Source: Alphaproteobacteria bacterium (GTDB taxonomy: Bacteria > Pseudomonadota > Alphaproteobacteria > CAAHEQ01 > UBA3637). From it: a stretch of DNA of 64,000 bases. Made by a program: the position numbers and the translations under genes. The DNA lies in NCBI GenBank assembly GCA_017559525.1, contig JAFYRI010000012.1, positions 15,164 through 79,163 of the forward strand. Direction: 5' to 3'. Each line of letters starts with the position of its first letter. Positions within the stretch are counted from its first letter, which is position 1. The notes under the pieces are model-generated. The model was not told the origin of the DNA and did not search any database. It was given only the letters and a program-made list of their open reading frames with translations. Below, piece after piece: positions 1 through 64,000 of this stretch.

Positions 1-425
1 CTAGCCCATAATAGACGCATATAGTCATAAATTTCGGTAATGGTTCCAACGGTAGAACGAGGATTTTTACTGGTTGTTTTTTGTTCAATCGAAATGGCTG
101 GAGATAATCCCTCAATAGAATCAACATCTGGTTTTTTCATTAAATCCAAAAATTGACGAGCATAAGCTGATAAACTTTCTACATATCGGCGTTGCCCTTC
201 GGCATAAATTGTATCAAAGGCCAGGGATGATTTTCCCGAACCCGATAATCCTGTAATTACCACTAACTTGTCTTTTGGAATATCAACATCAATATTTTTT
301 AGATTGTGTTCTCTAGCACCACGAATTTTGATGAATTTGTTGCTGTCTTTAAATGCTTTTTCCAAATGTACATTTGTTGATACGTTAATTGTGACATTGT
401 CTTGGGTATAGGTTTTATCTGTCAT
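1..425 (-). CDS. uvrA: excinuclease ABC subunit A, N-terminal part (continues beyond window start)
   Basis: Reverse translation gives [15 protein letters not shown]...[59 protein letters not shown], the hallmark UvrA N-terminus with Walker A motif. The ATG is at 423-425 on the minus strand. Confidence 0.85.
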
Positions 426-520
426 ATAAAAATCCTTTGTCAGTTATTTTTGTTATTATATATTTTTTTGTTTAAAAGTACAAGAGAAAAAGAATATATT
501 TTTCGATGTCCGAAAAATCA

Positions 521-549
521 TTGACAAAAATAATGCAATATGATATAAT
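521..549 (+). promoter_or_regulatory. sigma70-type promoter (TTGACA-17 nt-TATAAT) upstream of the GNAT array
   Basis: Perfect consensus -35 TTGACA at 521-526 and -10 TATAAT at 544-549 with a 17-nt spacer. It lies inside the first track ORF, which argues for a downstream start at 581. Confidence 0.5.
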
Positions 550-580
550 TTTTCCACTATCTTATGCGAAAGGGAATTTG

Positions 581-1192
581 ATGATTGAAAATTTTGAAAT
601 GCCTTCTGAAATTAAAGGTAAGCGTATTTGTTTAAAGCGTGTAGAGGAAAATGATACAAATGCAATTAAAAAAGTTTGTGATGCAATTTTTAGCGAGGGA
701 ACACTAAAGCGAATTGAAAAAGTAATGGGATATTTTTCTGATGGACCTGATGATATTCCGTCTTTAGTTCGTTCTTTGAATCGTACATTTGAAAAAAATG
801 GTTTTAATTATTTTATTTTTAAAGATGATAAAGTTATTGGTCAAATTAATGGTTTCCCGTGTCAAGGTTATCAACGTTCAGTTGTGACGATTTGGGGATG
901 GATTTCTGATGCAGAAATGCGTAAAGGATATATGAAAGAGGCAATTAAGTTATTGGAAAATGAACATTTTTCAAGAAGTTTAATGTCTTTAGAAATTTCT
1001 GCTTATAATAATTTAGCGGTTCATGCTTTATGTCATTCTTTAAATTTTTATGGCGCGGGTGAAAGAACGCCTTATCAATATTTTTATCGCCATCGCTCTG
1101 ATTGGATGTCAGAACAAATGCCACAACGTATTATTCATCATGATGACATTAGTCAAGCTCATTCTCAGAAACAAAAGGGAGAACGTTCATAG
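581..1192 (+). CDS. GNAT family N-acetyltransferase (RimJ/RimL-like), paralog 1 of 5
   Basis: Shares motifs with the four downstream paralogs (R[IV]xLKR, W[IL]xxxxxGKGYM). Start chosen at MIENF, downstream of the promoter at 521-549. Confidence 0.6.
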   Translation: MIENFEMPSEIKGKRICLKRVEENDTNAIKKVCDAIFSEGTLKRIEKVMGYFSDGPDDIPSLVRSLNRTFEKNGFNYFIFKDDKVIGQINGFPCQGYQRSVVTIWGWISDAEMRKGYMKEAIKLLENEHFSRSLMSLEISAYNNLAVHALCHSLNFYGAGERTPYQYFYRHRSDWMSEQMPQRIIHHDDISQAHSQKQKGERS

Positions 1193-1789
1193 ATGTCTGT
1201 GATGTTCCGATATAATACAAATTGTTGGCCTGACAAACTTGTTGGGCCTCGTGTTGTATTAAAAAGATTGGAGCCAACACAAGAATATGCTGATTTATTT
1301 CACCAAATAATCAGCAATAATACAAAACATTTAACTGATAGTTTTGCTTATTTAGTGCATCAAATTAATTCATCGCAGGCTGCTTTGTCCTTTTTAACAG
1401 CCGCTTATCAAGATTTTCTTTATGAAGCGCGAGATGATTATGGTATTTTTGTCGGAAATGATTTTGTTGGTGCGGTTTTGGTTTGGGGAAAAAGACGCAC
1501 AGATCGTGAAATTATGTATTGGTTAAAAGAAGAAGCTTGTGGTTATGGTTATATGCATGATGCTTTGGATTTAATTGAACAAGAACATGCTAAATGTGCG
1601 CCTCATCATATTTTATTTGCTAATGTTAATGCTAAAGCAAGGGCTTCTGCAGCTTTATTAACAGCACGTGGTTATAATTTGGATGGACTTTTCTTTTTTA
1701 AACGACCAATGTCTAATGAATTGTCTCGAACGGTTATTCAGTCTGCGATGCATTCAATGCCGAAAGATGAGGGGCGAATATATGGATAA
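1193..1789 (+). CDS. GNAT family N-acetyltransferase, paralog 2
   Basis: PRVVLKRLEPTQEYA and YWLKEEACGYGYM motifs. The ATG follows the stop of paralog 1 immediately. Confidence 0.6.
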   Translation: MSVMFRYNTNCWPDKLVGPRVVLKRLEPTQEYADLFHQIISNNTKHLTDSFAYLVHQINSSQAALSFLTAAYQDFLYEARDDYGIFVGNDFVGAVLVWGKRRTDREIMYWLKEEACGYGYMHDALDLIEQEHAKCAPHHILFANVNAKARASAALLTARGYNLDGLFFFKRPMSNELSRTVIQSAMHSMPKDEGRIYG

Positions 1790-2354
1790 AATATTAAGGT
1801 CAAATCGTATTCGCTTAGAAATTTTGTCACCATTGCCGGAATATGCCGAACAATTGTCTGAAATTATTTGTCGTAACCGAGATCATTTAGACATGTGGCG
1901 AGGTGATGTTTTAAAATATGAAACATCCGAGTTATCGTTTTATAAATTGTTAATGGATAATTACTATTATGAACGTAAAGAAGGATATTTTTATCATATT
2001 TTTAAAGGTAAAAAAATTATTGGCCATATCAGTTTGTTGTCTTCTGGTAAATTTTGGGAAACATCTTATTGGTTAGATAAAGAATATACAGGACAAGGGT
2101 ATATGCGAGAGGCTTTAAAAACCTTGGAAAATGCTTGGTTTCAAAAAAGTACAGCGCCTATTACTGTTCTTATAAATCCCGAAAATACACCTTCTTTGAA
2201 AGTTATTCATAAAATGGGATATACTTTGTTTGGGCAGAACAGATATTTGAAAAATTTTGCTATGTTTATGAGGGAACAAAATGTACATCAACCATCATTA
2301 ATTATGTCAGCAAATCAACAAATTTTTACACAAAATCAACATGAGAAGGATTAA
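1782..2354 (+). CDS. GNAT family N-acetyltransferase, paralog 3
   Basis: Start at MDKILRSNRIRLEIL overlaps the stop of paralog 2 by 8 nt (translational coupling). YWLDKEYTGQGYM motif. Confidence 0.6.
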   Translation: MDKILRSNRIRLEILSPLPEYAEQLSEIICRNRDHLDMWRGDVLKYETSELSFYKLLMDNYYYERKEGYFYHIFKGKKIIGHISLLSSGKFWETSYWLDKEYTGQGYMREALKTLENAWFQKSTAPITVLINPENTPSLKVIHKMGYTLFGQNRYLKNFAMFMREQNVHQPSLIMSANQQIFTQNQHEKD

Positions 2355-2356
2355 AG

Positions 2357-2923
2357 ATGATACCATATCCAACCGTAATAGAAGGAACTCGTATTGTGTT
2401 GAAAATGTTATCTCCAACACCGACAAACGCACAAATGGTTTGTGATTTGGTGAAAAAAAATACAATGTATTTATATCCTTTTTTGAAAGAAGTGGTAACT
2501 GATGGTAAAGATGTATTAAATGCCTTACATCACTTGCGTCGGGCTGATAATTTATGTCGAGAAGATGATACGGCATTGTATTATATTTTTCATCAAGGAA
2601 AAATGGTTGGCGCAATTGAGGCTTTGATGTATCCTCATGAACGGGAGTTGCGTTTTTGGTTGGATCATGATGCAAAAGGTAAAGGATTGATGCGTGAAGC
2701 TGTTTTATTGATGGAAAAGATGTTATTTGAACGTAATCAAGATAGAATTATTTTAGGAATTTTAGATAGCAATACGCCATCACTTAAACTTGCAAAGCGA
2801 TTAGGATATACTGAAGATTGGGAAGGTTATTTCGAAATAACATATGATAAATTTCATATGTTAAGAAAAAATAATTCAAGAAAAAGTTTAACTAATTTAT
2901 ATGATCGAACAAATGGTAGATAA
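2357..2923 (+). CDS. GNAT family N-acetyltransferase, paralog 4
   Basis: TRIVLKMLSPTPTNA and FWLDHDAKGKGLM motifs. Confidence 0.6.
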   Translation: MIPYPTVIEGTRIVLKMLSPTPTNAQMVCDLVKKNTMYLYPFLKEVVTDGKDVLNALHHLRRADNLCREDDTALYYIFHQGKMVGAIEALMYPHERELRFWLDHDAKGKGLMREAVLLMEKMLFERNQDRIILGILDSNTPSLKLAKRLGYTEDWEGYFEITYDKFHMLRKNNSRKSLTNLYDRTNGR

Positions 2924-2935
2924 AGGAAGTATATA

Positions 2936-3517
2936 ATGTATCCTAGTAGAATTATAGGACGAAATATTGAGTTGAAAATTTTACCGGCAACTGAGGAAAA
3001 TGCTGAAAAGGTTTATTATGTTATTCAAAATAATAAAGAATATTTGTCTCAATTTTTTCAACGATTGGTTTCAGCTTTTGATAATAAAAAACAGGCATTA
3101 GATATTTTAAAATTTGATGAAGAACAAAGATGGCTTAATAATTCTGTAAATTATTATATTTTTTCAAAGAATCAGTTGATTGGTGAGATTGCTGCCGATT
3201 GGTCTAGGCAAAATAGTAGAGCTTCTATTATTTATTGGCTGGATAAATCTCATGTTGGAAAAGGATATATGTCTCAAGCTTTGAAAATGATGGAAAAGAA
3301 CCTGTTTTTAAATGGGTATTCTGAAACGCGTTTGTATATTGATGCTGCCAATTGGCGTTCTGTAAATGTTGCAAAATACAATTACTATCAATTAAGTGAT
3401 GATGGTAATTATTATTTTAAAACACGTCAAATGTATAATAATCCTCGTCAACCAATATGCCATAAACAAGATTATATTGGACGTTTTTGTCGTTTGTTTC
3501 GGACGCGAAATAGATAA
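2936..3517 (+). CDS. GNAT family N-acetyltransferase, paralog 5
   Basis: RNIELKILPATEENA and YWLDKSHVGKGYM motifs. Confidence 0.6.
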   Translation: MYPSRIIGRNIELKILPATEENAEKVYYVIQNNKEYLSQFFQRLVSAFDNKKQALDILKFDEEQRWLNNSVNYYIFSKNQLIGEIAADWSRQNSRASIIYWLDKSHVGKGYMSQALKMMEKNLFLNGYSETRLYIDAANWRSVNVAKYNYYQLSDDGNYYFKTRQMYNNPRQPICHKQDYIGRFCRLFRTRNR

Positions 3518-3538
3518 CAGAAAATCGTTATAAAAAAA

Positions 3539-3566
3539 ACCGCCGTAAAATCGGGCGGTATTTTTA
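3539..3566. terminator. bidirectional rho-independent terminator between the GNAT array and rpsU
   Basis: A-run, then hairpin CCGCCG...CGGGCGG, then T-run. Sits between convergent genes. Confidence 0.45.
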
Positions 3567-3584
3567 TATAACTTAGAAAAAACC

Positions 3585-3800
3585 TTAGTATCCTTCGCTA
3601 TGGTAGCGTTTTCTAGCCATTTTACGAGAACGACGAATGCATTCAGTTGCTTTTCTGGCTTTTTTTTCAGATGGTTTTTCATAATATCTGCGCAATTTCA
3701 TTTCACGGAAGCTGCCTTCTCTTTGCATTTTCTTTTTTAAAACACGCAAAGCTTGTTCGATATTATTATCATGAACAACGATAGTAACTATGGTACTCAC
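3585..3800 (-). CDS. rpsU: 30S ribosomal protein S21
   Basis: 71-aa basic protein ...[30 protein letters not shown], typical of S21. Confidence 0.85.
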
Positions 3801-3890
3801 ACTCCTTTCGGACTATCTAATGGTTTATTTGTGCGTGCATTCTATCATATATTTTATATGAATGCAAGCATTTTTTTGAACTAGTTAAAA

Positions 3891-4205
3891 TTATCTGCGT
3901 CTTGGACCATATAAGGAAACGGGTTTTTCCAAAATACTCATTAATTTTTGAATATTTTCTTGTCCCGTCACACGAATGGAGGTGCTTTGAGAAGTAACAC
4001 CTGAGCAAATCGTATTTGGAATGCTGTTTTTATCTAATTCTGTGCGAATAAAATCAATTTGCTCTTCGTTTAAATGATCCACATTCATACGGCTTAAACT
4101 TTGTCCCTTTGAATCGAAATCAGCAATCCAATTGGTTTGTTTTTTCCATTCACAAAGTTTGGAATCGGACATACTTATTTTTGAAATAATAGAATTATTT
4201 TTCAT
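3891..4205 (-). CDS. hypothetical protein
   Basis: ORF with a GGAG RBS before MKNNSIISK. No recognisable family. Confidence 0.35.
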   Translation of the reverse strand: MKNNSIISKISMSDSKLCEWKKQTNWIADFDSKGQSLSRMNVDHLNEEQIDFIRTELDKNSIPNTICSGVTSQSTSIRVTGQENIQKLMSILEKPVSLYGPRRR

Positions 4206-4257
4206 GCTCTCCACTCTTATAAAAGGGGGCTCAAAGTAGGCGAGCCCCAATAATTAA

Positions 4258-5619
4258 TTAACGAAAGAAATCTTTTAAGTAATCAGCTAATTTCGCAACT
4301 TCAATGCGTTCTTGTTCCATTGTGTCACGATTACGCAATGTAACAGTTGCTGGAGATTGTTCGATTGAATCAAAGTCAACTGTAATACATAAAGGTGTTC
4401 CGATTTCGTCATGACGGCGATAGGCTTTACCGACATTTCCGGAATCTTCTAACATAACACGACCGATGCCTGTTTTCAGCAAGCTATCCTTAATGTCATG
4501 GGCCATTTTCATGATTTCAGGATTGTTGCGTTTTAACGGAATGACGGCCACTTTTACAGGTGCCAAATGTTTTTTGAGTTTTAACACAATGCGTTCTGTT
4601 CCATTTGGCAATTGTTCTTGGGTAAAGGCGTCCATCATTAATACAACGAAAGCACGGTCTAATCCCATAGCGGTTTCTACAACGTATGGAATATATGTTT
4701 TGTTGCCGTCAAAGACATCTAAATAACTTAATTCTGTTGTGGAATCTGTGTTTTTCATGACATTAGCTTGGATATCAAATTTGCTTTGATTTTTGGTATG
4801 AGAACCCAAGTCGAAATCTTGACGGTCATGAATGCCTTCAACTTCATCAAATCCCCATGGGAATTCATATTCAATATCTGTAGCACATTTGGCGTAATGA
4901 GCCAATTGTTCATGATCTTTGAAGCGTAATTTATTTTCTGGAATACCTTGGTCAATCCACCACTGACGGCGAATTTCTTTCCATTTGTTCCACCATTCAA
5001 TGTCTGTTCCAGGCTTAACAAAATATTGCATTTCGGCTTGTTCAAATTCACGTTGACGGAATAAGAAGTTGCGTGGTGTAATTTCGTTACGGAAAGATTT
5101 ACCATGTTGGCAAATACCGAATGGTAATTTTCTGGCGGTTGAGACAAGTACGTTTTTAAAGTTTAAGTATGATCCTTGAGCTGTTTCCGGACGTAAATAA
5201 GCAAATGAAGAACCATCATCAACAGGTCCGATATTTGTTTTCATCATCAACATAAATGGACGAGGTTCTGTCAAATCTGTGCTACCACATTCTGGACATT
5301 TTCCATCTTGGATATGGTCGGCACGGATACGAGCTTTACATTTTTTACAATCGCACAACGGATCAGAGAATGTTGATTCGTGTCCACTGTATTTCCAAAC
5401 TAAATGATGAGAAAGATGGGAGCATTCCAATCCTTCAATATCATCACGTTCATATACCATTGCACGCCACCAAGCATCACGAATATTCTTTTTTAGTTCG
5501 ATGCCAAGTGGACCAAAATCATAAGTTCCTTTTAAACCACCATAGATTTCTGAATCTTGAAAAACAAAACCACGGCGTTTGCATAAGCTAACTAATTGTT
5601 CCATACTGGTTGCTGACAT
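4258..5619 (-). CDS. glyQS: glycine--tRNA ligase, homodimeric alpha2 type
   Basis: 453 aa. FQDSEIYGG, zinc-knuckle-like CxxC cluster, RPETAQG and LRFKDHEQLAHYA are class II GlyRS (alpha2) signatures. Confidence 0.9.
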   Translation of the reverse strand: MSATSMEQLVSLCKRRGFVFQDSEIYGGLKGTYDFGPLGIELKKNIRDAWWRAMVYERDDIEGLECSHLSHHLVWKYSGHESTFSDPLCDCKKCKARIRADHIQDGKCPECGSTDLTEPRPFMLMMKTNIGPVDDGSSFAYLRPETAQGSYLNFKNVLVSTARKLPFGICQHGKSFRNEITPRNFLFRQREFEQAEMQYFVKPGTDIEWWNKWKEIRRQWWIDQGIPENKLRFKDHEQLAHYAKCATDIEYEFPWGFDEVEGIHDRQDFDLGSHTKNQSKFDIQANVMKNTDSTTELSYLDVFDGNKTYIPYVVETAMGLDRAFVVLMMDAFTQEQLPNGTERIVLKLKKHLAPVKVAVIPLKRNNPEIMKMAHDIKDSLLKTGIGRVMLEDSGNVGKAYRRHDEIGTPLCITVDFDSIEQSPATVTLRNRDTMEQERIEVAKLADYLKDFFR

Positions 5620-5731
5620 AATAAATCTCCTATTGTTAATAATGCCTCATTATAATCATCTGTAAAAGAAAGTCAACGATTTTTGTATGTAAAAATGTTG
5701 ATTTTTCACATTTTGAAATTAAGTAGAAAAT

Positions 5732-6226
5732 ATGCAAGTTATTGTGAATGATTTAATGCAACAAAATTATATATATGAACGAACTGAAGCAGAAGGTCAA
5801 AATTTTTCCGAATCGTTTCGTCCGGAATTAACACCAATACAAATGTTGGAAATGGGTGTGTTTGAGGGGCACTATATGACAGATTGTCAAAGTGAATTTC
5901 CAGTGTGTTGGTTTAAAAAAGCTAAAATGAGTTTGGTTCCAAATATAGAGTGTAATTATTTTGGTGTCAAATCTCGTCAACCATTGTCTGTGTGGCGTCA
6001 AAAAGGATGGATAATTGGTCCGGATGTGCGAGGTTGGTTTCAATGGTATTGTCGGTACTATTCGGGGCGTAGATTACCCGAAATTGATGATATTCAGATT
6101 CGTAGATGGCGTTCATTTCGTCGTCATAAAGCGCAAATAGAGCAAAATTGTTTGCCAATGGATACAAAATGTCGTCTAAAACAACGTCAAGCCCTCTTGC
6201 AATGGGCGTATAATCCTATGTTTTGA
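5732..6226 (+). CDS. hypothetical protein (Trp/Arg-rich C-terminal half)
   Basis: 164-aa ORF. No confident family assignment. Weak RBS. Confidence 0.35.
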   Translation: MQVIVNDLMQQNYIYERTEAEGQNFSESFRPELTPIQMLEMGVFEGHYMTDCQSEFPVCWFKKAKMSLVPNIECNYFGVKSRQPLSVWRQKGWIIGPDVRGWFQWYCRYYSGRRLPEIDDIQIRRWRSFRRHKAQIEQNCLPMDTKCRLKQRQALLQWAYNPMF

Positions 6227-6288
6227 TAAAATAATATCTTGATTTTTAATGAAATGTATTTTTTTTGTAAAAAAAGTAAAAAAAGTAC

Positions 6289-6318
6289 TTGCAATTTATT
6301 TTTTTTTCGGTTATAACT
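6289..6318 (+). promoter_or_regulatory. putative promoter of tRNA-Thr (TTGCAA-17 nt-TATAAC)
   Basis: The CTTGCAATTTATTTTT block is the same as the one upstream of tRNA-Pro. The -10 lies 13 nt before the mature tRNA 5' end. Confidence 0.35.
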
Positions 6319-6330
6319 TCATTCATCGAT

Positions 6331-6388
<58 letters not shown>

Positions 6389-6406
<18 letters not shown>

Positions 6407-6838
6407 TTAAAAAAAGTCACCGTTAAGGTGGCTTTTTTTAATGGTATTTGTTGCGGGTCGGACTGACGAAGACAGTCAGTTCGGATGGAGGGATAGGCGG
6501 ATGTCAATACGCCGAAACAATCCCGACATAATGTTGAGGCTTAGCCGAAACAGCCCCTTGTGGGTGAGCTTTAGCGAATAATCCGACAACCGGCACCATT
6601 AAAAAAAGTCACCGTTAAGGTGGCTTTTTTTAATTGTATTTGTTGCGGGTCGGACTGACGAAAAATGTCAGTTCGAATGGAGGGATAGGCGGATGTCAAT
6701 ACGCCGAAACAATCCCGACATAATGTTGAGGCTTAGCCGAAACAGCCCCTTGTGGGTGAGCGAAAGCGAATAATCCGACAACCGGCACCATTAAAAAAAG
6801 TCACCGTTAAGGTGGCTTTTTTTAATTGTATATTTTTT
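6389..6838 (+). repeat. 192-bp unit repeated 2.3 times in tandem; each copy starts with the 18-nt tRNA-Thr 3' end plus the tRNA terminator
   Basis: ATCCGACAACCGGCACCA plus the terminator hairpin recur at 6389, 6581 and 6773, an exact period of 192 bp. Copies are more than 95% identical and the third is truncated. Confidence 0.8.
6411..6440 (+). terminator. rho-independent terminator after tRNA-Thr
   Basis: AAAAAAAGTCACCGTTAAGGTGGCTTTTTTT: an 8-bp stem, a TTAA loop and a T-run. Confidence 0.6.
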
Positions 6839-6847
6839 TAAAATAAT

Positions 6848-15718: not shown

Positions 15719-16500
15719 TATGCGTTTCCACGATAAAATTGTTTAATCATACCTAATACGTTTTCATCCATAAAGCGATTGGCATATGAAGCAATGTGCT
15801 GTGGAATAGGGTGACGCATTTCAGCTAATCCTCCAGCCATACAAGCCAAAGTATCGCTATCGCCTCCAATAGATACAGCATTGCGTATGGCGTCTACATA
15901 AGAATCTGCCTCTAATGCACAACAAATGGCTTCTGGTACAGTTTTTTCACATGAACAATAAAAATGATTGTAATGTTGACGGATTTTAAGGATAGGTCTG
16001 CTTAGATTGTACCAGTATTTATTTGCAATATGTTGTCTGATTTTGGGGGTTGGTTCGTTTTCTTTTAACATAAAACCCGTTTCAATATAAGCTTGAACCG
16101 CGTTTAAACTTTCTGGATGATTATGTGTTGTTTTTGTTATTTCAATTGCTTTTTCAAAAGCCTCATCTTTATCTTTTAGATGAAGCAGTGGACTGATACG
16201 CATTACACATCCGTTTGATTTAGATTGCAATGATGAGCCCGTTTTTAACCAATTCATAAATGCACTGCCAAATGGGGCAATTTGACCATTTTCATAAGTG
16301 CGATCAATATACATTTTTCCCCATTTTTTTAAGAAAAATTCTGGCTTACCGCCTTGCATTAACCAATCTGCAGTAGCACAAGTTAAAATTGTGTCATCTG
16401 TAAAACATGATTCGTTACAAAACAAAGGAAAATCTTTTGTTTTGATGTTATGAAATTCATAAACCGAACCAATAATATCTCCGATAATAGCGCCTTGCAT
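15718..16500 (-). CDS. ADP-ribosylglycohydrolase family protein (ARH/DraG/YegU-like)
   Basis: N-terminal GAIIGDIIGSVYEF and C-terminal IGGDSDTLACMAGG, diagnostic ARH motifs. Confidence 0.8.
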   Translation of the reverse strand: MQGAIIGDIIGSVYEFHNIKTKDFPLFCNESCFTDDTILTCATADWLMQGGKPEFFLKKWGKMYIDRTYENGQIAPFGSAFMNWLKTGSSLQSKSNGCVMRISPLLHLKDKDEAFEKAIEITKTTHNHPESLNAVQAYIETGFMLKENEPTPKIRQHIANKYWYNLSRPILKIRQHYNHFYCSCEKTVPEAICCALEADSYVDAIRNAVSIGGDSDTLACMAGGLAEMRHPIPQHIASYANRFMDENVLGMIKQFYRGNA

Positions 16501-16632
16501 ATTCTTTTCTCCTAATTAAGGCCAAGATTATAGCATATTTTTTTATTAAAATCAATTTTTAAATCGATGTATTTTTTTACTTGCTTTTTTATTGCTCTTG
16601 ACGTACAACTGCGAAAAAAGGAGTTTACAACA

Positions 16633-18183
16633 ATGCGATTATTTTCCCTGATGTTTTTATCATTAATGCTATTGAATGGATGTGATAGTCAACTGACACC
16701 ATTAACAATTGTTCATACAAATGATGTGCATGCGCATTTATTGCCATCGGATGCTAAATTACAAGATTGTGATGCGGATAATGCAGTCTGTTTTGGTGGA
16801 TATGCACGTATTAAATCGGTTATTGATGGCGTTCGTCAAACATCTGATAATGTAGTTGTCTTGGATGCCGGAGATCGTTTTTCTGGTACGGTATTTTATA
16901 CATTGCGTAAATCTCAAGATGTAACACTTCTTACCGAACAAATCGGATATGATGTTTTGACTTTGGGAAATCATGAATTTGATGATGGGTTAGGGGAGTT
17001 ATTTAAATTTGTTCAAGGTATTTCGGCGCCAATCGTTTCGGCAAATATTTCATTTCCGACACATACTCAGTTAAATGAACGTATTGTTCCATCTGTTGTT
17101 TTAAATAAAAATGGTTTAAAAATCGGCGTTATTGGTGCCTTAAGTGAAGAAACCAAATTAGAAACATCAAAGGCAAAGGAAATTGATATTAATGAAGTTA
17201 TTCCCGCAGTTCGCCGAGAAGCAGAAAAACTGACACATCAAGGCGTTAAGGTATTAATTGCTTTAACGCATATTGGGATAGAGGCTGATAAAAACTTAGC
17301 GAGAGCTGTTCCAGAATTGGACATTATTGTCGGGGGGCATACTCATACATTGTTGTCCAATAATCATGAAGAAGATGCAGCGTATGGTCCGTATCCGATT
17401 GTAATATCTGGAACAAAAAATACCAAAACATTGATTGTGACATCTGGTATTGGTGGTCATTATTTGGGGATATTAAATACGGTATTTGATAAAAAGGGAT
17501 GTATTGTATCTTATACAGGAGATACTATTCGTTTGGACGAAACAGTCGTTCCGAATGCAACGATGGAAGAATCTGTTGCGGCGGTTCAACAATCCATTGA
17601 TACAATTATTAATGAACCAATTTTACATATTAACCAAGATATCTATTTAACGAACAATGGAAAATATTGTTCTGAATCTTGCTATGTTGGTGAATTTTTA
17701 ACAGACATGTTAAAAGAGGTCGCACCAGATGCCGATATTATATTGTTGAATGCTGGAGGTATTCGGGCCGCTTTACCAAAGGGGCAAATTGCTTTTAAAC
17801 ATATTGCATCAGCATATCCATTTGATTCAGTCGGTGTATTGGTTCAAATGACGGGGGCAGAGTTAAAATCATACTTAGAACATGGTTTGAAAAAGTATTT
17901 GTCAAATGATAGAACAAATGCGTTCTTGCAAATTGGCGGTGGTACATATCAATTTTCGTCTGATACCAAAACAGTTACAAATGTAAAGGTTAAAGGTATT
18001 CCCGTTCAAGATGATAAAATATATGCCGTTTTAATACCATCTTTTATGGCCGGTGGCGGAGATGGCTTCCCGGAAAAAGAAGCCATAAAAACGTATGATT
18101 TAACGATACGGGATATGATTATTTCGGCCATGAAACAACCTGGAGTGATAGTTAAATCATTTGAAAATCGTGTAAAAAAATAA
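16633..18183 (+). CDS. lipoprotein bifunctional metallophosphatase/5'-nucleotidase (UshA-like)
   Basis: Lipobox LLNGCD. VHTNDVHAHL and GNHEFD metallophosphoesterase motifs. C-terminal 5'-nucleotidase domain. Start set at MRLFSL after RBS AAGGAG. Confidence 0.8.
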   Translation: MRLFSLMFLSLMLLNGCDSQLTPLTIVHTNDVHAHLLPSDAKLQDCDADNAVCFGGYARIKSVIDGVRQTSDNVVVLDAGDRFSGTVFYTLRKSQDVTLLTEQIGYDVLTLGNHEFDDGLGELFKFVQGISAPIVSANISFPTHTQLNERIVPSVVLNKNGLKIGVIGALSEETKLETSKAKEIDINEVIPAVRREAEKLTHQGVKVLIALTHIGIEADKNLARAVPELDIIVGGHTHTLLSNNHEEDAAYGPYPIVISGTKNTKTLIVTSGIGGHYLGILNTVFDKKGCIVSYTGDTIRLDETVVPNATMEESVAAVQQSIDTIINEPILHINQDIYLTNNGKYCSESCYVGEFLTDMLKEVAPDADIILLNAGGIRAALPKGQIAFKHIASAYPFDSVGVLVQMTGAELKSYLEHGLKKYLSNDRTNAFLQIGGGTYQFSSDTKTVTNVKVKGIPVQDDKIYAVLIPSFMAGGGDGFPEKEAIKTYDLTIRDMIISAMKQPGVIVKSFENRVKK

Positions 18184-18208
18184 ATTAAAAATAATTACTA
18201 ATCAAAAA

Positions 18209-18251
18209 AAATCGGTCAAAAACAAGAAAAACTTGCGACCGATTTTTTTTT
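18209..18251 (+). terminator. putative terminator after the 5'-nucleotidase gene
   Basis: ATCGGTC ... GACCGAT stem followed by T9. Confidence 0.4.
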
Positions 18252-18296
18252 GCCCTATACTGATTATATCGTTAATATTTTATAGGAGGTATATCC

Positions 18297-18662
18297 ATGA
18301 AAAAATTATTATTCTTCTTATCATTAGTTGTTTGTGTAGGTTTTTCAAGTGCTGTAAGTGCACAGTATGTGGAACGTGGTGGATTTAAAGATCCAGCAAC
18401 AATCGTTAATACTGTTTCTGAATTAAAACATATGCAAGATGATTCTTATGTAGTATTGGAAGGTAAAATAGAAAAACGCCTTGCTAAAGAGGAATATTTA
18501 TTTTCGGATGCCAGTGGTTCAATTACTGTTGAAATAGATGATGATGAATGGCGTGGGGTTGAAGTTGGACCTCAAGACACTGTTGAAATTATCGGTGAAT
18601 TGGATAAAGGTATTTTTTCCGATGAAATCGATGTCAAACAAGTCCGATTACTCAAAAAATAA
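18297..18662 (+). CDS. YgiW/YdeI (BOF) family periplasmic OB-fold stress protein
   Basis: Signal peptide. Pattern VxLEGKIEKRL..EEYLFSDASGSITVEIDDDEW...DTVEIIGELDK typical of BOF proteins. Confidence 0.75.
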   Translation: MKKLLFFLSLVVCVGFSSAVSAQYVERGGFKDPATIVNTVSELKHMQDDSYVVLEGKIEKRLAKEEYLFSDASGSITVEIDDDEWRGVEVGPQDTVEIIGELDKGIFSDEIDVKQVRLLKK

Positions 18663-18667
18663 TAAAT

Positions 18668-18694
18668 GGGGCGGTCATTTGACCGCCTTTTTTA
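18668..18694. terminator. bidirectional terminator
   Basis: GGGCGGTCATTTGACCGCC hairpin plus T-run between convergent genes. Confidence 0.55.
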
Positions 18695-19096
18695 ATCTAA
18701 CCGAATGCCACGACGCGCGGCTTCTTGTTTGCCGTAAGGGTCATATTTATAGTAATAAATCATTTCTCGCTTATTCAAGTTAATGGCATCAATTGCTCCT
18801 TCAGGGATAGCCCATACAACAGATATTGGCCAAAAGAGCAGGTTTCCTAGGCCGTATAAAGCGTGAGCCGAATCACTGCCGTTTCCCATGGCTAAGTAAA
18901 AATTACCAATACCTGGCAGTAAATTTAATATGCCAGCCATTAGTGGGCTATTGGGTGCTTCAAAATTACCGGTTGGTTTATCCAATGTAATACCTTGAGA
19001 TTTCAGTTGTTGCAATTGCATTTGTTCTTGTCTGGTTAAAGTTGTACATCCGCTCATTAATGTGAGGGCAGTTAACATGAGTAGAGTCTTTTTCAT
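18692..19096 (-). CDS. lipoprotein, unknown function
   Basis: Lipobox LMSGCTT. Gly-rich hydrophobic C-terminal half. Confidence 0.5.
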   Translation of the reverse strand: MKKTLLMLTALTLMSGCTTLTRQEQMQLQQLKSQGITLDKPTGNFEAPNSPLMAGILNLLPGIGNFYLAMGNGSDSAHALYGLGNLLFWPISVVWAIPEGAIDAINLNKREMIYYYKYDPYGKQEAARRGIRLD

Positions 19097-19371
19097 TTTG
19101 ATTTCCTTTCATTTGGGGTATGAAAAAATCGCCTTAGGTTTTCTAGGCGACCGGAAGTTAGACTCTATTACTGGAAATAGTGCGATATATTAGTATAACA
19201 CTTATTTTATCGCCTTCCGGCCTCGAAAGACCGAAAGGTTTTTTATGTCAGACACCTGACAACCAGTAAGAGGAAGTCTAATCCCCGGGAGCAAGAACCA
19301 CTCGCTCTTATGGATAAGTTTATCTGATTTTAAAAATGAATGCAAGATGTTTTTTAGTGTATTTTTCCCAT

Positions 19372-19400
19372 TTGACAAAAAAAAATATTTATGATACTAT
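19372..19400 (+). promoter_or_regulatory. putative rnpB promoter (TTGACA-17 nt-TACTAT)
   Basis: Consensus -35. The -10 lies 7 nt upstream of the predicted P1 helix start. Confidence 0.3.
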
Positions 19401-19404
19401 CACT

Positions 19405-19778
19405 TGGTCAGATGGTCGGATAATCGCTGGCATATTATAATGGTATGTTGGAGGAAAGTCCGGGCTTCACGGGAATACGGTACTGGATAACGTCCAGGCG
19501 GGGTGACCCGACGGATAGTATAGCAGAAAGCAAACCGCCGATGTTTTATATCGGTAAGGATGAAACGGCGAGGTAAGAGCTCACCGCATTTTTGGTGACA
19601 AAAGTGGCTAGATAAACCCTACCGGAAGCAAGACCAAAGTAAGGCAAACCAAGGTTTACCTTGTTCAACGAGAATTCCTGCTCGGTTGCCGCTAGGTAGG
19701 TCGCTAGAGGGTTTTAGTAATAAAGCTCCCAGACGAATGATTATCGATAACAAAACCCGGCTTATAGATCATCTGACT
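19405..19778 (+). ncRNA. rnpB: RNase P RNA, bacterial type A
   Basis: Universally conserved GGAGGAAAGTCCGGGCT, AGCAAACCGCC, GGTAAGAGCTCACCG, ACAAAACCCGGCTTATAG blocks. 5'/3' ends pair as the P1 helix (TCAGATGGTC/GATCATCTGA), followed by a T-run. Confidence 0.85.
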
Positions 19779-19794
19779 TTTTTTTATATCAATT

Positions 19795-20475
19795 TTATTG
19801 TGGAGTACATGTATAACATTGGGAACCATATTCGGTTTTTGAGCCTGTTATTGCAGTATGTCCGGATGGACAATTTTTGACTTCACTTGATGGACATTCA
19901 TCATTTAAACAAACAGCACAAATGACGCCACATGCTCTAATACCTGTATCTTTTTGAACTTCGGTTGCGGAGCAATCTGGATTAATGCTGCCACTTGTGC
20001 ATCGTTCGGTGCAAGCATAATCTGTGATATTTTCAAAATTTGAATCTTGTTTTAAATCATTTGCGAATACAAAGGTTAATGTTGTTTTATCTAGGCAATT
20101 AGTAATTTTGTTTAGTCGTGTATTATTTTGATAGATTCCACTAATGATGGGGGGAGTATTAGATACCAAATTTTGACATACACTTTTATCAATATTTTTA
20201 ACTTTTAAACTAAAATAATTTGATGGATTAGGAGGAAAAGTTTCTACTGTAATTGAGGTATTTGTTAATTCAAATAAATTTGCATTTTTTCCGGTTAACA
20301 GTTGTTGAGATACAGTTGTTGCTAATATATTTAATTCATTGATTAAATTGTTTGTTTTGTGCTGTGTCATTGCATAGGAATATCCAGCAATTGCACTGAT
20401 TGACAAAACACCTATAATCGCTAATACACCTAACATTTCTGTCATAGAACGACCAAGTTGATTTATATTTTTCAT
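19795..20475 (-). CDS. type IV pilin-like protein (class III signal peptide) with a Cys-rich C-terminal domain
   Basis: N-terminus QLG/RSMTEMLGVLAIIGVLS...Y aligns with the prepilin consensus (G-1, E+5, AIIG at 11-14, Y24). C-terminal 75 aa contain 12 Cys. Confidence 0.6.
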   Translation of the reverse strand: MKNINQLGRSMTEMLGVLAIIGVLSISAIAGYSYAMTQHKTNNLINELNILATTVSQQLLTGKNANLFELTNTSITVETFPPNPSNYFSLKVKNIDKSVCQNLVSNTPPIISGIYQNNTRLNKITNCLDKTTLTFVFANDLKQDSNFENITDYACTERCTSGSINPDCSATEVQKDTGIRACGVICAVCLNDECPSSEVKNCPSGHTAITGSKTEYGSQCYTCTPQ

Positions 20476-20647
20476 GTATTCCTCTTTAATTTTTCTTTTT
20501 TATCAGTTTATAAGATAAAATTTTATAATGCAATCTAAAAAATAATCTTTTTGATGTTTTTTAAAGGTATCTCAATTAAAAAAATCTTTACAGTTTTTTA
20601 TTTTAAGTATATGTTTGTTTTATGTTAATCTAAAAAAGGAGTAAAAA

Positions 20648-21205
20648 ATGTCTGGATTAATTTCAATTGCAATCATTATTGGTATTATTTTATATTGTTT
20701 TTATGTAAAAGTGATTAAATGTCGTAATAGATTGAATGAAGCGTTAAGCGGTATTGATGTTCAATTGGAAAAACGATATGACTTGGTTCCGAATATTTTA
20801 AAAATTGCTAAAAAATTTATGGAACATGAACAAGAAATTTTTACACAAATTACTGAATTAAGAACTCGTGCCATGAATGCTCCATCCGGTAGTAAAGAAA
20901 AATTTGCTGCAGATAACGAATTGACAAGTAAATTAGATGCTTTAAAAGTCAGTGTGGAAAATTATCCTGAATTAAAATCTAATGACACTATGGTTCAAGC
21001 GATGAAAACATATGAAGAAACGGAAGAAAATATTGCTGCTGCACGTCGTTTTTATAATACGGCCTTGCGTCAATTACACGATGCTATTATGATTTTTCCA
21101 GGAAGTTTATTCGCTGGTTGTGCTGGAGATATTTCTCAGTTTTCTTATTTTGAAGCCGAAGAATCTCACAAGAAACCCATCAATGCCGATGACTATTTAA
21201 GATAG
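20648..21205 (+). CDS. lemA: LemA family protein
   Basis: N-terminal TM helix. YPELKSN...RRFYN...FPGSLFA are LemA signatures. Confidence 0.8.
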   Translation: MSGLISIAIIIGIILYCFYVKVIKCRNRLNEALSGIDVQLEKRYDLVPNILKIAKKFMEHEQEIFTQITELRTRAMNAPSGSKEKFAADNELTSKLDALKVSVENYPELKSNDTMVQAMKTYEETEENIAAARRFYNTALRQLHDAIMIFPGSLFAGCAGDISQFSYFEAEESHKKPINADDYLR

Positions 21206-21250
21206 TCTTTGGCGTGGACAAAATCCCCACTTTTTGTGTGGGGATTTTTT

Positions 21251-21667
21251 TTACTTAACATTATCAATTTTTAACGTTTCAATTAATTTTCCTAATGTTT
21301 TCATTTCGTCATAAAATGAACTGAAAATTGAGGTGTCTGTTACCGAATTTTTAATGGTAAAGGTATCAAACAAATTGCCCGTATGAACTCCTAATAGAGC
21401 GTATCCGTTAAAAAACGCCATATCAATACGTGATGCATTAAAAACTTTTTTTAATTCCTTTAATCGTTCAATAAAGGCAGGTGTTAAAATGTATCTGATT
21501 TCAATTTGATTATTGGAATAGATTTGATATTCATTCATAAATTCGCCATCTTCAATTTCAACTGATTCTAGTCCGGCATGGTTTTTATCAAAAATATTTA
21601 GTTCGTCAAATATAGTTTGGTTATTACAATTTATTGCAACTGAATATCCAGTAACTTTTTTATGCAT
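21251..21667 (-). CDS. hypothetical protein
   Basis: 138-aa ORF. Overlaps the upstream ORF by 37 nt in another frame. Confidence 0.3.
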   Translation of the reverse strand: MHKKVTGYSVAINCNNQTIFDELNIFDKNHAGLESVEIEDGEFMNEYQIYSNNQIEIRYILTPAFIERLKELKKVFNASRIDMAFFNGYALLGVHTGNLFDTFTIKNSVTDTSIFSSFYDEMKTLGKLIETLKIDNVK

Positions 21668-22194
21668 TTTGATGGCAATAAAAGATCCTGAAAAAATAAT
21701 CTCATTTTTTTTCTGTTTTTTTGTTTTATTGTTGCTTCCAATAAGGAAAATTCCGTATCTCCGAATTGACCTTGAAACGATTCATCTGTTTGGAAAGTAT
21801 TCCAAGATTGATATATTTTGCTTCTTTTTATGTAATCTTCCGTAATGAATGTTTGTTTGCTTTTAAAATTTCCCAAATAAGAAAAACATAATGGTAAAAT
21901 TTCATCTTTACGTTGTTTGACGTAGCGGTTGATAAAAAAACGTATGATTATTGTTGGTATGGCGCTAAAAACAAAGATTGTTTCAAGCTCATCTTTATGA
22001 AATAAATTATATTTTATTTCGGCTAAAGACAAAATGACAAATATAATAACACCAACAATATATCCGAATGTTTGTAGTGATTTTAATTTTGCTCTTTTAT
22101 GCTCATATCTATATAATCTGGGGACAATTTTACTTTCGACAAACGACATAAATACGCCTTTGGGTGTTAGGTATGATTTATCTTTATTTTCCAT
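21631..22194 (-). CDS. hypothetical membrane protein
   Basis: Start at MENKDK chosen to avoid a 118-nt overlap with murD. One or two TM helices. Confidence 0.35.
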   Translation of the reverse strand: MENKDKSYLTPKGVFMSFVESKIVPRLYRYEHKRAKLKSLQTFGYIVGVIIFVILSLAEIKYNLFHKDELETIFVFSAIPTIIIRFFINRYVKQRKDEILPLCFSYLGNFKSKQTFITEDYIKRSKIYQSWNTFQTDESFQGQFGDTEFSLLEATIKQKNRKKMRLFFQDLLLPSKCIKKLLDIQLQ

Positions 22195-23464
22195 GTGCCA
22201 TCCATAAATTAATGTTGTTTTTAAAATCAGCTCCACGTTCTTCGAAGTTTTTATACATATTATAACTTGGGGCTGCAGGAGAAAGTAAAACAACTCCGCC
22301 AACCGGCGTAATGGTTAATGCTTTTTGGACAGCCTCTGCCATTGTACTACAAGAATGTACTAAAATTTTATTTTTTTGGGCTGTATTGATAATTTTTCTG
22401 CCTGTATCCGGCATTGCAATGACGTATATCGTTGGATGAGTTTTAATATAGTGAATTAATTCGCTAAAATCTTGTCCTCTGTCTTCACCACCAACAATTA
22501 AGGTGATGGGTTTGGTCTGTCCAATGGCTTTTAAAGCTGCAATGGCGGTTTCGGGGGTTGTTGATATACTATCATCAATAAATGTTAATCCAACTTTTTG
22601 TTCAATAACTTGTAATCTGTGGGGTAGGGCTTGAAATGTTTTGAATGCCTGTTCACAAGACATTAAGTCTAACCCTAATTTTTTAATAATTGTCAAAACG
22701 GCACACGCATTTTTATGATTATGCTCGCCAGTTAAGTTTAAGCTAGCACAAGGGAATAATTGTTGTGTGTTATCATAAAACCATTTGCCATCAGAATGAA
22801 TATCATCATTAAAATAGGTGATATTTTGAAACTTTTGATTTGCATCAGTATATGTATGTGTGTTTTTATCCAACATATTAAGCACTTGATTTGATGATTG
22901 TGCGATCATATTCAGTTTGTCTTGATAATATTTATTATGTGATCCATGCCAAGGTAAATGCTCTGGATATAAATTAACCAATACGCCAATATCTGGATTC
23001 CCAATGAAATCGGCGCATTGATAACTGGATAATTCGGCAACGATGTAATCGGTATCTGTGTCAATTAAATCCACTAATGGAAGACCAATATTGCCGCCTA
23101 AAACAGTCTTTTTTCCTAGCGCTAATAATGTGTGAGCCAATAAAGACGAGGTCGTGCTTTTGCCTTTTGTCCCCGTTACAGCAATGGTGGTGGTGTTTGG
23201 ATTTTTATTGGCAAAGAATAAATTTGTGCCAGATGTAACGATAATACCGTTTTGTTGTGCTTGTGTAATTTCGGGACGGTATAAAGATACACCGGGGGAT
23301 TTAATAATGATGTCACAATTTAAAATTTCATGTGTATTTTCTTCACTAATTTGAGTGATAGATATCGGATGAGCATGTTTTGAAATGGCCTGTTTTGCAC
23401 TCAGTCCTTCTTTCCCCATTCCCCAAATGCCAATACGTTTATTATTTAAATTGGTCCATAACAT
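22184..23464 (-). CDS. murD: UDP-N-acetylmuramoyl-L-alanine--glutamate ligase (MurD family; possibly the L-Glu-adding MurD2 type)
   Basis: Mur ligase P-loop VTGTKGKSTTSSLL. N-terminal Rossmann GMGKEG. Mur ligase C-domain. Confidence 0.8.
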   Translation of the reverse strand: MLWTNLNNKRIGIWGMGKEGLSAKQAISKHAHPISITQISEENTHEILNCDIIIKSPGVSLYRPEITQAQQNGIIVTSGTNLFFANKNPNTTTIAVTGTKGKSTTSSLLAHTLLALGKKTVLGGNIGLPLVDLIDTDTDYIVAELSSYQCADFIGNPDIGVLVNLYPEHLPWHGSHNKYYQDKLNMIAQSSNQVLNMLDKNTHTYTDANQKFQNITYFNDDIHSDGKWFYDNTQQLFPCASLNLTGEHNHKNACAVLTIIKKLGLDLMSCEQAFKTFQALPHRLQVIEQKVGLTFIDDSISTTPETAIAALKAIGQTKPITLIVGGEDRGQDFSELIHYIKTHPTIYVIAMPDTGRKIINTAQKNKILVHSCSTMAEAVQKALTITPVGGVVLLSPAAPSYNMYKNFEERGADFKNNINLWMAHGK

Positions 23465-24773
23465 TTTTAAATCTTTCCGGTATTAAATGATTACTAGAAG
23501 TGTTTAAAATATCATCTTGCGATTGAAATATTTTTTGTGATAACTTTGATATGATTTTATCGTTCATCCATTCATCTTTTTGTGCCAATAATGTGAATGC
23601 ATAACGGCACTCGTTTACCTCGCCAACACACTCAAAAGGTTTATGTCCACTGATGCCTAATAATTCTTCGTATCCTGTTAATTGGTTTTCGTCATCTAAC
23701 GGATTGTCTCCAATAGCCTTAATAAGAATGTCTTTATCCATAAACGGAGCCAAAATCAAAAAGACGAAACGGCATTTGTCGCAATTACCACACCAATGAG
23801 AAAGTCTTTTTGCTTCATCTAAGCGAAAGGCTTTGTTGCAACTGGTAAATACATCAAAATAGCTTTCACATTTTTGAGAAAATAATTTGGCAATATGCAT
23901 TTCAGATAGGGGGCGCAATAATGAAAAATATCTGAATGCCGGAGTGATGGATTGTGTCAGTTTATAAAAGTCTTGTTCAAAATCTAAAGATTTACTGTAT
24001 TGGTGGTTGATTTTATGACTGTTTAAAATCATATTTGGGCTGTTAGCAGAACGTTCACAAGACATTGCCACATACCTGTGGTCATATAAAATACCACTAA
24101 TCCACAACAAAAAGGCAATTAATCCCGTAATTGGAACATGACCGTTATATACCTTGCCCGTTTCATTTAATTGTAATAACTCGGGGGCTATTTTGCGTGT
24201 TAAGATAAGGTGATTTAATCCGCTTTTTTGTACACAGCTTGTAATTGGTTGTGGATTTCCAACGGAGAAAGCCGTTGCATTAATGCCAGCTTCTTTTAAT
24301 AATTCAATGCTGACACAAGAATCTTTTCCTCCACCAACTGGTACAAAGGTATTGTCGGATAATAGCAAATTGTGTGTTGTGATATGAGTATTTTTATCGA
24401 ATGGAAAGTTAATGTTTAATGAGACATTATTTTTAACCGAAAATTCTCCAAGGCCATTCAAATAGAATGTGTTGAAAAATTGAGCTTGTGTTTTTGTTAA
24501 GTGACCACTTTTAATTTGAATTTTGGGGCATAAAAATGCTTTGTAATAACTAATTCCAAAGGCAATATGAGTTAAAAATAAAATATCATTTAATGCTTTT
24601 TTTTGTATGTCATTTAGTTTAAATGGTGCATTGGGAAAGGTAATTGTTTCGGTGAATGTATATTTGTCAGTCGCATATGCCAAAGACAAAATGCCGTTTT
24701 GTTCATTGAAATCGTATTTTTTATAATAAAAAACCTTGCACAAAATCTTTTTTCCTTTTAGAATGTTGCCCAT
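23442..24773 (-). CDS. PP-loop ATP pyrophosphatase superfamily protein with a C-terminal Cys cluster; candidate MurL-like partner of murD
   Basis: VPVGGGKDSCVSIELL (SGGxDS PP-loop) and HWCGNCDKC cluster. The 3' end overlaps the murD start by 23 nt. Confidence 0.5.
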   Translation of the reverse strand: MGNILKGKKILCKVFYYKKYDFNEQNGILSLAYATDKYTFTETITFPNAPFKLNDIQKKALNDILFLTHIAFGISYYKAFLCPKIQIKSGHLTKTQAQFFNTFYLNGLGEFSVKNNVSLNINFPFDKNTHITTHNLLLSDNTFVPVGGGKDSCVSIELLKEAGINATAFSVGNPQPITSCVQKSGLNHLILTRKIAPELLQLNETGKVYNGHVPITGLIAFLLWISGILYDHRYVAMSCERSANSPNMILNSHKINHQYSKSLDFEQDFYKLTQSITPAFRYFSLLRPLSEMHIAKLFSQKCESYFDVFTSCNKAFRLDEAKRLSHWCGNCDKCRFVFLILAPFMDKDILIKAIGDNPLDDENQLTGYEELLGISGHKPFECVGEVNECRYAFTLLAQKDEWMNDKIISKLSQKIFQSQDDILNTSSNHLIPERFKNVMDQFK

Positions 24774-24823
24774 GTTTCAAACATACTATATGAATTTTTA
24801 ATTTTTTGCAAAGGATAATTGTA

Positions 24824-25486
24824 ATGGCAGAGCAAAAAAAGATAACTTTTTCCAGAGCACTTTTGTTCTTAATTATTATCTGTATTTTGGTCATTGTAGG
24901 ATTGGCGGTAAAAGATATGCTTGTCACTCCGGCAGAACGGTTACAAAATGCCGTTGTTGCATTGAATGATAAAGAATATAAAAAAGCCGAGCGTTTCTTT
25001 ATTGTTGTGGCTGAGCAAGGAGATAAGGAACAACAATTAACGGCGTCTTATTATTTGGCTCAGCTGTACTATAAAGGTGCAGAAGGTTTTGTTGCCAATG
25101 CTCAAAAAGCAGCTTTGTTTTATGAAAAGGCTGCAATGGCTGGTCTTCCAGAAGCACAATATCAATTGGCTTTGATGTATGATACGGGTGATAAAATTCC
25201 GGAAAATCGTACGAAGGCATTGTTGTGGATGAACGAGGCCGCTAAACAAGGAATGCCCGAGGCATTATATAGTTTGGGTGTTTGGGTTGAGCGTGGTTAT
25301 ATGGGAGGGGGTATCCCAATGGATAAAGTTGTGGCATTGTATGAGGCTGCGGCAGTTCAAGATCATAAAAATGCGATGACTTCCTTGGTTAGTATTTATG
25401 CTATGGGCGAGGGGAGTGTTGCTCCGGATGCTGAAAAAATGGTCTATTGGAAAAATCGTTTGGAAGAATTAAACAAAAAAAAGTAA
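24824..25486 (+). CDS. Sel1-repeat (TPR-like) protein
   Basis: N-terminal TM anchor, then tandem Sel1 motifs (A.Y.LA.MY..G.G.P.D...A..W...AA.QG). Confidence 0.75.
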   Translation: MAEQKKITFSRALLFLIIICILVIVGLAVKDMLVTPAERLQNAVVALNDKEYKKAERFFIVVAEQGDKEQQLTASYYLAQLYYKGAEGFVANAQKAALFYEKAAMAGLPEAQYQLALMYDTGDKIPENRTKALLWMNEAAKQGMPEALYSLGVWVERGYMGGGIPMDKVVALYEAAAVQDHKNAMTSLVSIYAMGEGSVAPDAEKMVYWKNRLEELNKKK

Positions 25487-25496
25487 AGGATAAAAA

Positions 25497-28022
25497 ATGT
25501 CATTAAAATATCGTAAAGACTATATTGTACCGTCTTATAAATTACCGAAAACATATTTGGATTTTACACTTAATCCAACGAACACAATTGTGAAGTCCAA
25601 GTTGTTTTTTGAAAGCGTTGATGTGTCCCAACCGATTGTTTTAAACGGTGAATATATGACGTTAAAGGAAATTAAAATTGATGGTATTTCTTTATCCGAA
25701 ACGGATTATCAATTGGATGATAAAAAATTGATAATTACACCAATGAAATCTGATTTTGTTTTTGAAACAGCTGTTGAAATTAATCCGTCTGAAAATACTC
25801 GTTTAATGGGGTTGTATGTGTCAAAGGGAATGTTCAGCACGCAATGTGAACCGGAAGGTTTTCGCAGCATTACCTATTACCCAGACCATTCTGATGTGAT
25901 GAGTAAATTTACTGTTACCATCCACGCAGATCGTACAAAATATCCGGTTTTGTTGTCTAATGGTAATAAAATCAAAGACGATGGTAATACTGTTGTATGG
26001 GAAGATCCGTTTAATAAACCATGTTATTTGTTTGCTTTGGTAGCCGGCAATTTGGACAGTTTAAAAGATACATATACGACTGGTTCTGGTAAGATTGTTG
26101 ATTTGCATTTGTATTGTGAAAAGGGTAGAGGTGATAGATTAACTTGGGCATTGGAATCTTTGAAACGATCTATGGCTTGGGATGAAAAAGCATTTGGATT
26201 GGAATACGACTTAGACTTGTTTAATATCGTGGCCGTTTCGCACTTTAATATGGGGGCGATGGAAAATAAATCATTGAATATCTTTAATGACAGCGCCTTG
26301 CTTGCCAGTCCAGATACAGCAACAGATGCAAACTATGAAGCTGTTGAAGAAACGGTGGCTCACGAATATTTCCATAATTACAGTGGTGACCGCGTGACGT
26401 TACGTGATTGGTTTGAATTATCCTTAAAAGAAGGCTTAACCGTATTCCGTCATCAAGAATATGGATGTGATACATATTCCAGACCATTACGCCGTATTGA
26501 TCAAGTGGCTATGTTAAAACAGTATCAATTCCCTGAAGATGACGGTCCTTTGGCTCATCCTGTCAGACCGGATTCTTATAAGGAAATTGAAAACTTCTAC
26601 ACTGTAACAATTTACGAAAAGGGTGCCGAAGTTATTCGTATGCAACAATCATTGTTGGGTAAAGAATTATTCCGCAAAGGATGTGATTTATACTTTACTC
26701 GTCATGATGGTCAAGCGGTGACAATTGATGATTTTGTTAAATGTATGGAGGATGTATCCGGACGTGATTTAACGGCATTTAAACGTTGGTATTCAACAGC
26801 TGGTCGTCCAACGGTTAAGGTTGAAACACATTATGATGAAGCATCCAAAACATATGTGGTTGATTTAACTCAATCTCATAAAACGGCAACAGAATCATTT
26901 GTTATTCCAATGCACTATGGGTTAGTTGGCCCAGATGGTAAAGATATGCAAAATGGTACTTTGGTGTTAGAGGATATGCATCAAACCTTTACATTTGAAA
27001 ATATACCATCCAAACCAGTATTATCCATTAATCGTTATTTTACATCTCCGATTGATTTGGATATTTCTTATACGGATGCAGAACGTATTCATTTAATGAC
27101 CTATGATACGGATTTGGTAAATCGTTATGAAATTGGCCAACAATATATGTTGGAACGTTTAATCGGTATGGTAAAAGAGGGCGCTCAAACACCGGATGAT
27201 GTTATTTTAAAAACGATAGGCGTTTATTTGAATGCTGATACGGATAACGCATTTAAGGCGCGCTCAGTATTAATGCCAAGTGAAGAAGAAATTGCTGCTA
27301 AAATGACGGGTGTTAAACCATCCGAAGTTGTGCGTATTCGTAAGATGATGCGTCAGGCTATTGTCGATACATATACGAATGAGTTGTTGGCTTTGTATCA
27401 AGCAAATCAAACAACTGATGCTTATTCACCGGATGCAGAGTCTGCTGCAAGACGTGCCATTAAAAATGTAGCACTTGGTTATTTGGCGCTCACACAACAT
27501 CAAGATTTGGTATATGCACAATATCAATTATCTGATAACTTAACGGATAGAATGGCTGCTTTATCTGCTTTGGTACATAATGGATTGCCTCAAGCTCAAA
27601 CAGCTTTGGATGATTTTTATAATCGTTATGAAAATGATGATTTGGTTTTGAATAAATGGTTTGTGGTCCAATCTTGCGCTATTTCGGATACGGCATTGGA
27701 AACAGTTGAAAAATTAACCAGCCATCCGAAATTTGATATGAAAAATCCAAATAAGTTGCGGTCGGTTGTTGGGGCATTTACAATGAACATTTGTGCTTTT
27801 AATGCCTCGGATGGTTCGGGATACGAATGGTTTGCCAATAAAGTGGCTGAAGTTGATAAGGTTAACCCATCCATGGCGGCAATGTTGTTTGCAAAAATGG
27901 CTAAATACAAAAATTTTGAAGAAAGTGCTGGTATTGCAGCCAAACGCATTTTGAAAGATTTGTTGGATAGCAAACAATTATCATCTATTTCTGCTGAAAC
28001 GGTTGAACGGATGTTGGTATAA
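25497..28022 (+). CDS. pepN: aminopeptidase N (M1 family)
   Basis: GAMEN motif. HEYFHNYSGDRVTLRDWFELSLKEGLT (HEXXH-18-E). Length 841 aa. Confidence 0.9.
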   Translation: MSLKYRKDYIVPSYKLPKTYLDFTLNPTNTIVKSKLFFESVDVSQPIVLNGEYMTLKEIKIDGISLSETDYQLDDKKLIITPMKSDFVFETAVEINPSENTRLMGLYVSKGMFSTQCEPEGFRSITYYPDHSDVMSKFTVTIHADRTKYPVLLSNGNKIKDDGNTVVWEDPFNKPCYLFALVAGNLDSLKDTYTTGSGKIVDLHLYCEKGRGDRLTWALESLKRSMAWDEKAFGLEYDLDLFNIVAVSHFNMGAMENKSLNIFNDSALLASPDTATDANYEAVEETVAHEYFHNYSGDRVTLRDWFELSLKEGLTVFRHQEYGCDTYSRPLRRIDQVAMLKQYQFPEDDGPLAHPVRPDSYKEIENFYTVTIYEKGAEVIRMQQSLLGKELFRKGCDLYFTRHDGQAVTIDDFVKCMEDVSGRDLTAFKRWYSTAGRPTVKVETHYDEASKTYVVDLTQSHKTATESFVIPMHYGLVGPDGKDMQNGTLVLEDMHQTFTFENIPSKPVLSINRYFTSPIDLDISYTDAERIHLMTYDTDLVNRYEIGQQYMLERLIGMVKEGAQTPDDVILKTIGVYLNADTDNAFKARSVLMPSEEEIAAKMTGVKPSEVVRIRKMMRQAIVDTYTNELLALYQANQTTDAYSPDAESAARRAIKNVALGYLALTQHQDLVYAQYQLSDNLTDRMAALSALVHNGLPQAQTALDDFYNRYENDDLVLNKWFVVQSCAISDTALETVEKLTSHPKFDMKNPNKLRSVVGAFTMNICAFNASDGSGYEWFANKVAEVDKVNPSMAAMLFAKMAKYKNFEESAGIAAKRILKDLLDSKQLSSISAETVERMLV

Positions 28023-28173
28023 TAAAAATAACAAGGCGGTTTTATGTGTTTTTGCGTGTAAAATCGCCTTTATAACAAAAGTGTCACAAAAGTGTCATTT
28101 GATTTTTTTATCACTTTGTGTTTATATAGGCTTATCTTAAACAATTGTATTAATAATAAAGAAAGGAAAATTT

Positions 28174-29007
28174 ATGTCAAACGGTATTATGCAAGGTAAA
28201 CGCGGCTTAATTATGGGGGTGGCCAATGATCACTCTATCGCATGGGGGATTGCAAAACAATTAGCCGATGCCGGTGCTGAAATCGCATTTACATACCAAG
28301 GTGAAGCTTTGGAAAAACGTATTAAACCATTGGCCGCTTCTGTTGGTTCTGATATTACAATTCCATGTGATGTGTTGGATCCGGTCAGCATGGACAATGT
28401 TTTTTCCACATTGAAACAAAAATGGGGTAAAATTGACTTTGTGGTTCATGCAATTGCGTTTTCCGATAAAAATGAATTAAAAGGTCGCTATGTTGACACA
28501 TCTGTTTCTAACTTTTCCAACTCTATGTTGATTTCTTGTTATTCCTTTACAGATGTTTGCCGTCGTGCTGCCGAAATTATGCCTGATGGCGGGGCTTGTT
28601 TAACACTCACATACTTAGGTGCTGAAAGATATTTGCCAAACTATAACGTTATGGGTGTGGCAAAGGCTGCTTTGGAGGCTTCTGTACATTATATCGCATT
28701 TGATTTAGGTCATCAAAATATTCGTGTAAATGCCATTTCTGCTGGTCCAATTCGTACATTGGCAGCCGCTGGTATTGGTGATTTCCGTCAAATCTTGGGA
28801 TGGACAGAAAATAACTCAGCTTTGTGCCGTAACGTAACAATTGAAGATGTCGGTGGCGCAGGTTTATTCTTGCTCAGCGATTTGTCAAACGGTGTAACAG
28901 GTGAAATCGTTCATGTAGATTCTGGTTATCATAAATGTGGTATGATTAATCCAAAAAATGCAGCAAAATCAGCTGAATTATTGGGTGCATTTAAATTATC
29001 TGAATAA
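28174..29007 (+). CDS. fabI: enoyl-[acyl-carrier-protein] reductase (NADH)
   Basis: GKRGLIMGVANDHSIAWGIA NAD-binding N-terminus. YNVMGVAKAALE catalytic Y-x6-K. Confidence 0.85.
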   Translation: MSNGIMQGKRGLIMGVANDHSIAWGIAKQLADAGAEIAFTYQGEALEKRIKPLAASVGSDITIPCDVLDPVSMDNVFSTLKQKWGKIDFVVHAIAFSDKNELKGRYVDTSVSNFSNSMLISCYSFTDVCRRAAEIMPDGGACLTLTYLGAERYLPNYNVMGVAKAALEASVHYIAFDLGHQNIRVNAISAGPIRTLAAAGIGDFRQILGWTENNSALCRNVTIEDVGGAGLFLLSDLSNGVTGEIVHVDSGYHKCGMINPKNAAKSAELLGAFKLSE

Positions 29008-29125
29008 GGATTAATGTTATAAAGATATCCCTCTCCACTATGGGGAGGGATTTTATTTTTTTTGAGGCTTGAAAATAATACAATAAATCACTACACTACC
29101 TGAAAATAGCAAAAGGATACTTGAT

Positions 29126-30091
29126 ATGAAAAACATCAAATTAAAACGTTATATAAAAAAAGCCATTTCTTGGGCGGGCTTATTTTTCTTTATTTTAGCT
29201 GCTATTATGTTGTATGTACAACTGTCAAAGTATCCATTTTCAGATATTAAAAAAGCTTTACTTGAAATACCAACAAAAAATGTGGTATATGCATGTTTTG
29301 CCTCTTTTTTGGGATATGTAGCATTATCTTCTTATGATTATCTTGCATTAAAATATATTGGTCGAAAATTGGCTGCATGGAAATGGATTTTAGTTGGTTT
29401 TATCGGTTTTTCTATCAGTAATAATGCCGGTCATGCCATTGTGTCGGGTGGAGCGGTGAGGTATCGCTTATACACCAGATGGCGTTTTAAAACTAATGAA
29501 ATTGTAAAAATGGTAACATTTTCAGGATTTACTTATTTGTTTGCATGTTTTGCATTAATTGTTCTTGGATATTTCTTAACGCCATCACATGCGTTAGGTG
29601 CAGGAAGTATGTCCACCTTTACAACGCATTTAGTGACAGCTTTGTCCGCTATTGGATTGTTGGGATATTTTGCTTTGACGTTATGTTATAAAAAGTTAAT
29701 ACGGATTAAAAAATTACAATTTAATATGCCGTCTTTTAAAATGGCTTTGGCACAAGTCGTTCTTGGTAGTGCAGATATTGTTTTGGCTGCTTTAGTGTTG
29801 TATTTTGTTCTAATCCCATTTGTGCAAATTCCGTTTGATATTTTTATCGGTGTATTTATTATTGCGCAAGTTTTAGGCGTGTTTAGTCAAGTTCCTGGTG
29901 GATTGGGTGTTTTTGAAGGTTTGTTTATGGTTATTTTGCCGGGTGATAACAATGCTGCTCATTTGTTTGGAGCATTGATTGCGTACCGTATTATTTATTA
30001 TCTATTGCCTTTGTTGATTTCCGCTGTTGTTTTGGGGATTTATGAAAACCGTTTGCGATATAAACGTAAGGTGAGAAAAGGTCTCTTGTAA
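29126..30091 (+). CDS. YbhN/UPF0104 family membrane protein (lysylphosphatidylglycerol-synthase-TM-like)
   Basis: About 8 TM helices. Conserved GxxxxSxxAxxxVxGGAVRYRLY-type core. Confidence 0.5.
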   Translation: MKNIKLKRYIKKAISWAGLFFFILAAIMLYVQLSKYPFSDIKKALLEIPTKNVVYACFASFLGYVALSSYDYLALKYIGRKLAAWKWILVGFIGFSISNNAGHAIVSGGAVRYRLYTRWRFKTNEIVKMVTFSGFTYLFACFALIVLGYFLTPSHALGAGSMSTFTTHLVTALSAIGLLGYFALTLCYKKLIRIKKLQFNMPSFKMALAQVVLGSADIVLAALVLYFVLIPFVQIPFDIFIGVFIIAQVLGVFSQVPGGLGVFEGLFMVILPGDNNAAHLFGALIAYRIIYYLLPLLISAVVLGIYENRLRYKRKVRKGLL

Positions 30092-30155
30092 AAAAACTTG
30101 ACAACAGAACAAAAATGTGATATATTGCTTTGAAAATAAGGAGCAATATACATAT

Positions 30156-30893
30156 ATGACTATGCAAAAGAAAATTTTTACCCCTGAAGAATTGGCTGTT
30201 ATTAACGATATTTTTGGGGTGCAACTTAATTTTGAAACACCAGTTGTTAGTGCAATATTTAAACTCAAAATGGATAGTTATTCAGATGAGAAGTGGGATA
30301 GAGCAATGGCAATATTGCATCCCGTTTTACCACTTGATGAAAGTATTATAAATGGTGAGAGTATATATAAACCATTTTATCAAGATGAAGAGAATTTATC
30401 TAAATCCGCTTCTATTTATGTTGCATTAAAAGAATATCAAGCTGATTTGAAACGTCCTAAGGCTCCATCTGATTTATATTTTTATGGTTCTTTAAGTAAT
30501 AAAGAAGCACACATGGAACAATTGAATAAATTTTTTAACACAGTTCGTTTTTCAACGGAGGCTACAGGACCATTTTGGTATGCTTTAGAGGTTGCAATTC
30601 CAGAAACAGAAACTAGAGGATATGAATTACTTTCACAATATATTTCGCCTCGTCGTATGCAAATTGATAAACCAATGTGGGTAGAGGCCGATAATACAGA
30701 AAATTATAGAATGGGTTCGATTGTATGCTATGATTTTGGATCCGATAAAGATTATACATTTTTTAAAAAAATTGCCGCCGATTTAGAATATTATCAAAAA
30801 CGTAAAGCTGAACATGAAAATCCATTGTTAAAGTGGGAGCCTAAGCGTATTTTGGCTTATGGTGCAAAAATGGAAAAACAACATACGCGATAA
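30156..30893 (+). CDS. hypothetical protein
   Basis: Start at MTMQKK after RBS AAGGAG. No family recognised. Confidence 0.4.
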   Translation: MTMQKKIFTPEELAVINDIFGVQLNFETPVVSAIFKLKMDSYSDEKWDRAMAILHPVLPLDESIINGESIYKPFYQDEENLSKSASIYVALKEYQADLKRPKAPSDLYFYGSLSNKEAHMEQLNKFFNTVRFSTEATGPFWYALEVAIPETETRGYELLSQYISPRRMQIDKPMWVEADNTENYRMGSIVCYDFGSDKDYTFFKKIAADLEYYQKRKAEHENPLLKWEPKRILAYGAKMEKQHTR

Positions 30894-30926
30894 AAACAGC
30901 CCCTCATCCGAGGGGCTGTTTTTTAG
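30893..30926. terminator. rho-independent terminator containing the palindrome AGCCCCTCATCCGAGGGGCT
   Basis: Perfect hairpin flanked by an A-run and a T-run. The same palindrome recurs at 32204-32223 and 60592-60617. Confidence 0.6.
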
Positions 30927-31033
30927 TTTGTTATTAAAAAATTAACTTTTTTGTGCGATATTAAAATAAAAATATATCTATCCCCAATCATCCATTCGGG
31001 CGATAGACAAAATTGATGTAAAGGAGTAAAAAA

Positions 31034-32194
31034 ATGAATTTTAAAATAGAAACCGGTCGTTCTATGGTTGAAATGTTAGGCGTTTTAGCCATTATCGGTG
31101 TACTATCTATCGGAGGTATCACAGGTTATTCTTATGGAATGGATAAATACCGTGCCAATCAAACAATTAATGATATTATGCTCAGAGCTGTAGACTTAAT
31201 GACACAAGCCAGTCAAGGACGAGACGCATTATCATTAGATGAATGGATTAATGAACCTTTTGTCTATGATTTTTCTAATCCGGCATATTCTGATGATGAT
31301 CTTGGACTTATTATGTTTGATGTGGGAGCCAACAACAAAATTTCTCAACGAGTTTGCGAAATGGTTTATGATGGATTATCTAATTCCGTAATTCAAATAG
31401 ATATTAATGAACAAGTCTCTAACTCTAAAAATGATTGTGCCTCAGACAATACGATGACTTTTTACTTCGAAGGTGGTCGTGTTAATGAACAAGGTGAGTT
31501 AATTTGTGAACCTGCATGTGGTGAAGGGGAACAGTGTGCAAATGGTTTTTGTTTTAGAGAGGATATCCCTGTCGTAACTAAAATGTATGGTAACAATTGC
31601 TCTAGTGATGCCGATTGCGGAGGCTGTGGAGATTGCCTTTATAACGGACAATGTATGCCTACTAGGGAAGGAGTTGATTGTCCTTTAGACAATGGACAAA
31701 CTGGACAATGTAATAATGGACAATGTTTGGCTAAAGAGGGATGTTCAGATAAAAATCCTTGTCAATCAAGTGGAACATATTGTGCCAGTCCGAATTCCAG
31801 TTGTTCTGTTGCCTTTAATGAAAATGAAACGGGGATTTGTATACAACCCGATTTTGTGACACAAAAAGTTAATGGTAAAGTATATTATGTTTCAAATGGA
31901 CGTTTATCATGGTGGGATGCAAAATCTGCCTGTGAAATAATCAATAGAGAAATGATTAGCGTGAATGATGTGGTTGTTGGATGGAATCAAACTGCCTCTA
32001 ATTCTTTTGAACGAACAGAATTAGGATTGGCTTTAAATTCTATTATAGGGCACGGTATTTATGTGTGGATGGAAGAAAAAGATGATTGTTATGCATGGAC
32101 TTTTACTCCTAATGATTGGGGAAATTATGATATTTCGAGTAAAGTTAAAAATAGAGCAACAGACGCCATACACTATATTGCAGTATGTAAATAG
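31034..32194 (+). CDS. type IV pilin-like protein fused to Cys-rich (EGF-like) modules and a C-terminal C-type-lectin-like domain
   Basis: N-terminus ETG/RSMVEMLGVLAIIGVLSIGGITGYSY. Middle carries many C..C..C spacings (CEPACGEGEQCANGFC, CNNGQC). C-terminus WWDAKSAC...YVWMEE...CYAW...AVCK resembles a CTLD. Confidence 0.55.
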   Translation: MNFKIETGRSMVEMLGVLAIIGVLSIGGITGYSYGMDKYRANQTINDIMLRAVDLMTQASQGRDALSLDEWINEPFVYDFSNPAYSDDDLGLIMFDVGANNKISQRVCEMVYDGLSNSVIQIDINEQVSNSKNDCASDNTMTFYFEGGRVNEQGELICEPACGEGEQCANGFCFREDIPVVTKMYGNNCSSDADCGGCGDCLYNGQCMPTREGVDCPLDNGQTGQCNNGQCLAKEGCSDKNPCQSSGTYCASPNSSCSVAFNENETGICIQPDFVTQKVNGKVYYVSNGRLSWWDAKSACEIINREMISVNDVVVGWNQTASNSFERTELGLALNSIIGHGIYVWMEEKDDCYAWTFTPNDWGNYDISSKVKNRATDAIHYIAVCK

Positions 32195-32201
32195 TATAAA
32201 T

Positions 32202-32230
32202 TTAGCCCCTCATCCGAGGGGCTTTTTTAT
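32202..32230 (+). terminator. rho-independent terminator (AGCCCCTCATCCGAGGGGCT palindrome)
   Basis: Hairpin plus T6 immediately after the pilin-lectin gene. Confidence 0.6.
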
Positions 32231-32246
32231 AATTCAACCCAAAATC

Positions 32247-33254
32247 TTATCGGCAAAATACAACGTCTTTGACACGATTTAAGACAGGGGCCGCAATTTC
32301 TCTAGCACGTTTGGCGCCATCTTGCAACATATCTTCCACCTCATCAAAATGTGTCATATAATAATTATATTTTTCACGTTTTTCATCAATTTCTTCGTGC
32401 AAAGCGGCCAATAACATTTTCTTAATATCACCATATCCCATACCGCCTTGTTCTAAACCATTTTTAACCGTTTGAACAACATCATCTTTGGCAACACCTT
32501 TAATGATGTGATACAATAAAATGTCTTCTGGATTTTTCTTATCATTCAAACCTTGGCAGTCTGTCTTAATGCCCATAACGGCTTTTTTGAGAACGTTGTC
32601 TTCAGCGAACAAAGGAATAACGTTATTGTAGCTTTTGCTCATTTTTTGACCGTCTGTTCCCGGTAAGATTTGAGAGTTGACTTGTACTACATATTCTGGG
32701 ATTTTTAAAACCTCTTGTTTGTAGTGTGCATTAATGGAACCGGCAATATCGGCCGCAATTTCAACGTGTTGGATTTGGTCTTTACCAACGGGTACGATAT
32801 CTGTATCGTATGCTAAAATATCGGCAGCCATCAAAACAGGGTAGGTATATAACCCCATATTAATACCGGCATCATTTGGTTCGCCCTTTGCAGTGTTTTT
32901 ATCCACTTGCGCTTTATAGGCATGGGATTTATTCATCAATCCCTTAGGCGTATAAGCCATCAAAATAGTTGTCAGTTCAAATAATTCGGGCACATCGGAT
33001 TGTTTATAGAACAAAGATTGTTTTGGGTCTAATCCGCATGCTAAATACGTGCTGGCAATTTCTTTTGTTAATTGTTTGAGTAAAGGAGCATCTTTAATGG
33101 CATTGATGGCATGATAATCAGCCACAAACATAATATGACGACCGCCTTTTGCATTAATGTCATGACCTAATTGAATAGCTGGACGAATAGCGCCAACATA
33201 ATTCCCAAAGTGAACTGTTCCGGTGGGTTTAACTCCCGTTAAAATCGTTTTCAT
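32247..33254 (-). CDS. trpS: tryptophan--tRNA ligase
   Basis: TGVKPTGTVHFGNY (HIGH region). KMSKS as QKMSKSY. 335 aa. Confidence 0.9.
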   Translation of the reverse strand: MKTILTGVKPTGTVHFGNYVGAIRPAIQLGHDINAKGGRHIMFVADYHAINAIKDAPLLKQLTKEIASTYLACGLDPKQSLFYKQSDVPELFELTTILMAYTPKGLMNKSHAYKAQVDKNTAKGEPNDAGINMGLYTYPVLMAADILAYDTDIVPVGKDQIQHVEIAADIAGSINAHYKQEVLKIPEYVVQVNSQILPGTDGQKMSKSYNNVIPLFAEDNVLKKAVMGIKTDCQGLNDKKNPEDILLYHIIKGVAKDDVVQTVKNGLEQGGMGYGDIKKMLLAALHEEIDEKREKYNYYMTHFDEVEDMLQDGAKRAREIAAPVLNRVKDVVFCR

Positions 33255-33466
33255 TTTTTATTTCCTTTTTTGAATTTGTGTAAACATTTATGTGAAATTT
33301 TAAGCGTAACTAAAAGCCCCCTTGGGGAGGCCACAAATTCCAAACAAATTGTTTCATGTATATCATAAAGACTATTATAATTAAACTTTTTTTGAATATC
33401 AAGTACTTTTTTAGCAAAAAAAGCACTCTTAAAAAGAATGCTTTTAGTTTATAAAAGTAATAAATA

Positions 33467-34540
33467 TTAACGACCTCTATTTCTGCGACGATTGGAAGAG
33501 AGGGAACGTCTTTTTTTGCTAGAACCTTTTTTTGTATTTTTAGCTTTTGGCTTTTCTTTAACAATAGGTTTTCCATCTTTATCTATATTAAACATTTTTT
33601 GAAGTTCTTCTGGATATCCACCTGTTTCACGTTTTTTTAATTTAAATCCAGGCATGCTTCTTGGGGGACCAGAACGATATTTTAAGTTGTAAATATTAGC
33701 CCCAACCATGTATAATTCATTGACAACATTTTGTATTGTTATATTGTCGTTATTAGCTTGGGCCGTTGCTAGTTGTGTTAATAGTAATTTTGTTTTATGA
33801 CGTTTTACATTTCGTTTGCCATCAGCGCGTTCTTTTGTACTAACTTGTTTAGATAATAAGCTATATTTTTTATTTTTAACAGCTTTTAAAAAATTATGCC
33901 ATTTATTGATAAAGTTGTCTTGTCCAACTTGATATCCGATATCGACACTTAATATTTGAACTCCCCTAGGTTCTTTCATCAAGTCAATGCCTTTTTCAAT
34001 ATAAGCTCGACGATAAATAGTATCAATGACGTCACGAACTTCTGTTAATGCAATGCTGATGCTGTCTTTATATTTCATACCAGCAATTCCCATCGATTTT
34101 CCAAGTTGTTTAGCTGCTTCAAAAGATTTTGGAGATTTTGTTTTAACTGTAGATAGATAAGCGCTAACTTGTTCGGGTGTCATTTTTTCTCCATTTTCAT
34201 AATAAAGAGGAAAACGACTGAAGTCCATGCCATTTGTAGTAGCAATTCCATGGCCGATTGTTAAAACTCCTTTAGAACATATATATGCCCAGGGACAAAA
34301 ACCTTCTGAAATACCACTTACTCCAAGCAACCATGATTTACCTAATTTTTCACGCCAATTTTTATAAGTTTCCGTTTTCATAAACTCTATAACTTCTTCT
34401 TTATTCATAGGTAGAGTTGATTTTGTTTGAGTTATTTTAGCTTTTGATTTTGGTTTTGCTTCAACTTCGGATGTTGTTGCAAATGTTGCAACAGCAAAGC
34501 TAATGGCGGTTAATTGTCGGATTAGTGTTTTTAGACTCAT
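33467..34540 (-). CDS. secreted GH24-like (phage-type) lysozyme with an Arg/Lys-rich C-terminal tail
   Basis: Signal peptide. SEGFCPWAYICSKGVLTIGHG matches the T4/P22 lysozyme E..Y.D..G..TIG.G core, with Cys at the Asp position. The last 35 aa include KKGSSKKRRSLSSNRRRNRGR. Confidence 0.55.
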   Translation of the reverse strand: MSLKTLIRQLTAISFAVATFATTSEVEAKPKSKAKITQTKSTLPMNKEEVIEFMKTETYKNWREKLGKSWLLGVSGISEGFCPWAYICSKGVLTIGHGIATTNGMDFSRFPLYYENGEKMTPEQVSAYLSTVKTKSPKSFEAAKQLGKSMGIAGMKYKDSISIALTEVRDVIDTIYRRAYIEKGIDLMKEPRGVQILSVDIGYQVGQDNFINKWHNFLKAVKNKKYSLLSKQVSTKERADGKRNVKRHKTKLLLTQLATAQANNDNITIQNVVNELYMVGANIYNLKYRSGPPRSMPGFKLKKRETGGYPEELQKMFNIDKDGKPIVKEKPKAKNTKKGSSKKRRSLSSNRRRNRGR

Positions 34541-34692
34541 AAGCATGTCTCCATTTTTTTACTTTCTATTATATATTATATAATAAAAAATCAAAAATGA
34601 CAATTATGTTGTTTTAATATTATGAAAAATAATGGTTTTTGCGATTTTTTATTGCGTAATTTTTTGTTTGTTAGATGAATGTATTACATAGT

Positions 34693-35667
34693 CTAACCAC
34701 GTCTACCACGGCGTTTCCTTCTTGGATTTATCGGACGATTATTATTTCGTGGATTTTTCTTGATAGAAGGAGTAGGTGTTGTTTTTGGTCTGTAATCAAT
34801 ATTAGCTGCAATAAATATGTCTTTATACAAATCAGATGCATCAAATTTGATATTAAATTTTCCTAATGTTGCTAAGTGTGCAGAAGTATCTGTTCCTTTT
34901 TTGCAAGAGTTTGCTAAGTGAACTAATGATCTTTTTACAGTATTGCGAGATTTATTAGGGCAACATACAACATATCTATGTGCATTTTCATAATCTTTGT
35001 TTTTTAAACATTTCCATAAGGCAGCATTTCTGAAAACACCATCTTGTCCACGTTGATATGTTAAATCCAAAATCAACATTTGAATAGGGAGAGGTTGGTC
35101 AAATAATTCCATGCCATGTTTACTCAACATTTTATCATGAACTAAATCAACTTTTAATTTAGCTTCTTTGTGTGCTAAATGTTCTGCATCTGCATGAGAA
35201 ATACCTCGATATCCTAATTCATTAGCTAAACGACGACATTCTGATTTGTTTTTTCCTGCAGTTTTATTCATCCAGCTTTTTATTTCTGAAACTGTTAATC
35301 GTCTGCCACTTTTTGTGTATAGAGGCATATCATATAAAGGAATGCTACAGGCAACCATATTTGTGCCAATCCCTACAGTTGGTTTTCCAGCAGAACATCT
35401 GTAGATATAAGGAAAGTATCCTTCTGATAACTCACACATAGGCATCCATGCATTTAACAGACGTGTTCTGAGAAGGTTATATTCAGATGTTTTCTTAAAG
35501 TCAGGTGTGCCACGTAAGTTAGAATCCATTTTAGGTGCATTTGGATGATTTGCCACACTTTGTGTTGATGAAAATACAGGAACATTATCCTCTTGTGTTG
35601 TTGCATTACATGCAATGTTAAAAAATACTGAGCTTAAGATAGCTAAATGTTGTAATGTTTTATTCAT
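34693..35667 (-). CDS. secreted GH24-like lysozyme paralog with an Arg-rich C-terminal tail
   Basis: Signal peptide. SEGYFPYIYRCSAGKPTVGIG core, again Cys at the Asp position. Tail NNRPINPRRKRRGRRG. GGGAG RBS. Confidence 0.55.
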   Translation of the reverse strand: MNKTLQHLAILSSVFFNIACNATTQEDNVPVFSSTQSVANHPNAPKMDSNLRGTPDFKKTSEYNLLRTRLLNAWMPMCELSEGYFPYIYRCSAGKPTVGIGTNMVACSIPLYDMPLYTKSGRRLTVSEIKSWMNKTAGKNKSECRRLANELGYRGISHADAEHLAHKEAKLKVDLVHDKMLSKHGMELFDQPLPIQMLILDLTYQRGQDGVFRNAALWKCLKNKDYENAHRYVVCCPNKSRNTVKRSLVHLANSCKKGTDTSAHLATLGKFNIKFDASDLYKDIFIAANIDYRPKTTPTPSIKKNPRNNNRPINPRRKRRGRRG

Positions 35668-35878
35668 TTGTACTCTCCCAATGTATATCTATAAAAGATT
35701 ATATATTATTTTTGAAAAAAAATCAATGATTTTTATTTAATGCATTGTTTTTAATGGTAAAAATATTTTTTTGTGTGAGGTATTAATAACATATTTTGTG
35801 GGATAAAAAATAAAAATTTGTAAAAACACTTGCAAAATAAAAAAAAGATTTTTAAAATCATCAAAAAAGGAGTGAGAA

Positions 35879-36046
35879 ATGATAGGGCAAGCATTAGAAA
35901 TCACGCTTATTGGCATGGGAACAGTTTTCTTTTTTTTGCTGGTATTAATTTGTGTTTTGAATATTTTACGTATATGTACGGTTAAAGGAAAGCGAGATTT
36001 ATCTAAAATTGCTGCAGCCATTGCATTTATAAAAAGTAAGGAGTAG
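35879..36046 (+). CDS. oadG: oxaloacetate decarboxylase gamma subunit (55 aa, absent from the ORF track)
   Basis: RBS AAAGGAG. MIGQALEITLIGMGTVFFFLLVLI single-TM peptide typical of OadG. Stops 5 nt before oadA. Confidence 0.55.
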   Translation: MIGQALEITLIGMGTVFFFLLVLICVLNILRICTVKGKRDLSKIAAAIAFIKSKE

Positions 36047-36051
36047 GGGAA

Positions 36052-37851
36052 ATGGTCAAAAAGGGTAAAAAGAAAATATCCTATATGTGTACGGCATTTC
36101 GTGATGGATTTCAATCTGTGTTTGGTGCCCGTGTCTTGTCAAAAGATTATATGCCAGTGGTAGCTGAAGCAGTTAAGGCTGGTATGACGAATATTGAAGC
36201 TGGTGGTGGGGCATCATTTCAAGCTGCTTTTTTCTATAACAATGAAAATGCTTTTGATGTAATGGATGAATTTCGCAGGGTTTGTGGTCCAAAAGTGAAT
36301 TTGCAAACGCTTGCACGTGGTGTGAATGTTGTGGCTCTTGATTCTCAAAGTTCTAAGATGATTGATTTGCATGCTAAAATGTTTAAAAAACATGGCATGA
36401 GTACTATTCGGAACTTTGATGCTTTGAATGATCCAAATAACTTAATTTTTAGTGCAAAATGTATTAAAAAAGCCGGATTAAAGCATCAATTATGTGTGTC
36501 TATGATGTCATTGCCTCCGGGATGCGAAGGTGCTCATACACCTGACTTTTATGAAGAAACACTCAAAAAATTTATTAAAGCTAAAATTCCGTTTGATTCG
36601 TTGTGTTTTAAAGACGCTTCCGGTACAACGGTTCCGGCGGTTGTGTACGAAACAATAAGACGTGCCAGAAAATTGGTAGGTGATAAAGTCCCATTGGAAT
36701 TCCATTCGCATGAAACAGCCGGTGCTGGATTGGCTTGTTATATGGCTGCTGTTGATGGTGGTGCCGATATTGTGGATTTATCCTTGGCACCTGTATCCGG
36801 CGGTACATGTCAACCGGATGTGGCAACGATGTGGCATGCTTTACGTGGAACGGATTTTGAATTAGATTGTGATATCGATGCGATTATGCGTGTAGAAGAT
36901 CATCTTAAAGATGCGCTTTCTGATTACTTTATGCCCCCTGAAGCTTTACATGTTGAACCGCAAATTCCTTGGTCCCCAATGCCAGGGGGGGCTTTGACAG
37001 CTAATACGCAAATGCTTAGAGATAACGGCTTGATGGATAAATATGGTGAAATTATTAAGGCGATGGAAGAAGTGGTCCGTAAGGGTGGTTTTGGTACTTC
37101 CGTGACACCGGTATCTCAATTTTATTTCCAACAAGCATTTAACAATGTGATGAGCGGTCCGTGGAATAAAATCGCCGATGGTTATGGTAAAATGGTATTG
37201 GGTTATTTTGGTAAAACACCTGTCGCTCCGGATAAGAAGGTGGTCAAAATTGCCTCTGAACAATTGGGATTAAAGCCAACGACTAAGAGTGTTTTGGAAA
37301 TTAATGATAAGAATGAGAAAAAATCTCGTAAACATTATGAAAATATGTTGAAAGAAGCCGGTTTGCCGATTACAGATGAAAATGTGTTTATTGCGGCTGC
37401 TTGTGGGGATAAGGGAATTACATTCTTACTTGGTAAAGCCAAAGTTGGTGTGCGTTATAAAGAAAAACAAGCATCATCTACACCGAAACAAGATACATAT
37501 AAAATTACAGTATCCGGTGAAACATTTGATGTCAAGTTAAATGGTAATACGGCAACAGTAAATGGTGTAGATTATCAGGTATCACTAGATGATGCTGTGG
37601 CACAAATATCTGCTGTTCCAGCTCAAACCACAGGTGTAGCACAAACAATTAACGCCGGTACACCGGGGACAATTACGCAAGTGCTTGTTAAATCAGGTGA
37701 TGTAGTTAAATCTGGTCAAACATTATGTGTGATTGAAGTGATGAAAATGGAAACAGAGGTCAAGGCTTTGTCTGATGTAACTATTACAAATGTTTTTGCA
37801 ACAAAAGGGGAACAGGTGGTCGCAGGCCAAAAACTGTTTGAGGTCAAATGA
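36052..37851 (+). CDS. oadA: oxaloacetate decarboxylase alpha subunit (carboxyltransferase plus biotin carrier domain)
   Basis: N-terminal pyruvate-carboxyltransferase TIM-barrel domain. C-terminal biotinyl domain with [12 protein letters not shown] (AMKM biotin attachment motif). Confidence 0.85.
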
Positions 37852-39101
37852 GTAAAGCCAGAGAATTATTACAATGGACGTTATATGCATTAGGTCTTTG
37901 TGCCGTTGCATTTATATTATCCTACTTTATACCGTCAATTGGTTCTGTTATGAAACAAACTGGAGTGTACCAATTATTTACTCCAATAACGCCTAAAGGA
38001 TTAATTTTGCCTCTTGGGTTTGGTCAAATCATTATGATTGGCATTTGTTTGGTGTTGTTGTATTTGGGGATTGTTAAAAAGTTTGAACCATTATTACTGT
38101 TGCCGATTGCATTTGGTGGTATTTTATCTAATGTACCAGGAACGGGATTAACGGAACCTGGTGGACTTTTGTATGTTTTATATCATATGGGTATTGAAAA
38201 TGGCTTATTTCCCTTGTTGATTTTTATGGGAGTAGGGGCCATGATTGATTTTGGTCCAATGCTTGCTAATCCTAAGACCGCATTGCTCGGTGGGGCAGCT
38301 CAATTTGCGATTTTTGGAACTTTTTTGGGGGCAGTTACATTAAGTAAGTATATTCCATTTTTAGATTTGTCTTTGCCACAAGCCGCGTCTATTGCTATTA
38401 TCGGCGGAGCTGATGGCCCAACATCTATTTTCTTGGCTTCGAAATTGGCTCCTGAATTGCTTGGGGCGATTGCAGTTGCTGCTTATTCCTATATGGCATT
38501 GGTACCAGTTATTCAACCGCCAATTATGCGTGCTTGTACAACGAAACAAGAACGTCTTATTGAAATGCAACAATTGCGTAGTGTATCCAAAAAGGAAAAA
38601 ATTATTTTACCAATTGTTGTGGTTTTGCTAACGGCTTTATTTGTGCCAATGGCATTGCCGTTGGTGGGGATGTTGATGTTCGGTAATTTGTTAAAAGAAT
38701 CTGGTGTGGCAGATAGATTGGCCGATACAGCTGCGAATAGTCTTATTAACATTGTTACAATCGTATTAGGATTATCTGTTGGATCAAAAATGTCTGCTGA
38801 GTTATTTTTAACATCCACGACTTTAGCTGTGTTATTCTTGGGGGTTATAGCTTTTAGTATTGGTACGGCAAGTGGTGTGTTGATGGCAAAATTGTTGAAC
38901 TTATTGCCTGGTGCAAAAATTAATCCGTTGATTGGTTCAGCTGGTGTTTCAGCCATTCCAATGGCAGCTCGCGTATCTCATAAATTAGGTCAAGAAGAAA
39001 ATCCAAATAATCATTTGTTAATGCATGCAATGGGGGCAAATGTATCAGGCTCTTTGGGGTCTGCCATTGCCGCCGGTATTTTGCTTGCTTTATGTAGTTA
39101 G
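37848..39101 (+). CDS. oadB: oxaloacetate decarboxylase beta subunit (Na+ pump)
   Basis: Polytopic membrane protein, OadB/GcdB/MmdB family. Start overlaps the oadA stop. Confidence 0.85.
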
Positions 39102-39111
39102 GAGAAAAAAA

Positions 39112-39786
39112 ATGATAGAAAATTTAGAGGAAATTGTTGATAGATTAGATAATTTAAATGCTATGGAACGTTATAAGGAAGTGCAGGCTGAAGCCAATTC
39201 TTTATTAGTCGAGGCCCCTCAAGAGGCAGCACTATGGGTAGTAAAAGGAAATGCCGAATATGGATTGGGTAATTTTATTCAAGCGGCAAATGATTTTTCT
39301 AAAGCCATTGCTTTAAACCCGGATGATGTTGGGGCTCGCTCGAATTACGCTTTGGTATTGTGTGTTCTAGAACGTTATGTGGATGGCTTAAATGCATGTG
39401 ATGGTGCTTTGTATATAGATGATAGTTGTGCGCCAGCTTGTATTAATGCAGCTCATTGTTTGGAGGCTTTAGGACACGGTGAATTAGCTTTGGAATATTT
39501 GGAAAAAGCTGTTCGTAAAAATGAATATGATGGTAACATAATTGCCGATGTTGCAGATGTAATGTCTCATTATGGATATTATGAAGCTGCCAAAAATGCA
39601 TACATGAATGCTGCAAAGTTAAATGTGCCAAGTGATATTCATGGGCGTATAGCTGATTTCTTTGCAGATGCCCGTAGTCGGGGTATTGACAAGGTGCGTA
39701 TTCATAGCGATGTAAATAATTGGCGGACAGAATTTGAAAAACATCCAGATGTTTTTGATTTAGCTGCTTCATTATTGAAAGAGTAG
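39112..39786 (+). CDS. TPR repeat protein
   Basis: Start at MIENLEE after AGGAG. Several TPR units (WVVKGNAEYGLGNFIQAANDFSKAIALNPDD ...). Confidence 0.6.
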   Translation: MIENLEEIVDRLDNLNAMERYKEVQAEANSLLVEAPQEAALWVVKGNAEYGLGNFIQAANDFSKAIALNPDDVGARSNYALVLCVLERYVDGLNACDGALYIDDSCAPACINAAHCLEALGHGELALEYLEKAVRKNEYDGNIIADVADVMSHYGYYEAAKNAYMNAAKLNVPSDIHGRIADFFADARSRGIDKVRIHSDVNNWRTEFEKHPDVFDLAASLLKE

Positions 39787-39999
39787 ATTTTTCTATTCGT
39801 GTTAAAAGGGTCGGCTTTAATGGCTGACCTTTTTTGTATTTTTAAATGAAATCAATAACCTGTCATGAATGGTTTGAAATGGTGATTTTTTTTTGAAAAA
39901 AAACATATAAAAATGTAAAAAAAAGCTTTATTTTTTGTAAAAAAAAAGGTAATCTGCTAAAGAATGATTTTTTTAACATTATAGATAAAGGAGTATATT

Positions 40000-40473
40000 A
40001 TGGCAGGTAGCATTAATAAAGTCATTTTAGTTGGTAATTTGGGTCGTGATCCGGAAATTCGTCACACAAATGCTGGTCAAAAAATCGTGCATTTAACTGT
40101 GGCAACATCTGATTCATGGAAAGATAAGTCCGGCGAACGTCAAGAACGAACAGAATGGCATCGTGTTGTTGTATTCAACACAAATTTAGCTGACTTTGCC
40201 GAACGTTTTTTGCGTAAAGGATCTAAGGTATATATTGAAGGTGCTTTGCAAACACGTAAATATACAGATGCTTCTGGTCAAGAAAAATTCACAACCGAAA
40301 TCGTTTTAGGTGCTTACCGTGGTGAACTTGTTATCTTGGATAATAAAACATCTGGCAGCGCTGGTATGGGCGATATAATGGGTGGCGGTGCATCTATGGA
40401 TTCTGCTGCTGCAACAGGTTGGGATTCTGCGCCATCCGCTGGTGACGGTTTTGATGATGAAATTCCGTTTTAA
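40000..40473 (+). CDS. ssb: single-stranded DNA-binding protein
   Basis: OB-fold N-terminus INKVILVGNLGRDPE...TEWHRVVVF. Gly-rich linker. Acidic tail DDEIPF. Confidence 0.9.
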   Translation: MAGSINKVILVGNLGRDPEIRHTNAGQKIVHLTVATSDSWKDKSGERQERTEWHRVVVFNTNLADFAERFLRKGSKVYIEGALQTRKYTDASGQEKFTTEIVLGAYRGELVILDNKTSGSAGMGDIMGGGASMDSAAATGWDSAPSAGDGFDDEIPF

Positions 40474-40526
40474 TTTTTGATTTTTTTTATAGTCCGCTTA
40501 GATAACTTGTTAAGTTTAGGTGAAAA

Positions 40527-43346
40527 ATGAATATGATGAATGATACAGCCTTAACCACTGGGGTTGTGGATACCGTTCCGGTATTAATTGAAGATGAAAT
40601 GCGCAGATCCTATTTGGATTATGCGATGAGCGTAATTGTTTCTCGTGCTCTTCCAGATGTACGAGATGGTTTGAAGCCGGTACACAGACGTATTTTGTTC
40701 TCAATGTATGAAAACGGATATGATTATAATAAGCCATTCCGTAAATCTGCTCGTATCGTTGGAGATGTTATGGGTAAATACCATCCGCATGGTGACAGCT
40801 CAATTTACGAGGCTATGGTTCGTATGGCACAGCCTTTCTCAATGCGTGTGCCACTTATTAGCCCACAAGGTAACTTCGGTTCTATGGATGGTGATAAAGC
40901 TGCTGCTATGCGTTATACTGAGGCTAGATTGGCTCAAACGGCTCATTGGTTGATTGAAGATATTGATCGTGATACGGTTGATTTCCATCCAAACTATGAT
41001 GAAACATGTCAAGAACCGGCCGTATTGCCAGCCAGATTCCCGAACTTGCTTGTGAATGGTTCTGGTGGTATTGCTGTTGGTATGGCCACAAACATTCCAC
41101 CTCATAACTTAAACGAAGTTGTTCGTGCTTGTATCGCAACTATTGATAATCCGGATATTACGTTGGATGAGTTAATTGATATTGTGCCGGCTCCCGATTT
41201 CCCAACAGGTGGGTTGATTTTGGGGCGCGGTGGTGCTAGAAGTGGTTATCAAACAGGTCGTGGTTCCGTCATTATGCGTGCTCGTTGCACGATTGAAGAA
41301 GTGCATAAAGACAAAATGGCCATTATTGTTCACGAAATTCCATATCAAGTGAACAAAGCGGCTATGATTGTTCGTATTGCCGATTTGGTTAAGGAAAAAG
41401 TCATTGAAGGTATTTCCGATTTACGCGATGAATCCGACCGTCAAGGTGTACGTGTTGTTATTGAATTAAAACGTGATGCACATCCAGAAGTTATTTTGAA
41501 CCAATTATATAAATATACACCCTTGCAAACCAGCTTTGGTATGAATATGTTGGCTCTTAATAACGGTCGTCCAGAGCTCATGAATTTAAAACAAATCATT
41601 GACGCATTTATTGCTTTCCGTGAAGAAGTTGTTCGTCGCCGTACGGTTTATGAACTCAATAAAGCTCGTGATAGAGCTCACGTCTTAGTTGGTTTGGCGA
41701 TTTCTGTGGCCAACTTAGATCAAGTTATTGAAATGATTAAAACAGCTCCGGATCCACAAACGGCTAAATCCAGATTGATGGAAACAAGATGGCAAGCTAA
41801 GGATGTAGAGGATTTAATTTTGCTTATTGATGAACCAGATCGTAAGGTTGAAAATGGCATTTATATGTTATCCGAAACACAAGCCAAAGCCATTTTGGAT
41901 TTAAAACTCAACCGTTTGACTGGTTTAGAACGTGATAAAATTCATGATGAAGTTGGTGAATTGGCTGCTTTGATTAAGGGCTATTTGGATACACTTGCTT
42001 CTCGTGAACGTATTTATGCTATCATTCGTGAAGAATTAGAACTTGTTAATGTTCAATTCCCAACTCCACGTTTAACAACAATTGCTGATGGTGAATTTGA
42101 TCAAGATGATGAAGATTTAATTCCACGTGAACAAATGGTTGTCACTGTGACAAATACGGGTTACATTAAACGTGTGCCACTTAATACCTACCGTGCACAA
42201 CATCGTGGTGGCAAAGGGCGTTCCGGTATGTCCACACGTGAAGAAGATCAAGTATCTCAATTGTTTGTGTCTTGCACACACTCACCATTGTTGTTCTTCT
42301 CAACACGTGGTATTGTGTATAAAATTAAAACATACCGTTTGCCGGAAGGATCTCCACAATCACTCGGTAAGGCATTGATTAACTTGTTGCCATTACAACA
42401 AGGCGAAAAAATTACAACAATTTTGACATTACCAGAAAAAGCCGAAGAATGTGAAAACCAAACAGTGATGTTTGCAACGGCTTCGGGTGGTGTACGTCGT
42501 AACCGTTTAAGTGATTTCTGGAACGTTAATGCAAATGGTAAAATTGCCATGAAATTGGACGAAGGAGATGTCTTAATCGGTGTTGAAATTTGTACTGAAG
42601 ATGATGATATCTTGTTGTCTGCTGCTGGTGGTAAATGTGTTCGTTTCCCAGCTGCTGATGTACGGGTATTTGAATCTCGTGCCTCAACGGGTGTTCGTGG
42701 TATGAAATTAGCCGATGGCGATAAAGTGATTTCAATGTCTGTACTTGACCACGTCAAAGCCGATATTGAAAAACGTGATGCTTACTTGAAAGAAGCTGTT
42801 GCTCGTCGTCGTTTGGCTGGATCTGCCGATGAAACAGATGCAGTTGAAACAGAAACAGTTACAAACACAACTTTAACAGCCGAAGAATTTGAAAAAATGG
42901 CTGCCGAAGAACAATTTGTATTGACCATTACGGAAAAAGGTTATGGTAAACGGTCTTCTGCTTATGAATATCGTATTACATCCCGTGGTACTCAAGGTGT
43001 AACAAACATCAAAACGGATGATGATAAACGTAAAGCAAATGTTGTTGCTTCAATGCCTGTCCCACATGCTTCTCATATTATGTTGGTAACGGATGCGGGG
43101 AAACTCATTCGTATGCGTACGGACGATATTCGCATTGCTGGTCGTTCTACAATGGGTGTCATTTTGTTCCGTTTGGATAAAAATGAAAAGGTTGTATCCG
43201 CTACATGTATTACGGATTTAGGTGAAGAGGAAAATGAAACCGAAAATCAAACACTTGAAAATGCATGTGAAACAGGAGCCGTTTCGGAAGAAGCAATTGA
43301 GCAAGCTATTCAAAACGAAGCCGGTCAACCACAAGTAGAACAATAA
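40527..43346 (+). CDS. gyrA: DNA gyrase subunit A
   Basis: [17 protein letters not shown]. Active-site region [10 protein letters not shown]. GyrA-box and beta-pinwheel repeats. Acidic C-terminal tail. Confidence 0.95.
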
Positions 43347-43398
43347 TTGACAGGATAGGGAGGGCTATCATGCCCCCCTTTTTTTCTATGAGGTAGAT

Positions 43399-44913
43399 AT
43401 GAAACAATTTTTGAAAAATATAGTTTTCTTAAGCATGATGATATGTCCGATTGTTTCATATGCCTCTTGTCCAGCGGATAAGCCAATACAAACTTTATCT
43501 GGGTGCAAATCTTGTGATGCACCGCAAGCTCTTTTGCAAGTTAAATGTATTACCTGTGGTGATAAGGATATAGATATATTAGAGGTCTGTCCAAATCGGC
43601 AAAGAAAAGGTATCACGACAATTTTAAAGGAATGTCCCTCAGATAAACCTCATCGAACATCAGAAGGGGATTGTTATGCTTGCTCTGATGAAAGTTACTT
43701 TTTTGTTAAGAAAGATTATAAAAATCCTTGTCCTAACAGAACGATACGTAAGGAGGGAGAAAGCTATATTTCTGGTTTAATTTGTTCGGATGATAAACCA
43801 ATATATAGTTTTGGAAAATGTTATGCTTGCTCTGAAGAAAAAGAGTTGTATATTCTAGATAATAATAAAAATCCTTGTTCAAATAGAACGATACATAAGA
43901 AGGGAGAAAGTTATATTTCTGTTTTGAATTGTCCTGATGATAAGCCTTTGTATTCGAAAGGAAAATGTTATGCTTGTGATACCACAAAAACATTAACGGT
44001 ATCTTCTGATATACCTTCTGATATTTGTCCTAATAGACGCGTGGAATTTGGTGAGTCTAAATTTGAATGTCCAATAGATAAACCTTTAAGAGATGCACAG
44101 GATAATTGTTATTCTTGCCTTGAGCCGAATGATATTATGTCACCTAAAAAGGATTCATGTCCAAATCGTAAAATAGAAACGAGAGTAGTTGATGGTTTAA
44201 ACAGAGAAAAGTATTCTGTTTTGGTTTGTCCAACACTGGATAAACCATTAAAAGATGATTTGGGACAATGTCATGCTTGTGATGAAGAAAGTGTGATCAA
44301 AGTTTCTATACACGAATGCCGAAAGGCTTGTCCAAATAGGGTGACAGATAAAGCAGAATATTGTTTGTCTTCATGCCCATCTGATAAACCACAAGTGGAT
44401 CGCAATGGTTTTTGTCATTCTTGTGATGATGTATCGGTTATTGTTATGAAAGAAGGTCAAGAGCATGTTTGTTCCAATAGACAAATGATGAAAGAGTATA
44501 AAGACTATATTTCTTCTCAGATTTGTCCATCGGATAAACCGATTTATGATAAAAATATAAGATGTCATACTTGTATGCCAGATTTATTAGATCATGGATT
44601 TATTCCGTTGAATCCAACTGATTGCACTAAGTTATGTCCAAATAATCATTTGGTTAATGGGATTTGTTCTCCATGTCCCGAAGGACAATTTTGGGTAGAT
44701 CATATGGAACGAAATTTAAACGATCCTTTATCAAGAGAGGAGGTTAAGGCTTGTGTTTCATGTGAGGATGAAAGATATGTATATGATGGTATTTTGGATA
44801 TGGCAAAACGACTGTGTCCCAATCGTATGGATATAAGTACTTGGGGTGGTACATACAGTGCCAATAAAAGTATTGTAAATAAAATTAAATCAATATTTAG
44901 TATTTTTTATTGA
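43399..44913 (+). CDS. secreted Cys-rich tandem-repeat protein (8-9 modules of CP.DKP...C..C...CPNR)
   Basis: Signal peptide. Repeated CP[SAD]DKP-x6-8-C-x2-C modules alternate with CPNR[TKVQ] modules. Near-identical 120-bp DNA repeats sit at about 43721-43850 and 43868-43990. Confidence 0.6.
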   Translation: MKQFLKNIVFLSMMICPIVSYASCPADKPIQTLSGCKSCDAPQALLQVKCITCGDKDIDILEVCPNRQRKGITTILKECPSDKPHRTSEGDCYACSDESYFFVKKDYKNPCPNRTIRKEGESYISGLICSDDKPIYSFGKCYACSEEKELYILDNNKNPCSNRTIHKKGESYISVLNCPDDKPLYSKGKCYACDTTKTLTVSSDIPSDICPNRRVEFGESKFECPIDKPLRDAQDNCYSCLEPNDIMSPKKDSCPNRKIETRVVDGLNREKYSVLVCPTLDKPLKDDLGQCHACDEESVIKVSIHECRKACPNRVTDKAEYCLSSCPSDKPQVDRNGFCHSCDDVSVIVMKEGQEHVCSNRQMMKEYKDYISSQICPSDKPIYDKNIRCHTCMPDLLDHGFIPLNPTDCTKLCPNNHLVNGICSPCPEGQFWVDHMERNLNDPLSREEVKACVSCEDERYVYDGILDMAKRLCPNRMDISTWGGTYSANKSIVNKIKSIFSIFY

Positions 44914-45039
44914 TTGCTCAAAATAGTGGGATTATATTTGTTTCTTTTTAAAAGGAGTCTTTTAAACGTATTAATTTTTCTATTGACTATTACAAAAAAT
45001 AATCTTAAAAGAAATAAATAAAAAATAAAGGGGAAAATT

Positions 45040-45222
45040 ATGTGTCCGTGTCCGATATGTGCAACAATAGCCTTACTTTTATTGCCGTTTGCTGGCTATA
45101 AATGGGCAAAGAAATTTATGAAACGCCACCATTGTTCGTGTGATAGATGTCAAACAGCCGAACATGAACAAAGTGTGCAAAATCATACTAAGTGCCATTG
45201 TAATAAATGTGCACATCATTAG
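45040..45222 (+). CDS. small Cys/His-rich membrane-anchored protein (60 aa)
   Basis: RBS AAAGGGGAAAA. 10 Cys and 7 His including CPCPIC, HHCSCDRC and CHCNKCAHH. One hydrophobic helix. Confidence 0.4.
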   Translation: MCPCPICATIALLLLPFAGYKWAKKFMKRHHCSCDRCQTAEHEQSVQNHTKCHCNKCAHH

Positions 45223-45240
45223 AAAAGTAAAGGAGGAAAT

Positions 45241-45789
45241 ATGAAATACTTTTCAAAGGTCTTAATGGCTGTTTTATTATTTTTTACAACAACTGCAGGA
45301 GCTCAAACAATGACAGATAAAGAAAATACACTTTTAATGGATTTAGATTACGGTCAAGTTGTAATTCAATTAGATCCGACAATTGCGCCAAACCATGTCG
45401 CCAGAATTAAAGAGTTAACACGTCAAGGATTTTATAATGGCGTTAAATTCCACCGTGTAATTCCTGGTTTTATGGCTCAAACAGGTGATCCAACCGGCAC
45501 AGGTATGGGGGGCAGTGGTAAAAACTTAAAAGCCGAATTTAATCGCAAACCACACGTTCGCGGTACTGTTTCTATGGCCAGAGCAGGGCACCCAGATTCT
45601 GCGGATAGCCAATTCTTCATTTGCTTTGATGATGCAAGATTTTTGGATGGTCAATACACAGCGTTTGGTGAAGTCGTATCCGGTATGGAATTTGTTGATA
45701 TGATCAAGGCAGGTACATCTGCTAATAACGGTAAAGTCGCTAATCCGGACGTGATTGTCAAAATGCAAGTTGCTTCCGATGTGAAGTAA
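45241..45789 (+). CDS. periplasmic cyclophilin-type peptidyl-prolyl cis-trans isomerase
   Basis: Signal peptide. FHRVIPGFMAQTGDPTGTGMGG cyclophilin signature. RBS AAGGAGG. Confidence 0.85.
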   Translation: MKYFSKVLMAVLLFFTTTAGAQTMTDKENTLLMDLDYGQVVIQLDPTIAPNHVARIKELTRQGFYNGVKFHRVIPGFMAQTGDPTGTGMGGSGKNLKAEFNRKPHVRGTVSMARAGHPDSADSQFFICFDDARFLDGQYTAFGEVVSGMEFVDMIKAGTSANNGKVANPDVIVKMQVASDVK

Positions 45790-45887
45790 TTTTCTGAAAA
45801 TATTCTTAAATCAGTCTTTTGTGTGTAATACGGAAGGCTGATTTTTTTATTCTTGAAAAGGTTCATTTTTTATCCCATATATATCCT

Positions 45888-64000: not shown

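Follow-up and report, generated by a model that had tools for sequence, protein, structure and literature searches.

Five genes for acetyltransferases of the GNAT superfamily stand head to tail in a 64-kb stretch of alphaproteobacterial DNA (the window, by which is meant the whole of the 64,000 nucleotides analysed), and we lean towards the view that they encode a co-expressed battery of acetyl-CoA N-acetyltransferases, belonging to one operon, derived from an ancient duplication and directed at different acceptors, with a role that is variable rather than housekeeping. Few families of bacterial proteins are as numerous as the GNAT enzymes or as little assigned. In this regard, the locus would amount to a natural experiment in GNAT diversification: the paralogs number four to six and are probably co-expressed, they have clear positional orthologues, and a structural change is diagnostic of them. 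The array is an uncharacterised case of a known enzyme family expanding within one lineage. An earlier note on this DNA had taken the organism to be host-associated, which agrees with the records of related MAGs, from roe deer cecum and sheep rectum (the third carries an SGB label only).

Layout of the array and its signals

The five open reading frames that the earlier note had described, g1 to g5, lie on the + strand over 581–3517, between a promoter and a hairpin terminator, and all have GNAT matches in Pfam. The features of the region are as follows.

1–425, − strand: 5′ end of uvrA, divergent from the array; the translation is the UvrA N-terminus
521–549, + strand: predicted sigma-70 promoter, with −35 TTGACA at 521–526, a 17-nt spacer and extended −10 TGaTATAAT at 541–549; 12/12 match
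569–576, + strand: putative RBS of g1, AAAGGGAA, read from the sequence
581–1192, + strand: g1, 203 aa, the most divergent GNAT of the array
1193–1789, + strand: g2, 198 aa, RimL-like GNAT, Pfam Acetyltransf_3 30.4 bits
1782–2354, + strand: g3, 190 aa, RimL-like GNAT, the most conserved member, Acetyltransf_3 58.2 bits
2357–2923, + strand: g4 (type ‘g4a’), 188 aa, RimL-like GNAT, the variable slot of the array
2936–3517, + strand: g5, 193 aa, RimL-like GNAT whose tail is basic and contains Cys, Acetyltransf_3 45.4 bits
3539–3566, + strand: predicted intrinsic terminator, stem ACCGCC/GGCGGU followed by a U-run; −17.6 kcal/mol, z = −4.06

The start of g1 had been placed at 506, but this is a mechanical open reading frame which swallows the promoter; the true start is the ATG at 581, which is also the NCBI call (P0003) and is matched by an aligned ATG in six related loci. 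The first two junctions are exactly as claimed, in that the g1 stop codon TAG (1190–1192) abuts the g2 ATG at 1193 with a gap of 0 nt, and the g3 ATG at 1782 lies ahead of the g2 stop codon (1787–1789) in an overlap of 8 nt. The remaining spacings are 2 nt (g3/g4) and 12 nt (g4/g5), and a Shine-Dalgarno-like sequence is found 7–13 nt 5′ of each of the five ATGs.

The perfect TTGACA-17-TATAAT is likewise confirmed, with a TG at 541–542 in addition, and is the sole perfect match in the 64 kb, where shuffled sequence gives an expectation of 0.06. Both the promoter and the start codon of g1 are conserved in seven loci, across which the −35 box, AAAATCATTGACAAAA, is invariant and the −10 reads TATAAT, TATACT or TATATT; an AAAGGA/AAGGGA block is also kept 5′ of the aligned g1 ATG in relatives. 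The promoter is probably a strong and constitutive sigma-70 promoter. No alphaproteobacterial LexA box (GTTC-N7-GTTC) was seen by eye in the spacer between uvrA and g1, and there are no Rfam elements in or near the operon. At the other end, the terminator is flanked by an A-run, and so probably acts in both directions and serves the convergent rpsU as well. Further neighbours in the window are a 104-aa open reading frame and the GlyRS gene. A complete uvrA gene is called on L001, from the same genome as the window; mobile-element genes flanking the array and any GC anomaly of the region were both sought and found absent.

The proposal of one operon therefore stands on a single conserved promoter, on tight or overlapping junctions kept in relatives and on one terminator. 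In other words, as far as geometry goes, g1–g5 appear to be co-transcribed, and translational coupling between the genes may also be expected.

Family membership, fold and catalytic residues

Profile scores assign all five proteins to the RimJ/RimL/MccE-like branch of the GNAT superfamily (Pfam Acetyltransf_3, PF13302), and by the same measure none is a RimL orthologue. The Acetyltransf_3 cutoff of 25.4 bits is passed by g2, g3, g4 (41.1 bits) and g5; g1, at 23.9 bits, is just under it, and instead scores 25.4 bits with Acetyltransf_1, above that family's cutoff of 20.7, as does g4 with 41.5 bits. Comparison with profile HMMs, proposed in the earlier note, thus gives a RimJ/RimL-like family by Pfam but reaches no NCBIfam equivalog. 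The best NCBIfam match of g2–g5 is RimL (NF007539), at 13.4–38.4 bits against a cutoff of 184 bits, the highest score being that of g5, and g1 has no match to it at all. Identities as rimL, rimJ, rimI, speG, arsN or an aminoglycoside acetyltransferase are out by the curated NCBIfam cutoffs.

The similarity among the five is lower than had been supposed, being 24–32% by local BLASTP and 17–31% over global columns rather than 30–40%. The two motifs said to be common to all are so only approximately: g2 and g4 alone have an exact R[IV]xLKxL, and g5 alone an exact YWLDxxxxGKGYM, g1 having GWISDAEMRKGYM at this position. Between the g1, g2 and g3 groups identity is 19–23%, as against 19–25% to unrelated RimL-like family members, while g4a, g4b (a paralog found in relatives, see below) and g5 are visibly closer to one another, at 28–31.5%. 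The sixth GNAT reported in the window does exist (46818–47381) but is not kin to the five, being of the unrelated Acetyltransf_1-type branch; with a best E-value of 1.6e-4 to any of them, it was rejected as a member of the array family.

With respect to fold, the AF2 model of g1 (pLDDT 82, pTM 0.78) has the GNAT order of elements, beta1-alpha1-alpha2-beta2-4-alpha3-beta5-alpha4-beta6-7, and Foldseek returns 356 PDB matches to it at E ≤ 1e-3, of which the top ones are RimJ, RimL, YdaF and MccE. A model of g3 built with 13 orthologues was too poor for a fold search (pLDDT 63, C-terminal third unmodelled). The profile's best sequence matches in the PDB are to RimL, the L7/L12-serine N-alpha-acetyltransferase of Salmonella (1S7K, 1S7L, 1S7N, 1Z9U; E about 3e-11 for 1s7k/1z9u), with which the array shares both its Pfam family and the YWLD...G.G.M beta4-alpha3 loop. 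However, the array proteins are only 15–21% identical to RimL, and RimL is a single gene as opposed to five to six array paralogs. The C-terminal domain of MccE belongs to the same GNAT branch, a likeness at the level of profile and fold only (3R95, E 2.4e-6, TM 0.66–0.78).

In RimL, Ser141 acts as general acid and Glu160, in beta6, is the proposed general base (PMC4964394). The serine aligned with Ser141 is kept in g2–g5 and their orthologues, whereas all 13 g1 orthologues have Ala or Val at the position. Each of the five proteins, and every orthologue group without exception, retains the pyrophosphate-loop Gly between beta4 and alpha3 (G116, g1 numbering); the first Gly of G-x-G is Arg in g1. 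The segment that follows the GY.L.G motif is 3–12 residues long, with no acidic residue conserved in it across groups, and the alignment to RimL ended at residue 154. The segment which bears Glu160 in RimL thus appears to be remodelled in all five, for which reason catalytic activity is not to be assumed, and their action as acetyl-CoA N-acetyltransferases is an expectation drawn from the family.

Judged by this shortened beta6-beta7 hairpin and by a C-terminal tail of 17–38 aa, the five constitute a distinct subfamily. The hairpin is of 3–12 residues in all groups, where the median of generic relatives is 18, and the tail compares with 5 aa in the latter. Among generic RimL-like representatives of less than 260 aa, hairpin and tail occur together in about 19/122, and those checked turn out to be array members themselves, several of which lie on shared contigs or have consecutive accessions (MGN1062773-75). 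All named members of the subfamily come from MAGs of uncultured Alphaproteobacteria, and both features are missing from MccE-like sequences. The monomeric model of g1 shows the tail as disordered; a hydrophobic motif recurs in the tails, being enriched in g1, g2, g3 and g4b, weakly so in g5, and absent from g4a.

The array in relatives

The array adjoins uvrA in L007, L008, L010, L013–L016, L019 and L022, and uvrA is the only neighbour conserved in all relatives, where the number of array genes beside it is 1, 4, 5 or 6. The anchor is g1, present in every relative, and in L008 it is the sole GNAT gene beside uvrA, with no other array gene after it. Where g2 and g3 are found, their 8-nt overlap is kept in all seven arrays examined. 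The fourth slot, on the other hand, is occupied by g4a in the window, is without g4a in L007, L013 and L022, holds the different paralog g4b in place of g4a in L010 and L014, and has both in L016–L018. A scan of genome contigs with the g1 family found three loci only, and a word-index search with g5 only four proteins. The variation in copy number had not been remarked on in the earlier note. The linkage to rpsU and glyS was rejected as meaningful, given that the array is followed by different genes in L013 and L022.

The GNAT genes diverge several-fold faster than their neighbours, and do so in a mosaic manner. Between loci, UvrA is 92–97% identical, S21 100% and GlyRS 97.6–99.6%, while the GNATs are 39–78% identical where UvrA was compared; against L010, the GNATs have a dN of 0.33–0.58, as opposed to 0.09–0.14 in the hypothetical genes next to them and 0.015 in GlyRS. 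Moreover, both g5 and g1 conflict with the UvrA tree. The g5 of L022, for example, is 77–79% identical to those of L007 and L013 and 47.6% identical to that of the window, which is the reverse of the UvrA relationships. At the shortest distance, that of the window from L020, the identity of g2–g5 (83–88%) is in the range of the other accessory neighbours (82–92%), such that these four genes are no faster there; the excess in rate therefore comes in episodes or by recombination and is not a steady one. In the same comparison dN/dS is 0.085 for g2, 0.088 for g3, 0.153 for g4 and 0.177 for g5, and g2–g5 are under purifying selection. Values of 0.24–0.58 are obtained at saturated distances, and dN/dS above 1 was never found, such that these comparisons contain no demonstration of positive selection. 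Neither the fast, mosaic divergence nor the missing serine of g1 appears in the earlier note.

Acceptors and origin

If the five do form the proposed battery, then each enzyme would transfer an acetyl group from acetyl-CoA to the primary amine of a different acceptor, the candidates being toxic amines, aminoacyl-nucleotide or microcin C-type peptide antibiotics, and fast-evolving proteins. Since the enzymes outpace housekeeping proteins and differ in number between close relatives, such variable, environment-facing molecules appear to be more likely acceptors, and invariant ribosomal proteins less likely ones. Precedent exists in the acetylation by RimL-type enzymes of the alpha-amine of toxic aminoacyl-nucleotides, as stated in PMC4964394, which cites Novikova 2010, Agarwal 2011 and Kazakov 2014. 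The array differs from MccE, however, in having no mcc-type genes near it; neither the window locus nor the related loci contain MccB-like or transporter genes, and no biosynthetic, transport or toxin gene linked to the array points to a small-molecule target. The TacT, AtaT and ItaT toxins are also small GNAT proteins of compact operons, but belong to another GNAT branch, and the array consists of GNATs throughout, with no small open reading frame having its own signals, as might be looked for in an antitoxin, between or beside the five genes. None of the PADLOC defence models matches any of the six GNATs. A literature search for tandem GNAT arrays, blurred by matches to ‘gnathostome’, found nothing relevant. 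Were the acceptors antimicrobials or gut-derived amines, the locus would represent a new multi-enzyme resistance locus in uncultured but widespread gut bacteria; were they proteins, the enzymes would join the very few N-terminal acetyltransferases recognised in bacteria.

There is a minor, though real, possibility that the five are instead protein N-alpha-acetyltransferases of the kind to which RimI, RimJ and RimL belong, with housekeeping roles, each acting on the N-terminus of its own ribosomal or translation protein. The nearest solved relatives are indeed RimL and RimJ, RimL is the best NCBIfam match for g2, g3, g4 and g5, rpsU and the GlyRS gene lie just 3′ of the array in the window, and an unrelated member of the family is fused to a ribosome hibernation factor (P0070). 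Against this, the RimL scores of at most 38 bits are far under the cutoff of 184, and the rpsU/glyS linkage is not conserved (L013, L022). Ribosomal and translation proteins are near-invariant while the enzymes are 40–78% identical and present in 1 to 6 copies, and so fast a turnover is hard to square with fixed housekeeping targets.

A smaller chance attaches to the paralogs being subunits of one or more hetero-oligomeric acetyltransferases, that is, RimL-type dimers of unlike chains in which g1 is the catalytically impaired partner and translational coupling keeps the stoichiometry. RimL is an obligate dimer (PMC4964394), the abutting and overlapping junctions are kept in relatives, g1 has no equivalent of Ser141, and the tail occurs in all groups with its hydrophobic motif in most. 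Furthermore, fused Acetyltransf_3 domains are known elsewhere, two to a protein in P0092 and about a dozen others, four in P0180 and nine in P0078. For instance, the protein of Branchiibius hedensis (P0180; WP_170119834.1/PWJ26004.1) has four such domains and other proteins, of about 370 aa, have two, in each of which RimL-like modules are repeated side by side; these, however, are single fused polypeptides from other phyla, whereas the array consists of separate, coupled genes. Set against this are the solitary g1 of L008, the gain and loss of slot-4 members while the other genes stay, and the independent replacement of single genes, which is unexpected for co-adapted subunits.

There is also some small room for a more speculative variant, which we regard as doubtful, in which the array is a recombining cassette locus of variable copy number, whose deeply diverged alleles are exchanged among related gut Alphaproteobacteria under diversifying selection, as a customisable ‘acetylation shield’, expressed at a high level, against changing amine-bearing toxins. 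Such toxins might include peptide antibiotics, aminoacyl-nucleotides akin to microcin C, and amines of host or dietary origin, and the conserved tails might let unlike chains pair, multiplying specificities.

Returning to the battery of enzymes with different acceptors, its origin in an ancient duplication agrees with what the earlier note had suggested, an old amplification followed by divergence, of which the old origin, the positional orthologues and the shared rare indel are borne out, while monophyly is without tree support. A neighbour-joining tree was made of the five together with 142 further sequences, some of them array members of relatives and the rest representatives, and a bootstrap of 300 replicates was run with outgroups. 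The phylogeny thereby resolves the positional orthologue groups, at bootstrap values of 92–100% (100% for the g2 group), but leaves the deep branches unresolved, such that monophyly of the array with respect to other RimL-like proteins, at about 1%, is neither proven nor refuted. Since there are positional orthologues, the 8-nt g2/g3 overlap is conserved and the −35 box is invariant, the sequences support one old amplification. The subfamily would then have arisen by tandem duplication within one lineage of Alphaproteobacteria, uncultured and of the gut, and been inherited since at one place beside uvrA, with gain and loss of genes at slot 4; single genes would have been replaced in the manner of cassettes or have passed through bursts of divergence. 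The array genes turn over very fast while the −35 box of their promoter stays fixed.

The low bootstrap value, together with an identity between g1–g3 groups no higher than background, would also fit an array assembled from separate acquisitions of different GNATs with no duplication in situ. This is improbable, in that the hairpin deletion and tail extension, rare in the family, are common to all groups, the order g1-like, g2-like, g3-like recurs in more distant MAGs (as consecutive accessions), g4a, g4b and g5 are measurably nearer each other, and neither flanking mobile-element genes nor a GC anomaly accompanies the array. Finally, it is highly improbable that the paralogs are mutually redundant, have no distinct functions and drift because constraint on them is relaxed: the very high divergence, the variable copy number and the dN/dS values at saturated distances might suggest it, but the open reading frame is intact in every orthologue examined, dN/dS is 0.085–0.18 at the unsaturated distance, group-specific motifs are strongly conserved within orthologue groups, and the −35 box, the RBS and the 8-nt overlap have all been retained.

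Organisation of the probable operon

The five tandem GNAT genes (g1-g5, numbered by position) form a compact unit, served by a single strong and conserved promoter and closed by one terminator. Its parts are as follows.

1-425, complement: uvrA, divergent from the array, upstream border
521-549, +: promoter TTGACA-17-TATAAT with TG extension, 12/12 consensus match
581-1192, +: g1, ORF of 203 aa; C-terminal tail, 1140-1192
1193-1789, +: g2, ORF of 198 aa; tail, 1700-1789
1782-2354, +: g3, ORF of 190 aa; tail, 2270-2354
2357-2923, +: g4, ORF of 188 aa; tail, 2860-2923
2936-3517, +: g5, ORF of 193 aa; tail, 3440-3517
3539-3566, +: terminator-like GC stem and U-run, fold -17.6 kcal/mol, z = -4.06
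3585-3800, complement: rpsU, convergent with the array, downstream border

The ORFs and the sequence bear out the anatomy described in the earlier note, that is five head-to-tail genes, their junctions and the promoter at 521-549. A mechanical g1 ORF starts at 506 and would enclose the promoter. A AAAGGGAA ribosome-binding site precedes the start at 581, which is that of the NCBI protein P0003 and aligns with the start codon of 6 related loci. Genes g1 and g2 abut (0 nt), g2 and g3 overlap by 8 nt, and g3/g4 and g4/g5 are separated by 2 and 12 nt, with a Shine-Dalgarno-like sequence before every one of the five starts. The overlap recurs in 7/7 arrays examined and the g1/g2 abutment in 5/6. 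The promoter is the sole perfect match within the 64-kb window (shuffles give 0.06); among relatives its -35 block, AAAATCATTGACAAAA, never varies, and the -10 reads TATAAT, TATACT or TATATT. An Rfam search of the operon found no element. With this arrangement the five genes would be co-transcribed and translationally coupled. A second spacer block between uvrA and g1, at 453-484 (TTATTATAnnTTTTTTTnTnnnAAAnnACAAG), is kept across seven loci, and the TATAAT within it at complement 454-459 is likely the uvrA promoter; no alphaproteobacterial LexA box was seen by eye in this spacer.

Protein family and common ancestry

Pfam GNAT models match all five proteins, g2-g5 passing Acetyltransf_3 and g1 Acetyltransf_1 only. 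A PDB profile search with the five ranks Salmonella RimL first (E about 3e-11), followed by a putative ribosomal-protein-serine acetyltransferase, a RimJ-type S5-alanine acetyltransferase, spermidine acetyltransferases and MccE. The AlphaFold model of g1, with 13 orthologues as input, has a GNAT fold (pLDDT 82; residues 181-203 disordered) and RimJ, RimL, YdaF and MccE as Foldseek neighbours. The array proteins are therefore members of the GNAT superfamily, Acetyltransf_3 branch, with a RimL-like acetyl-CoA transferase fold. They are not RimL orthologues, an identity rejected because RimL, although the top curated NCBIfam model for g2, g3, g4 and g5, reaches 13-38 bits where the cutoff is 184; nor do the loci have the context that defines MccE or the GNAT toxins. 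The pyrophosphate-loop glycine is invariant. The serine aligned with RimL Ser141, the proposed general acid (PMC4964394), is kept in g2-g5, all g1 orthologues having Ala or Val in its place, and the general-base hairpin of RimL is shortened in all five. This loss of the catalytic serine in g1 and the shortened hairpin are two structural oddities.

Paralogue identity, put at 30-40% in the earlier note, is actually 24-32% locally and 17-31% over global columns; the two motifs which it quoted as shared are approximate, no more than one or two of the five proteins matching either exactly. The positional groups are each monophyletic (bootstrap 92-100%), with no deeper node resolved. Mean identity among g1, g2 and g3 (19-23%) equals that to unrelated RimL-like representatives (19-25%), and only g5 and the two different paralogues that fill slot 4, g4a (the window type) and g4b, stand out, at 28-31.5%. 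In other words, since identity between groups is at the family background, sequence distance is saturated.

The case for a single ancestor comes instead from a rare indel and tail signature, together with synteny. The beta6-beta7 segment is of 3-12 residues in every array member, against a median of 18 in 122 other representatives, and the C-terminal tail has group medians of 17-38 residues, against 5. Both traits occur together in about 19/122 representatives, which cluster next to the array groups; those that are traceable share contigs or consecutive accessions (MGN1062773-75), in the order g1-like, g2-like, g3-like, in another Alphaproteobacteria MAG. We conclude that the paralogues share a single ancestor in which the architecture was already altered and that the core order g1-g2-g3 is ancient, slot 4 having been filled and emptied later. 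The old amplification proposed earlier is thus supported, by shared indel and synteny rather than by trees. The suggested sixth GNAT does exist as an ORF (46818-47381), of another GNAT branch unrelated to the array.

Gene content and divergence among relatives

The window's own proteins have exact matches on contigs of a MAG labelled Alphaproteobacteria bacterium. Roe deer cecum and sheep rectum appear in the titles of MAGs with related loci, one more being labelled SGB_4816 only; a GcrA gene in one relative is consistent with Alphaproteobacteria. The array keeps its position, divergent from uvrA, in every relative; the linkage to rpsU/glyS downstream does not hold among them.

Array genes at uvrA-GNAT loci (L numbers) of related MAGs
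L008: g1 only
L007, L013, L022: g1, g2, g3, g5
Window, L020: g1, g2, g3, g4a, g5
L010: g1, g2, g3, g4b, g5 (L014 agrees up to its contig end, inside the fourth gene)
L016-L018: g1, g2, g3, g4a, g4b, g5

Between the window and L020, its closest relative with sequence, GlyRS is 99.6% identical and g2-g5 are 83-88% identical with dN/dS of 0.085-0.18, other accessory neighbours being at 82-92%. These ratios show clear purifying selection on g2-g5, with an identity to L020 similar to that of the accessory neighbours. The g1 value is about 45%, the L020 and L021 contigs both stopping within the gene. At the next distance, UvrA is 92-94%, NrdR 98.7%, GlyRS 97.6% and three hypothetical neighbours 79-87% identical, against 39-45% for g1, 47-49% for g2, 60-70% for g3 and 41-46% for g5; dN is 0.33-0.58 for the GNATs and 0.09-0.14 for the hypothetical neighbours. 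No dN/dS above 1 was seen across the compared array genes. By UvrA (97.4%) and by g2 (77.8%) the nearest relative of the window is L022, yet L022 g5 shares 77-79% identity with L007/L013 against 47.6% with the window, and its g1 is 59-62% identical to L010, L007 and L013 and 52.5% to the window. Identities as incongruent as these cannot be squared with steady rates; either single genes were replaced by diverged alleles or there were lineage-specific bursts.

Across uvrA lies a family-2 glycosyltransferase (4690-5745 in L001, the window's own genome; 1808-2863 in L022; 1893-2933 in L010). The window genome and L022 share it at 96.6% identity, but the value against L010 is only 45%. It is, beside a uvrA of 93-97% identity, another gene that is fast-evolving or was replaced.

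Proposed function and neighbouring features

Each product would acetylate a primary amine. Because the enzymes change far faster than any of the nearby ribosomal and translation proteins and are gained, lost and swapped, RimL-type ribosomal targets seem less likely than variable, non-housekeeping acceptors. For such a role the RimL-like branch has a single biochemical precedent, processed microcin C, acetylated by MccE and RimL (PMC4964394).

The tails extend 17-38 aa past the GNAT core in all five proteins, and that of g1 is disordered in its model. They often contain a short hydrophobic motif (core [ILV][ICV]x[HS], longer form [RKQPT]x[ILV][ICV]x[HS]; PQRIIHH in g1, RTVIQS in g2, PSLIMS in g3, QPICHK in g5) that would fit strand exchange between subunits. 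Relative to shuffled tails it is enriched in g1, g2, g3 and g4b and weakly so in g5, with no enrichment in g4a, sequences of one group being non-independent. The idea that unlike chains form hetero-oligomeric acetyltransferases is kept alive by same-family fusions in the representative library, with nine Acetyltransf_3 domains in a 1754-aa metagenomic protein (P0078), four in a 748-aa Branchiibius hedensis protein (P0180) and two in some dozen representatives about 370 aa long (P0092 and others). In L008, however, g1 is the sole GNAT gene beside uvrA. One further representative (P0070) fuses GNAT to S30AE, a ribosome hibernation factor.

What is new is the subfamily signature of short hairpin plus tail, its arrangement beside uvrA in arrays of one to six genes among uncultured Alphaproteobacteria of the gut, and a divergence both fast and mosaic downstream of a promoter whose -35 does not vary; admittedly weak literature searches found no paper on comparable GNAT arrays. 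The array is of use for substrate screening and offers no new mechanism.

Cys-rich, secreted-looking small proteins (133-179 aa) recur at varying positions around the locus in relatives.

L020: 3014-3445
L010: 9307-9846
L022: 1029-1460 (-)
L016: 2106-2516 (-)
L008: 1493-1894 (-) and 4188-4592 (-)

They share the motif ETCA.G.G...YC.S..MNWW.A..WC..G, by eye C-type-lectin-like, at 26-49% pairwise identity, and have no Pfam family and no homologue within the 64-kb window. Two housekeeping RNA genes lie in the window.

19408-19780: RNase P RNA, class A, 297.6 bits
53942-54036: small SRP RNA, 46.5 bits

Finally, 6444-14303 (about 7.9 kb) is missing in L020, where window 6443 joins 14304. The segment, probably a genomic island, begins directly past a tRNA gene (6331-6403), has short repeats of the junction at 6580-6639 and 6772-6849, and contains an 825-aa ORF with an HD domain, a 513-aa ORF lying in a stretch of 25% GC, and a second tRNA (11942-12015).

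Follow-up and report, generated by a model that had tools for sequence, protein, structure and literature searches.

The gene for tRNA-Thr(UGU) in the window, the 64,000-nt stretch of alphaproteobacterial DNA analyzed here, is followed by tandem copies of its own 3' end, which raises the question of whether such an array is the residue of integration events or a module belonging to the tRNA locus itself. The first-pass annotation favored the former, reading the repeated ends as att-like junctions of a miniature integrative element. The comparisons presented here point elsewhere: the array is probably an RtT-type tRNA-trailer repeat, an alphaproteobacterial counterpart, fitted to tRNA-Thr, of the 178-bp units at the tyrT/tyrV locus of E. 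coli. With similar confidence, its unit is best regarded as a structured non-coding module arranged around copies of its own tRNA 3' half, and not as the scar of an integrated element.

The tRNA-Thr array and the anatomy of its unit

The reiteration of the tRNA-Thr 3' end and its terminator with a 192-bp period, as initially annotated at 6389, 6581 and 6773, is borne out both by exact matches (ATCCGACAACCGGCACCA occurs exactly three times within 64 kb, at these positions, against a chance expectation of 0.05) and by Tandem Repeats Finder (6388-6831, period 192, 2.3 copies, 96% matches, no indels, score 832). The identity with the tRNA, initially put at about 23 nt into the T-arm, is actually 19 nt (AATCCGAC...CCA, from 6388, T-loop position 58), and this 19-nt tail is the segment reiterated in each unit. 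Together with the hairpin ACCATTAAAAAAAGTCACC/GGTGGCTTTTTTTAATGGT and a T-run, it makes up a block of ~58-65 nt common to all three copies. The features of the locus are the following:

6289-6317, + strand: promoter-like site of the tRNA gene, by sequence reading (TTGCAA 6289-6294, 17-nt spacer, TATAAC 6312-6317)
6331-6406, + strand: tRNA-Thr(UGU) gene (ARAGORN; Rfam tRNA, 68.8 bits)
6388-6406, + strand: tail copy 0, the last 19 nt of tRNA-Thr (AATCCGACAACCGGCACCA), from T-loop A58 to CCA
6403-6445, + strand: intrinsic-terminator-like hairpin 1, a 19-bp palindrome with GTTAA loop and T-run, beginning within the CCA end
6407-6598, + strand: unit 1, 192 nt, allele w1 (terminator, inverted copy, P2, T-loop copy, body, tail)
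6450-6469, + strand: inverted, degenerate copy of the tRNA 3' half (GTTGCGGGTCGGACTGACGA vs GTTGTCGGATTCGAACTGACGA of the reverse-complemented tRNA)
6463-6479, + strand: hairpin P2 of unit 1 (CTGAC-GAAGACA-GTCAG; 5 bp, 7-nt loop), its 3' strand copying the T-stem 5' strand
6475-6486, + strand: direct copy of the T-stem 5' strand and T-loop (GTCAGTTCGGAT; 11/12 vs tRNA)
6487-6579, + strand: GC-rich body (52% G+C vs 35% for the window)
6580-6598, + strand: tail copy 1, 19 nt, same as the tRNA 3' end
6598-6634, + strand: terminator-like hairpin 2
6599-6790, + strand: unit 2, 192 nt, allele w2
6772-6790, + strand: tail copy 2, 19 nt
6790-6831, + strand: terminator-like hairpin 3 and array end (the repeat ends ...AATTGTAT, with no inverted copy after it)

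The two units are 95.8% identical, and six of their eight differing positions lie in two hairpin loops (GAAAAAT in unit 2 vs GAAGACA in unit 1; GAAA vs TTTA). Both are non-coding, with longest ORFs of 26-46 aa that are shortened in the related locus L125, and no promoter-like site was found on the + strand inside them, nor a further copy of the body in the 64-kb window. Upstream of the tRNA, the TTGCAA...TATAA arrangement is kept at six orthologous loci and is also present upstream of tRNA-Pro.

Each unit runs from a tail with its terminator through the inverted tRNA 3' half, a short loop, the direct copy of the T-stem 5' strand and T-loop, and the GC-rich hairpin body to the next tail. The inverted copy is significant when local alignments are compared with those of shuffled sequences (p=0.005), and it was also found as an inverted repeat. 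Part of it, GTCGGA (6457-6462), is the 5' strand of a helix, P1, that pairs with TCCGAC of the tail and is present in the minimum-free-energy folds of units 1 and 2 of the window; the weak points of P1 are that two substitutions at L005 break it and that RNAalifold favors another partner within the body. The body forms the hairpins GGGAT..ATCCC/GGCG..CGCC and GGC-TTA-GCC and contains a second stretch complementary to the tail, GCCCCTTGTGGGT, while the motif GGTGAGCTTTAGCGAAT adjoins the tail.

An internal inverted repeat per unit, already recognized in the first-pass annotation, was recovered at 6463-6479 (P2) and, with the loop GAAAAAT, at 6655-6671; the P2 stem is unchanged in 6/6 type-1 sequences, the loop of which comes in three different alleles. 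The block described there as identical to the tRNA T-loop region, GTCAGTTCGAAT, fully matches the tRNA in unit 2 (12/12; 6667-6678) and falls one base short in unit 1 (11/12; 6475-6486). The proposed presence of tRNA-derived sequence therefore holds, in the form of both inverted and direct tRNA copies. The inverted copy of the tRNA 3' half, the split T-arm copy and the conserved hairpin body had gone unmentioned.

Folding, proposed as a check on the units, gave z-scores of ~-3, but the tRNA-fMet unit introduced below is no better than shuffles (z=-0.17). The + strand folds more stably than the - strand in 6/6 units (e.g., -55.5 vs -41.9 kcal/mol). Among four type-1 units, which include that of L125 (host flanking protein 75% identical) and from which the structure itself was predicted, 22 of ~28 variable columns fall in the 44% of columns that are unpaired, and all four stem substitutions retain pairing as G-U or A-U. 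Of the other stem changes, one turns G.A into C-G, and in another a stem gains a T..A pair via a two-sided insertion. A compensatory change once considered in P1 of the fMet unit was withdrawn, the inverted T-loop copy being the better explanation. The modeled folds are signs of single-strand structure on the tRNA strand.

Related units in other lineages and behind other tRNA genes

Behind the same tRNA-Thr, relatives carry 0, 1, 2 or truncated units: the site is empty at L091, L092 and L008, and L005 holds one unit and the window two. Truncated copies occur at L090, L094 and L125 and, behind tRNA-Pro, at L011. The occurrence of the unit elsewhere and its copy-number variation, both proposed as checks in the first-pass annotation, were thus observed. 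The array is not a private slippage product; units are found in relatives and behind other tRNAs as well. An independent assembly, L001, also has 2.3 copies; over 8.5 kb its only differences from the window are at the eight allele-defining positions, where the unit-2 allele is present in both units. The single unit of L005, 97.4% identical to unit 1, lies between a tRNA end, to which the terminator GTCACC... belongs, and a displaced tail, to which GAGAGGAC... belongs; the latter terminator stands directly after the tRNA at the empty sites L091 and L092 and also occurs in L009 and L094. The equivalent fragment of L094 retains the T-loop part of the inverted copy (18/19, p=0.0005).

The gene downstream of tRNA-Thr is different in each lineage, which marks the 3' site of this tRNA as a hotspot. 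In one host, 27 nt of the unit are conserved with 100% identity, the flanking protein being no more than 74% identical. In a scan of contigs with the flanking 164-aa protein, linkage to tRNA-Thr was lost beyond ~74% identity. By luck, the same scan also yielded the Ala, fMet and Pro siblings.

These siblings, units of the same layout in MAGs of other gut Alphaproteobacteria, follow tRNA-Ala(GGC), tRNA-Ala(CGC), tRNA-fMet and tRNA-Pro(GGG). The tRNA-Ala sibling is present as one or two units among strains whose neighboring QueH protein is 100% identical. Inverted copies are significant for Thr types 1 and 2, Ala-GGC (18/19), Ala-CGC, Pro-GGG (26/27 aligned bases, one 3-nt gap) and fMet, and the same test against shuffles detected none at two control loci; at L011 (tRNA-Pro), the inverted copy is present and the second tail absent. 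The bodies are also linked across tRNAs (Ala-fMet 23/25, Thr-fMet 16/17; both p<0.001), a 17-mer motif of the tRNA-Thr body being shared at 16/17 with the tRNA-fMet unit of L036. The bodies are mosaic, with the fMet unit composed of an Ala-like and a Thr-like module. Single bodies used as nhmmer queries matched their own family only, and in MAFFT alignments across families P1 and P2 were not aligned in structural register. An origin of the body from the neighboring tRNA was rejected, the similarity being non-significant for Thr and Ala and marginal for fMet (p=0.045, uncorrected). Judged by sequence comparison, the units are a family, each member fitted to its own tRNA.

Likeness to RtT and to other known systems

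RtT repeats behind the tRNA-Tyr genes of E. coli have been known since 1978, and the repeats of the tyrT locus are reportedly the subject of work by Egan and Landy in 1978, Rossi and colleagues in 1981, and Bosl and Kersten in 1991. To our knowledge, units of this type have so far been recognized only in Enterobacterales and Pasteurellales. Beyond tRNA-Tyr, members adjoin tRNA-Asn and tRNA-Lys in A. pleuropneumoniae (PMC4986893). The 178-bp repeats at tyrT-tyrV in E. coli correspond to RtT RNA (Rfam RF00391; gene rttR; small ORF tpr). Like the units of the window, these repeats are tandem, follow the tRNA immediately on the same strand (after tyrT and tyrV) and vary in copy number between strains; an RtT unit is found in 4700/5426 complete E. 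coli genomes, at 1-9 places each. Their period of 178 compares with 188-192 in the alphaproteobacterial units.

The likeness extends to the internal design. In both, the tail is 19 nt long and starts at T-loop A58 (AATCCGACAACCGGCACCA in the window, AATCCTTCCCCCACCACCA in E. coli), and an inverted T-arm copy is significant (19/22, p<0.0005 in E. coli, against p=0.005 in the window). P1 of the Rfam RtT consensus (GGGGAAGGA/UCCUUCCCC) is the same pairing of inverted copy and tail as in the window, and a direct copy of the T-stem 5' strand and T-loop is again present (AAGGUUCGA in the Rfam consensus; p=0.004 in E. coli), as is a GC-rich hairpin body with GCGAA/GAAA loops. In a joint MAFFT alignment, the E. 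coli, Thr, Ala and fMet units are collinear, and motifs recur at corresponding places: (G/C)AGCGAAAG or GAGGGATAG after the T-loop copy and GGGTGAG..GCGAA..TAATCC before the tail. A further stretch, GAGCGAAAGCGA, is shared at 12/12 by an E. coli unit and unit 2 (p=0.003), but at a different position within the unit.

The two groups differ in host class (Alphaproteobacteria vs Gammaproteobacteria) and in the tRNA served (Thr in the window and Ala, fMet and Pro in the siblings vs Tyr). The CCA is followed by a strong intrinsic terminator in each unit of the window family, whereas in E. coli it is followed by an AT-rich unstructured stretch, and the window units, unlike RtT, have no tpr-like conserved ORF. 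The Rfam RtT covariance model gave no match to the window units even at E<=10 on 168 nt, which places them below the 45-bit gathering threshold (the E. coli units score 133-138 bits), and none to the Ala, fMet, Ala-CGC, Thr type 2 and Pro units at E<=1; Rfam otherwise detected only tRNA and sub-threshold hairpin-type matches at the window and sibling loci. Pairwise local alignments between the units and the E. coli bodies are mostly not significant. Because only short motifs are similar between the bodies and most tests are non-significant, common descent with E. coli RtT is not proven, and the layout may possibly be shared through convergence.

An RNA product is known for E. coli RtT, which has been described as released from tRNA operon transcripts (PMC4986893; bioRxiv 10.1101/2024.07.17.603846). 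The rttR annotation of E. coli K-12 is a 171-nt RNA that begins 8 nt beyond tyrV and ends with the CCA of the first tail. By analogy with this RNA, the alphaproteobacterial unit would be transcribed from the tRNA promoter via read-through of the tRNA terminator; expression should depend on such read-through because a strong terminator begins each unit and no internal + strand promoter is present. Enzymes of tRNA maturation may then excise the unit, a proposal based on its 3' end being a copy of the tRNA 3' end within a helix, and the predicted product is a stable RNA of ~150-190 nt with a CCA end. Copy number, for which polymorphism is observed, would shift by unequal recombination between the ~58-nt blocks of tail plus terminator. 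The patchy presence of the units and their truncated copies fit dispensable or selfish DNA as well as an RNA gene.

Other known systems share some of these traits. The E. coli sRNAs rrA, rrB and rrF, found at rrn-operon ends (PMC8144298), are likewise short non-coding segments between two terminators, 3' of a stable-RNA operon, and set a precedent for the expression of a promoterless, terminator-flanked unit; unlike the window units, they have no tRNA-derived sequence, are not tandem and belong to an unrelated sequence family. BIMEs/REP are also short GC-rich palindromic modules in mosaic, and a similarity between rtT and BIMEs was reported (PMC2965389), but BIMEs are dispersed in intergenic regions and not fitted to a neighboring tRNA.

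Several identities were rejected. The two-piece (permuted) tmRNA has a layout of T-arm, acceptor 3' strand, CCA, intervening loop, acceptor 5' strand, tag frame and pseudoknots. ARAGORN made no tmRNA call; at the tRNA-Ala loci the tmRNA_permuted model reached 24 bits (threshold 47), driven by tRNA-Ala itself, and what follows the hairpin is complementary to the T-stem no less than to the acceptor strand. Group I/II introns, ribozymes, CRISPR-like arrays and type III antitoxin repeats had no Rfam support and were of the wrong sizes, and the "spacers" of the array are identical. A coding repeat was rejected as there is no conserved ORF, and a protein-database search with the translated unit (spurious gene calls) returned no candidate.

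Possible integration, possible neutral origins and the meaning of the family

The arrangement at L005, in which tRNA, GTCACC-terminator, body and tail precede the very terminator that follows the tRNA at empty sites, resembles an insertion that brought its own tRNA 3' end. The array could have arisen from a miniature non-autonomous element, i.e., a ~190-bp att cassette with a replacement tRNA 3' end and terminator, inserted by a tRNA-targeting site-specific recombinase encoded elsewhere. Its target would be the T-loop-to-CCA segment, tandem copies would reflect repeated integration, and the inverted copy might fold the top strand into a mimic of the target duplex, as in integron attC or CTX-phage attP. 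Unit presence differs among close relatives in agreement with this explanation, and the tRNA 3' end is directly repeated on either side of the unit (tails of 19 nt, or as much as 58 nt if the terminator is counted). In all families the tRNA identity begins in the T-loop, a classical sublocation of integrase crossover (PMC3146451). The related bodies at different tRNAs in different species, the 27-nt piece conserved beyond its flanking protein and the hotspot downstream of the tRNA also speak for it, and both integrase-less att elements (CIMEs) and tandem accretion are known (PMC5704250). However, the L005 arrangement could also be produced by homologous recombination in a shared 26-nt tail, and unequal or homologous recombination explains empty and occupied sites equally well. 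A core-type inverted repeat is absent beside the tail junction, units fitted to their tRNAs would require a different recombinase specificity for each tRNA, and the E. coli counterpart is a transcribed and processed part of a tRNA operon.

The searches for a recombinase and a parent element also weigh against integration. Pfam detected no integrase, transposase or reverse transcriptase domain in ORFs of at least 150 aa over the whole 64-kb window, and PADLOC (defense systems in the window) and NCBIfam (neighboring genes) were negative. No larger parent element was found among phage, plasmid, IMG/VR viral-contig and JGI metagenome sequences: blastn against phage and plasmid records matched the tRNA only; three of four patterns were unmatched in IMG/VR contigs, and the 16 matches of the other, GGTGAGCKWWAGCGAAT, are attributable to chance, occurring in unrelated contexts; in JGI metagenome contigs, neither tail-N160-190-tail nor a P2/T-loop 26-mer was matched. 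Integration-scar arrays, such as the Dehalococcoides ssrA islands (PMC3146451), and CIMEs (PMC5704250) do share with the window tRNA-like direct repeats of the 3' end that start in the T-loop, tandem and strain-variable organization, and elements without an integrase of their own. Those repeats, however, bound kb-scale islands, and recombinase genes lie close by or in sister elements, whereas the units here are ~190 bp, non-coding and equipped with an inverted tRNA copy and a conserved structured body. The integrative-element proposal thus keeps its insertion-like arrangement and copy-number variation but lacks a recombinase in 64 kb and a parent element, and we consider it unlikely.

Mutation without function or mobility could account for another part of the observations: strong bidirectional terminator hairpins at the CCA would drive snap-back template switching and leave an inverted tRNA 3' half as a palindrome extension, after which slipped or unequal recombination of T-arm copies would generate tandem units. 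The inverted copy indeed always lies directly after the terminator T-run and extends its palindrome, which in L009 and L094 runs near-perfectly from ATCCGACAAC via the terminator to GTTGTCGGAT. The tRNA-Pro copy of L011 without a second tail, the decay and truncation of units, and the spacing of the T-stem copies of the tRNA and unit 1 (96 nt, exactly half the period) point the same way. Such a by-product would nevertheless leave unexplained the motifs that bodies share across tRNAs and species and with E. coli RtT, as well as a 52% G+C body in a 35% genome. It also sits poorly with stems that are retained and loops that vary in hosts at 75% flanking-protein identity, and with the same module order and 178-192 nt size at independent loci, making it quite improbable. 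That a short-read assembler built the array out of allelic variants of one unit is scarcely credible. Many Logan and ENA contigs do end at the tRNA or within the unit, and the window and L001 differ solely at the eight allele-defining sites, which leaves the order and number of alleles uncertain. The 2.3-copy length is nonetheless the same in these two independent assemblies, and the body-tail-terminator-body junction needs a true tandem, the shared block being only ~58 nt. In addition, contigs of the tRNA-Ala sibling with one and with two units have intact unique flanks, and arrays of the same type occur in complete E. coli genomes.

The RtT-type tRNA-trailer repeat remains the preferred reading, and it bears on a family that has stood alone as an oddity of the tyrT locus of E. 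coli for over 40 years. The same design recurs in uncultured gut Alphaproteobacteria at five tRNA genes for four amino acids, with every pairing segment refitted to the local tRNA, and none of these units is detected by the current Rfam model. On these sequence grounds, the recurrence, refitting and missed matches suggest that the RtT class is much broader than annotated and that what defines it is mimicry of the host tRNA 3' half, not a particular sequence. A more speculative extension, which we hold as doubtful, is that RtT-type units are a widespread class that moves between tRNA genes and refits its inverted and direct T-arm copies and 19-nt tail, the fold of the strand mimicking the 3' half of the tRNA gene and this mimic guiding insertion or processing. 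If so, the folded tRNA-sense strand would act as RNA or as lagging-strand-template DNA, and the units would be nucleic-acid-guided mobile or regulatory elements without a protein gene, at tRNA genes across Proteobacteria.

In practical terms, tRNA genes with such arrays are places where short-read assemblies break, and the arrays may be misread as scars of integration. Mimicry of the tRNA 3' half offers a concrete rule by which a search model that does not depend on the tRNA could be designed. The comparison also sharpens the question of whether RtT is a regulatory RNA made by processing, a device for processing or termination, or selfish DNA, which becomes addressable with comparative data, as it could not be with single-locus genetics in E. 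coli.

A tandem array fitted to tRNA-Thr

The gene for tRNA-Thr(UGU) at 6331-6406 (+), called by both ARAGORN and Rfam, is followed by reiterations of its own 3' end at a 192-bp period, as the first-pass annotation had described: the 64 kb contain the 18-mer ATCCGACAACCGGCACCA at exactly three places (6389, 6581 and 6773; chance expectation 0.05), and Tandem Repeats Finder reports a period of 192 across 6388-6831, with 2.3 copies, 96% matches and no indels. A block of ~58-65 nt is common to all three copies and consists of a tRNA portion, a hairpin built on a 19-bp palindrome, and a T-run that, together with the hairpin, scores as an intrinsic terminator. The tRNA portion measures 19 nt (AATCCGAC...CCA, starting at T-loop position 58) rather than the ~23 nt first estimated. 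The array can be written tRNA-5'-part, A-B-A-B-A, where A is this 19-nt tail plus terminator and B a 134-nt body region, and it holds two 192-nt units (unit 1, 6407-6598; unit 2, 6599-6790).

Parts of one unit in their order after the terminator T-run (unit 1)
6450-6469: inverted, degenerate copy of the tRNA 3' half, GTTGCGGGTCGGACTGACGA against the reverse-complemented tRNA GTTGTCGGATTCGAACTGACGA (p=0.005 versus shuffles)
6463-6479: P2, a short hairpin with a 5-bp stem and a 7-nt loop
6475-6486: copy of the T-stem 5' strand and T-loop, made up of the 3' strand of P2 and the bases that follow
6487-6579: body, 93 nt, with a G+C content of 52% versus 35% for the window
closing the unit: tail, 19 nt

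Within the inverted copy, GTCGGA (6457-6462) is complementary to TCCGAC of the tail and could form helix P1 with it, and the body holds a second stretch complementary to the tail, GCCCCTTGTGGGT, making an alternative local hairpin possible. The T-loop block GTCAGTTCGAAT, initially taken to be identical to the tRNA, is exact in unit 2 and matches at 11/12 positions in unit 1. No promoter-like site was found on the + strand inside the unit and no conserved ORF in the units, whose longest ORFs span 26-46 aa.

An independent assembly of the locus (L001) contains an array of the same length, and the tandem is therefore real. Over 8.5 kb the two assemblies differ only at the eight sites that distinguish unit 1 from unit 2, where both L001 units (4676-5059, corresponding to 6407-6790) carry the unit-2 allele. 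This difference reflects either gene conversion or population turnover, or else an allele order unresolved by short reads; likewise, the alleles occupying the window array are either variable or beyond short-read resolution. Unit 1 is closer to the unit of the related contig L005 (97.4% identity) than to unit 2 (95.8%), so neither window unit is a recent local copy of the other.

Variation among relatives and behind other tRNA genes

Names attached to homologues mark the host as an uncultured alphaproteobacterium of gut type. Contigs of relatives were found via the protein encoded upstream of the tRNA (5732-6226, +; 164 aa). This protein lacks a Pfam or NCBIfam match, has >8000 homologues with very wide conservation in Alphaproteobacteria, and contains the invariant motifs GWFQWYCRYY.GRR and QRQALLQW; in several MAGs its gene adjoins a tRNA gene (Thr, Leu, Met, Pro) or queH.

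The tRNA-Thr locus in relatives (percentages, identity of the 164-aa protein to that of the window)
L005 (95%): one unit; distal tail followed by a different terminator (GAGAGGAC...)
L090 (91%): B present as its first ~70 nt only; second tail absent
L009 (84%): tRNA followed directly by the GAGAGGAC terminator, then by a unit of a second sequence type
L008 (84%): unit absent
L125, L126 (75%): complete window-like (type-1) unit; distal tail degenerate, without terminator
L094 (74%): as L009, plus a type-1 fragment
L091, L092 (74%): unit absent

The comparison of copy number among related genomes, which had been proposed from the sequence alone, thus finds none, one or truncated units in relatives and two in the window. 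The second unit type (L094 3382-3600, L009 2186-2278) has a near-perfect palindrome, ATCCGACAAC followed by the GAGAGGAC terminator and GTTGTCGGAT, and its body shows no significant similarity to that of type 1; in L094 its tail is lost and the type-1 fragment comes after it.

The downstream gene at this locus differs in almost every lineage. In the window it encodes an 825-aa protein with a weak HD domain (6848-9325, -), ending 17 nt after the array and carrying in-frame tandem repeats of 27 and 69 nt (8582-8747). The equivalent position in L005 (2242-4116, -) encodes a 624-aa protein only 32% identical in this 95% relative and sharing the N-terminus MLKETLQKV; the two appear to belong to a paralogue family that changes quickly, at a variable locus. 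Further upstream, five consecutive GNAT acetyltransferase ORFs (506-3517, +; Acetyltransf_3/_1), four detected by Pfam scan and the fifth (2357-2923) by precomputed annotation in L001, precede a class II aminoacyl-tRNA synthetase gene (4258-5619).

All tRNAs of the fetched loci were scanned for tail repeats and inverted copies. Behind tRNA-Ala(GGC), adjoining queH, the period is 188 and the inverted T-arm copy matches at 18/19 positions; L096 carries two full units and L097 and L098 one each; their unique flanks are the same and their QueH proteins identical. The tRNA-fMet of L036 is followed by a single, older unit whose tail has diverged and whose terminator is different and its own; the tRNA-Ala(CGC) of L105 by a terminator, an inverted T-arm copy and a direct copy, after which the contig ends; and the tRNA-Pro(GGG) of L011 by P2 and an inverted copy (26/27 aligned bases, one 3-nt gap), with the second tail absent. 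The controls, tRNA-Pro(UGG) of the window and an empty Thr site, yielded neither tail repeats nor inverted copies. Bodies also match between Ala and fMet (23/25, p<0.001) and between Thr and fMet (GGTGAGCTT(T/A)AGCGAAT, 16/17, p<0.001), and the motif GAGGCTT..GGATAAA is common to Ala and Pro (p=0.02). Judged by these sequences, the units are a family with pairing segments fitted to each host tRNA, not a one-off.

The window tRNA-Pro(UGG) (11942-12018) has a promoter of the type seen at tRNA-Thr and a terminator, without a unit of this kind; the sequence after it (12001-14000) has a G+C content of only 25% and a 513-aa ORF without a family match. Additionally, sub-threshold Rfam tmRNA_permuted matches (24 bits versus a threshold of 47; L096 452-561, -, and L105 30-362, -) span the tRNA-Ala 3' half, terminator and inverted copy, an order (T-arm, acceptor 3' strand, CCA, hairpin, complementary strand) that superficially resembles a permuted tRNA-like domain.

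In all six units the tRNA-sense strand is predicted to fold more stably than the - strand, the difference reaching 13.6 kcal/mol. Fold z-scores are near -3 for Thr and Ala units; the fMet unit shows no advantage over shuffled sequence. When only the four full type-1 units are aligned, the same four from which the structure was predicted, 22 of ~28 variable columns fall in unpaired columns (44% of all), and pairing survives all four in-stem substitutions, through G-U or A-U on the + strand. L125 has C-G in place of a G.A mismatch, and insertions on either side lengthen its GGC-TTA-GCC hairpin by a T..A pair. P2 has three loop alleles on an unchanging stem; in L005 two changes break P1.

Correspondence with the RtT repeats of E. 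coli

The tyrT locus of E. coli (NC_000913.3), which has a similar layout, carries a 178-bp unit repeated 3.1 times after tyrV, and one further copy forms the tyrT-tyrV spacer. The primary papers on these RtT repeats are reportedly those of Egan and Landy (1978), Rossi et al. (1981) and Bosl and Kersten (1991). Like the window units, each RtT unit ends in the last 19 nt of its tRNA (AATCCTTCCCCCACCACCA, from A58 of tRNA-Tyr) and contains a T-arm copy in inverted orientation (19/22, p<0.0005), then the T-stem 5' strand and T-loop copied directly (p=0.004), then a GC-rich body. The closing helix of the Rfam consensus RF00391 (GGGGAAGGA/UCCUUCCCC) is the same inverted-copy-to-tail pairing as P1. 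In the K-12 annotation the 171-nt small RNA rttR begins 8 nt past tyrV and ends at the CCA of the first tail. Aligned jointly with MAFFT, the E. coli, Thr, Ala and fMet units are collinear, with the T-loop copy followed by (G/C)AGCGAAAG or GAGGGATAG, and with GGGTGAG..GCGAA..TAATCC just before the tail; in pairwise comparisons with E. coli bodies, one 12-mer alone reaches significance, and its position differs between the two units.

The window array shows all positional and architectural features of RtT. However, RF00391 scores the four E. coli units at 133-138 bits and matches no Alphaproteobacteria unit, even at E<=10 on 168 nt, and the array is therefore classed as an RtT-like variant outside RF00391 in its present definition. 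It further differs from E. coli RtT in host class and host tRNA, in lacking a counterpart of the small ORF tpr annotated at the K-12 tyrT locus, and in the strong intrinsic terminator that opens every unit.

Of 5426 complete E. coli genomes, 4700 carry the RtT unit, at 1-9 places each, and copy number is therefore variable there too. In E. coli SK1144 (L129, 1501-1703) the tRNA-Tyr genes lie 33 nt apart without the RtT spacer copy, and an opposite-strand desaturase gene starts 17 nt past the second tRNA, at the place that the RtT array occupies in K-12; gene content changes at the E. coli locus as well. RtT members adjoin tRNA-Asn and tRNA-Lys genes in Pasteurellaceae (PMC4986893), are gained and lost among Erwinia strains (PMC4986893; bioRxiv 10.1101/2024.07.17.603846; PMC2965389; PMC7542023), and have been likened to BIMEs (PMC2965389). 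RtT is released from transcripts of tyrT and other tRNA operons (PMC4986893; bioRxiv 10.1101/2024.07.17.603846) and may affect the stringent response (PMC4986893; bioRxiv 10.1101/2024.07.17.603846; PMC2965389; PMC7542023).

Many short-read contigs, from several samples, stop inside the tRNA or the first unit (L002-L004, L007, L099-L104). RtT-like repeats thus consistently fragment metagenome assemblies where they adjoin tRNA genes, and MAGs probably contain too few of them as a result.

Expression, origin and significance

Anatomy, fitting to each tRNA, polymorphism and RtT correspondence are observed directly; by analogy with rtT RNA, the unit would most likely be transcribed by read-through from the tRNA promoter and excised by tRNA-maturation enzymes, because its terminus is a tRNA 3' end within a predicted helix. 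Changes in copy number would most likely come from unequal recombination between tail-plus-terminator blocks. The sRNAs of E. coli rrn terminators are a precedent for expression of a terminator-flanked segment (PMC8144298).

The initial suggestion that the repeated tRNA ends are att junctions of a miniature integrative element draws on features that hold, namely the terminator arrangement in L005, the boundary in the T-loop and the variable downstream region, but is improbable, since no recombinase was found in the 64 kb and no parent element in the searched collections. Slightly less probable again is neutral palindrome extension with slippage, which accounts for inverted copies abutting terminators but leaves the shared body motifs, the G+C content and the kept stems unexplained. 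That the array is an assembly artefact is very unlikely given the agreement of two assemblies and the presence of such units in complete E. coli genomes. These explanations are not mutually exclusive, and RtT-type units could be transcribed and selfish at once.

The repeat is thus real, more than slippage, and of a known but poorly understood kind. What is new is that such units reach into Alphaproteobacteria, where they occur behind five tRNA genes decoding four amino acids and carry their own terminator in each unit, and that they follow a recognisable design rule, mimicry of the 3' half of the host tRNA, which the present Rfam model misses.

Follow-up and report, generated by a model that had tools for sequence, protein, structure and literature searches.

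A candidate modular type IVb-class pilin with a cysteine-hairpin tail from an uncultured gut alphaproteobacterium

Does the gene at 19795..20475 encode a pilus subunit and, if so, of which class and for which machine? It lies on the minus strand of the window, the whole 64,000-nucleotide stretch of DNA that was analysed, which comes from an uncultured gut alphaproteobacterium. Its product, IKV03_05740, joins a prepilin-like N-terminus to a cysteine-rich end. Our analysis indicates that it is probably a modular type IVb-class pilin, a minor subunit displayed by one T4b pilus.

The gene, its N-terminus and its paralogs

The open reading frame is real: it appears in the ORF list of the window with 226 amino acids and an ATG start, and its product is identical to NCBI MBR5130705.1, 'hypothetical protein IKV03_05740 [Alphaproteobacteria bacterium]'. 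Eleven orthologues in other species (221-240 aa, 54-63% identity) share 73 invariant columns with it, all 12 cysteines among them, and the synteny of the locus is kept in another species. Promoter-like hexamers at 20628-20600 are no commoner than in shuffled sequence. A search of Pfam and NCBIfam gave no match to any family (0 Pfam families, N_methyl included). The parts of the gene are as follows.

19795..20475, minus strand: whole gene, modular pilin-like protein IKV03_05740 (226 codons plus stop; exact match to MBR5130705.1; orthologues; synteny)
20481..20484, minus strand: GAGG Shine-Dalgarno, 5 nt 5' of the ATG (alignment of 5' regions)
20452..20475, minus strand: predicted leader peptide MKNINQLG, residues 1-8, ending in the invariant Gly-1 (family leaders variable and hydrophilic; Gly-1 in 116/116)
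20299..20451, minus strand: predicted α1 helix, residues 9-59, RSMTEMLGVLAIIGVLS..., with Arg+1, Glu+5, Tyr+24 and Asn+34 (PDB profile matches; AF2 helix 8-59; entropy ~0)
20026..20298, minus strand: predicted pilin head domain, residues 60-150, four β-strands and a short helix, Cys100-Cys127 pair (AF2; hhalign; Foldseek)
19909..20013, minus strand: tail repeat A, residues 155-189, six-Cys β-hairpin unit CTERCTSGSINPDC...CGVICAVC (AF2 hairpin 171-180/183-190; Cys invariant in orthologues)
19807..19896, minus strand: tail repeat B, residues 194-223, canonical four-Cys unit C-P-x6-C-x17-C-Y-x-C (AF2 hairpin 205-212/218-224)

The N-terminus reads MKNINQLG|RSMTEMLGVLAIIGVLSISAIAGY. MKNINQLG is a short hydrophilic leader with a terminal Gly, and past the predicted cleavage site comes a hydrophobic tract of the length typical of pilins (about 20 residues), RSMTEMLGVLAIIGVLSISAIAG, with Glu at +5 within it. 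Judged by its sequence, this is a class III (prepilin) signal with an 8-residue leader ending in Gly. Among the 119 closest homologues Gly-1 is found in 116/116, Arg+1 in 115/116, Glu+5 in 119/119 and Tyr+24 in 117/119. Column entropy is about 2.6-3 bits in the leader, which is variable and hydrophilic across the family (median length 7 residues); it drops to about 0 at position -1 and is near zero from +1 to +17, giving 17 consecutive nearly invariant positions. Such a pattern of conservation is far beyond chance.

A profile of 12 orthologues, searched against PDB profiles, lined up in register with type IV pilins of known structure. Gly-1 fell on the Gly that precedes Phe+1 of geopilin in weak matches (E about 0.02), and the hydrophobic tract from +2 matched the fimbrial protein 8tob, starting TLIEL (E 7e-4). 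The N-terminal methylation-site models PF07963 and TIGR02532 did not match IKV03_05740 at E <= 1; paralogs and siblings score 10.6-15.3 bits against the methylation-site model, whose cutoff is 21.2. In place of the usual Phe/Met-Thr-Leu stands Arg+1-Ser-Met, and we know of no characterised pilin described with Arg at +1. A small-residue motif, A-I-A|G (residues 28-31), follows the hydrophobic tract and is conceivably a site for signal peptidase I.

Is the gene alone? A six-frame motif scan of the window found exactly three such ORFs, at 19795, 31034 and 60625, the second and third being the following.

31034..32194, plus strand: paralog IKV03_05795, 386 aa, same α1 and head, Cys-rich spacer and C-type-lectin-like C-terminus (CTLD profile matches in PDB)
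60625..61737, minus strand: paralog MBR5130743.1, 370 aa, NCBI name 'type II secretion system protein', architecture as in the paralog at 31034 (CTLD profile matches in PDB)

The original prediction had described a three-gene family on a shared scaffold, with about 80% identity over the first 50 residues. The scaffold is indeed shared, for all three genes encode α1 and a small head and differ in their tails. The identity was overstated: counted from Gly-1, IKV03_05740 agrees with the two paralogs at 85-90% over 20 residues, 80-83% over 30 and 56% over 50. And the count of three is right for the window but not for the lineage, which holds thousands of such genes. Since the 5' regions of the paralogs differ at synonymous sites, α1N is kept by selection at the protein level, and gene conversion or shufflon-like exchange between the paralogs was rejected on the same ground.

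Searching GTDB genomes with the family gave at least 598 matches, almost all in uncultured gut Alphaproteobacteria. In 80 loci there are 103 family genes, with at least 12 in one MAG and products of up to 1633 aa. This is a very large, undescribed family of 'pilin plus add-on' proteins whose tails vary; some of its members are named 'type II secretion system protein' or PulG by NCBI and JGI. The literature on this lineage and pili yielded nothing relevant, and to our knowledge the lineage has never been cultured.

Head domain, tail repeats and pilin class

The AF2 model of IKV03_05740 (pLDDT 85.5) is a lollipop plus two hairpins: helix 8-59 leads into a four-stranded head with strands 74-78, 86-94, 110-115 and 130-137 and a helix at 96-104 (pLDDT 76-94). 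IKV03_05740 is thus predicted to have the long α1 on an antiparallel β-sheet head that characterizes pilins. The best Foldseek matches in the PDB were T4b filaments, 8uhf (TcpA; probability 0.98-0.99) and 9iuf (an ETEC T4b pilin), with weak E values of about 1e-2. The head, which is common to the paralogs, has two cysteines, Cys100 and Cys127, that are near-invariant in 39 family members.

The globular domain of IKV03_05740 itself matches neither the Bundlin (PF05307) nor the PilS (PF08805) model. Short siblings with the same N-terminus do better, matching BfpA (bundlin) 1zwt at E 2.3e-13 and TcpA 8uhf at 4e-6, and two of them (P0038 and P0054) match Pfam Bundlin or PilS. A search with the sibling profile gave at least 7996 matches, of which all the best 120 match the Bundlin or PilS models. 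When the profile of IKV03_05740 was aligned with that of the bundlin-type siblings, hhalign gave a probability of 99.8% over columns 1-121, the score coming mostly from the N-terminal 45 residues, and set Cys100 against the first D-region Cys of the siblings. Because the short siblings match BfpA and TcpA, and because the best folds for the AlphaFold lollipop are TcpA and ETEC T4b filaments, we assign the protein to type IVb. The prepilin-type signal put forward in the original prediction is thus upheld by the in-register alignment to solved pilins, but its type IVa assignment gives way to an affinity with BfpA, TcpA and PilS.

Like BfpA of EPEC, TcpA of V. cholerae and PilS of R64 and S. Typhi, IKV03_05740 combines a class III signal, Gly-1, Glu+5, a long α1 and an αβ head, here with a predicted disulfide closing it. 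Unlike them, it has a much smaller head (~90 residues, with 26 between the two head cysteines), a short leader, an invariant Arg at +1 and an extra Cys-rich tail of 75 residues. Leaders of classical T4b pilins are 13-25 aa long; that of IKV03_05740 has 8 aa, and the family median is 7. A long leader is, however, considered non-discriminatory as a mark of type IVb pilins (PMC10191384).

What is the tail? The 12 cysteines are at residues 100, 127, 155, 159, 168, 182, 186, 189, 194, 202, 220 and 223, so the 12-Cys C-terminal module originally proposed contains ten, the other two being the head pair. Residues 151-226 form, in the AF2 model, two separate β-hairpins past the head. The tail is a distinct module, as in a modular pilin in the sense of Raynaud et al. 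2021, where the pilin module precedes a structural one that is not peculiar to pilus biology. It is built from a ~33-aa Cys β-hairpin repeat, present twice and so far unannotated. The four-Cys unit is found 3-4 times in tandem in P0259, P0263, P0261 and P0264, of which P0261 and P0264 are non-pilin proteins, and longer pilin-like proteins have the repeat, in several copies, as a spacer; none of the Pfam models match it. The only fold neighbours of the tail, and weak ones, are eukaryotic furin-like repeats (R-spondin), TNFR cysteine-rich domains and the class C GPCR CRD, which are likewise tandem arrays of short disulfide-laddered β-hairpin units; no significant sequence or fold match of the tail to furin-like or TNFR-type repeats was obtained.

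Assembly machinery and prepilin peptidase

No assembly genes were found beside IKV03_05740, either paralog or the relatives P0030, P0038, P0080 and P0119, whose neighbours are only housekeeping genes, as are those in the 10 kb of contig to the left of the window. Motif-scanning of 80 GTDB loci, in contrast, located an R64/Bfp-type T4b assembly operon in the same MAG (prefix IKV03). This operon, IKV03_00675-00705, is unlinked to the IKV03_05740 gene and was placed in the MAG by the locus tags IKV03_00685, 00695 and 00705 and by the consecutive accessions MBR5129726-32. It encodes a T2SSF platform, a T2SSE ATPase, a PilP-like protein, PilO2, a PilN-family secretin and a TcpQ-domain protein, so that ATPase, platform and secretin are all present in the genome that carries IKV03_05740, and it is collinear with bfpG-B-C-U-D-E. 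The secretin scores 283.6 bits against TIGR02520, just under the cutoff of 287.65; PF06864 (PAP_PilO) and PF10671 (TcpQ) are both present, and NCBI names one protein of the MAG 'type 4b pilus protein PilO2'. The machinery is therefore of T4b type (PilN secretin, PilO2/BfpC, TcpQ/BfpG), not T4a PilMNOPQ or T2SS GspCLM. The gsp-specific genes (GspC, L, M) were absent from every locus examined, and the NCBIfam pseudopilin models (GspG/H/I/J/K) did not match IKV03_05740. There is one ATPase only in the operon and no retraction ATPase. In a related MAG (L084) a pilin gene with the same N-terminus lies directly 3' of the platform gene.

The prepilin peptidase proved harder to find. All ORFs of 1.51 Mb of lineage loci were searched with a GxGDxK regex, with phmmer and E. 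coli GspO, and with an HMM built from BfpP, an IncI-type A24 protein and GspO; no A24 peptidase was seen there, in the window or in the operon loci. A metagenome scan with the platform protein showed the operon ending at T2SSF with no A24 gene downstream, and the N-terminal extension of the ATPase was rejected as a fused peptidase because it is low-complexity. T4b operons of Bosea and Methylorubrum likewise have no A24 peptidase within ±12 kb. The genome check that the original prediction called for thus turned up the assembly operon but, in the DNA covered, no A24 peptidase; absence of both peptidase and assembly genes, which it took as the sign of a mere membrane anchor, is not what this MAG presents. 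Since no prepilin peptidase emerged from the 1.5 Mb of lineage DNA, processing of IKV03_05740 is something that we infer.

Possible roles and their weight

If IKV03_05740 follows the established route of pilins, it would enter the inner membrane as a prepilin by way of SRP/Sec and be cut after Gly8 by a prepilin peptidase, leaving Arg as residue +1. Six disulfides would form in the periplasm. The single T4b machine that IKV03_00675-00705 encodes would extract the subunit from the membrane and dock it into a filament built of bundlin-type major pilins with the same invariant α1N; no IKV03 protein is visible as the MAG's own bundlin-type major pilin among the best 120 of the at least 7996 sibling-profile matches. 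Taking CofB, TcpB, R64 PilV and S. sanguinis PilB as models, we infer that IKV03_05740 enters the filament as a low-abundance subunit, probably located at the tip, that exposes a rigid Cys-hairpin tail. In larger relatives the same hairpin repeat would be a stalk on which lectin-like or EGF-like domains sit; the most likely function of the family is therefore to equip one pilus with alternative adhesive tips. The shortest member, IKV03_05740, has the stalk only and may serve as a minimal adhesin, or else as a subunit that caps or primes.

Could such proteins be substrates of the machine rather than parts of a filament? A T4b-like machine might act as a T2SS or an archaeal bindosome does, with class III-signal proteins as cargo pushed out or kept in a very short pseudopilus, and with the Cys-rich tails as released or cell-surface binding proteins. 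The size of the repertoire, both in genes per MAG and in protein length, is hard to fit to one pilus; the lone ATPase and the secretion-type names given by NCBI and JGI point the same way, and the bindosome sugar-binding proteins with class III signals are a precedent (PMC4471445). We nevertheless consider this rather unlikely, given that GspC/L/M-type parts were not seen in the loci, that the secretin, PilO2 and TcpQ are of T4b pilus type, that the lineage is rich in bona fide bundlin-type major pilins that have the same α1N, and that Glu+5 and the α1N assembly interface are invariant, as expected of co-polymerising subunits.

It is quite unlikely that the N-terminus is a membrane anchor or an ordinary Sec signal, cut by signal peptidase I at A-I-A|G, that keeps the Cys-rich domain periplasmic and never in a filament. 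Neither ordinary signal peptides nor anchors show 17 nearly invariant positions with absolute Gly-1 and Glu+5; the homology to BfpA and TcpA takes in α1 as part of the mature protein; and the MAG has a T4b machine, into whose operon one family member is set in L084. What speaks for an anchor is the peptidase missing from the DNA searched, the distance of the gene from the operon, the small-residue motif past the hydrophobic stretch and the lack of a Pfam N_methyl match. That IKV03_05740 is the shortest of the three paralogs and has no CTLD might also mark it as a decaying copy of the larger lectin-tipped pilins, a truncated remnant with no role. Its conservation across species makes this very improbable: 11 orthologues have the same length, with invariant columns that include every Cys, synteny is conserved, and start codon and Shine-Dalgarno are intact.

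Turning back to a subunit displayed on a pilus, how does it compare with known systems? Like S. sanguinis PilB (vWA) and PilC (lectin), ETEC CofB, V. cholerae TcpB and R64 PilV, IKV03_05740 is a pilin module with a grafted C-terminal module for display on a filament. R64 PilV has alternative C-terminal ends on one scaffold. Unlike in these proteins, the alternatives here are separate dispersed genes, many per genome, not one gene or a shufflon, and what is grafted on is a Cys β-hairpin repeat that has no annotation; searches found no sequence resemblance of IKV03_05740 to the tails of CofB, TcpB or PilB. Both modular pilins and T4b minor pilins at the filament tip are documented, with one large minor pilin occupying the tip in T4b systems (PMC8179133, PMC10191384). 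The T2SS pseudopilins GspG-K also have a short leader, Gly-1 and Glu+5, but the machine here is of the PilN/PilO2/TcpQ type and the relatives of the head domain are bundlin-like. In the S. solfataricus bindosome, diverse binding proteins with a common pilin-type signal depend on Bas, one type IV filament-like machine (PMC4471445). Here too there are many diverse, putative binding proteins with a pilin-type signal and one machine; the bindosome, however, is archaeal and has no sequence relation to this family, which has a clear pilin head domain and major pilins. The modular pilins known to us are encoded by one or two genes per organism and are a recently recognised way to put many functions on one filament.

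A broader and more tentative reading, possible but not one that we would bet on, is that one type IVb machine serves the lineage as a general platform on which a large repertoire of eukaryote-like binding modules is displayed, all on an invariant Arg+1 pilin stem; processing might then be by a non-canonical or highly divergent peptidase. The repertoire in question comprises Cys-hairpin stalks and C-type-lectin-like, EGF-like and mucin WxxW domains in proteins of up to about 1600 aa, and appears as many genes per genome, diversifying.

As a domain with no annotation so far, the 33-residue Cys-hairpin repeat merits a family model of its own, and the invariant Arg+1 would test the tolerance of prepilin peptidases and of the step in which Glu5 docks with the N-terminus. 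The lineage, common in human, ruminant and rabbit guts, has genomes with many pilin genes each, whose products share an identical assembly stem and differ widely at their ends, which are often eukaryote-like, Cys-rich or lectin-like. If displayed on one T4b pilus, these proteins would be prime candidates for attachment to mucus, host glycans or other microbes.

The pilin-like gene and its prepilin signal

IKV03_05740, the pilin-like gene under study, exists as an open reading frame just as had been claimed, and its product is identical to NCBI MBR5130705.1 ('hypothetical protein IKV03_05740', from a metagenome-assembled 'Alphaproteobacteria bacterium'). Its 104.9-kb contig is found in several ruminant gut assemblies, and the G+C content of the window is ~35%. 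The flanking genes are housekeeping genes, among them that for RNase P RNA and, upstream and divergently transcribed, a LemA gene.

Pilin-like gene and RNA genes of the window
19795-20475 (-), pilin-like ORF, ATG start, 226 codons, preceded by a GAGG ribosome-binding site
19408-19780 (+), RNase P RNA (297.6 bits), convergent with the ORF and ending 15 nt from its stop codon
53942-54036 (+), SRP RNA
6331-6406, tRNA-Thr(TGT)
11942-12018, tRNA-Pro(TGG)

Elsewhere, five GNAT-family N-acetyltransferase genes stand consecutively in tandem (506-3517 (+)), and two adjacent paralogous genes (33467-34546 (-) and 34693-35667 (-)) encode proteins that have a signal peptide, a lysozyme-like motif ('...G..T(I/V)G.G...') and C-termini very rich in Arg and Lys; no Pfam family matches either of them.

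The protein begins MKNINQLG↓RSMTEMLGVLAIIGVLSISAIAGYSYAM, the arrow following Gly-1, and by a six-frame motif scan the window has exactly three ORFs (19795, 31034 and 60625) with this type of N-terminus. A profile of the protein and its 11 orthologues, compared with all PDB sequences, matched hardly anything but type IV pilins. From +2 on, the hydrophobic tract aligned with fimbrial protein 8tob, which starts TLIEL (E 7e-4), and Gly-1 with the Gly preceding Phe+1 of geopilin (weak matches, E about 0.02). Among the best database homologues, 119 of 120 of which could be anchored on the motif, the leaders vary in length (median 7 residues) and sequence (entropy 2.6-3.6 bits), and conservation sets in at position -1: Gly-1 (116/116), Arg+1 (115/116), Met+3 (118/119), Glu+5 (119/119), Leu+7, Gly+8, Leu+10 and Ala+11 (119/119 each), Tyr+24 and Asn+34 (117/119 each). 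A sharp boundary at Gly, a short hydrophilic leader and Glu at +5 characterize class III signal peptides (PMC4471445, PMC10191384). Judged by these PDB matches and by the onset of conservation at Gly-1 in 119 homologues, the prepilin resemblance that was originally noticed is real. The curated N_methyl model does not match the protein and gives its relatives 10-15 bits, below the 21.2 cutoff, probably because Arg-Ser-Met stands where Phe/Met-Thr-Leu is usual. Arg at +1 is not known from any characterised pilin.

Common stem and divergent tails

The protein and its two larger paralogs (31034-32194 (+), 386 aa; 60625-61737 (-), 370 aa) have α1 and the head in common, including a VC...NC...T(M/L)TFxF signature, and diverge thereafter, which bears out the common N-terminal stem of the original prediction. 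The identity of about 80% over 50 residues given there was an overestimate: counted from Gly-1 in the aligned N-termini, it falls from 85-90% over the first 20 residues to 80-83% over the first 30 and 56% over the first 50. At their 5' ends the three genes show many synonymous differences, and the common stem has therefore been kept by protein-level selection; recent gene conversion is excluded as its source.

The 11 orthologues (54-63% identity) keep every one of the protein's 12 Cys, and 73 alignment columns are invariant. The 12 Cys had been assigned to a single C-terminal module; the tail is indeed Cys-rich but holds only ten of them (residues 155-223), while Cys100 and Cys127 are part of the head common to the paralogs and are >90% conserved among 39 family members. 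An exhaustive phmmer search of 1.84 billion representative proteins with the tail gave only eight matches, which define a repeat some 33 residues long, C-P-x-G-x4-5-C-x(~17)-C-Y-x-C. Two longer pilin-like proteins (P0259, P0263) carry three to four tandem copies between the head and further domains, and P0261 and P0264, which lack a pilin N-terminus, contain the repeat too. The protein studied here has two copies.

Tail repeats of the pilin-like protein
Residues 155-189, six-Cys variant, β-hairpin in the model
Residues 194-223, canonical four-Cys unit, β-hairpin in the model

Another gene of the window, 43399-44913 (+), encodes a second lineage-specific disulfide-rich repeat protein, of 504 aa, with a Sec-type signal peptide, about ten Cys-rich repeats CP(S/x)DKP...G.C(Y/H).C and no Pfam match. 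A CVVC motif occurs in a polytopic membrane protein (10226-10759 (+)), and CPYC in a lipoprotein-type glutaredoxin-like protein encoded nearby (11345-11752 (+)); the two could form a periplasmic thiol-disulfide pair for the many Cys-rich exported proteins.

The paralogs end differently. A profile of their last 125 residues and those of 12 relatives matched C-type lectin domains (CTLDs) in the PDB almost exclusively (nearly all of 32 listed matches; best, CLEC4F 6jjj, E 9e-4). From this about 120-aa domain (WWDA..AC...W...C-K/R), both paralogs are predicted pilin-CTLD fusions. In other relatives, teneurin-type EGF or Mucin2 WxxW domains are present.

Type IVb affinity and the assembly operon

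The original prediction likened the N-terminus to type IVa pilins; the evidence favours type IVb. Many shorter proteins of the same lineage carry this N-terminus (e.g. MKNINESGRSMVEMLGVLAIIGVLS...WKYY), and their globular domains match Pfam Bundlin (PF05307) and PilS (PF08805). A profile of 18 of them matched the BfpA structure 1zwt (E 2.3e-13) and TcpA 8uhf (E 4e-6). At least 7996 proteins of this short type occur in a 5.8-billion-protein database, one of them named 'type 4 pilus major pilin' by NCBI. By hhalign, the orthologue profile aligned with these siblings over columns 1-121 at 99.8% probability, much of the score coming from the first 45 residues, and Cys100 fell on their first D-region Cys. 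A confident AlphaFold2 model (39 family sequences as input, mean pLDDT 85.5) has a helix at 8-59, then a four-stranded sheet with a short helix (96-104), then two β-hairpins. Its top Foldseek matches in the PDB were TcpA subunits of the cryo-EM filament 8uhf (probability 0.98-0.99, weak E about 1e-2), and next came the ETEC T4b pilus 9iuf, likewise with weak E-values; no competing fold class appeared.

The window has no pilus assembly genes, and none lie within 10 kb of the seven pilin-like genes examined. In the retrieved GTDB loci, a motif scan found one T2SSE ATPase, in an operon that encodes, in order, a 383-aa protein, a TcpQ-domain protein, a secretin, PAP_PilO, a 337-aa protein, the ATPase and a T2SSF platform; a gene beginning MTSKNTVQSGRSMVEMLGTLAIIGVLS follows directly. 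NCBIfam places the secretin among the PilN proteins of T4b pili (TIGR02520, 283.6 bits against a cutoff of 287.65), and the unnamed protein weakly matches PilP. The operon is collinear with bfpG-B-C-U-D-E and with the T4b clusters of IncI-type and Bosea plasmids, and its ATPase is 35-38% identical to those of these systems. It recurs on other contigs, with a two-component system ahead of it.

One copy belongs to the window's own genome (MBR5129726-MBR5129732): three of its proteins are named 'hypothetical protein IKV03_00685', 'IKV03_00695' and 'IKV03_00705', with the locus-tag prefix of IKV03_05740, and another bears the NCBI name 'type 4b pilus protein PilO2'. In that region (IKV03_00675-00705; L093, 1-16006), a response regulator, a histidine kinase and a TrbC/VirB2-like gene lie upstream. 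Downstream, at a frequent assembly breakpoint, is a convergent gene whose 695-aa product is Cys-rich in its N-terminal part and contains about 13 'TGTATSE.GGQL.GISSSGTITAQ' repeats.

A genome without assembly or peptidase genes would, it had been argued, leave the N-terminus a membrane anchor only. The T4b operon in the gene's own genome supplies assembly genes, and that argument therefore fails. A prepilin peptidase was not found among 5060 ORFs in 1.51 Mb of lineage DNA, by motif scan, phmmer with GspO, or an HMM of BfpP, IncI-type A24 and GspO. The platform gene is the last operon gene in every copy seen. Among related alphaproteobacterial plasmid operons, the Bosea cluster (pANAM02, L109), which has the same gene order and includes a 473-aa PilV-like large pilin (G↓LTLLEV), and the Methylorubrum operon (AM1 megaplasmid, L112) also have no A24 gene within ±12 kb, and an unlinked peptidase would therefore not be unusual. 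We infer that the prepilin is processed.

A probable modular minor pilin and its family

The most likely account, which we hold with moderate confidence, is that the protein is a modular minor pilin on the standard pilin pathway. The prepilin would be put into the inner membrane by SRP/Sec and cut after Gly8, and six disulfides would be made in the periplasm. The T4b machine of the same genome would then pull the subunit out and let it dock in a filament whose bundlin-type major pilin has the same invariant α1N. The tail would be exposed, probably at the tip, by analogy with CofB, TcpB, PilV and S. sanguinis PilB (PMC8179133, PMC10191384).

The same machine might instead serve T2SS-like or bindosome-like display or secretion, which the number and size of family members would suit, but we consider this unlikely. 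Slightly less likely still is that the N-terminus only anchors the protein in the membrane or acts as a Sec signal: an A-I-A↓G motif and the failure to find a peptidase speak for this, and the extraordinary conservation of the N-terminal segment against it. That the gene is a decaying paralog is very improbable, being contradicted by orthologue conservation and synteny.

The family motif has at least 598 matches in GTDB genomes, those listed being nearly all from uncultured gut Alphaproteobacteria MAGs (humans, ruminants, rabbits). The 80 retrieved loci hold 103 family ORFs (mature length median 329 aa, maximum 1633 aa; median 18 Cys), with at least 12 in one MAG. Sizes of 883-1633 aa and up to 74 Cys occur among pilin-like ORFs that bear the GRSMxEMLG stem (L013-L092, e.g. 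JAFZGR01, L022, L067), and three to five short ones cluster at some loci (L063, L078). A few members come from MAGs labelled Acidaminococcaceae, Gastranaerophilales or Eubacteriales (L033, L079, L083); these are probably mis-binned alphaproteobacterial contigs rather than true occurrences.

Type IVb pili have been described before, as have modular pilins and minor pilins located at the tip. No description was found in the open-access literature of a lineage-wide family of T4b-type pilins with short leaders and invariant Arg+1, of many dispersed paralogs per genome with Cys-rich and eukaryote-like modules, or of the 33-residue Cys-hairpin repeat. The family is the more interesting object, with IKV03_05740 a modest member of it.

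Follow-up and report, generated by a model that had tools for sequence, protein, structure and literature searches.

A probable MurL/MurD2 route to peptidoglycan D-glutamate encoded by an overlapping gene pair in an uncultured gut alphaproteobacterium

The D-glutamate stereocentre of peptidoglycan can be provided by MurI, which racemises free glutamate by a cofactor-free two-thiol mechanism in a reversible and ATP-independent reaction. The same stereocentre is provided by MurL, which is unrelated to MurI in fold and mechanism and acts together with a MurD-type ligase, designated MurD2. This MurL/MurD2 route was first described in 2017 in Xanthomonas oryzae (reviewed in PMC5808125 and PMC8788868). 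According to the published enzymology of the orthologues, MurD2 is specific for L-glutamate, and MurL carries out a one-way L-to-D conversion in which ATP is consumed to AMP. The MurD2/MurL carriers studied so far lack D-glutamate-forming genes (PMC8788868), and in the published reviews MurL is a protein without a recognisable domain. In the literature, neither a MurL structure nor a link to PP-loop or QueC proteins nor a wider distribution was found beyond these reviews by the discoverers (PMC5808125; PMC8788868). Here we describe a gene pair which very probably encodes this alternative early peptidoglycan route, as in X. oryzae, and which is located in a 64,000-nucleotide stretch of DNA (the window) from a low-GC uncultured gut alphaproteobacterium, in contrast to the characterised MurL proteins, whose published distribution does not include this lineage. 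The pair belongs to an already described kind of system, and the window itself does not present a new one.

The pair consists of two overlapping open reading frames on the minus strand, an upstream one of maximally 443 codons (murL, 23442..24773) and a downstream one encoding a 426-aa Mur ligase (murD2, 22184..23464). The murD2 gene starts with an ATG at 23464, before murL has ended with its TAA stop codon (last base 23442), and is read in a different frame, resulting in an out-of-frame overlap of 23 nt (23442..23464, minus strand). Both reading frames and the length of their overlap had been given in a first-pass annotation made from the sequence alone and were recovered here, with the 443-aa gene preceding murD. 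Independent gene calling on three further contigs yielded the same 443/426-aa pair with an identical overlap, and an overlap of about 20 nt between murL and murD2 is likewise present in the closest species loci, an arrangement from which we infer translational coupling of the two genes. The true start of murL is probably the TTG codon at 24743, which gives a protein of 433 aa and is used by the GenBank entry MBR5130710.1; the consensus start of the homologues is MCK, and a Shine-Dalgarno-like run, AAGGAAAA, precedes this TTG. In GenBank, the murL product is named "endonuclease domain-containing protein" and the murD2 product is named as a D-glutamate ligase. Both labels are wrong, as set out below.

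By sequence, the 443-aa protein is homologous over its full length to MurL, the characterised epimerase. It matches the NCBIfam model NF041275 (MurL) with an E value of 1.4e-124 and 416 bits over profile positions 7-444 of 447, and it contains the Pfam domains MurL_N (PF26299) and MurL_epimerase_C (PF26298), which were assigned from precomputed Pfam hits on the identical product. The score of 416 bits does not reach the trusted cut-off of NF041275 (700 bits); this cut-off tests lineage rather than family, because the model was trained on Xanthomonadales and natural MurL-MurD fusion proteins of other lineages score 368-527 bits. The identity to MurL of Lysobacterales amounts to about 36-41 %, and the best match in GTDB, among whose representatives the species of the window is absent, shows 59 % identity. 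The protein thus shares with characterised MurL a collinear full-length homology, both Pfam domains, the invariant GGGKDS motif and cysteine cluster described below, and a MurD2-type partner. An endonuclease family was not detected in it with either Pfam or NCBIfam.

Several conserved motifs characterise the MurL family and are present in the window protein. The PP-loop-type motif GGGKDS (residues 147-152; 24318..24335, minus strand) is located between β-strand 139-145 and helix 150-161 of the secondary structure predicted by AF2; it is invariant in 48 diverse homologues (34-49 % identity) and present in 146 of the 150 listed 50 %-cluster representatives. The first-pass annotation had read this motif as SGGKDS, which is wrong by one letter (the sequence, with the preceding valine, is VGGGKDS); the CxxCxxC cluster that it had noted proved correct and corresponds to CGNCDKC (residues 328-334; 23772..23792). 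Together with C312, the three cysteines of this cluster form the arrangement C312...C328-x2-C331-x2-C334 (23772..23840, minus strand), a putative Zn-ribbon site. All four cysteines are invariant in the alignment of the 48 homologues, and CxxCxxC occurs in 148 of the 150 listed representatives. A fifth invariant cysteine, C382, is part of the motif PFECVGE (residues 379-385; 23619..23639, minus strand), in which the 48 homologues show no variation at P379, C382 and V383 and at least 90 % conservation at E381 and G384. Further family-invariant residues present in the window protein are H212, E240, N256-H257-Q258, K261, E266, E291 and E388.

With respect to the fold, the idea of a PP-loop protein, which had been put forward from the motifs, holds. 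The AF2 model of MurL (pLDDT 91.7, pTM 0.92) has QueC and Cap9 as its top fold matches, with QatC also among the best structural matches, and the MurL family profile aligns to the PP-loop of TtuA (E 0.004). In the model, the core adopts a Rossmann-like α/β fold with the P-loop after strand 1, which is of the SGGxDS type and here reads GGGKDS. QueC contains a zinc-binding C...CxxCxxC site and adenylates a carboxylate. MurL would resemble QueC, Cap9 and QatC in the P-loop following the first strand, in the C...CxxCxxC cluster at the position where QueC binds zinc, and in ATP-to-AMP carboxylate chemistry, and by this analogy its four cysteines may constitute a QueC-like Zn-ribbon site. Carboxylate adenylation by QueC-family enzymes agrees with the AMP release reported for MurL, and a QueC-type PP-loop would account for its consumption of ATP to AMP. 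In contrast, MurL shows only 12-17 % identity to these proteins with no significant sequence match past the PP-loop, is extended by about 125 residues at the N-terminus, which form an additional domain, and by about 100 helical residues at the C-terminus, and has UDP-muramyl dipeptide as substrate with epimerisation as outcome rather than formation of an amide or nitrile. A search of the PDB with the single MurL sequence gave no match, the family profile matched the TtuA PP-loop only, and when the MurL profile was compared with E. coli QueC by hhalign, the alignment was limited to the PP-loop (34 columns, E 0.022, probability 2 %); the relation to QueC therefore rests on predicted structure. 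It is a relation of the "works like" type and not family membership: assignment to QueC proper (7-cyano-7-deazaguanine synthase) was rejected, as no QueC model matched in Pfam or NCBIfam.

These fold matches also bear on the possibility that the upstream gene encodes a PP-loop enzyme of the QueC, TilS, TtcA or TtuA type which modifies tRNA or nucleosides and merely adjoins murD, a reading that the PP-loop motif, the CxxCxxC cluster, the structural matches to QueC, Cap9 and QatC and the reach of the family profile to the TtuA PP-loop would favour. The similarity to QueC is, however, limited to about 170 core residues with 13-15 % identity and, at the profile level, to the PP-loop, and the protein has additional MurL-specific domains at its N- and C-terminus. 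Moreover, in the homology comparison of MurL with tRNA-modifying enzymes, which the first-pass annotation had proposed, no NCBIfam or Pfam model of TilS, TtcA or QueC was matched at E <= 0.01, compared with a full-length match to MurL at about 1e-124. A tRNA-modifying function is thereby effectively refuted.

The downstream protein is a Mur ligase of the MurD family, as had been annotated at first pass: it scores 332.7 bits against TIGR01087 (cut-off 212) and contains the domains Mur_ligase_M and Mur_ligase_C. With canonical MurD (E. coli b0088; PDB 1UAG/2JFF) it shares the three-domain architecture and all catalytic and ATP/Mg residues, namely K115, N138, E157, H183, K198, T321, S415 and F422 in E. 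coli numbering. It differs from E. coli MurD in its low identity (27 %), a shorter N-terminal domain, a location outside the slot between mraY and ftsW, and the replacements D182E, K319I, K348R, A414P and L416Y. These five positions are the ones at which MurD and MurD2 can be told apart. The position of E. coli Asp182, and of Glu197 in X. oryzae MurD2, is taken by Glu168 in the motif YPEHL (22961..22963, this and the following on the minus strand); the equivalent residue is glutamate in 67 of 71 MurL-linked MurDs and aspartate or threonine in canonical MurDs. Ile300 in DDSISTT (22565..22567) corresponds to Lys319 of E. coli, a position occupied by isoleucine in 68 of 70 MurL-linked and by lysine in all three canonical MurDs. 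Arg329 in GGEDRG (22478..22480) aligns with Lys348 of E. coli and Arg358 of X. oryzae, and arginine is found there in 67 of 69 MurL-linked MurDs. Finally, Pro399-Ser400-Tyr401 in SPAAPSY (22262..22270) aligns with Ala414-Ser415-Leu416 of E. coli and with Pro433 and Phe435 of X. oryzae; proline at the Ala414 position is present in 67 of 68 MurL-linked MurDs, and tyrosine or phenylalanine at the Leu416 position in 67 of 67. Overall, the MurD2 signature is carried by about 67 of 70 MurD genes adjoining murL in other species. The window ligase agrees with X. oryzae MurD2 in glutamate at Asp182, arginine at Lys348, proline at Ala414, an aromatic residue at Leu416 and an adjacent murL; it differs in that the aromatic residue is tyrosine rather than phenylalanine, a feature common to 40 of the 67 MurL-linked MurDs. 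Its identity to the MurD2 proteins of Lysobacterales is 35-37 %.

The functional meaning of these positions is known from mutagenesis. In X. oryzae MurD2, E197 and R358 set the specificity for L-glutamate, and the swap E197D/R358K turns the enzyme into a D-glutamate ligase, whereas E. coli MurD gains acceptance of L-glutamate by the exchange K319T; the X. oryzae P433A and F435L variants keep their stereospecificity (PMC8788868). Since stereospecificity was retained in the latter variants, the equivalents of Pro433 and Phe435 are regarded as a marker and not as a determinant. Taken together, the residues support the assignment of the window ligase as a MurD2-type enzyme, which would add L-glutamate. 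It is very improbable that it is instead an ordinary D-glutamate-adding MurD whose MurL-like neighbour serves another purpose, e.g. the adenylation of a different carboxylate. The GenBank names of both products would agree with this, as would the TIGR01087 score above and the NF041275 score below the respective cut-offs. However, TIGR01087 also matches the MurD halves of MurL-MurD fusions and therefore cannot distinguish MurD from MurD2, searches of Pfam and NCBIfam gave no match to the endonuclease implied by the GenBank name, the MurD2 state is found at each of the five discriminating positions, including the two whose exchange converts MurD2 to a D-glutamate ligase, and linkage and fusion to MurL are conserved across phyla. 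The MurD2/MurL pair had been guessed at first pass from motifs alone, and this guess is now supported by the end-to-end match to NF041275, the MurL Pfam domains and the chirality residues of MurD2.

A phylogenetic analysis, also suggested at first pass, is in agreement with the MurD2 assignment. In a neighbour-joining tree of 71 sequences, in which E. coli, P. aeruginosa and S. agalactiae were the only canonical references, the window MurD falls among the MurL-linked MurDs and not with the three canonical ones, and is nested (in the unrooted topology) within a gut-alphaproteobacterial clade. The canonical trio and L042, a MurD of Saccharibacteria, are separated as a clade with a bootstrap support of 77 out of 100, which rises to 94 out of 100 when the sequences of the Candidate Phyla Radiation (CPR) and L043 may join; L042 and the CPR sequences are placed near the canonical clade. 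The identity of the window MurD is 35-42 % to MurD2 proteins of other phyla versus 27-31 % to canonical MurDs.

The genomic surroundings of the pair were inspected for other genes of D-glutamate supply and for a dcw context. No MraY (PF00953), FtsW (PF01098), Asp_Glu_race or Aminotran_4 protein was called in the window or its flanks of 3 kb and about 8 kb, a total of about 75 kb, in line with the first-pass statement that murD is not flanked by mraY or ftsW, and no sequence similar to E. coli MurI was found by tblastn in the available contig sequence. The window holds a single MurD-like gene, and no dcw cluster surrounds the pair, either here or in any of the closest gut-clade loci. In other species, murD accompanies murL in 77 of 80 fetched loci, nearly always immediately downstream; of the three loci without a MurD match, two are on contigs that stop at murL and the third is L032. 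In the loci L031 and L085 the order is mraY-(x)-murL-murD2-ftsW, i.e., the pair occupies the slot of murD and replaces it between mraY and ftsW, and is therefore a housekeeping system there. Among 150 listed representatives, 13 are of fusion length, and each of the six that were scanned combines MurL and MurD, with both orders represented; these are natural, in-frame fusions in other lineages. The fusions and the replacements within dcw clusters argue for a housekeeping role of the MurL/MurD2 route. MurL was found in at least 591 species representatives of GTDB, and its carriers include gut and rumen Alphaproteobacteria, Acetobacteraceae, Stellaceae, Solirubrobacterales, Sericytochromatia and several CPR phyla. 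By homology, these comparative data place the bypass in lineages far outside the genera listed in the literature.

A second role has to be considered, in which MurL and MurD2 are functional but redundant or accessory (salvage, stress or a second type of muropeptide), while the genome elsewhere also encodes a canonical dcw murD and either murI or a D-amino-acid transaminase. The position outside a dcw cluster here and in all closest gut-clade loci is compatible with such a role, and the view of the genome is that of a single contig. We nevertheless consider it unlikely, given that neither a second murD nor murI was found in the window, its flanks or ±4 kb around the 80 other loci, that the pair takes the place of murD between mraY and ftsW in L031 and L085, and that the carriers studied are devoid of D-glutamate-forming genes (PMC8788868). 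A more far-reaching reading is put forward with moderate confidence: MurL would be a carboxylate-adenylating PP-loop enzyme that elaborates on the QueC type and carries a QueC-like four-cysteine (Zn) site, the MurL/MurD2 route would be a major D-glutamate route instead of being confined, as a rarity, to Xanthomonadales and Micromonosporaceae, and in this gut clade it would be the sole source of D-glutamate.

In the proposed pathway, co-transcription and the overlapping stop and start codons would lead to joint production of both enzymes. MurD2 would add L-glutamate instead of D-glutamate to UDP-MurNAc-L-Ala with conversion of ATP to ADP. MurL would then bind ATP at its QueC-type PP-loop GGGKDS and adenylate a carboxylate of the terminal L-glutamate, presumably the α-carboxylate, with release of AMP and PPi. 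Adenylation would render the C-α proton more acidic, and inversion of the glutamate centre could proceed via an enzyme base or via an oxazolone; C382 might be a candidate acid/base residue for the exchange of the C-α proton. MurE would act next, after epimerisation.

The predicted QueC-type PP-loop fold offers a concrete and testable mechanistic frame for an enzyme which the reviews present without a recognisable domain. As GenBank mislabels both genes, metabolic reconstructions of gut and rumen Alphaproteobacteria would show a missing source of D-glutamate and a wrong substrate for MurD. This route is among the proposed targets for narrow-spectrum antibiotics, and the true taxonomic breadth of the route, which includes commensals, bears on this idea.

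Further features were noted at the borders of the transcription unit. A promoter-like sequence, TTTGCA-16-TATAGT (24785..24812, minus strand), is located just upstream of murL and has 9 of 12 matches; it is only suggestive, because such sites are no more common in the region than in shuffled sequences. The downstream ORFs (187 and 223 aa and one with a DUF3137 domain) were considered as parts of the system and rejected, as their homologues adjoin murD2 in no other locus. Between the converging DUF3137 ORF and lemA, an 11-bp GC-containing hairpin (21220..21248) was identified, which is a probable bidirectional terminator that ends the minus-strand transcription unit.

The putative peptidoglycan D-Glu locus consists of two genes on the minus strand, an upstream open reading frame (ORF) of 443 aa (23442..24773), here designated murL, and a downstream ligase gene of 426 aa (22184..23464), designated murD2. 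The ATG of murD2 (23464) is located 23 nt before the last base of the murL TAA stop codon (23442) and in a different frame. The overlap reported in the first-pass annotation was thus confirmed, and both the pair and its overlap recur in the gene calls of three independent metagenome contigs that encode identical proteins. The sequence derives from an uncultured alphaproteobacterium of a ruminant gut metagenome, with a GC content of ~35%. The true start of murL is probably the TTG at position 24743, resulting in a protein of 433 aa, since the GenBank entry MBR5130710.1 begins there, the N-terminus of MurL homologues reads 'MCK', and a AAGGAAAA run precedes this codon. The nucleotide-binding motif, initially given as SGGKDS, actually reads GGGKDS (MurL residues 147-152), while the CxxCxxC motif described along with it is present as CGNCDKC (residues 328-334). 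Among the best 150 MurL representatives, these motifs are kept in 146 and 148 proteins, respectively.

The suggestion that the PP-loop protein is homologous to MurL is supported by a match to NF041275, the NCBIfam model for UDP-N-acetyl-alpha-D-muramoyl-L-alanyl-L-glutamate epimerase (E 1.4e-124, profile positions 7-444 of 447), which was the sole NCBIfam family found at E <= 0.01. The score of 416 bits lies below the cut-off of this Xanthomonadales-specific model (700 bits), and scores are similarly low (368-527 bits) for bona fide MurL-MurD fusions of other lineages. An identical product is on record with the Pfam domains MurL_N (PF26299) and MurL_epimerase_C (PF26298). The family comprises 2,539 representatives of 50%-identity clusters at E <= 1e-3 and 1,142 at E <= 1e-30. 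GenBank gives misleading names to both window proteins; MBR5130710.1 is entered as 'endonuclease domain-containing protein', yet no endonuclease family is detectable in it with Pfam or NCBIfam.

In the orthologous system, MurD2 adds L-Glu, and the subsequent conversion by MurL is one-way, with one ATP being used and AMP being released; according to its discoverers, MurL 'lacks known conserved domains' (PMC5808125, PMC8788868). An AlphaFold2 model of the window MurL built with 70 homologues (pLDDT 91.7, pTM 0.92) shows a predicted PP-loop fold of the QueC type: GGGKDS is located between a strand (139-145) and a helix (150-161), as in the PP-loop topology, and the top Foldseek matches in the PDB were QatC, QueC, and Cap9 (E 2e-5 to 8e-4), followed by MnmA, TtuA, NAD synthetase, argininosuccinate synthetase, and GMP synthetase. 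At the sequence level, the MurL family profile matches the PP-loop of TtuA (E 0.004). Carboxylate adenylation is the reaction of QueC-type enzymes, and in QueC a C...CxxCxxC motif binds zinc. The invariant MurL residues C312, C328, C331, and C334 take the place of the zinc-site cysteines of QueC; further invariant residues are a fifth cysteine, C382, as well as H212, H257, and K261. Based on the QueC-like PP-loop fold and these invariant Cys, His, and Lys residues, we infer for the steps after ATP binding that the α-carboxylate of Glu would be adenylated via the PP-loop, that the Cα proton would then be lost and returned, with either an enzyme base or an oxazolone involved, and that the adenylate would finally be hydrolysed. 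In the literature searched, no report of a QueC-type fold of MurL and no paper linking MurL to QueC or a PP-loop was found.

The window ligase scores above the cut-off of the murD model TIGR01087, which also matches the ligase halves of MurL fusions and therefore cannot separate MurD from MurD2. Residues D182, K348, A414, and L416 of E. coli MurD correspond to E197, R358, P433, and F435 of X. oryzae MurD2, whose E197D/R358K double mutant is a D-Glu ligase, and the K319T exchange allows E. coli MurD to accept L-Glu (PMC8788868). In an alignment with E. coli MurD (from NC_000913) and MurDs from the PDB, the window ligase carries E168 in place of canonical Asp-182, I300 in place of Lys-319, R329 in place of Lys-348, P399 in place of Ala-414, and Y401 in place of Leu-416, with the catalytic residues K115, N138, E157, H183, K198, T321, S415, and F422 (E. 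coli numbering) unchanged. MurL-linked ligases have Glu (67/71), Ile (68/70), Arg (67/69), Pro (67/68), and Tyr or Phe (67/67) at the five positions, versus D/K/K/A/L in the E. coli and P. aeruginosa MurDs. Two MurL-linked ligases deviate from this signature and may be intermediates or differ in specificity: the one upstream of murL in a Saccharibacteria locus (L042, 2688..3962) has D/F/R/P/F and clusters with canonical MurDs, and that of another locus (L043, 5344..6693) has C/I/V/A/F.

In the phylogeny suggested earlier, the window ligase groups with MurL-linked ligases: in a neighbor-joining tree with just three MurDs as canonical references, it is nested among gut alphaproteobacterial sequences, and the three canonical MurDs, joined by one Saccharibacteria sequence, split off as a clade of their own. 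Bootstrap support for this split is 77 of 100, or 94 of 100 if the Candidate Phyla Radiation (CPR) sequences and L043 may also fall on the canonical side. With MurL-linked ligases of other phyla, the window ligase shares 35-42% identity, compared with 27-31% for canonical MurDs.

Precomputed Pfam annotation of all genes called in the window and its flanks (3 kb and ~8 kb; ~75 kb of contig in total) contains no gene for MraY, FtsW, MurG, or a further Mur ligase, nor any Asp_Glu_race or class-IV aminotransferase gene, and tblastn with E. coli MurI, MraY, MurF, FtsW, and MurD gave one MurD-like gene as the sole match. The location of murD outside any dcw cluster thus holds for contig JAFYRI010000012.1. 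A promoter-like site (TTTGCA-16-TATAGT) is present just upstream of murL and a strong hairpin (21220..21248) follows the last minus-strand ORF. Between murD2 and the hairpin lie a transmembrane helix (TM)-rich ORF of 187/223 aa and a 138-aa DUF3137 fragment, which were rejected as parts of the system because no counterparts adjoin murD2 in any other locus. They seem to represent one DUF3137 membrane protein split into two overlapping ORFs (21251..22302, minus strand; junction ~21700..21725), the 138-aa ORF corresponding to PF11335 positions 29-138. A7/A8 homopolymer runs mark the split, and read-through in the other frame yields a continuous protein; as the same split recurs in three contigs from different runs, it reflects pseudogenization by frameshift, a slippage site, or an assembly error common to all three. 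A lemA gene lies in convergent orientation to the split gene.

MurL relatives occur in at least 591 species (one genome per GTDB species). Among the matches listed, the closest are from metagenome-assembled genomes (MAGs) of gut and rumen Alphaproteobacteria (44-59% identity), and others are from Emcibacter, Stellaceae, Acetobacteraceae, Lysobacterales, Solirubrobacterales, Micromonosporaceae, Sericytochromatia, and several CPR phyla. A MurD-like gene is present in 77 of 80 kept murL loci, nearly always directly downstream on the same strand; no match was found in the other three, two being contigs that end at murL and the third L032. In an alphaproteobacterial MAG (L031, 478..7765; murF-mraY-(enolase-superfamily gene)-murL-murD2-ftsW) and a Roizmanbacteria chromosome (L085, 2816..8706; mraY-murL-murD2-ftsW-murG), the pair occupies the usual murD position (cf. 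E. coli), which argues that it is the housekeeping enzyme in these genomes. The enolase-superfamily (MR/MLE) gene inserted between mraY and murL in L031 (3004..3981) may encode an L-Ala-D/L-Glu-epimerase-type enzyme. Fusion length (799-914 aa) was found for 13 of the best 150 MurL representatives (P0241, P0252, P0254, P0264, P0277, P0283, P0306, P0311, P0320, P0337, P0341, P0346, and P0358). All six scanned (P0241, P0252, P0264, P0311, P0341, P0346) are MurL-MurD fusions with natural-looking junctions, five in the order MurL-MurD and one (P0311) in the order MurD-MurL. P0241, the 50%-cluster representative closest to the window MurL (54% identity), is thus one of these fusions, and the 23-nt overlap is therefore only a step away from a single polypeptide.

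The window pair very likely constitutes a working MurD2/MurL route, and we consider it moderately probable that it is the organism's only source of D-Glu. The MurL/MurD2 bypass is already known, having been found in X. oryzae in 2017, and has since received curated models in NCBIfam and Pfam; the window pair thus belongs to a known system. The literature searched holds no report of it in gut or rumen Alphaproteobacteria or of the breadth of its distribution, and no mention of MurL-MurD fusions or in-dcw replacements.

Elsewhere in the window, a bacterial class A RNase P RNA (19408..19780, plus strand, 297.6 bits) adjoins a cysteine-rich 226-aa ORF (19795..20475, minus strand) that lacks a Pfam match and whose hydrophobic N-terminus resembles that of pilins. 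Further RNA genes, all on the plus strand, encode a small SRP RNA (53942..54036), tRNA-Thr(TGT) (6331..6406), and tRNA-Pro(TGG) (11942..12018). Directly after the latter lies the GC minimum of the window (12001..14000, 25% vs ~35%), which includes a 513-aa ORF without Pfam match (12246..13787, minus strand) and possibly represents a small island inserted at tRNA-Pro. Four of five short plus-strand genes at 506..3517 encode paralogous GNAT acetyltransferases (Acetyltransf_3/1). An operon for a Na+-pumping oxaloacetate decarboxylase (~35880..39101, plus strand; gamma, alpha with biotinyl domain, and beta subunits) and genes for a pyruvoyl-dependent arginine decarboxylase and an amino-acid permease (47438..49557, minus strand) are consistent with an anaerobic gut lifestyle.

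Follow-up and report, generated by a model that had tools for sequence, protein, structure and literature searches.

A putative three-part modular type IVb pilin with a compact C-type-lectin-fold head, member of a large protein family of gut Alphaproteobacteria

The DNA analysed here, referred to below as the window, is a 64-kb stretch with a G+C content of 35%. Near its middle lies an intact open reading frame that encodes a product of 386 amino acids (aa), the coordinates given in Table 1 including the stop codon, and the window carries housekeeping genes besides (gyrA, argS, dnaX, the gene for oxaloacetate decarboxylase, trpS, and others). The frame is monocistronic with housekeeping genes on either side. 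Its own ribosome-binding site and the terminator-like hairpins on both sides make it look like a transcription unit of its own, judging from the nucleotide sequence, and the 20-nt core of the upstream hairpin recurs exactly in the hairpin that closes the gene. An exact database match to the product is annotated as "hypothetical protein IKV03_05795" from a metagenome-assembled genome (MAG) labelled Alphaproteobacteria bacterium. In a search of 5.8 billion protein clusters 3046 relatives were found at E ≤ 1e-3, and a chance open reading frame is therefore excluded; the gene that a preliminary description of this DNA had marked out is thus real, being intact, equipped with its own ribosome-binding site, and richly provided with homologs. 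An ortholog with 73% identity is found in another assembly, where it likewise adjoins trpS, and the locus is therefore considered stable. No convincing phase-variable inverted repeats were detected around the three pilin genes of the window, and the sequence TGCGATNTTAAAAT, considered as a shared promoter motif, was rejected as a family-wide element because, of 106 pilin genes, no more than 2 are preceded by it.

Table 1 Positions of the gene, its parts and its relatives within the 64-kb window
Feature	Coordinates	Strand	Remarks
Third family member, 226 aa	19795..20475	-	Shared N-terminus and pilin head, 12-Cys tail, no CTLD; found by six-frame motif scan
Terminator-like hairpin closing the upstream gene	30892..30923	+	20-nt core AGCCCCTCATCCGAGGGGCT
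Ribosome-binding site AAGGAG	31021..31026	+	7 nt 5' of the ATG; read from the sequence
Open reading frame, 386 aa	31034..32194	+	Intact
Predicted 8-residue leader MNFKIETG	31034..31057	+	Putative cleavage after G8 by prepilin peptidase
Residues 9-60: predicted mature N-terminus with R+1 and E+5, then the long alpha1 helix	31058..31213	+	Helix 12-60 in the AF2 model
Globular pilin head, residues 61-150	31214..31483	+	Invariant pair C108/C135
Disulfide-rich stalk, residues 155-265	31496..31828	+	Small beta-hairpin modules; 17 Cys
Compact CTLD-fold module without calcium site, residues 266-386	31829..32191	+	Sequence and structure searches
Intrinsic-terminator-like hairpin and T-run closing the pilin gene	32204..32229	+	Just past the stop codon
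Paralog, 370 aa	60625..61737	-	Same three-part architecture; 41% identity over 317 aa, E 5e-69; CTLD profile 2e-22

The N-terminal third of the product has the features of a pilin. The sequence starts with MNFKIETG, followed after the predicted cleavage site by RSMVEMLGVLAIIGVLS, and in an alignment of 80 family members G8, R9, S10, M14, L15, and G16 are at least 90% conserved while E13, which occupies position +5, is invariant. Glycine at -1 and glutamate at +5 are spaced as in a class III signal peptide, a hydrophobic alpha1-N segment of about 20 residues comes directly after the cleavage site, and the leader is short. The residue at +1 is a conserved arginine (R9), which is atypical for a class III signal; arginine is not known at this position from characterised pilins. 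The signature models score low: Pfam N_methyl (PF07963) gives 10.6 bits for the 386-aa product against a cut-off of 21.2, TIGR02532 gives 12.7 for the paralog against a cut-off of 16.3, the match of the N-terminus to PRK10506 is sub-threshold, and N_methyl matches in 31 of the 80 family members are weak (best E 0.038). The preliminary description had spoken of a canonical class III signal, which holds for the Gly(-1)/Glu(+5) spacing but not for the arginine at +1 or for the N_methyl and TIGR02532 scores. An ordinary Sec signal was rejected on the conservation of G-1 and E+5 and on the pilin fold that follows.

In the structure model a long N-terminal helix is packed on an antiparallel beta-sheet, and the head domain, as modelled, is a genuine type IVb pilin fold; residues 1-27 have pLDDT values below 50, and the pilin and C-terminal parts appear in the models as separate high-confidence domains. 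The alpha1 helix would form the assembly interface, and C108 and C135, the two invariant cysteines of the head, probably form a stabilising disulfide. The first 50 aa of the product share 62-68% identity with short two-cysteine pilins encoded in related MAGs.

Between the pilin head and the C-terminal domain lies a cysteine-rich segment of about 110 aa. The product contains 22 cysteines, of which 17 fall within residues 158-257, and C269 is located just inside the C-terminal head. The variable cysteines of this segment are gained and lost together among the 80 aligned members: C162, C173, and C189 co-occur (55 members have both C173 and C189, 25 have neither, and no member has one of the two alone), C198 co-occurs with C207, and C257 of the stalk goes with C352 of the C-terminal domain in most members (both present in 34, both absent in 34, discordant in 12). 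Joint gain and loss of this kind is expected of disulfide partners, or of modules inserted as a whole. The region had been described earlier as about 150 aa with EGF- or defensin-like cysteine spacing; its richness in cysteine is borne out, but it is shorter than stated and has no EGF match in Pfam or among PDB sequences. The EGF family is absent from the Pfam matches of both the 386-aa product and its paralog, and the hints obtained across the 80 members are all weak (Dickkopf_N in six, best E 0.016; DUF7107 in six; EGF_TEN in a single member, E 0.48). A stalk profile searched against all PDB sequences found only the tick salivary protein BSAP1 (E 0.11). An EGF-like or defensin-like stalk is thus unsupported by the Pfam, PDB-sequence, and fold searches, which returned weak matches only, a knottin fragment among them, and the segment is therefore described here as an uncharacterised disulfide-rich spacer.

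The C-terminal region of about 120 residues has the C-type-lectin (CTLD) fold, as shown on four independent lines of sequence and structure, and the earlier assignment of this fold proved right. The elements follow in the CTLD order beta1, alpha1, alpha2, and then beta2 to beta5. The best matches among PDB sequences are CTLDs, the carbohydrate-recognition domain (CRD) of DC-SIGN being found at E 0.007 with the full-length family profile and at E 0.0012 with a C-terminal sub-profile; this match spans beta1-alpha1, where "..YY.SN...SWWDA..AC" is aligned to "CYFMSNSQRNWHDSITAC", so that the WWDAKSAC segment, which the preliminary description had taken for the start of the domain, does coincide with the "W..A...C" segment of CTLDs. 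When the 125-aa domain was used as a phmmer query against 1.84 billion representative proteins, the matches were mostly family members, and the same search also found P0247 (E 1.6e-10), P0265 (E 1.2e-6), and P0293 (E 6.8e-4), in which Pfam recognises three, six, and three Lectin_C domains, respectively (E 2e-63 to 1e-92). These Lectin_C homologs of the C-terminal domain have no pilin part. Pfam gave no direct match to the CTLD in the 386-aa product or in the family members searched. A model of the domain alone reached pLDDT 88.4 and pTM 0.83, and in a Foldseek search with it the best 50 matches were all CTLD or Link-module structures, with TM-scores up to 0.59 and weak E-values of 0.03-0.4. 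The structural matches obtained for the protein include Bd2740, CTLDs of NK-cell receptors, CD72, intimin, and the Link modules of TSG-6 and LYVE-1.

The cysteines of the domain fit the CTLD fold in part. C269 and C300 (alpha1) are invariant and C385 (last strand, beta5) is 99% conserved in the 80 members; C300 and C385 are situated at the canonical C1-C4 positions and would be joined by that disulfide. Conservation of the CTLD cysteines, which the preliminary description had put up for checking, is found for the C1-C4 pair and not for C2-C3, of which C352 alone is present. The "paired Cys near the end" reported earlier does not stand as the C2-C3 pair, as the conservation of C352 is only 56% and its presence goes with that of C257, a residue N-terminal to the domain. 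W345 of the "YVWM" block, which had been likened to the WIGL motif, is 90% conserved and is located in the strand after alpha2, where that motif belongs; in a BLASTP alignment with one Lectin_C protein WIGL was aligned with LGLALNSI instead.

Fold and binding property have to be kept apart, as the same domain had been called a lectin in the sense of a carbohydrate binder. Were it a true C-type lectin, the protein would place a calcium-dependent carbohydrate-recognition domain at the end of a pilus as a sugar-binding tip. The domain is homologous to CTLDs in both fold and sequence, its best sequence matches are sugar-binding CRDs such as that of DC-SIGN, and pilins with lectin modules do exist, for example PilC of Streptococcus sanguinis (PMC8179133). 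In the 80 members, however, EPN/QPD-like triplets occur in two and WND-like triplets in none, and the predicted beta2 (343-348) and beta3 (353-359) are four residues apart, in agreement with the domain-only model, which leaves no room for the long-loop region and hence for its calcium and sugar site. Protein-binding forms of the CTLD are known, among them those of NK-cell receptors, CD72, and intimin, which are the kind of structures retrieved here. The closest structural matches also include the calcium-free Bd2740 (PMC10769870). With the long loop, the EPN/QPD and WND motifs, and the C2-C3 disulfide all missing, calcium-dependent sugar binding is unsupported, and we regard a canonical sugar-binding C-type lectin as quite improbable. 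The head would act as a ligand-binding module; if a sugar is bound, this may take place at a non-canonical site.

Another reading of the CTLD would make it the variable protein of a diversity-generating retroelement (DGR), in which a reverse transcriptase rewrites a C-terminal hypervariable stretch from a template repeat, as in Mtd or TvpA. Mtd, a phage adhesin, is the variable protein of such a system. It is also the only homologue that shares the trimer arrangement of Bd2740 (PMC10769870), and the stretch of about 35 residues before the last cysteine is the least conserved part of the CTLD in our family. Against these points, a BLAST search of the window with the 3'-terminal 345 nt of its three pilin genes, taken one by one, found no template-like repeat, no reverse-transcriptase-like open reading frame occurs within the 64 kb, and the differences between paralogs are those of ordinary divergence over the whole protein. 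For the window this reading is close to refuted, and we consider it barely credible.

The gene has two relatives in the window (Table 1). The larger of them, named as a paralog in the preliminary description, is a genuine one, and at least three further paralogs carry the same locus-tag prefix, IKV03. With one genome taken per GTDB species, at least 570 loci were confirmed, several per MAG and almost all in Alphaproteobacteria-labelled MAGs from the gut of roe deer, buffalo, sheep, goat, rabbit, and Hadza people; the few bins under other labels suggest mis-binning or transfer. In 1.1 Mb of related loci, a sample biased towards the type of the query, 113 open reading frames share the N-terminal motif. 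The pilin-like frames have a common N-terminus; counted from the glycine of the predicted cleavage site, their length varies from 100 to about 1140 residues, and their cysteines number from 0 to 96. The short class has 114-147 residues from the predicted cleavage-site glycine, usually with two C-terminal cysteines, and resembles classical major pilins. The further size classes are of about 200 aa, of 320-460 aa, many of which end in "..AVCK" or "..ALCR", and of 600 to about 1140 aa. The larger members contain 60-96 cysteines and probably repeat stalk-like cysteine units, and one relative of 3034 aa has 239 cysteines with the motif set back from the N-terminus. Of the 107 frames that reach 100 aa, 31 are matched by a profile of the CTLD module, and one of these contains two copies. 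No description of this family was found in the literature searched, and it is thus very large and undescribed; each genome has many paralogs, and nearly all members come from MAGs of gut Alphaproteobacteria.

A pilin requires a machine that assembles it, and such a machine is encoded in related MAGs. Within the 64 kb, neither Pfam scans of 19 open reading frames of the window (the larger and the unannotated ones) nor motif scans revealed pilus machinery, and a prepilin peptidase and a short major pilin are likewise absent from the window. In a related locus (L019), Pfam identifies in a row the genes for TcpQ, Secretin, PAP_PilO, one unassigned protein, a T2SSE ATPase, and a T2SSF platform protein, and a family pilin gene, cut by the contig end, lies about 300 nt downstream of this operon. 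The secretin of the operon has an N-terminal lipoprotein-like signal, MLGVMALTSC, as read from the sequence. Homologs of the platform protein number more than 1000; identity is 64-100% among the best 120, and those of the 120 that are named come nearly all from Alphaproteobacteria-labelled MAGs. In two long contigs (L080 and L081) the operon is chromosomal and has enolase, kdsA-type, secG, and tpiA-type genes around it; neither a pilin gene nor a peptidase is found within 10 kb. A motif for A24 peptidases was not found in the 1.1 Mb of related loci, a weak piece of evidence since the regular expression used was crude. From the operon in related MAGs we conclude that the type IVb machine of the clade is conserved and chromosomal and that the pilin genes are dispersed.

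We propose, with a probability of roughly 60%, that the gene encodes a three-part modular type IVb pilin made up of a carrier, a stalk, and a head: behind the pilin module comes one that folds independently and is also found outside pilus biology. The protein would be inserted in the inner membrane, cut after G8 by prepilin peptidase, and oxidised in its periplasmic part, and the type IVb machine (TcpQ, secretin, PilO, ATPase, and platform) would then build it into a pilus. The carrier, with its prepilin-type signal, alpha1 helix, and small head, would allow entry into the same filament as the short major pilins of the clade, the rigid disulfide-rich stalk would space the CTLD away from the filament, and the compact CTLD without a calcium site would serve as the ligand-binding head. 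The protein would most probably be situated at the tip or else be rare along the shaft, a placement suggested by its bulk and proposed likewise for other modular pilins and for CofB and TcpB (PMC8179133).

The same N-terminus could instead be a device for export or anchoring only, the proteins being cut by a prepilin peptidase and yet staying anchored in the inner membrane, or else being released or displayed as substrates of pseudopilus type or secreted ones, never part of a long pilus, with their modules acting in the periplasm or at the surface. The family genes are scattered, monocistronic, and far from the pilus operon, and the paralogs, which number dozens in a genome and in some cases reach about 1100 aa, would make awkward filament subunits, as would one relative of 3034 aa. 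A precedent is found in the DUF1559 proteins of Planctomycetes, a large expansion with prepilin-type signals whose members are not known as pilus subunits. What weighs against it is that the head has a genuine type IVb pilin fold in the model, that the N-terminal 50 aa are near-identical to those of short pilins of the same clade, as is expected if co-assembly is needed, that one family gene directly follows the type IVb operon (L019), and that the characterised modular pilins are filament subunits (PMC8179133). We judge the export or anchor function to be rather unlikely, a good deal less so than the true lectin discussed above, and prefer the modular type IVb pilin.

Many scattered paralogs that share one carrier and differ in their heads could enable one machine to display a repertoire of adhesins. 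As a tentative extension of the modular pilin proposal, one that we hold to be less likely than not, we suggest that one conserved chromosomal type IVb machine might serve dozens of modular pilins, each transcribed separately, which together form a library spread over the genome. With similar reserve, this library might extend from classical pilins of about 115-150 aa up to proteins of about 1100 aa with as many as 96 cysteines, all with one shared carrier module and with different heads on disulfide-rich stalks, the compact CTLD being one class of head. It is possible, on no firmer footing, that the whole forms a hard-wired set of pilus adhesins with which the cells bind host mucus, food particles, or other microbes. 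If such a library exists, its function would resemble that of the R64 shufflon or of the MAT fibres of Bdellovibrio, and it would be far larger than any pilin repertoire known to us.

New features of the system are the type IVb carrier with arginine at +1, the layout of carrier, stalk, and head, and the size of the family, which has many paralogs in each genome and belongs to one gut clade about which little is known. Also new is that the CTLD and the signal escape current signatures, which explains why the family is annotated as "hypothetical". If the proteins are true pilus subunits, a widespread group of uncultured gut Alphaproteobacteria of ruminants, rabbits, and humans devotes much of its gene content to pilus-displayed binding modules, and attachment would be at the core of the lifestyle of this clade. 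The idea of the modular pilin would be extended to the type IVb class, to a layout of carrier, stalk, and head, and to a bacterial calcium-free CTLD that domain libraries miss; no existing concept is overturned. The compact disulfide-stabilised modules could also serve as binding scaffolds.

In the comparison with known systems, two InterPro entries are of relevance, IPR001304, which we take to be the C-type lectin-like entry, and IPR011460, presumably that of Lcl C-terminal/DUF1566. Modular pilins are a described class, for which 264 architectures comprising more than 1200 proteins have been listed (Raynaud et al. 2021, PMC8179133); IPR012902-IPR001304 with three proteins, and IPR012902-IPR011460 as well, are among those catalogued (PMC8179133, Dataset S1). 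Since the first of these pairings, with IPR001304 so read, is already on record, a pilin with a CTLD is not new in kind, and the earlier statement that the architecture is unusual has to be given up. A survey based on signatures would probably miss the present family, as its signal and its CTLD are both below the Pfam and NCBIfam thresholds. In S. sanguinis, PilB consists of a pilin and a vWA module and PilC of a pilin and a ConA-like lectin module (PMC8179133). The 386-aa product resembles these two proteins in having an N-terminal pilin module and a C-terminal ligand-binding module that is not pilus-specific, and differs from them in its type IVb class, in its diderm alphaproteobacterial host, and in the stalk inserted between carrier and head; unlike the catalogued modular pilins, which come one or two per genome, its family has many paralogs in each.

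CofB and TcpB are each encoded by one gene inside their own pilus operon, whereas the genes of the present family are many and scattered, the gene studied here standing by itself between housekeeping genes. Like CofB of the CFA/III pilus of enterotoxigenic E. coli (ETEC) and TcpB of the toxin-coregulated pilus (TCP) of V. cholerae, the product has a pilin module, a linker, and extra C-terminal domains, and a tip position is predicted (PMC8179133). The C-terminal domains of CofB and TcpB, which form trimers, are a beta-repeat and a beta-sandwich, in contrast to the CTLD of the 386-aa product; with a gene outside the pilus operon and a CTLD as its C-terminal fold, a minor pilin of the CofB/TcpB type was rejected as a description.

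The thin pilus of the IncI1 plasmid R64 has PilS as its major pilin and PilV adhesins that are varied by a shufflon; it is plasmid-borne, serves conjugation, and varies one gene by site-specific DNA rearrangement. As in R64, PAP_PilO, secretin, ATPase, and platform are encoded in one operon, the secretin shares the lipoprotein-like start noted above, and one pilus would bear alternative C-terminal adhesin ends. Unlike in R64, the variety is held in many separate genes, and the operon is chromosomal, among housekeeping genes.

A calcium-free C-type-lectin fold at the tip of a bacterial fibre has been described in Bd2740 of Bdellovibrio bacteriovorus, a member of the MAT fibre family (PMC10769870); its carrier is a trimeric tail-fibre-like protein and not a pilin, and the sequence identity is only 9%. 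The head of the 386-aa product is also similar to the Link modules of TSG-6 and LYVE-1 and to the C-terminal domains of intimin and invasin in being a core CTLD without long-loop region or calcium site, and it differs from them in that no sequence relation is detectable, in the disulfide pattern predicted for C257 with C352, and in the location of the domain in a pilin.

The hairpin core AGCCCCTCATCCGAGGGGCT (20 nt) has two exact copies in the whole 64 kb, where chance would predict none, and these directly flank the pilin gene, one on each side (see table). Insertion of the pilin gene, promoter included, at a terminator and later duplication of that terminator may account for this arrangement; alternatively, the pilin gene may belong to a cassette that brings its own copy of the hairpin.

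The sequence TGCGAT(A/G)TTAAAAT, together with GACAAAATT..AAAGGAGTAAAAAAATG, is common to the region upstream of this gene and to that upstream of the family pilin gene at L019, a locus from a related MAG where the gene follows a type IVb pilus operon. As TGCGAT(A/G)TTAAAAT was found 5' of only 2 of 106 family genes, it tags close relatives and not the family at large. The L019 gene is also immediately preceded by an AT-rich stretch flanked by a 36-nt inverted repeat, the arms of which are 92% complementary, lie 123 nt apart and are each palindromic in themselves. Such a repeat might serve to invert a promoter, acting as a switch, or it might represent paired hairpin elements; no comparable repeat was found upstream of the three pilin genes in the window.

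Coordinates of features in the window and at related loci
Feature	Location	Strand	Size
Tandem ORF run (five consecutive)	window 506-3517	+	188-228 aa each
Hairpin core, upstream copy	window 30898-30917		20 nt
Upstream region compared with L019	window 30950-31036		
Arg at +1 (R9)	window 31058-31060		
Hairpin core, downstream copy	window 32204-32223		20 nt
Neighbour ORF 1	window 33467-34546	-	359 aa
Neighbour ORF 2	window 34693-35667	-	324 aa
Inverted repeat arms	L019 9766-9801, 9925-9960		36 nt
Upstream region compared with the window	L019 9890-9986		
Two-CTLD pilin	L028 8567+		624 aa
TrbC/VirB2-type gene	L080 966-1331	-	121 aa
TrbC/VirB2-type gene	L081 975-1340	-	121 aa

Two further groups of ORFs were noted in the window. 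The paralogous neighbour ORFs 1 and 2, which lie next to each other, have signal- or lipoprotein-like N-termini, strongly basic C-terminal tails (..RRRNRGR and ..RRKRRGRRG, respectively) and a common motif, SEG..P..Y.C..G..T.G.G, that recalls phage-type lysozymes; neither has a Pfam match. The five ORFs of the tandem run, seemingly mutual paralogs, have motifs in common including G.GYM.EA and W[LI][DK] and, judged by eye, look like a putative tandem array of GNAT-type acetyltransferases.

Some relatives have several CTLD modules or segments that match the CTLD domain: two modules in the L028 pilin, three matching segments in a 792-aa pilin (P0257), and four such segments in P0261, a protein of 3034 aa with 239 Cys in which the GRSMVEM motif is displaced inward from the N-terminus. 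Three loci with family genes (L023, L060, L062) come from bins whose labels are Gastranaerophilales, Lactobacillales and Butyrivibrio; mis-binned alphaproteobacterial contigs are a more likely reason than true presence. In two assemblies (L080, L081), a gene of the TrbC/VirB2 type (type IV secretion pilin) adjoins the chromosomal type IVb pilus operon on its upstream side.

The family motif around the predicted prepilin cleavage site is GRSM[VIL]E[MI]LG, and the +1 residue is Arg in at least 90% of the members of the 80-member family alignment. An Arg+1 pilin would be an atypical substrate for the peptidase and the methyltransferase; we know of no characterised pilin with such a residue at this position.

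Follow-up and report, generated by a model that had tools for sequence, protein, structure and literature searches.

What is the role of two neighbouring lysozyme-like genes, A and B, in a 64-kb window (the whole stretch of DNA analysed, 64,000 nt) that consists of housekeeping genes throughout? Both ORFs lie on the minus strand, A at 33467-34540(-) and B at 34693-35667(-), as a sequence-only reading of this DNA had reported while quoting their motif and tail strings exactly. The two proteins are 26% identical over 224 aa (E = 1e-23) and are therefore paralogues.

Fold and catalytic motif

Profile comparisons and structure prediction assign both A and B to the GH24/T4-lysozyme (T4L) fold with an E/C/T register. 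Neither protein reached the Pfam gathering cut-off of PF00959, the family that includes T4 lysozyme, P22 lysozyme and DLP12 RrrD (A, 14.4 bits and B, 15.0 bits against 22.3), and the N-terminal motif region alone was aligned. NCBIfam gave no match for A or B, and PDB searches with either single sequence returned nothing meaningful. In a profile search of the PDB, residues 7-35 and 100-152 of T4L were matched colinearly, with the Cys falling on position 20; the best PDB match of the family profile was 1QTZ, the T4L D20C mutant, and the PHROG 7 endolysin family was matched with E values of 2.8e-4 and 3.3e-3. The predicted folds of both proteins have the two lobes of T4L. When the core profile was compared with a single T4L sequence in hhalign, the register came out correctly but the probability was only 15%; the fold assignment therefore rests on the predicted folds and on profile searching of the whole library.

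Searching 1.84 billion proteins with the core profile A2 retrieved 253 at E ≤ 1e-3, which form a gradient from exported relatives of 300-400 aa to lysozymes of 130-200 aa. The PF00959 cut-off was passed by 10 of 10 short matches tested, PF00959 was matched by 16 of 29 intermediate relatives from the wider family, and 9 of these 29 matched the Pesticin C-terminal model; many wider relatives bear twin-arginine signals. A further homologue search with a broad alignment recovered almost solely members that were already known. Compared with T4 lysozyme and PF00959, A and B have a core of ~240 aa instead of ~150 aa, add export signals, a C-terminal extension and a polybasic tail, form a paralogous pair in the core chromosome, and lack pairwise similarity to any sequenced phage (no tblastn match in 50,697 phage genomes; no match in an IMG/VR scan). 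From their sequences we regard them as a modestly novel, highly divergent GH24 subfamily and architecture whose function we infer. If correct, this would be a subfamily missed by the current Pfam and NCBIfam models, and its description would aid the annotation of gut Alphaproteobacteria MAGs.

The motif E-x8-C-x5-T is invariant in 22 of 22 family members, and in the family profile it lines up with T4L E11/20/T26; the placement of the Cys at the Asp20 position, proposed in the sequence-only reading, was borne out by this alignment. In A the motif is E79-x8-C88-x5-T94-x-G-x-G (EGFCPWAYICSKGVLTIGHG; 34247..34306(-)), made of invariant columns, and in B it is E82-x8-C91-x5-T97-x-G-x-G (EGYFPYIYRCSAGKPTVGIG; 35365..35424(-)), with E82, G83, Y89, T97 and G101 invariant. 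Across the alignment of 22 sequences the Glu, Tyr, Cys, Thr and glycines do not vary. Because both proteins keep the full set of Glu (T4L E11), Tyr (Y18), Cys at the Asp20 position and Thr (T26), as well as the C-lobe cleft residues (a D/N-x-x-Y/F-Q-x-G motif and the equivalent of T4L Arg145), they are predicted to be active peptidoglycan glycosidases whose triad is of the well-known Cys type.

The same reading had taken this Cys as a possible sign of non-canonical catalysis, which the published and retrieved sequences do not support. The family triad is described as E-8aa-D/C-5aa-T (PMC4640515; PMC3556154), and P1 Lyz has the triad E42/C51/T57 with Cys51 as a catalytic residue (PMC3556154), which we confirmed in the sequence of 1XJT. 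D20C/A are the sole substitutions reported to keep activity and are well represented among natural sequences (bioRxiv 10.1101/418723). Position 20 was Cys in 62 and Asp in 66 of the relatives retrieved here, a few wider relatives had Arg, Lys or Gly at this site, and Asp and Cys alternated within the family in a neighbour-joining tree (without support values). The Cys is thus a common natural variant, and the exchange itself matters little, being an already documented natural alternative to Asp.

Export signals and domain architecture

Gene A (MAG locus tag IKV03_05805; 33467..34540(-)) encodes a predicted exported GH24-like lysozyme of 357 aa. The ORF can be extended by two codons to 34546; translation most likely begins at the second ATG (34540, MSLK...), because this is the start in 10 of 10 orthologues and in the annotation of the MAG at NCBI, and a GGAG lies 7-8 nt upstream. 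The N-terminal signal (residues 1-28, MSLKTLIRQLTAISFAVATFATTSEVEA followed by K; 34457..34540(-)) contains a hydrophobic stretch (maximum 12-aa Kyte-Doolittle value, 1.9) and V-E-A at positions -3 to -1. Its pattern in the orthologues is MSLK..L.QLS..G.A.T.LFA, with a hydrophobic segment rich in Ser, Gly, Ala and Thr that precedes a putative signal-peptidase site, and a low-complexity linker of ~80 aa separates this segment from the lysozyme domain. By these features A is predicted to be exported with a Sec-type signal. The folded core (residues 45-290; 33671..34408(-)) is predicted to be T4L-like with an extra region of ~60 aa. The C-terminal extension that follows (residues 291-330; 33551..33670(-)) is conserved in A orthologues as KLKKR..GGFP...MFNID..G.PIV, has no Pfam match and was modelled with low confidence (pLDDT 54-73). 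Alignment and charge counts define the polybasic tail as residues 331-357, ending in ...KKGSSKKRRSLSSNRRRNRGR (33470..33550(-)).

Gene B (MAG locus tag IKV03_05810; 34693..35667(-)) encodes a predicted lipoprotein-type exported GH24-like lysozyme of 324 aa. Its signal peptide, read from the sequence, covers residues 1-20 and has a lipobox-like end, ...FFNIAC (35608..35667(-)). Lipoboxes follow the PROSITE-style rule [LVI..][ASTVI][GAS]-Cys. The lipobox Cys is invariant in 11 of 11 B-family members, and the B orthologues (n = 10) fit the rule with S-V-A-C, S-F-A-C or S-V-S-C (pattern [VST][VIF][AS]C); the N-I-A-C of B in the window departs from it slightly, its Asn at -3 lying outside (NIAC|N, against SVAC|N in orthologues). 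As the N-terminus ends in an invariant Cys in a lipobox-like context, the signal of B appears to be of the lipoprotein type and not plain Sec. The earlier claim of Sec signal peptides in both proteins therefore holds in that both are of exported type and A is of Sec type, and has to be amended for B. The folded core of B (residues ~50-298; 34774..35520(-)) shows two T4L-like lobes in its model, plus an insertion and, at the C-terminal end, a short helical extension, and its polybasic tail (residues 299-324, TPSIKKNPRNNNRPINPRRKRRGRRG, net +11; 34696..34773(-)) is predicted to be disordered (pLDDT < 50).

Apart from the catalytic Cys, the only Cys in A is C82 at E+3, and 8 of 10 A orthologues have exactly two; the E+3 Cys is a candidate caging partner. 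P1 Lyz is caged by a C44-C51 disulfide (PMC3556154). Like P1 Lyz and other SAR endolysins, A and B combine a Cys at the T4L-Asp20 position with an N-terminal hydrophobic export segment, and the second Cys near the Glu, at E+3 in A, is at E+2 in P1 Lyz. Unlike P1 Lyz, A has no third, activating Cys in its N-terminal segment; SAR endolysins have a weakly hydrophobic signal-anchor-release segment immediately next to the catalytic domain; A orthologues differ further from them by the long linker described above, and B differs by its lipoprotein-type signal.

Polybasic C-termini

The last 20 residues of the tails have a net charge of +7 to +10. Among the 73 window ORFs of at least 100 aa, only A and B reach a net charge of at least +7 in this segment, so the tails are no compositional accident. 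The tails of A orthologues average +8.4 and those of B orthologues +7.4, compared with an average of +2.2 for ordinary GH24 matches, and the mature proteins have a pI of ~10 with net charges of +36 (A) and +24 (B). The end motifs are conserved far more than the linker before the tail. The motif of A is Q[KR]RRR[GS]G[GS]R in orthologues (for example, RRRGGGR) and RRSG[SG]R in relatives at ~30% identity, and that of B is [KR]RxRR[GA]R[HRN]G-COOH, with orthologues finishing in ...RRGRHG or ...RARRG. The strongly cationic tails that the sequence-only reading had singled out are thus a conserved property of the family.

The tails probably hold A and B on anionic wall or membrane polymers, and a role in permeabilising the outer membrane is a minority candidate. 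Several sorting signals were considered and rejected. A general sorting tag is contradicted by the finding that no other window ORF has such a tail, although other exported-type proteins are encoded there. PEP-CTERM, GlyGly-CTERM and LPXTG-type signals expect a hydrophobic helix ahead of the basic cluster, and none precedes the Arg cluster here. Type IV secretion substrates, some of which would present an Arg-rich C-terminal signal, are recognised in the cytoplasm, and A and B have Sec or lipoprotein-type signals.

Locus, origin and role

The gene pair sits between oadGAB and trpS. The order oadGAB, B, A, trpS, with oadGAB pointing away from the pair and B and A pointing towards trpS, is kept in three relatives (L001, L004 and L010); in L010 the pair is only ~26-31% identical, and locus and order are constant in relatives at 60% and at ~30% identity. 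A scan of genome contigs found three loci, every one from ruminant-gut Alphaproteobacteria MAGs; the taxonomic spread beyond these three loci consists of metagenome proteins, and one wider relative (P0025) is labelled Alphaproteobacteria as well. No phage gene was found anywhere in the 64-kb window, and the earlier statement that no holin, spanin or other phage gene lies near the pair extends to the loci of the relatives. Neither the window nor these loci contain a small adjacent gene fit to encode an immunity protein, and the window shows no secretion system, no type III, IV or VI genes and no sign of a host-delivery system. Promoter-like sites lie upstream of B (TTGATT-17-TATAAT, 10/12 consensus match only; 35698..35726(-)) and of A (TTGTCA-17-TATAAT, 11/12 consensus match only; 34575..34603(-)), and an intrinsic-terminator-like hairpin with a 12-bp stem and a U-run stands immediately 3' of the A stop codon (33414..33445(-); fold -12.9 kcal/mol, z -3.2). 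Rfam gave no match in 33000-36200. Other window genes encode an endonuclease I of exported type, a 5'-nucleotidase and a pilin-like protein.

Most likely, A and B encode exported T4-type lysozymes and, after an ancient domestication, settled long ago as ordinary genes of the chromosome. We give a probability of about 0.5 to the fuller reading that an ancient duplication gave rise to them and that they have been passed on vertically, as chromosomal genes for exported GH24 muramidases, in a clade of uncultured low-GC Alphaproteobacteria from the ruminant gut, with a role on the cell's own wall and with tails as anchors. This reading builds on the observed fold, register, export-type N-termini, sequence conservation, tail conservation and non-phage context; enzymatic activity, the self-wall substrate and the binding partner of the tails are what we infer, and the housekeeping role is read from genomic context alone. 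A would be a soluble protein exported via its Sec-type signal and B a lipoprotein on a flexible tether of ~28 residues, and the two would cut glycan strands of the cell that makes them as its wall grows or is turned over or as cells separate. Their disordered polybasic C-termini would stand in for a canonical wall-binding domain by anchoring the proteins electrostatically to anionic envelope polymers, namely peptidoglycan carboxylates, LPS and acidic phospholipids. Slt70 and MltA-E of Gram-negative bacteria are likewise soluble and lipid-anchored glycan-strand enzymes, a likeness by analogy only. SpmX sets a precedent: in it, Alphaproteobacteria have domesticated a phage GH24 domain and pass it on vertically (bioRxiv 10.1101/418723). 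If our reading is correct, A and B would be the second independent example, after SpmX, of a phage-type GH24 lysozyme made into a stable chromosomal function in this class, here with the catalytic machinery intact and the gene duplicated into soluble and lipid-anchored forms.

In an unlikely alternative, A and B are antibacterial lysins that leave the producer by secretion, in vesicles or by lysis and attack Gram-negative neighbours; like a natural 'artilysin', each would use its tail to displace LPS divalent cations and to bring the muramidase through the outer membrane. The tails combine an extreme net charge (+8 to +11) with conservation, and their resemblance to the membrane-active ends of some endolysins favours this alternative; we know of no housekeeping murein hydrolase that pairs so extreme a net charge with a conserved motif at its very C-terminus. 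A and B have intact catalytic residues, and endonuclease I, the 5'-nucleotidase and the pilin-like protein would fit a scavenging or contact lifestyle. However, exported peptidoglycan-degrading toxins normally require an immunity gene, and none adjoins the pair, which, unlike Pesticin and lysozyme-like bacteriocins, is flanked by oadG and trpS. A and B also differ from those bacteriocins in having only a signal and a short linker instead of an N-terminal receptor-binding or translocation domain, and the Pesticin matches of wider relatives reflect merely the common T4L fold. The lipoprotein-type signal of one paralogue and the Tat signals of many relatives suggest periplasmic residence, and the absence of a secretion system from the 64 kb, the fixed housekeeping locus and the deep vertical inheritance argue against this alternative as well.

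[quoted passage not shown] But SpmX has the attenuating substitution D20L/R, relaxed T26 and Y18, and C-terminal transmembrane segments, whereas A and B keep the triad with E, Y, C and T invariant in the 22 sequences and have no such segments, and a Cys at position 20 is reported to keep the enzyme active (bioRxiv 10.1101/418723). An equally doubtful joint proposal is that the C-terminal end motifs form a new functional signal, either a sorting or export tag or a polycationic peptide that translocates itself through the outer membrane, and that A is caged by a P1-Lyz-like disulfide, C82(E+3)-C88(E+9), and becomes active only under reducing conditions, such as those of the anoxic gut lumen. In the active-like model the two Cys of A flank one beta-strand, so that bonding would be expected to distort the active site.

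It is very improbable that the genes are remnant endolysins of a decayed prophage that survived by chance. SAR endolysins, of which P1 Lyz is one (PMC3556154), typically pair a GH24 Cys triad with a hydrophobic segment at the N-terminus, but they belong to a phage lysis cassette (holin or pinholin, spanins), and A and B have housekeeping neighbours only in 64 kb free of phage genes. Their ORFs are intact, each with its own promoter-like site, phage genomes and viral contigs hold no relatives, and the synteny among close and distant relatives effectively refutes this origin. The idea that the tails are eukaryotic nuclear-localisation signals of host-directed effectors, raised in the sequence-only reading, is hardly credible, since it has only the likeness of KKRR/RRKRR stretches to classical NLS motifs in its favour and stands against a lysozyme fold whose peptidoglycan-cleaving residues are intact, export signals of Sec, lipoprotein or Tat type instead of a host-translocation signal, a window without type III, IV or VI genes, and a source in MAGs from ruminant gut contents.

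Engineered endolysins are given polycationic tails for crossing Gram-negative outer membranes, and the natural polyarginine ends of A and B are of practical interest as a possible lead for this reason.

Family assignment of the paralogous lysozyme-like genes

Genes A and B are neighbouring minus-strand genes, B being an ORF of 324 aa (34693-35667) and A having a longest ORF of 359 aa (33467-34546). In all orthologues and in the NCBI annotation, A starts two codons inside this ORF at MSLK (34540), with GGAG 7-8 nt upstream of the start codon. The two proteins are paralogues (26% identity, E 1e-23), identical to the hypothetical proteins IKV03_05805 (A) and IKV03_05810 (B) of an 'Alphaproteobacteria bacterium' MAG, and the motif and tail strings quoted in the sequence-only reading match the ORFs exactly. 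Among 5.8 billion clustered proteins, about 10 orthologues each were found for A and B at 50-66% identity, none of them with an informative name; a scan of species-representative genomes confined the relatives to ruminant-gut Alphaproteobacteria MAGs (roe deer cecum, sheep rectum). The window copy of A has 357 aa versus 422-443 aa in all other A orthologues (P0002-P0010), and is missing (at 34408-34457) a low-complexity, Pro/Thr/Gln-rich linker of ~65-85 aa that separates the signal peptide from the lysozyme domain in the others.

Individually, A and B scored 14.4 and 15.0 bits against Pfam Phage_lysozyme (PF00959), below the cut-off of 22.3; an NCBIfam search gave no match, and PDB searches with either single sequence were unsuccessful. 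Despite these sub-threshold scores, the evidence at the family level is consistent. A profile of 22 A/B sequences had T4 lysozyme (T4L) as its best PDB target (top entry 1QTZ, the D20C mutant), with two colinear matches (T4L 7-35 and 100-152) in which T4L E11, position 20 and T26 align with the invariant Glu, Cys and Thr, respectively, so that the catalytic register proposed from sequence held. A Tyr at E+7 (T4L Y18), an Arg at the place of T4L R145 and the D-x-x-Y-Q-x-G motif of the C-lobe were likewise invariant or nearly so. From 1.84 billion representatives, the trimmed core profile retrieved 253 proteins at E<=1e-3, of which 24 reached E<=1e-10; they form a gradient from 300-400-aa relatives to ordinary 130-200-aa lysozymes; the PF00959 cut-off was passed by all 10 short matches tested, and 16 of 29 intermediate relatives matched this family. 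The AlphaFold cores are confident as models (pLDDT ~85-96 over residues 45-285 of A and 88-98 over residues 50-290 of B). A and B thus very probably have the GH24 lysozyme fold and belong to this family.

Cysteine at the catalytic position

The Asp-to-Cys change had been taken as a mark of non-canonical catalysis, an idea that does not hold. The motif published for the family already allows either residue, as E-8aa-D/C-5aa-T (PMC4640515; PMC3556154). P1 Lyz has the triad E42/C51/T57, as confirmed on the deposited 1XJT sequence. T4 and P22 lysozymes keep activity only with D20C/A substitutions, and these residues are well represented among natural sequences (Randich et al., bioRxiv 10.1101/418723). 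Cys and Asp were about equally frequent at position 20 (62 and 66, respectively) in the 130 relatives retrieved in which the motif could be recognised; in relatives of at most 220 aa the counts were 42 Cys and 20 Asp. The two residues alternate several times within the subfamily in a rough NJ tree without support values, and both paralogues of the distant syntenic pair at locus L010 carry Asp. Three Tat-signal proteins of the wider subfamily from outside the window (P0043, P0049 and P0141) have Arg, Lys or Gly at this position, which suggests, at the sequence level, attenuated or inactive copies in some lineages.

Besides the catalytic Cys, A carries another at E+3; in 8 of its 10 orthologues the total Cys count is exactly two. 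The catalytic Cys51 of P1 Lyz stays disulfide-bonded to Cys44 (E+2) until activation (PMC3556154). The two Cys of A lie on either side of one beta-strand (82-87) in the AlphaFold model, so a disulfide between them would need a distorted, presumably inactive site. A P1-Lyz-like inactivating disulfide in A is offered as a hypothesis only; unlike A, P1 Lyz has a third, activating Cys.

Export, polybasic tails and proposed role

Sec signals had been assigned to both proteins. This stood for A, with its conserved export-type hydrophobic N-terminal segment followed by V-E-A|K, but not for B: its signal, like that of every B orthologue, ends in an invariant Cys whose context resembles a lipobox, which makes B a putative lipoprotein. 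A disordered linker of ~28 residues follows this Cys, and Asn at -3 in the window copy is a slight departure from the lipobox rule. Twin-arginine signals occur in many of the wider relatives, and the subfamily as a whole is predicted to be extracytoplasmic.

Only A and B, 2 of the 73 window ORFs of at least 100 aa, have a net charge of at least +7 over the last 20 residues. Since no other window protein ends in such a tail, it does not serve as a sorting tag for exported proteins at large within the set covered here. The mean charge over these residues was +8.4 in A orthologues, +7.4 in B orthologues, +4.4 in the wider subfamily and +2.2 in ordinary GH24 matches. The extreme ends are conserved in sequence as well as charge: the A-type end is Q[KR]RRR[GS]G[GS]R, recognisable as RRSG[SG]R at ~30% identity, and the B-type end is mostly R[GA]R[HRN]G. 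Both tails are disordered by prediction, and the mature proteins have a pI of ~10. The C-terminal sorting signals PEP-CTERM, GlyGly-CTERM and LPXTG need a hydrophobic helix; the ends of A and B have none, and these identities were rejected.

The gene order at the locus is oadG-oadA-oadB (divergent), B, A and trpS. It is retained in relatives at ~60% identity (L001 and L004) and in L010, whose lysozyme-like P0027 and P0023 share no more than ~26-31% identity with the window proteins; a Tat-type relative lies between recN and unrelated chromosomal genes. Every ORF scanned in the 64 kb (minimum length 120 aa) was either housekeeping or unknown, with no secretion system and no phage-like gene among them, bearing out the earlier statement that no phage gene lies nearby. 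Searches of 50,697 phage genomes and of IMG/VR yielded no relatives. Minus-strand promoter-like sites lie upstream of A (11/12 consensus match) and B (10/12), and a strong terminator-like hairpin directly 3' of A. The synteny, housekeeping context, lack of phage relatives and own promoter-like and terminator-like sites therefore indicate an old, vertically inherited chromosomal pair.

We propose, with a probability of about one half, that A and B act on the cell's own wall, A as a soluble and B as a lipid-tethered exported muramidase, with the polybasic tails providing electrostatic anchoring to anionic envelope polymers. A housekeeping role is favoured by synteny that reaches distant relatives, by catalytic residues that are all intact, by the occurrence of lipoprotein and Tat forms, and by the absence of a gene that could encode an immunity protein. 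The main rival, considered unlikely, makes A and B bacteriolytic enzymes directed outwards, with tails that breach the outer membranes of the cells they attack. SpmX-like attenuation fits the data poorly and is distinctly improbable. A prophage remnant, scarcely credible, was rejected on the locus order kept down to ~26-31% identity and the lack of phage relatives; a host effector using the tails as nuclear-localisation signals, which the sequence-only reading said they resemble, fits as poorly and is the least probable of all.

Neither the T4L/GH24 fold nor the Cys triad is new, and domestication of GH24 in Alphaproteobacteria is known as well. New are a divergent, unannotated GH24 subfamily that scores below current model thresholds, its enlarged lysozyme core plus C-terminal extension, the conserved core-genome tandem pair of soluble protein and lipoprotein, and the conserved polyarginine C-terminal motif.

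A candidate trpS leader and other features

Between gene A and trpS (tryptophanyl-tRNA synthetase) lies a candidate minus-strand leader element (33310-33410). A near-consensus promoter-like TTGATA-17-TATAAT (11/12) precedes a short leader ORF ending in W-N-L-W-P-P-Q-G-G-F-stop, whose last codons are overlapped by a GC-rich hairpin with a U-run (33315-33332) ~55 nt upstream of trpS. The element has no Rfam match and is absent from L010, whose corresponding gap measures 18 nt. Its counterparts (L001:10440-10597; L004:9345-9503) are 83% identical in DNA, in relatives whose proteins are ~60% identical, and both Trp codons are in frame in their leader ORFs (MIYNLHSTWNLWPPQGGI and MMYFAQMTWNLWPPKGGF, each followed by a stop). 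From its sequence, the element looks like a Trp-codon leader-peptide attenuator of trpS.

A plus-strand gene (31034-32194) encodes a 386-aa protein without a Pfam match. Its N-terminus is type IV pilin/pseudopilin-like (G|RSMVEMLGVLAIIGVLS), its middle region is rich in Cys, and its C-terminus bears a weak resemblance to a C-type lectin domain (best PDB match CD23, E 0.09); gene content at this position varies between relatives (94 + 243 aa in L001, 715 + 245 aa in L004). Within the part of the window that is lowest in G+C (24.5-26% at 12001-14000, versus ~35% elsewhere) lies a minus-strand 513-aa ORF (12246-13787) that has no Pfam match. Five GNAT-family acetyltransferase genes stand in consecutive tandem on the plus strand (506-3517). 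A cluster encoding endonuclease I, ADP-ribosylglycohydrolase, a 5'-nucleotidase/metallophosphoesterase and a BOF (OB-fold) protein (14972-18662) may be a nucleic-acid scavenging set.

Follow-up and report, generated by a model that had tools for sequence, protein, structure and literature searches.

A predicted exported protein of nine cysteine-rich modules from uncultured Alphaproteobacteria, a candidate bacterial relative of furin-like and TNFR-type repeats

Introduction

In the alphaproteobacterial DNA analyzed here (the window, a stretch of 64,000 nucleotides) gyrA is followed by a gene for a repetitive protein with a very high cysteine content. An initial annotation had described its product as a secreted protein built from cysteine-rich modules which match no recognized domain family and could represent a new adhesin or matrix fold, and had pointed out that near-identical internal DNA repeats could allow the array to expand or contract. 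The locus thus raises the questions of what kind of module this is, how its cysteines are paired, where the protein could be located and whether the array indeed changes between strains.

Results and Discussion

The gene and the ends of the protein

The gene has exactly the boundaries originally assigned to it and is preceded by a ribosome-binding site and by a terminator-like hairpin behind gyrA (Table 1). The hairpin has a folding energy of -17.5 kcal/mol (RNA fold, z = -1.7) and its 3′ end is located about 12 nt ahead of the ATG of the repeat gene; an equivalent hairpin is found 3′ of gyrA at locus L008, where the repeat gene is missing. A sequence scan of the stretch from the gyrA terminator to the ATG did not reveal an evident promoter. 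The sequence TTGACA at 43347-43352 was rejected as part of an own sigma-70 promoter since there is no usable -10 element at a distance of 16–18 nt and the matches of the scan did not exceed chance level.

The N-terminus, MKQFLKNIVFLSMMICPIVSYA followed by a serine, is arranged like a Sec signal peptide: it combines an n-region that contains lysine with a hydrophobic core and with a site of the small-x-small type (S-Y-A), and the homologues start with the same kind of N-terminus. The full-length protein contains 43 cysteines, 42 of which would remain after removal of the putative signal peptide. In the AlphaFold2 model residues 2-14 of the putative signal peptide form an isolated helix whose pLDDT is low. 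We rejected reading the sequence SYASC as a lipoprotein signal since position -3 is occupied by a tyrosine and the cysteine has a partner, being the conserved first cysteine of module 1. At the other end, a C-terminal barrel domain or a beta-signal with an aromatic last residue would point to an outer-membrane beta-barrel or autotransporter-type surface protein. The repeat protein terminates with SIFSIFY, but its tail comes out in the full-length model as a helix of low confidence (SIVNKIKSIFSIFY, residues 490-503, pLDDT about 58) and a barrel domain is not present. This tail is kept in the homologues P0002 and P0003 and replaced by a transmembrane helix in P0004.

Table 1. Sequence features of the repeat gene and its upstream region (all on the + strand); HMM matches are given in amino acid positions.
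Feature	Position (nt)	Residues	HMM match	Remarks
Terminator-like hairpin with T-run	43352..43386			right after the gyrA stop codon; putative function
Ribosome-binding site GAGG	43390..43393			5 nt 5′ of the ATG; direct sequence reading
Cys-rich repeat protein ORF	43399..44913	504 aa		complete, stop codon included; 43 Cys
Predicted signal peptide	43399..43464	1-22		from sequence layout; putative cleavage after SYA
Module 1	43468..43632	24-78	21-71	6 Cys
Module 2	43633..43782	79-128	76-123	4-Cys type; pLDDT 92-96
Module 3	43783..43929	129-177	127-172	4-Cys type; closest paralogue is module 2
Module 4	43930..44067	178-223	174-216	4-Cys type
Module 5	44068..44226	224-276	223-261	4-Cys type; long beta-hairpin linker
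Module 6	44227..44373	277-325	274-319	canonical 6-Cys: CPTLDKP...CHAC...C..ACPNR...YC
Module 7	44374..44523	326-375	322-370	4-Cys type
Module 8	44524..44673	376-425	373-420	6-Cys; CPNN at the end, not CPNR
Module 9	44674..44829	426-477	449-477	divergent; CPEGQFW for CPxDKP; long hairpin
Two 147-nt direct repeat copies	43672-43818 and 43819-43965			ungapped comparison; overall identity 76%
Non-repeat C-terminal tail	44830..44910	478-504		ends in a predicted helix

The modular array

With an iterated module HMM nine modules were detected, in agreement with the eight to nine which had been proposed. The E-values of the single modules range from 1e-5 to 5e-16, with 3e-5 for the divergent module 9, whose CPxGxF variant is common among the family members. 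The modules are 46-55 aa long, the period at the DNA level is 147 nt, and the protein contains eight matches to the motif C[PS]x(1,2)DKP and nine to C[PS]N[RN]. In module 1 an extra pair of cysteines in a loop CxxC (C50, C53) replaces the linker cysteine. The array itself is made up entirely of tandem modules as described, whereas the 27-aa tail does not belong to it.

An AlphaFold2 model of two modules including the canonical module 6 was confident (pLDDT 89.1). The full-length model reached a pLDDT of 82.2, with 83-96 for modules 2-8, and consists of short beta-hairpins.

Family, fusion partners and possible location

Neither Pfam nor NCBIfam contains a family which matches the repeat protein at E<=10, so that the module is indeed not recognized by curated domain families. 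This includes the Furin-like, GF_recep_IV, TNFR (TNFR_c6, PF00020), EGF and Myxococcus Cys-repeat models, which also leave the 65 other scanned family members unmatched, with the eukaryotic P0139 as the sole exception. A sequence-profile search of the PDB with a two-module alignment gave a chance match only (a c-type cytochrome, E = 2.5), and a published description of the module family was not found in the literature. We collected 94 homologues, all of them unnamed or hypothetical, and a search of 1.84e9 representatives for the module yielded 622 clusters with E<=1e-3. A search of the GTDB genomes with the repeat protein alone returned a single distant pilin-type relative (L004). Judged from these sequences the modules define a small unnamed family, so far of uncultured Alphaproteobacteria.

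In the relatives the module arrays are joined to type IV pilin-like N-termini, transmembrane anchors, or VIT, MORN_2 or LprI domains. The prepilin N-terminal domain (TIGR02532 / PF07963) is recognized in P0092 with 18.0 bits at a cut-off of 16.3, and weak N_methyl matches occur in 9 of 66 family members. The repeat protein itself has an ordinary predicted signal peptide, and Pfam and NCBIfam did not detect in it the G|xxxxE motif with hydrophobic helix of type IV pilins. No pilus or secretion operon was seen beside the pilin-type paralogues L009 and L010.

The protein is modular and Cys-rich and, judged from its N-terminus, would be exported by the Sec pathway; its most likely role would be that of a stalk, a spacer or a binding surface outside the cytoplasm. 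It may be, although this is less likely than not, a structural protein of the periplasm or associated with the inner membrane rather than a surface adhesin. The predicted Sec signal stands alone: Pfam and NCBIfam do not indicate any autotransporter, T1SS/T5SS/T9SS or sortase-like signal in the protein, and the neighbouring genes code for neither a secretion nor an anchoring system. The terminal transmembrane helix of the orthologue P0004 and the multi-TM regions fused N- or C-terminally to P0043, P0075, P0077 and P0081 point in the same direction, as does a gene for a periplasmic cyclophilin nearby. However, relatives with 83-88% identical GyrA have gyrA, the small ORF and the PPIase gene directly in a row without a repeat gene, and the proximity of the cyclophilin is thus older than the insertion of the repeat gene and does not argue for a functional linkage. 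For the same reason we rejected a functional link of the repeat gene to its downstream neighbours, an ORF of 60 aa with Cys and His (Cys/His ORF) and the cyclophilin gene, since both come right behind gyrA where the repeat gene is absent. Also against a periplasmic location, prepilin-type N-termini are present in many relatives, which implies display on pilus-like fibres, and fast evolution together with strain variability is more typical of exposed proteins.

A bacterial precedent for such an architecture is TraA of Myxococcus (TIGR04201), a polymorphic receptor for cell-surface recognition with Cys-rich repeats as stalk (PMC3325183). Both proteins are bacterial and share a type I signal sequence (a predicted one in the present protein), tandem Cys-rich repeats which probably form a rigid stalk and a strain-variable gene. 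The repeat protein, however, lacks the PA14 head domain and the MYXO-CTERM tag and has another motif, and none of the Myxococcus repeat models of NCBIfam (TIGR04201 / TIGR02232) matches it or any of eight relatives.

Turnover of the array and evolution of the locus

The DNA repeats within the gene are less similar than had been assumed. Two adjacent copies were thought to exceed 85% identity along some 125 nt; without gaps we measure 76% over 147 nt, 79% over 125 nt, 83% over 92 nt and 88.5% only over 61 nt (43718-43778), so that the copies are too diverged to be called near-identical. This divergence is also the reason why the 147-nt repeat was not detected by Tandem Repeats Finder. At the amino acid level the identity is 57% between modules 2 and 3 and 25-48% in every other pair of modules.

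The proposed comparison of copy number across strains nevertheless showed that the array does change. At the same locus in L005, which encodes P0004, modules 4-7 are absent and three to four tandem copies of the module 2/3 type with 89-92% DNA identity are present. Turnover of the array between strains is therefore real, and the suggested expansion and contraction is borne out by this related strain.

Orthologues with 87% amino acid identity and the same synteny are found at L001 and L006, and L002/L003 has a copy with 100% identity. The gene is carried by the samples SRR12529248, SRR12529221 and ERZ27316097. Taken together with the relatives that lack it, the repeat gene is a lineage-specific insertion between gyrA and the conserved small ORF which is restricted to one sublineage. 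The gene has a dS of 0.16-0.20 and an omega (dN/dS) of 0.35-0.42, the flanking genes a dS of 0.57-1.0 and an omega of at most 0.08. The dS of the repeat gene is thus 3-5 times below that of its flanks, and the nucleotide identity between alleles is mosaic (85-99%). Low dS and mosaic identity together suggest recent exchange of alleles. We conclude that this is an accessory, fast-evolving gene with mosaic alleles, and that strains differ by gain and loss of its modules.

One could go further and regard the product as a contingency surface protein undergoing antigenic variation, whose main function would be variability, created by recombination among its own repeats and among the alleles of different strains and driven by hosts, phages or protist grazers. 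The elevated dN/dS relative to the neighbours, the low dS with its mosaic pattern, the modules swapped or expanded at the L005 locus and the varying presence of the gene among close relatives would all fit. We nevertheless consider this somewhat unlikely: internal repeats of 76% identity are a poor substrate for frequent homologous recombination, the gene is present as a single copy and the 64-kb window does not contain silent cassettes, simple-sequence tracts and invertible elements were not found, and omega stays below 1 overall.

Pairing of the cysteines

The pattern of cysteine loss was analyzed in 418 distinct units of the family. The number of cysteines is even in 417 of these: 350 units have six cysteines, 45 have four, 12 have two and 9 have eight, and a single unit has seven. 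Both the loop and the linker cysteine occur in 329 units and neither of them in 39, and in another 19 units there are two loop cysteines and no linker cysteine; the 4 discordant units have the appearance of artefacts. When the second cysteine of the CxxC motif is missing, the CPNR cysteine is missing as well (6 units), and in 12 units the CPxDKP cysteine and the first CxxC cysteine are the only cysteines left. Since cysteines are lost in pairs, we infer disulfides 1-2, 3-5 and 4-6, that is a one-disulfide module (1-2) followed by a two-disulfide module (3-5 and 4-6). In module 6 the bonds would then be C277-C291, C294-C311 and C307-C322.

Accordingly worded as a model, the CPxDKP cysteine would form a bond with the first CxxC cysteine and close a short beta-hairpin, and the second CxxC cysteine would be bonded to the CPNR cysteine, closing a second element. 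In canonical units of the family a third disulfide would connect the loop cysteine with the linker cysteine just ahead of the next module; in most modules of the present protein this third pair is lost, with a longer beta-hairpin linker in its place. The statistics do not favour the two short Cys knots per module that had been proposed, but rather a hairpin disulfide with a second and usually a third disulfide.

Relation to furin-like and TNFR-type repeats

Cysteine-rich domains of TNF receptors are composed of A1 and B2 modules in the classification of Naismith and Sprang (PMC3412742), and the cysteine-rich domains of EGFR and the insulin receptor have TNFR/laminin-like disulfides (PMC4092861). 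The connectivity 1-2, 3-5, 4-6 suggested by the pair statistics equals the pattern of a TNFR CRD (A1+B2) or furin-like repeat, and we therefore read the module as a bacterial branch of this type. A second, tentative line of evidence comes from the eukaryotic protein P0139, the only one of 66 scanned family members with a match to Furin-like (PF00757) or GF_recep_IV (PF14843); it scores 51.5 bits with the Pfam Furin-like model (gathering score 26.8). Between our module and the 53-aa repeats of P0139 all six cysteines are in register (hhalign probability 79%, E = 1.6e-5), and HMMER gives 8.9e-40 over 39 stretches, but with only 10-18 bits each and a very large bias. Moreover, diverged family members show C..CPxGxF/Y motifs and sub-threshold matches to TNFR_ELAPOR1 and EGF_Teneurin; the TNFR_ELAPOR1_6th match in P0131 lies elsewhere in that protein.

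Furin-like/GFR repeats (EGFR, the insulin receptor CR, R-spondin Fu) are extracellular tandem rods of disulfide-stapled beta-hairpins in which one-disulfide and two-disulfide sub-modules alternate, as proposed for our module, and they share with it the spacing C-x-x-x-CP...G-x-C-x2-3-C. With about 50 aa our module is longer than theirs, has DKPL and CPNR as conserved motifs, is missed by the Pfam models in the repeat protein and in all bacterial members, and has lost the third disulfide in most of the copies present here. With the TNFR CRDs it would share six-Cys units of about 40-50 aa, the proposed connectivity and an elongated ladder-like array; it differs in belonging to a bacterial family with far more repeats (as many as 16 or more among the relatives), in the lacking PF00020 match and in the non-significant Foldseek match to 4-1BB (E = 2.6). 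EGF-like arrays are compact tandem disulfide-rich modules on exposed proteins, but EGF modules are connected 1-3, 2-4, 5-6, unlike the pattern obtained from the cysteine pairs.

At the structural level, Foldseek did not find significant similarity to solved furin-like or TNFR-type members. The top matches, none of them significant, were the EGF-like arrays of the parasite surface proteins Pvs25/Pfs25/Pfs28 and LRP2 (E 0.13-4, TM-scores < 0.2), and the insulin receptor L1-CR and RSPO2 Fu1-Fu2 appeared as weak, likewise non-significant matches (E 0.85-3).

On balance we consider it probable (about 60%) that the gene is an accessory gene for an exported, disulfide-stapled rod of nine modules which serves as stalk, spacer or binding surface and belongs to an undescribed, highly diverged bacterial branch of the furin-like/TNFR-type repeats. 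That the module is homologous to these repeats is deduced from cysteine pairing and profile alignment and would make the proposed new fold doubtful. A truly new disulfide-rich fold, sharing its cysteine register with furin-like, TNFR and EGF repeats only by convergence, appears unlikely to us. The module does go without a match in Pfam, NCBIfam and the PDB sequence profiles, and furin-like or TNFR repeats are not known to possess motifs like its conserved DKPL and PNR. Against convergence we weigh the A1+B2-like connectivity, the profile match to the Pfam-validated P0139 with all six cysteines in register and the gradation of family members into CPxGxF/Y variants; furthermore fold searches are known to have low sensitivity when a module has only 50 aa and hardly any regular secondary structure. 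Binding of metal by the four conserved cysteines, as in zinc-ribbon or rubredoxin-like knuckles, is highly improbable: the four invariant cysteines per module with one CxxC and two knuckle-like C-P motifs and a sub-threshold Zn_ribbon_LapB match in one family member (E = 0.33) are outweighed by the predicted export signal, by the loss of cysteines strictly in specific pairs and not in fours, some units keeping two and the optional third pair behaving likewise, and by the module having only one CxxC and no conserved histidine, where a zinc-ribbon or rubredoxin-like site would have two CxxC or CPxC knuckles with the four cysteines as a unit.

Outside the bacteria the best match is to a protist-like protein that has 39 repeats in the same cysteine register and whose locus is untranslatable under the bacterial code. 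A more far-reaching proposal, quite unlikely in our view, is that the module forms a hitherto unrecognized prokaryotic furin-like/TNFR branch confined to a clade of uncultured low-GC Alphaproteobacteria, which was either exchanged with eukaryotes or acquired from them and is used as a strain-variable display stalk, placed on type IV pilin-like anchors in many of the relatives.

Implications

If the reading as a diverged furin-like/TNFR-type rod is correct, the module would constitute a new domain family which could be curated and comprises 622 sequence clusters or more, and a disulfide-ladder repeat which is usually thought to be eukaryotic would extend into uncultured Alphaproteobacteria. The value of this lies mainly in annotation and structural classification; no question of long standing is opened up. 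The combination of the module with pilin-like anchors and with VIT, MORN and LprI domains suggests that it serves outside the cytoplasm as a stalk or scaffold for binding with a general purpose. The varying presence of the gene, the mosaic alleles and the turnover of modules make the present protein variable at the level of strains, and it could therefore serve as a strain marker and be a candidate determinant of interactions.

Architecture of the repeat protein

The open reading frame lies exactly where the initial annotation had placed it, on the plus strand, and encodes a protein of 504 residues with 43 cysteines. Its N-terminus (MKQFLKNIVFLSMMICPIVSYA, followed by SCP) is, as also proposed there, laid out like a Sec signal peptide, and residues 2–14 of this region form a detached helix in the full-length AlphaFold model. 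Once the putative signal peptide with its Cys16 is removed, an even number of cysteines (42) remains. By regular expression the motif C[PS]x(1,2)DKP is counted eight times and C[PS]N[RN] nine times. An HMM seeded with the eight obvious modules and then iterated on the family finds nine modules of 46–55 residues (E-values 1e-5 to 5e-16), the ninth with CPEGQFW where the others have CPxDKP. The expected eight to nine modules of about 45–50 residues are thus present, but the protein is not entirely tandem, the C-terminal 27 residues being non-repeat. When all six reading frames of the window (64 kb) were scanned, the HMM found no further module-bearing ORF. The sole thioredoxin-type C[PGV]xC ORF of more than 120 residues in the window has the motif CPYC and looks glutaredoxin-like; a DsbA-like gene was not noticed there.

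Coordinates of the features, with divergence between the window and locus L001 of another strain
Feature	Position	Strand	dN	dS	omega
Glutaredoxin-like ORF	window 11339-11749	+
Oxaloacetate decarboxylase subunit genes; pyruvoyl-dependent arginine decarboxylase and permease genes	window 36052-39101 and 48973-49557
gyrA, upstream neighbour	window 40527..43346			0.68	0.025
TTGACA	window 43347-43352
gyrA terminator-like hairpin and T-run	window 43352-43386
Repeat gene	window 43399..44913	+	0.068	0.163	0.42
147-nt copies	window 43672-43818, 43819-43965
99% identity to L001	window 43827-44126
95% identity to L001, mid-gene	window 44127-44426
96% identity to L001	window 44727-45026
95% identity to L001, downstream	window 45027-45326
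Small MCPCP... ORF	window 45040-45222	+		0.57	0.012
Small MCPCP... ORF, other loci	L007 7800-8075, L008 7915-8118, L001 4559-4753
PPIase (cyclophilin)				0.68	0.042
msrAB				1.0	0.067
Pilin-type member	L004 5170-6705
Pilin-type member with topoisomerase gene	L004 5170-9013
P0139 locus	L011 2001-10118

Family and fusion partners

A word-indexed protein search yielded 94 relatives; wherever a source names one, it is a 'hypothetical protein' from an 'Alphaproteobacteria bacterium' MAG, and in none of the 94 did a Pfam domain cover the repeats. When 1.84 billion cluster representatives were scanned exhaustively by HMMER with a profile of two modules, no more than 622 proteins matched at E<=1e-3, of which 101 reached E<=1e-30. 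The module family is small and restricted. The window GyrA is 78–97% identical to Alphaproteobacteria MAG proteins, and a GTDB genome scan gave a single distant relative, from 'uncultured Alphaproteobacteria bacterium BRZ_KF bin82'. The family consensus unit contains six cysteines and reads Y-C-x-L-x-C-P-x-D-K-P-L-x-D-x2-G-x-C-Y-x-C-D-x(10-14)-C-x(2,3)-C-P-N-R-x(5-10).

In some relatives a type IV prepilin-like N-terminus (SGRSMVEMLGVLAIIGVLS) is joined to the array; P0092 exceeds the TIGR02532 cut-off and nine members give weak N_methyl matches. Most family members show a prepilin-type N-terminus (GRSMVEMLGVLAIIGVLS), then a globular domain of about 150–200 residues and then the array (P0006-P0010, P0013, P0021-P0024, P0092 and others, and the member in L004), and these are very large pilin-like proteins. 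No pilus operon was found near prepilin-type members at the two loci inspected, and the inspected paralogues stand alone amid housekeeping genes. In BRZ_KF bin82 the next gene downstream of the pilin-type member encodes a gyrA/parC-like topoisomerase subunit, an adjacency which recalls that in the window and is probably a coincidence.

Other relatives carry N- or C-terminal membrane domains. Fusions of the same array to VIT and DUF2135 (P0096, 1616 aa), and to either MORN_2 repeats or an LprI domain (P0065/P0066/P0083, P0067), indicate that it is a mobile, general-purpose extracytoplasmic module. A rival reading makes the window protein itself purely periplasmic; the predicted export signal and the membrane domains of some relatives speak for it, the prepilin-like N-termini of others against it.

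Insertion downstream of gyrA and variation of the array

The order gyrA, repeat gene, small ORF, PPIase is common to the window and the loci L001, L002/L003 and L006; in the window the PPIase has its own signal peptide and msrA-msrB follow. In L007 and L008 (GyrA 83–88% identical) the repeat gene is absent, and gyrA is directly followed by the small ORF and the PPIase. The small ORF therefore belongs to the conserved backbone. It encodes 60–91 residues (60 in the window) beginning MCPCP(I/F)C, is under very strong purifying selection and has no Pfam match. It has a single TM segment and ends in a tail rich in Cys and His (HHCSCDRCQTAEHE...CHCNKC), and may specify a small membrane-bound metal-binding protein.

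A junction alignment places the insertion point downstream of the terminator-like hairpin of gyrA and ahead of the small ORF's promoter-like TTGACT region. Hairpin and T-run lie only about 12 nt before the ATG, and for a perfect TTGACA there is no -10 element at the proper distance, so that no promoter belonging to the inserted gene is evident. With so short a distance from T-run to ATG it is therefore probably expressed by read-through or from an unrecognised promoter.

Compared with L001, dS of the repeat gene is 3–5 times below that of its neighbours, and nucleotide identity is mosaic: two mid-gene segments reach 99% and 95%, the remainder 85–89% except for the last ~190 nt, which fall inside a 96% segment, and the flanks are mostly at 80–91%, with a 95% segment just downstream. 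The mid-gene identity and the low dS suggest a recent allele exchange between strains. The allele at the orthologous position in locus L005 (P0004, 462 aa) has lost modules 4–7, carries the module 2/3 type three to four times in tandem (89–92% DNA identity) and ends in a TM helix which replaces the tail of the window protein.

Array remodelling and allele exchange thus do occur at this locus, in line with the earlier proposal of expansion or contraction by recombination. The repeats in the window, however, are no longer near-identical: instead of more than 85%, the 147-nt copies are 76% identical, and adjacent copies reach 79% across 125 nt and 83% across 92 nt, with 88.5% attained in a 61-nt stretch only. 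Tandem Repeats Finder reported no array in the gene. The rival reading of a dedicated variation locus has the remodelling and exchange on its side and the divergence of the window copies against it.

Cysteine pairing, predicted structure and relation to known repeats

We counted cysteines in 418 distinct units, each bounded by successive CPxDKP cysteines. There are six in 350 units, four in 45, two in 12 and eight in 9, and an odd number in one only. The optional loop cysteine and the optional linker cysteine occur together in 329 units and are jointly missing from 39, while 19 have two loop cysteines without a linker cysteine; the only 4 discordant units are apparent alignment artefacts. Units without the second CxxC cysteine also miss the CPNR cysteine, and 12 degenerate units keep the CPxDKP and first CxxC cysteines alone. 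As nearly all counts are even and cysteines are lost pairwise, the simplest reading is that a canonical unit would form three disulfides with the connectivity 1-2, 3-5, 4-6. In the window protein the third pair is found in modules 6 and 8 only; module 1 is the two-loop-cysteine variant and the remaining modules are four-cysteine units.

A model of modules 6–7 (residues 272–375), built with a 65-row module-pair alignment, has a mean pLDDT of 89.1, and the full-length model one of 82.2 with modules 2–8 at 83–96. Each module is predicted to form a short beta-hairpin after CPxDKP and one more strand, the four-cysteine modules an additional longer hairpin in the linker, and scarcely any other regular structure. 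The C-terminal tail is modelled as a low-confidence helix.

In the cysteine-rich domain of TNFR an A1 module (one disulfide) is followed by a B2 module (two) with the connectivity 1-2, 3-5, 4-6, the same as inferred for the bacterial module. These A1 and B2 modules follow the classification of Naismith and Sprang (summarised in PMC3412742), and both EGFR and the insulin receptor have cysteine-rich domains with TNFR- and laminin-like disulfides (PMC4092861). An independent line of support is P0139, a profile match of 2705 residues in which a cathepsin propeptide and a papain-like domain are combined with 39 repeats, each of 53 residues, and a TM helix; it scores 51.5 bits against Pfam Furin-like (threshold 26.8). 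Its repeats align with the bacterial module with all six cysteines in register (hhalign probability 79%, E = 1.6e-5). The 39 repeats are near-identical and furin-like. The P0139 locus is in the eukaryote-type assembly GCA_963988835.2; as it does not yield the protein under the bacterial code (table 11), a non-standard, ciliate-like code is suggested. In the diverged bacterial members P0124 and P0131, CxxGxFRD stands where CPxDKPL is expected and has the familiar look of furin-like/GCC2_GCC3 repeats.

The module would therefore work like furin-like/TNFR repeats, and it is probably distantly related to them. Because Pfam and NCBIfam models detected no bacterial family member (the initial annotation, too, recognised no domain family in the module) and structural matches to furin-like/TNFR repeats were not significant, we do not count it among them. 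A genuinely new fold, also proposed initially, would agree with the missing Pfam/NCBIfam match, but the connectivity and the P0139 alignment point to the furin-like/TNFR type. The closest bacterial analogy is the stalk of Cys-rich repeats in Myxococcus TraA (PMC3325183), whose repeat model does not match the window protein. That the cysteines bind metal instead is disfavoured, since both the pairwise disulfide reading and the export signal speak against a four-cysteine metal site.

Overall reading

The genes elsewhere in the window for alpha- and beta-type oxaloacetate decarboxylase subunits (a Na+ pump), and for a pyruvoyl-dependent arginine decarboxylase beside an amino-acid permease, point to an anaerobic, fermentative lifestyle of the source organism.

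For the repeat protein we favour, with a probability of roughly 0.6, a reading in which nine disulfide-stapled hairpin modules, representing the furin-like/TNFR type of repeat in a bacterial variant, would build an exported, oxidatively folded rod serving as extracytoplasmic spacer or binding scaffold, and in which the encoding gene would be accessory, fast-evolving and strain-variable. The finding is real and unannotated, yet of a general kind that is familiar.
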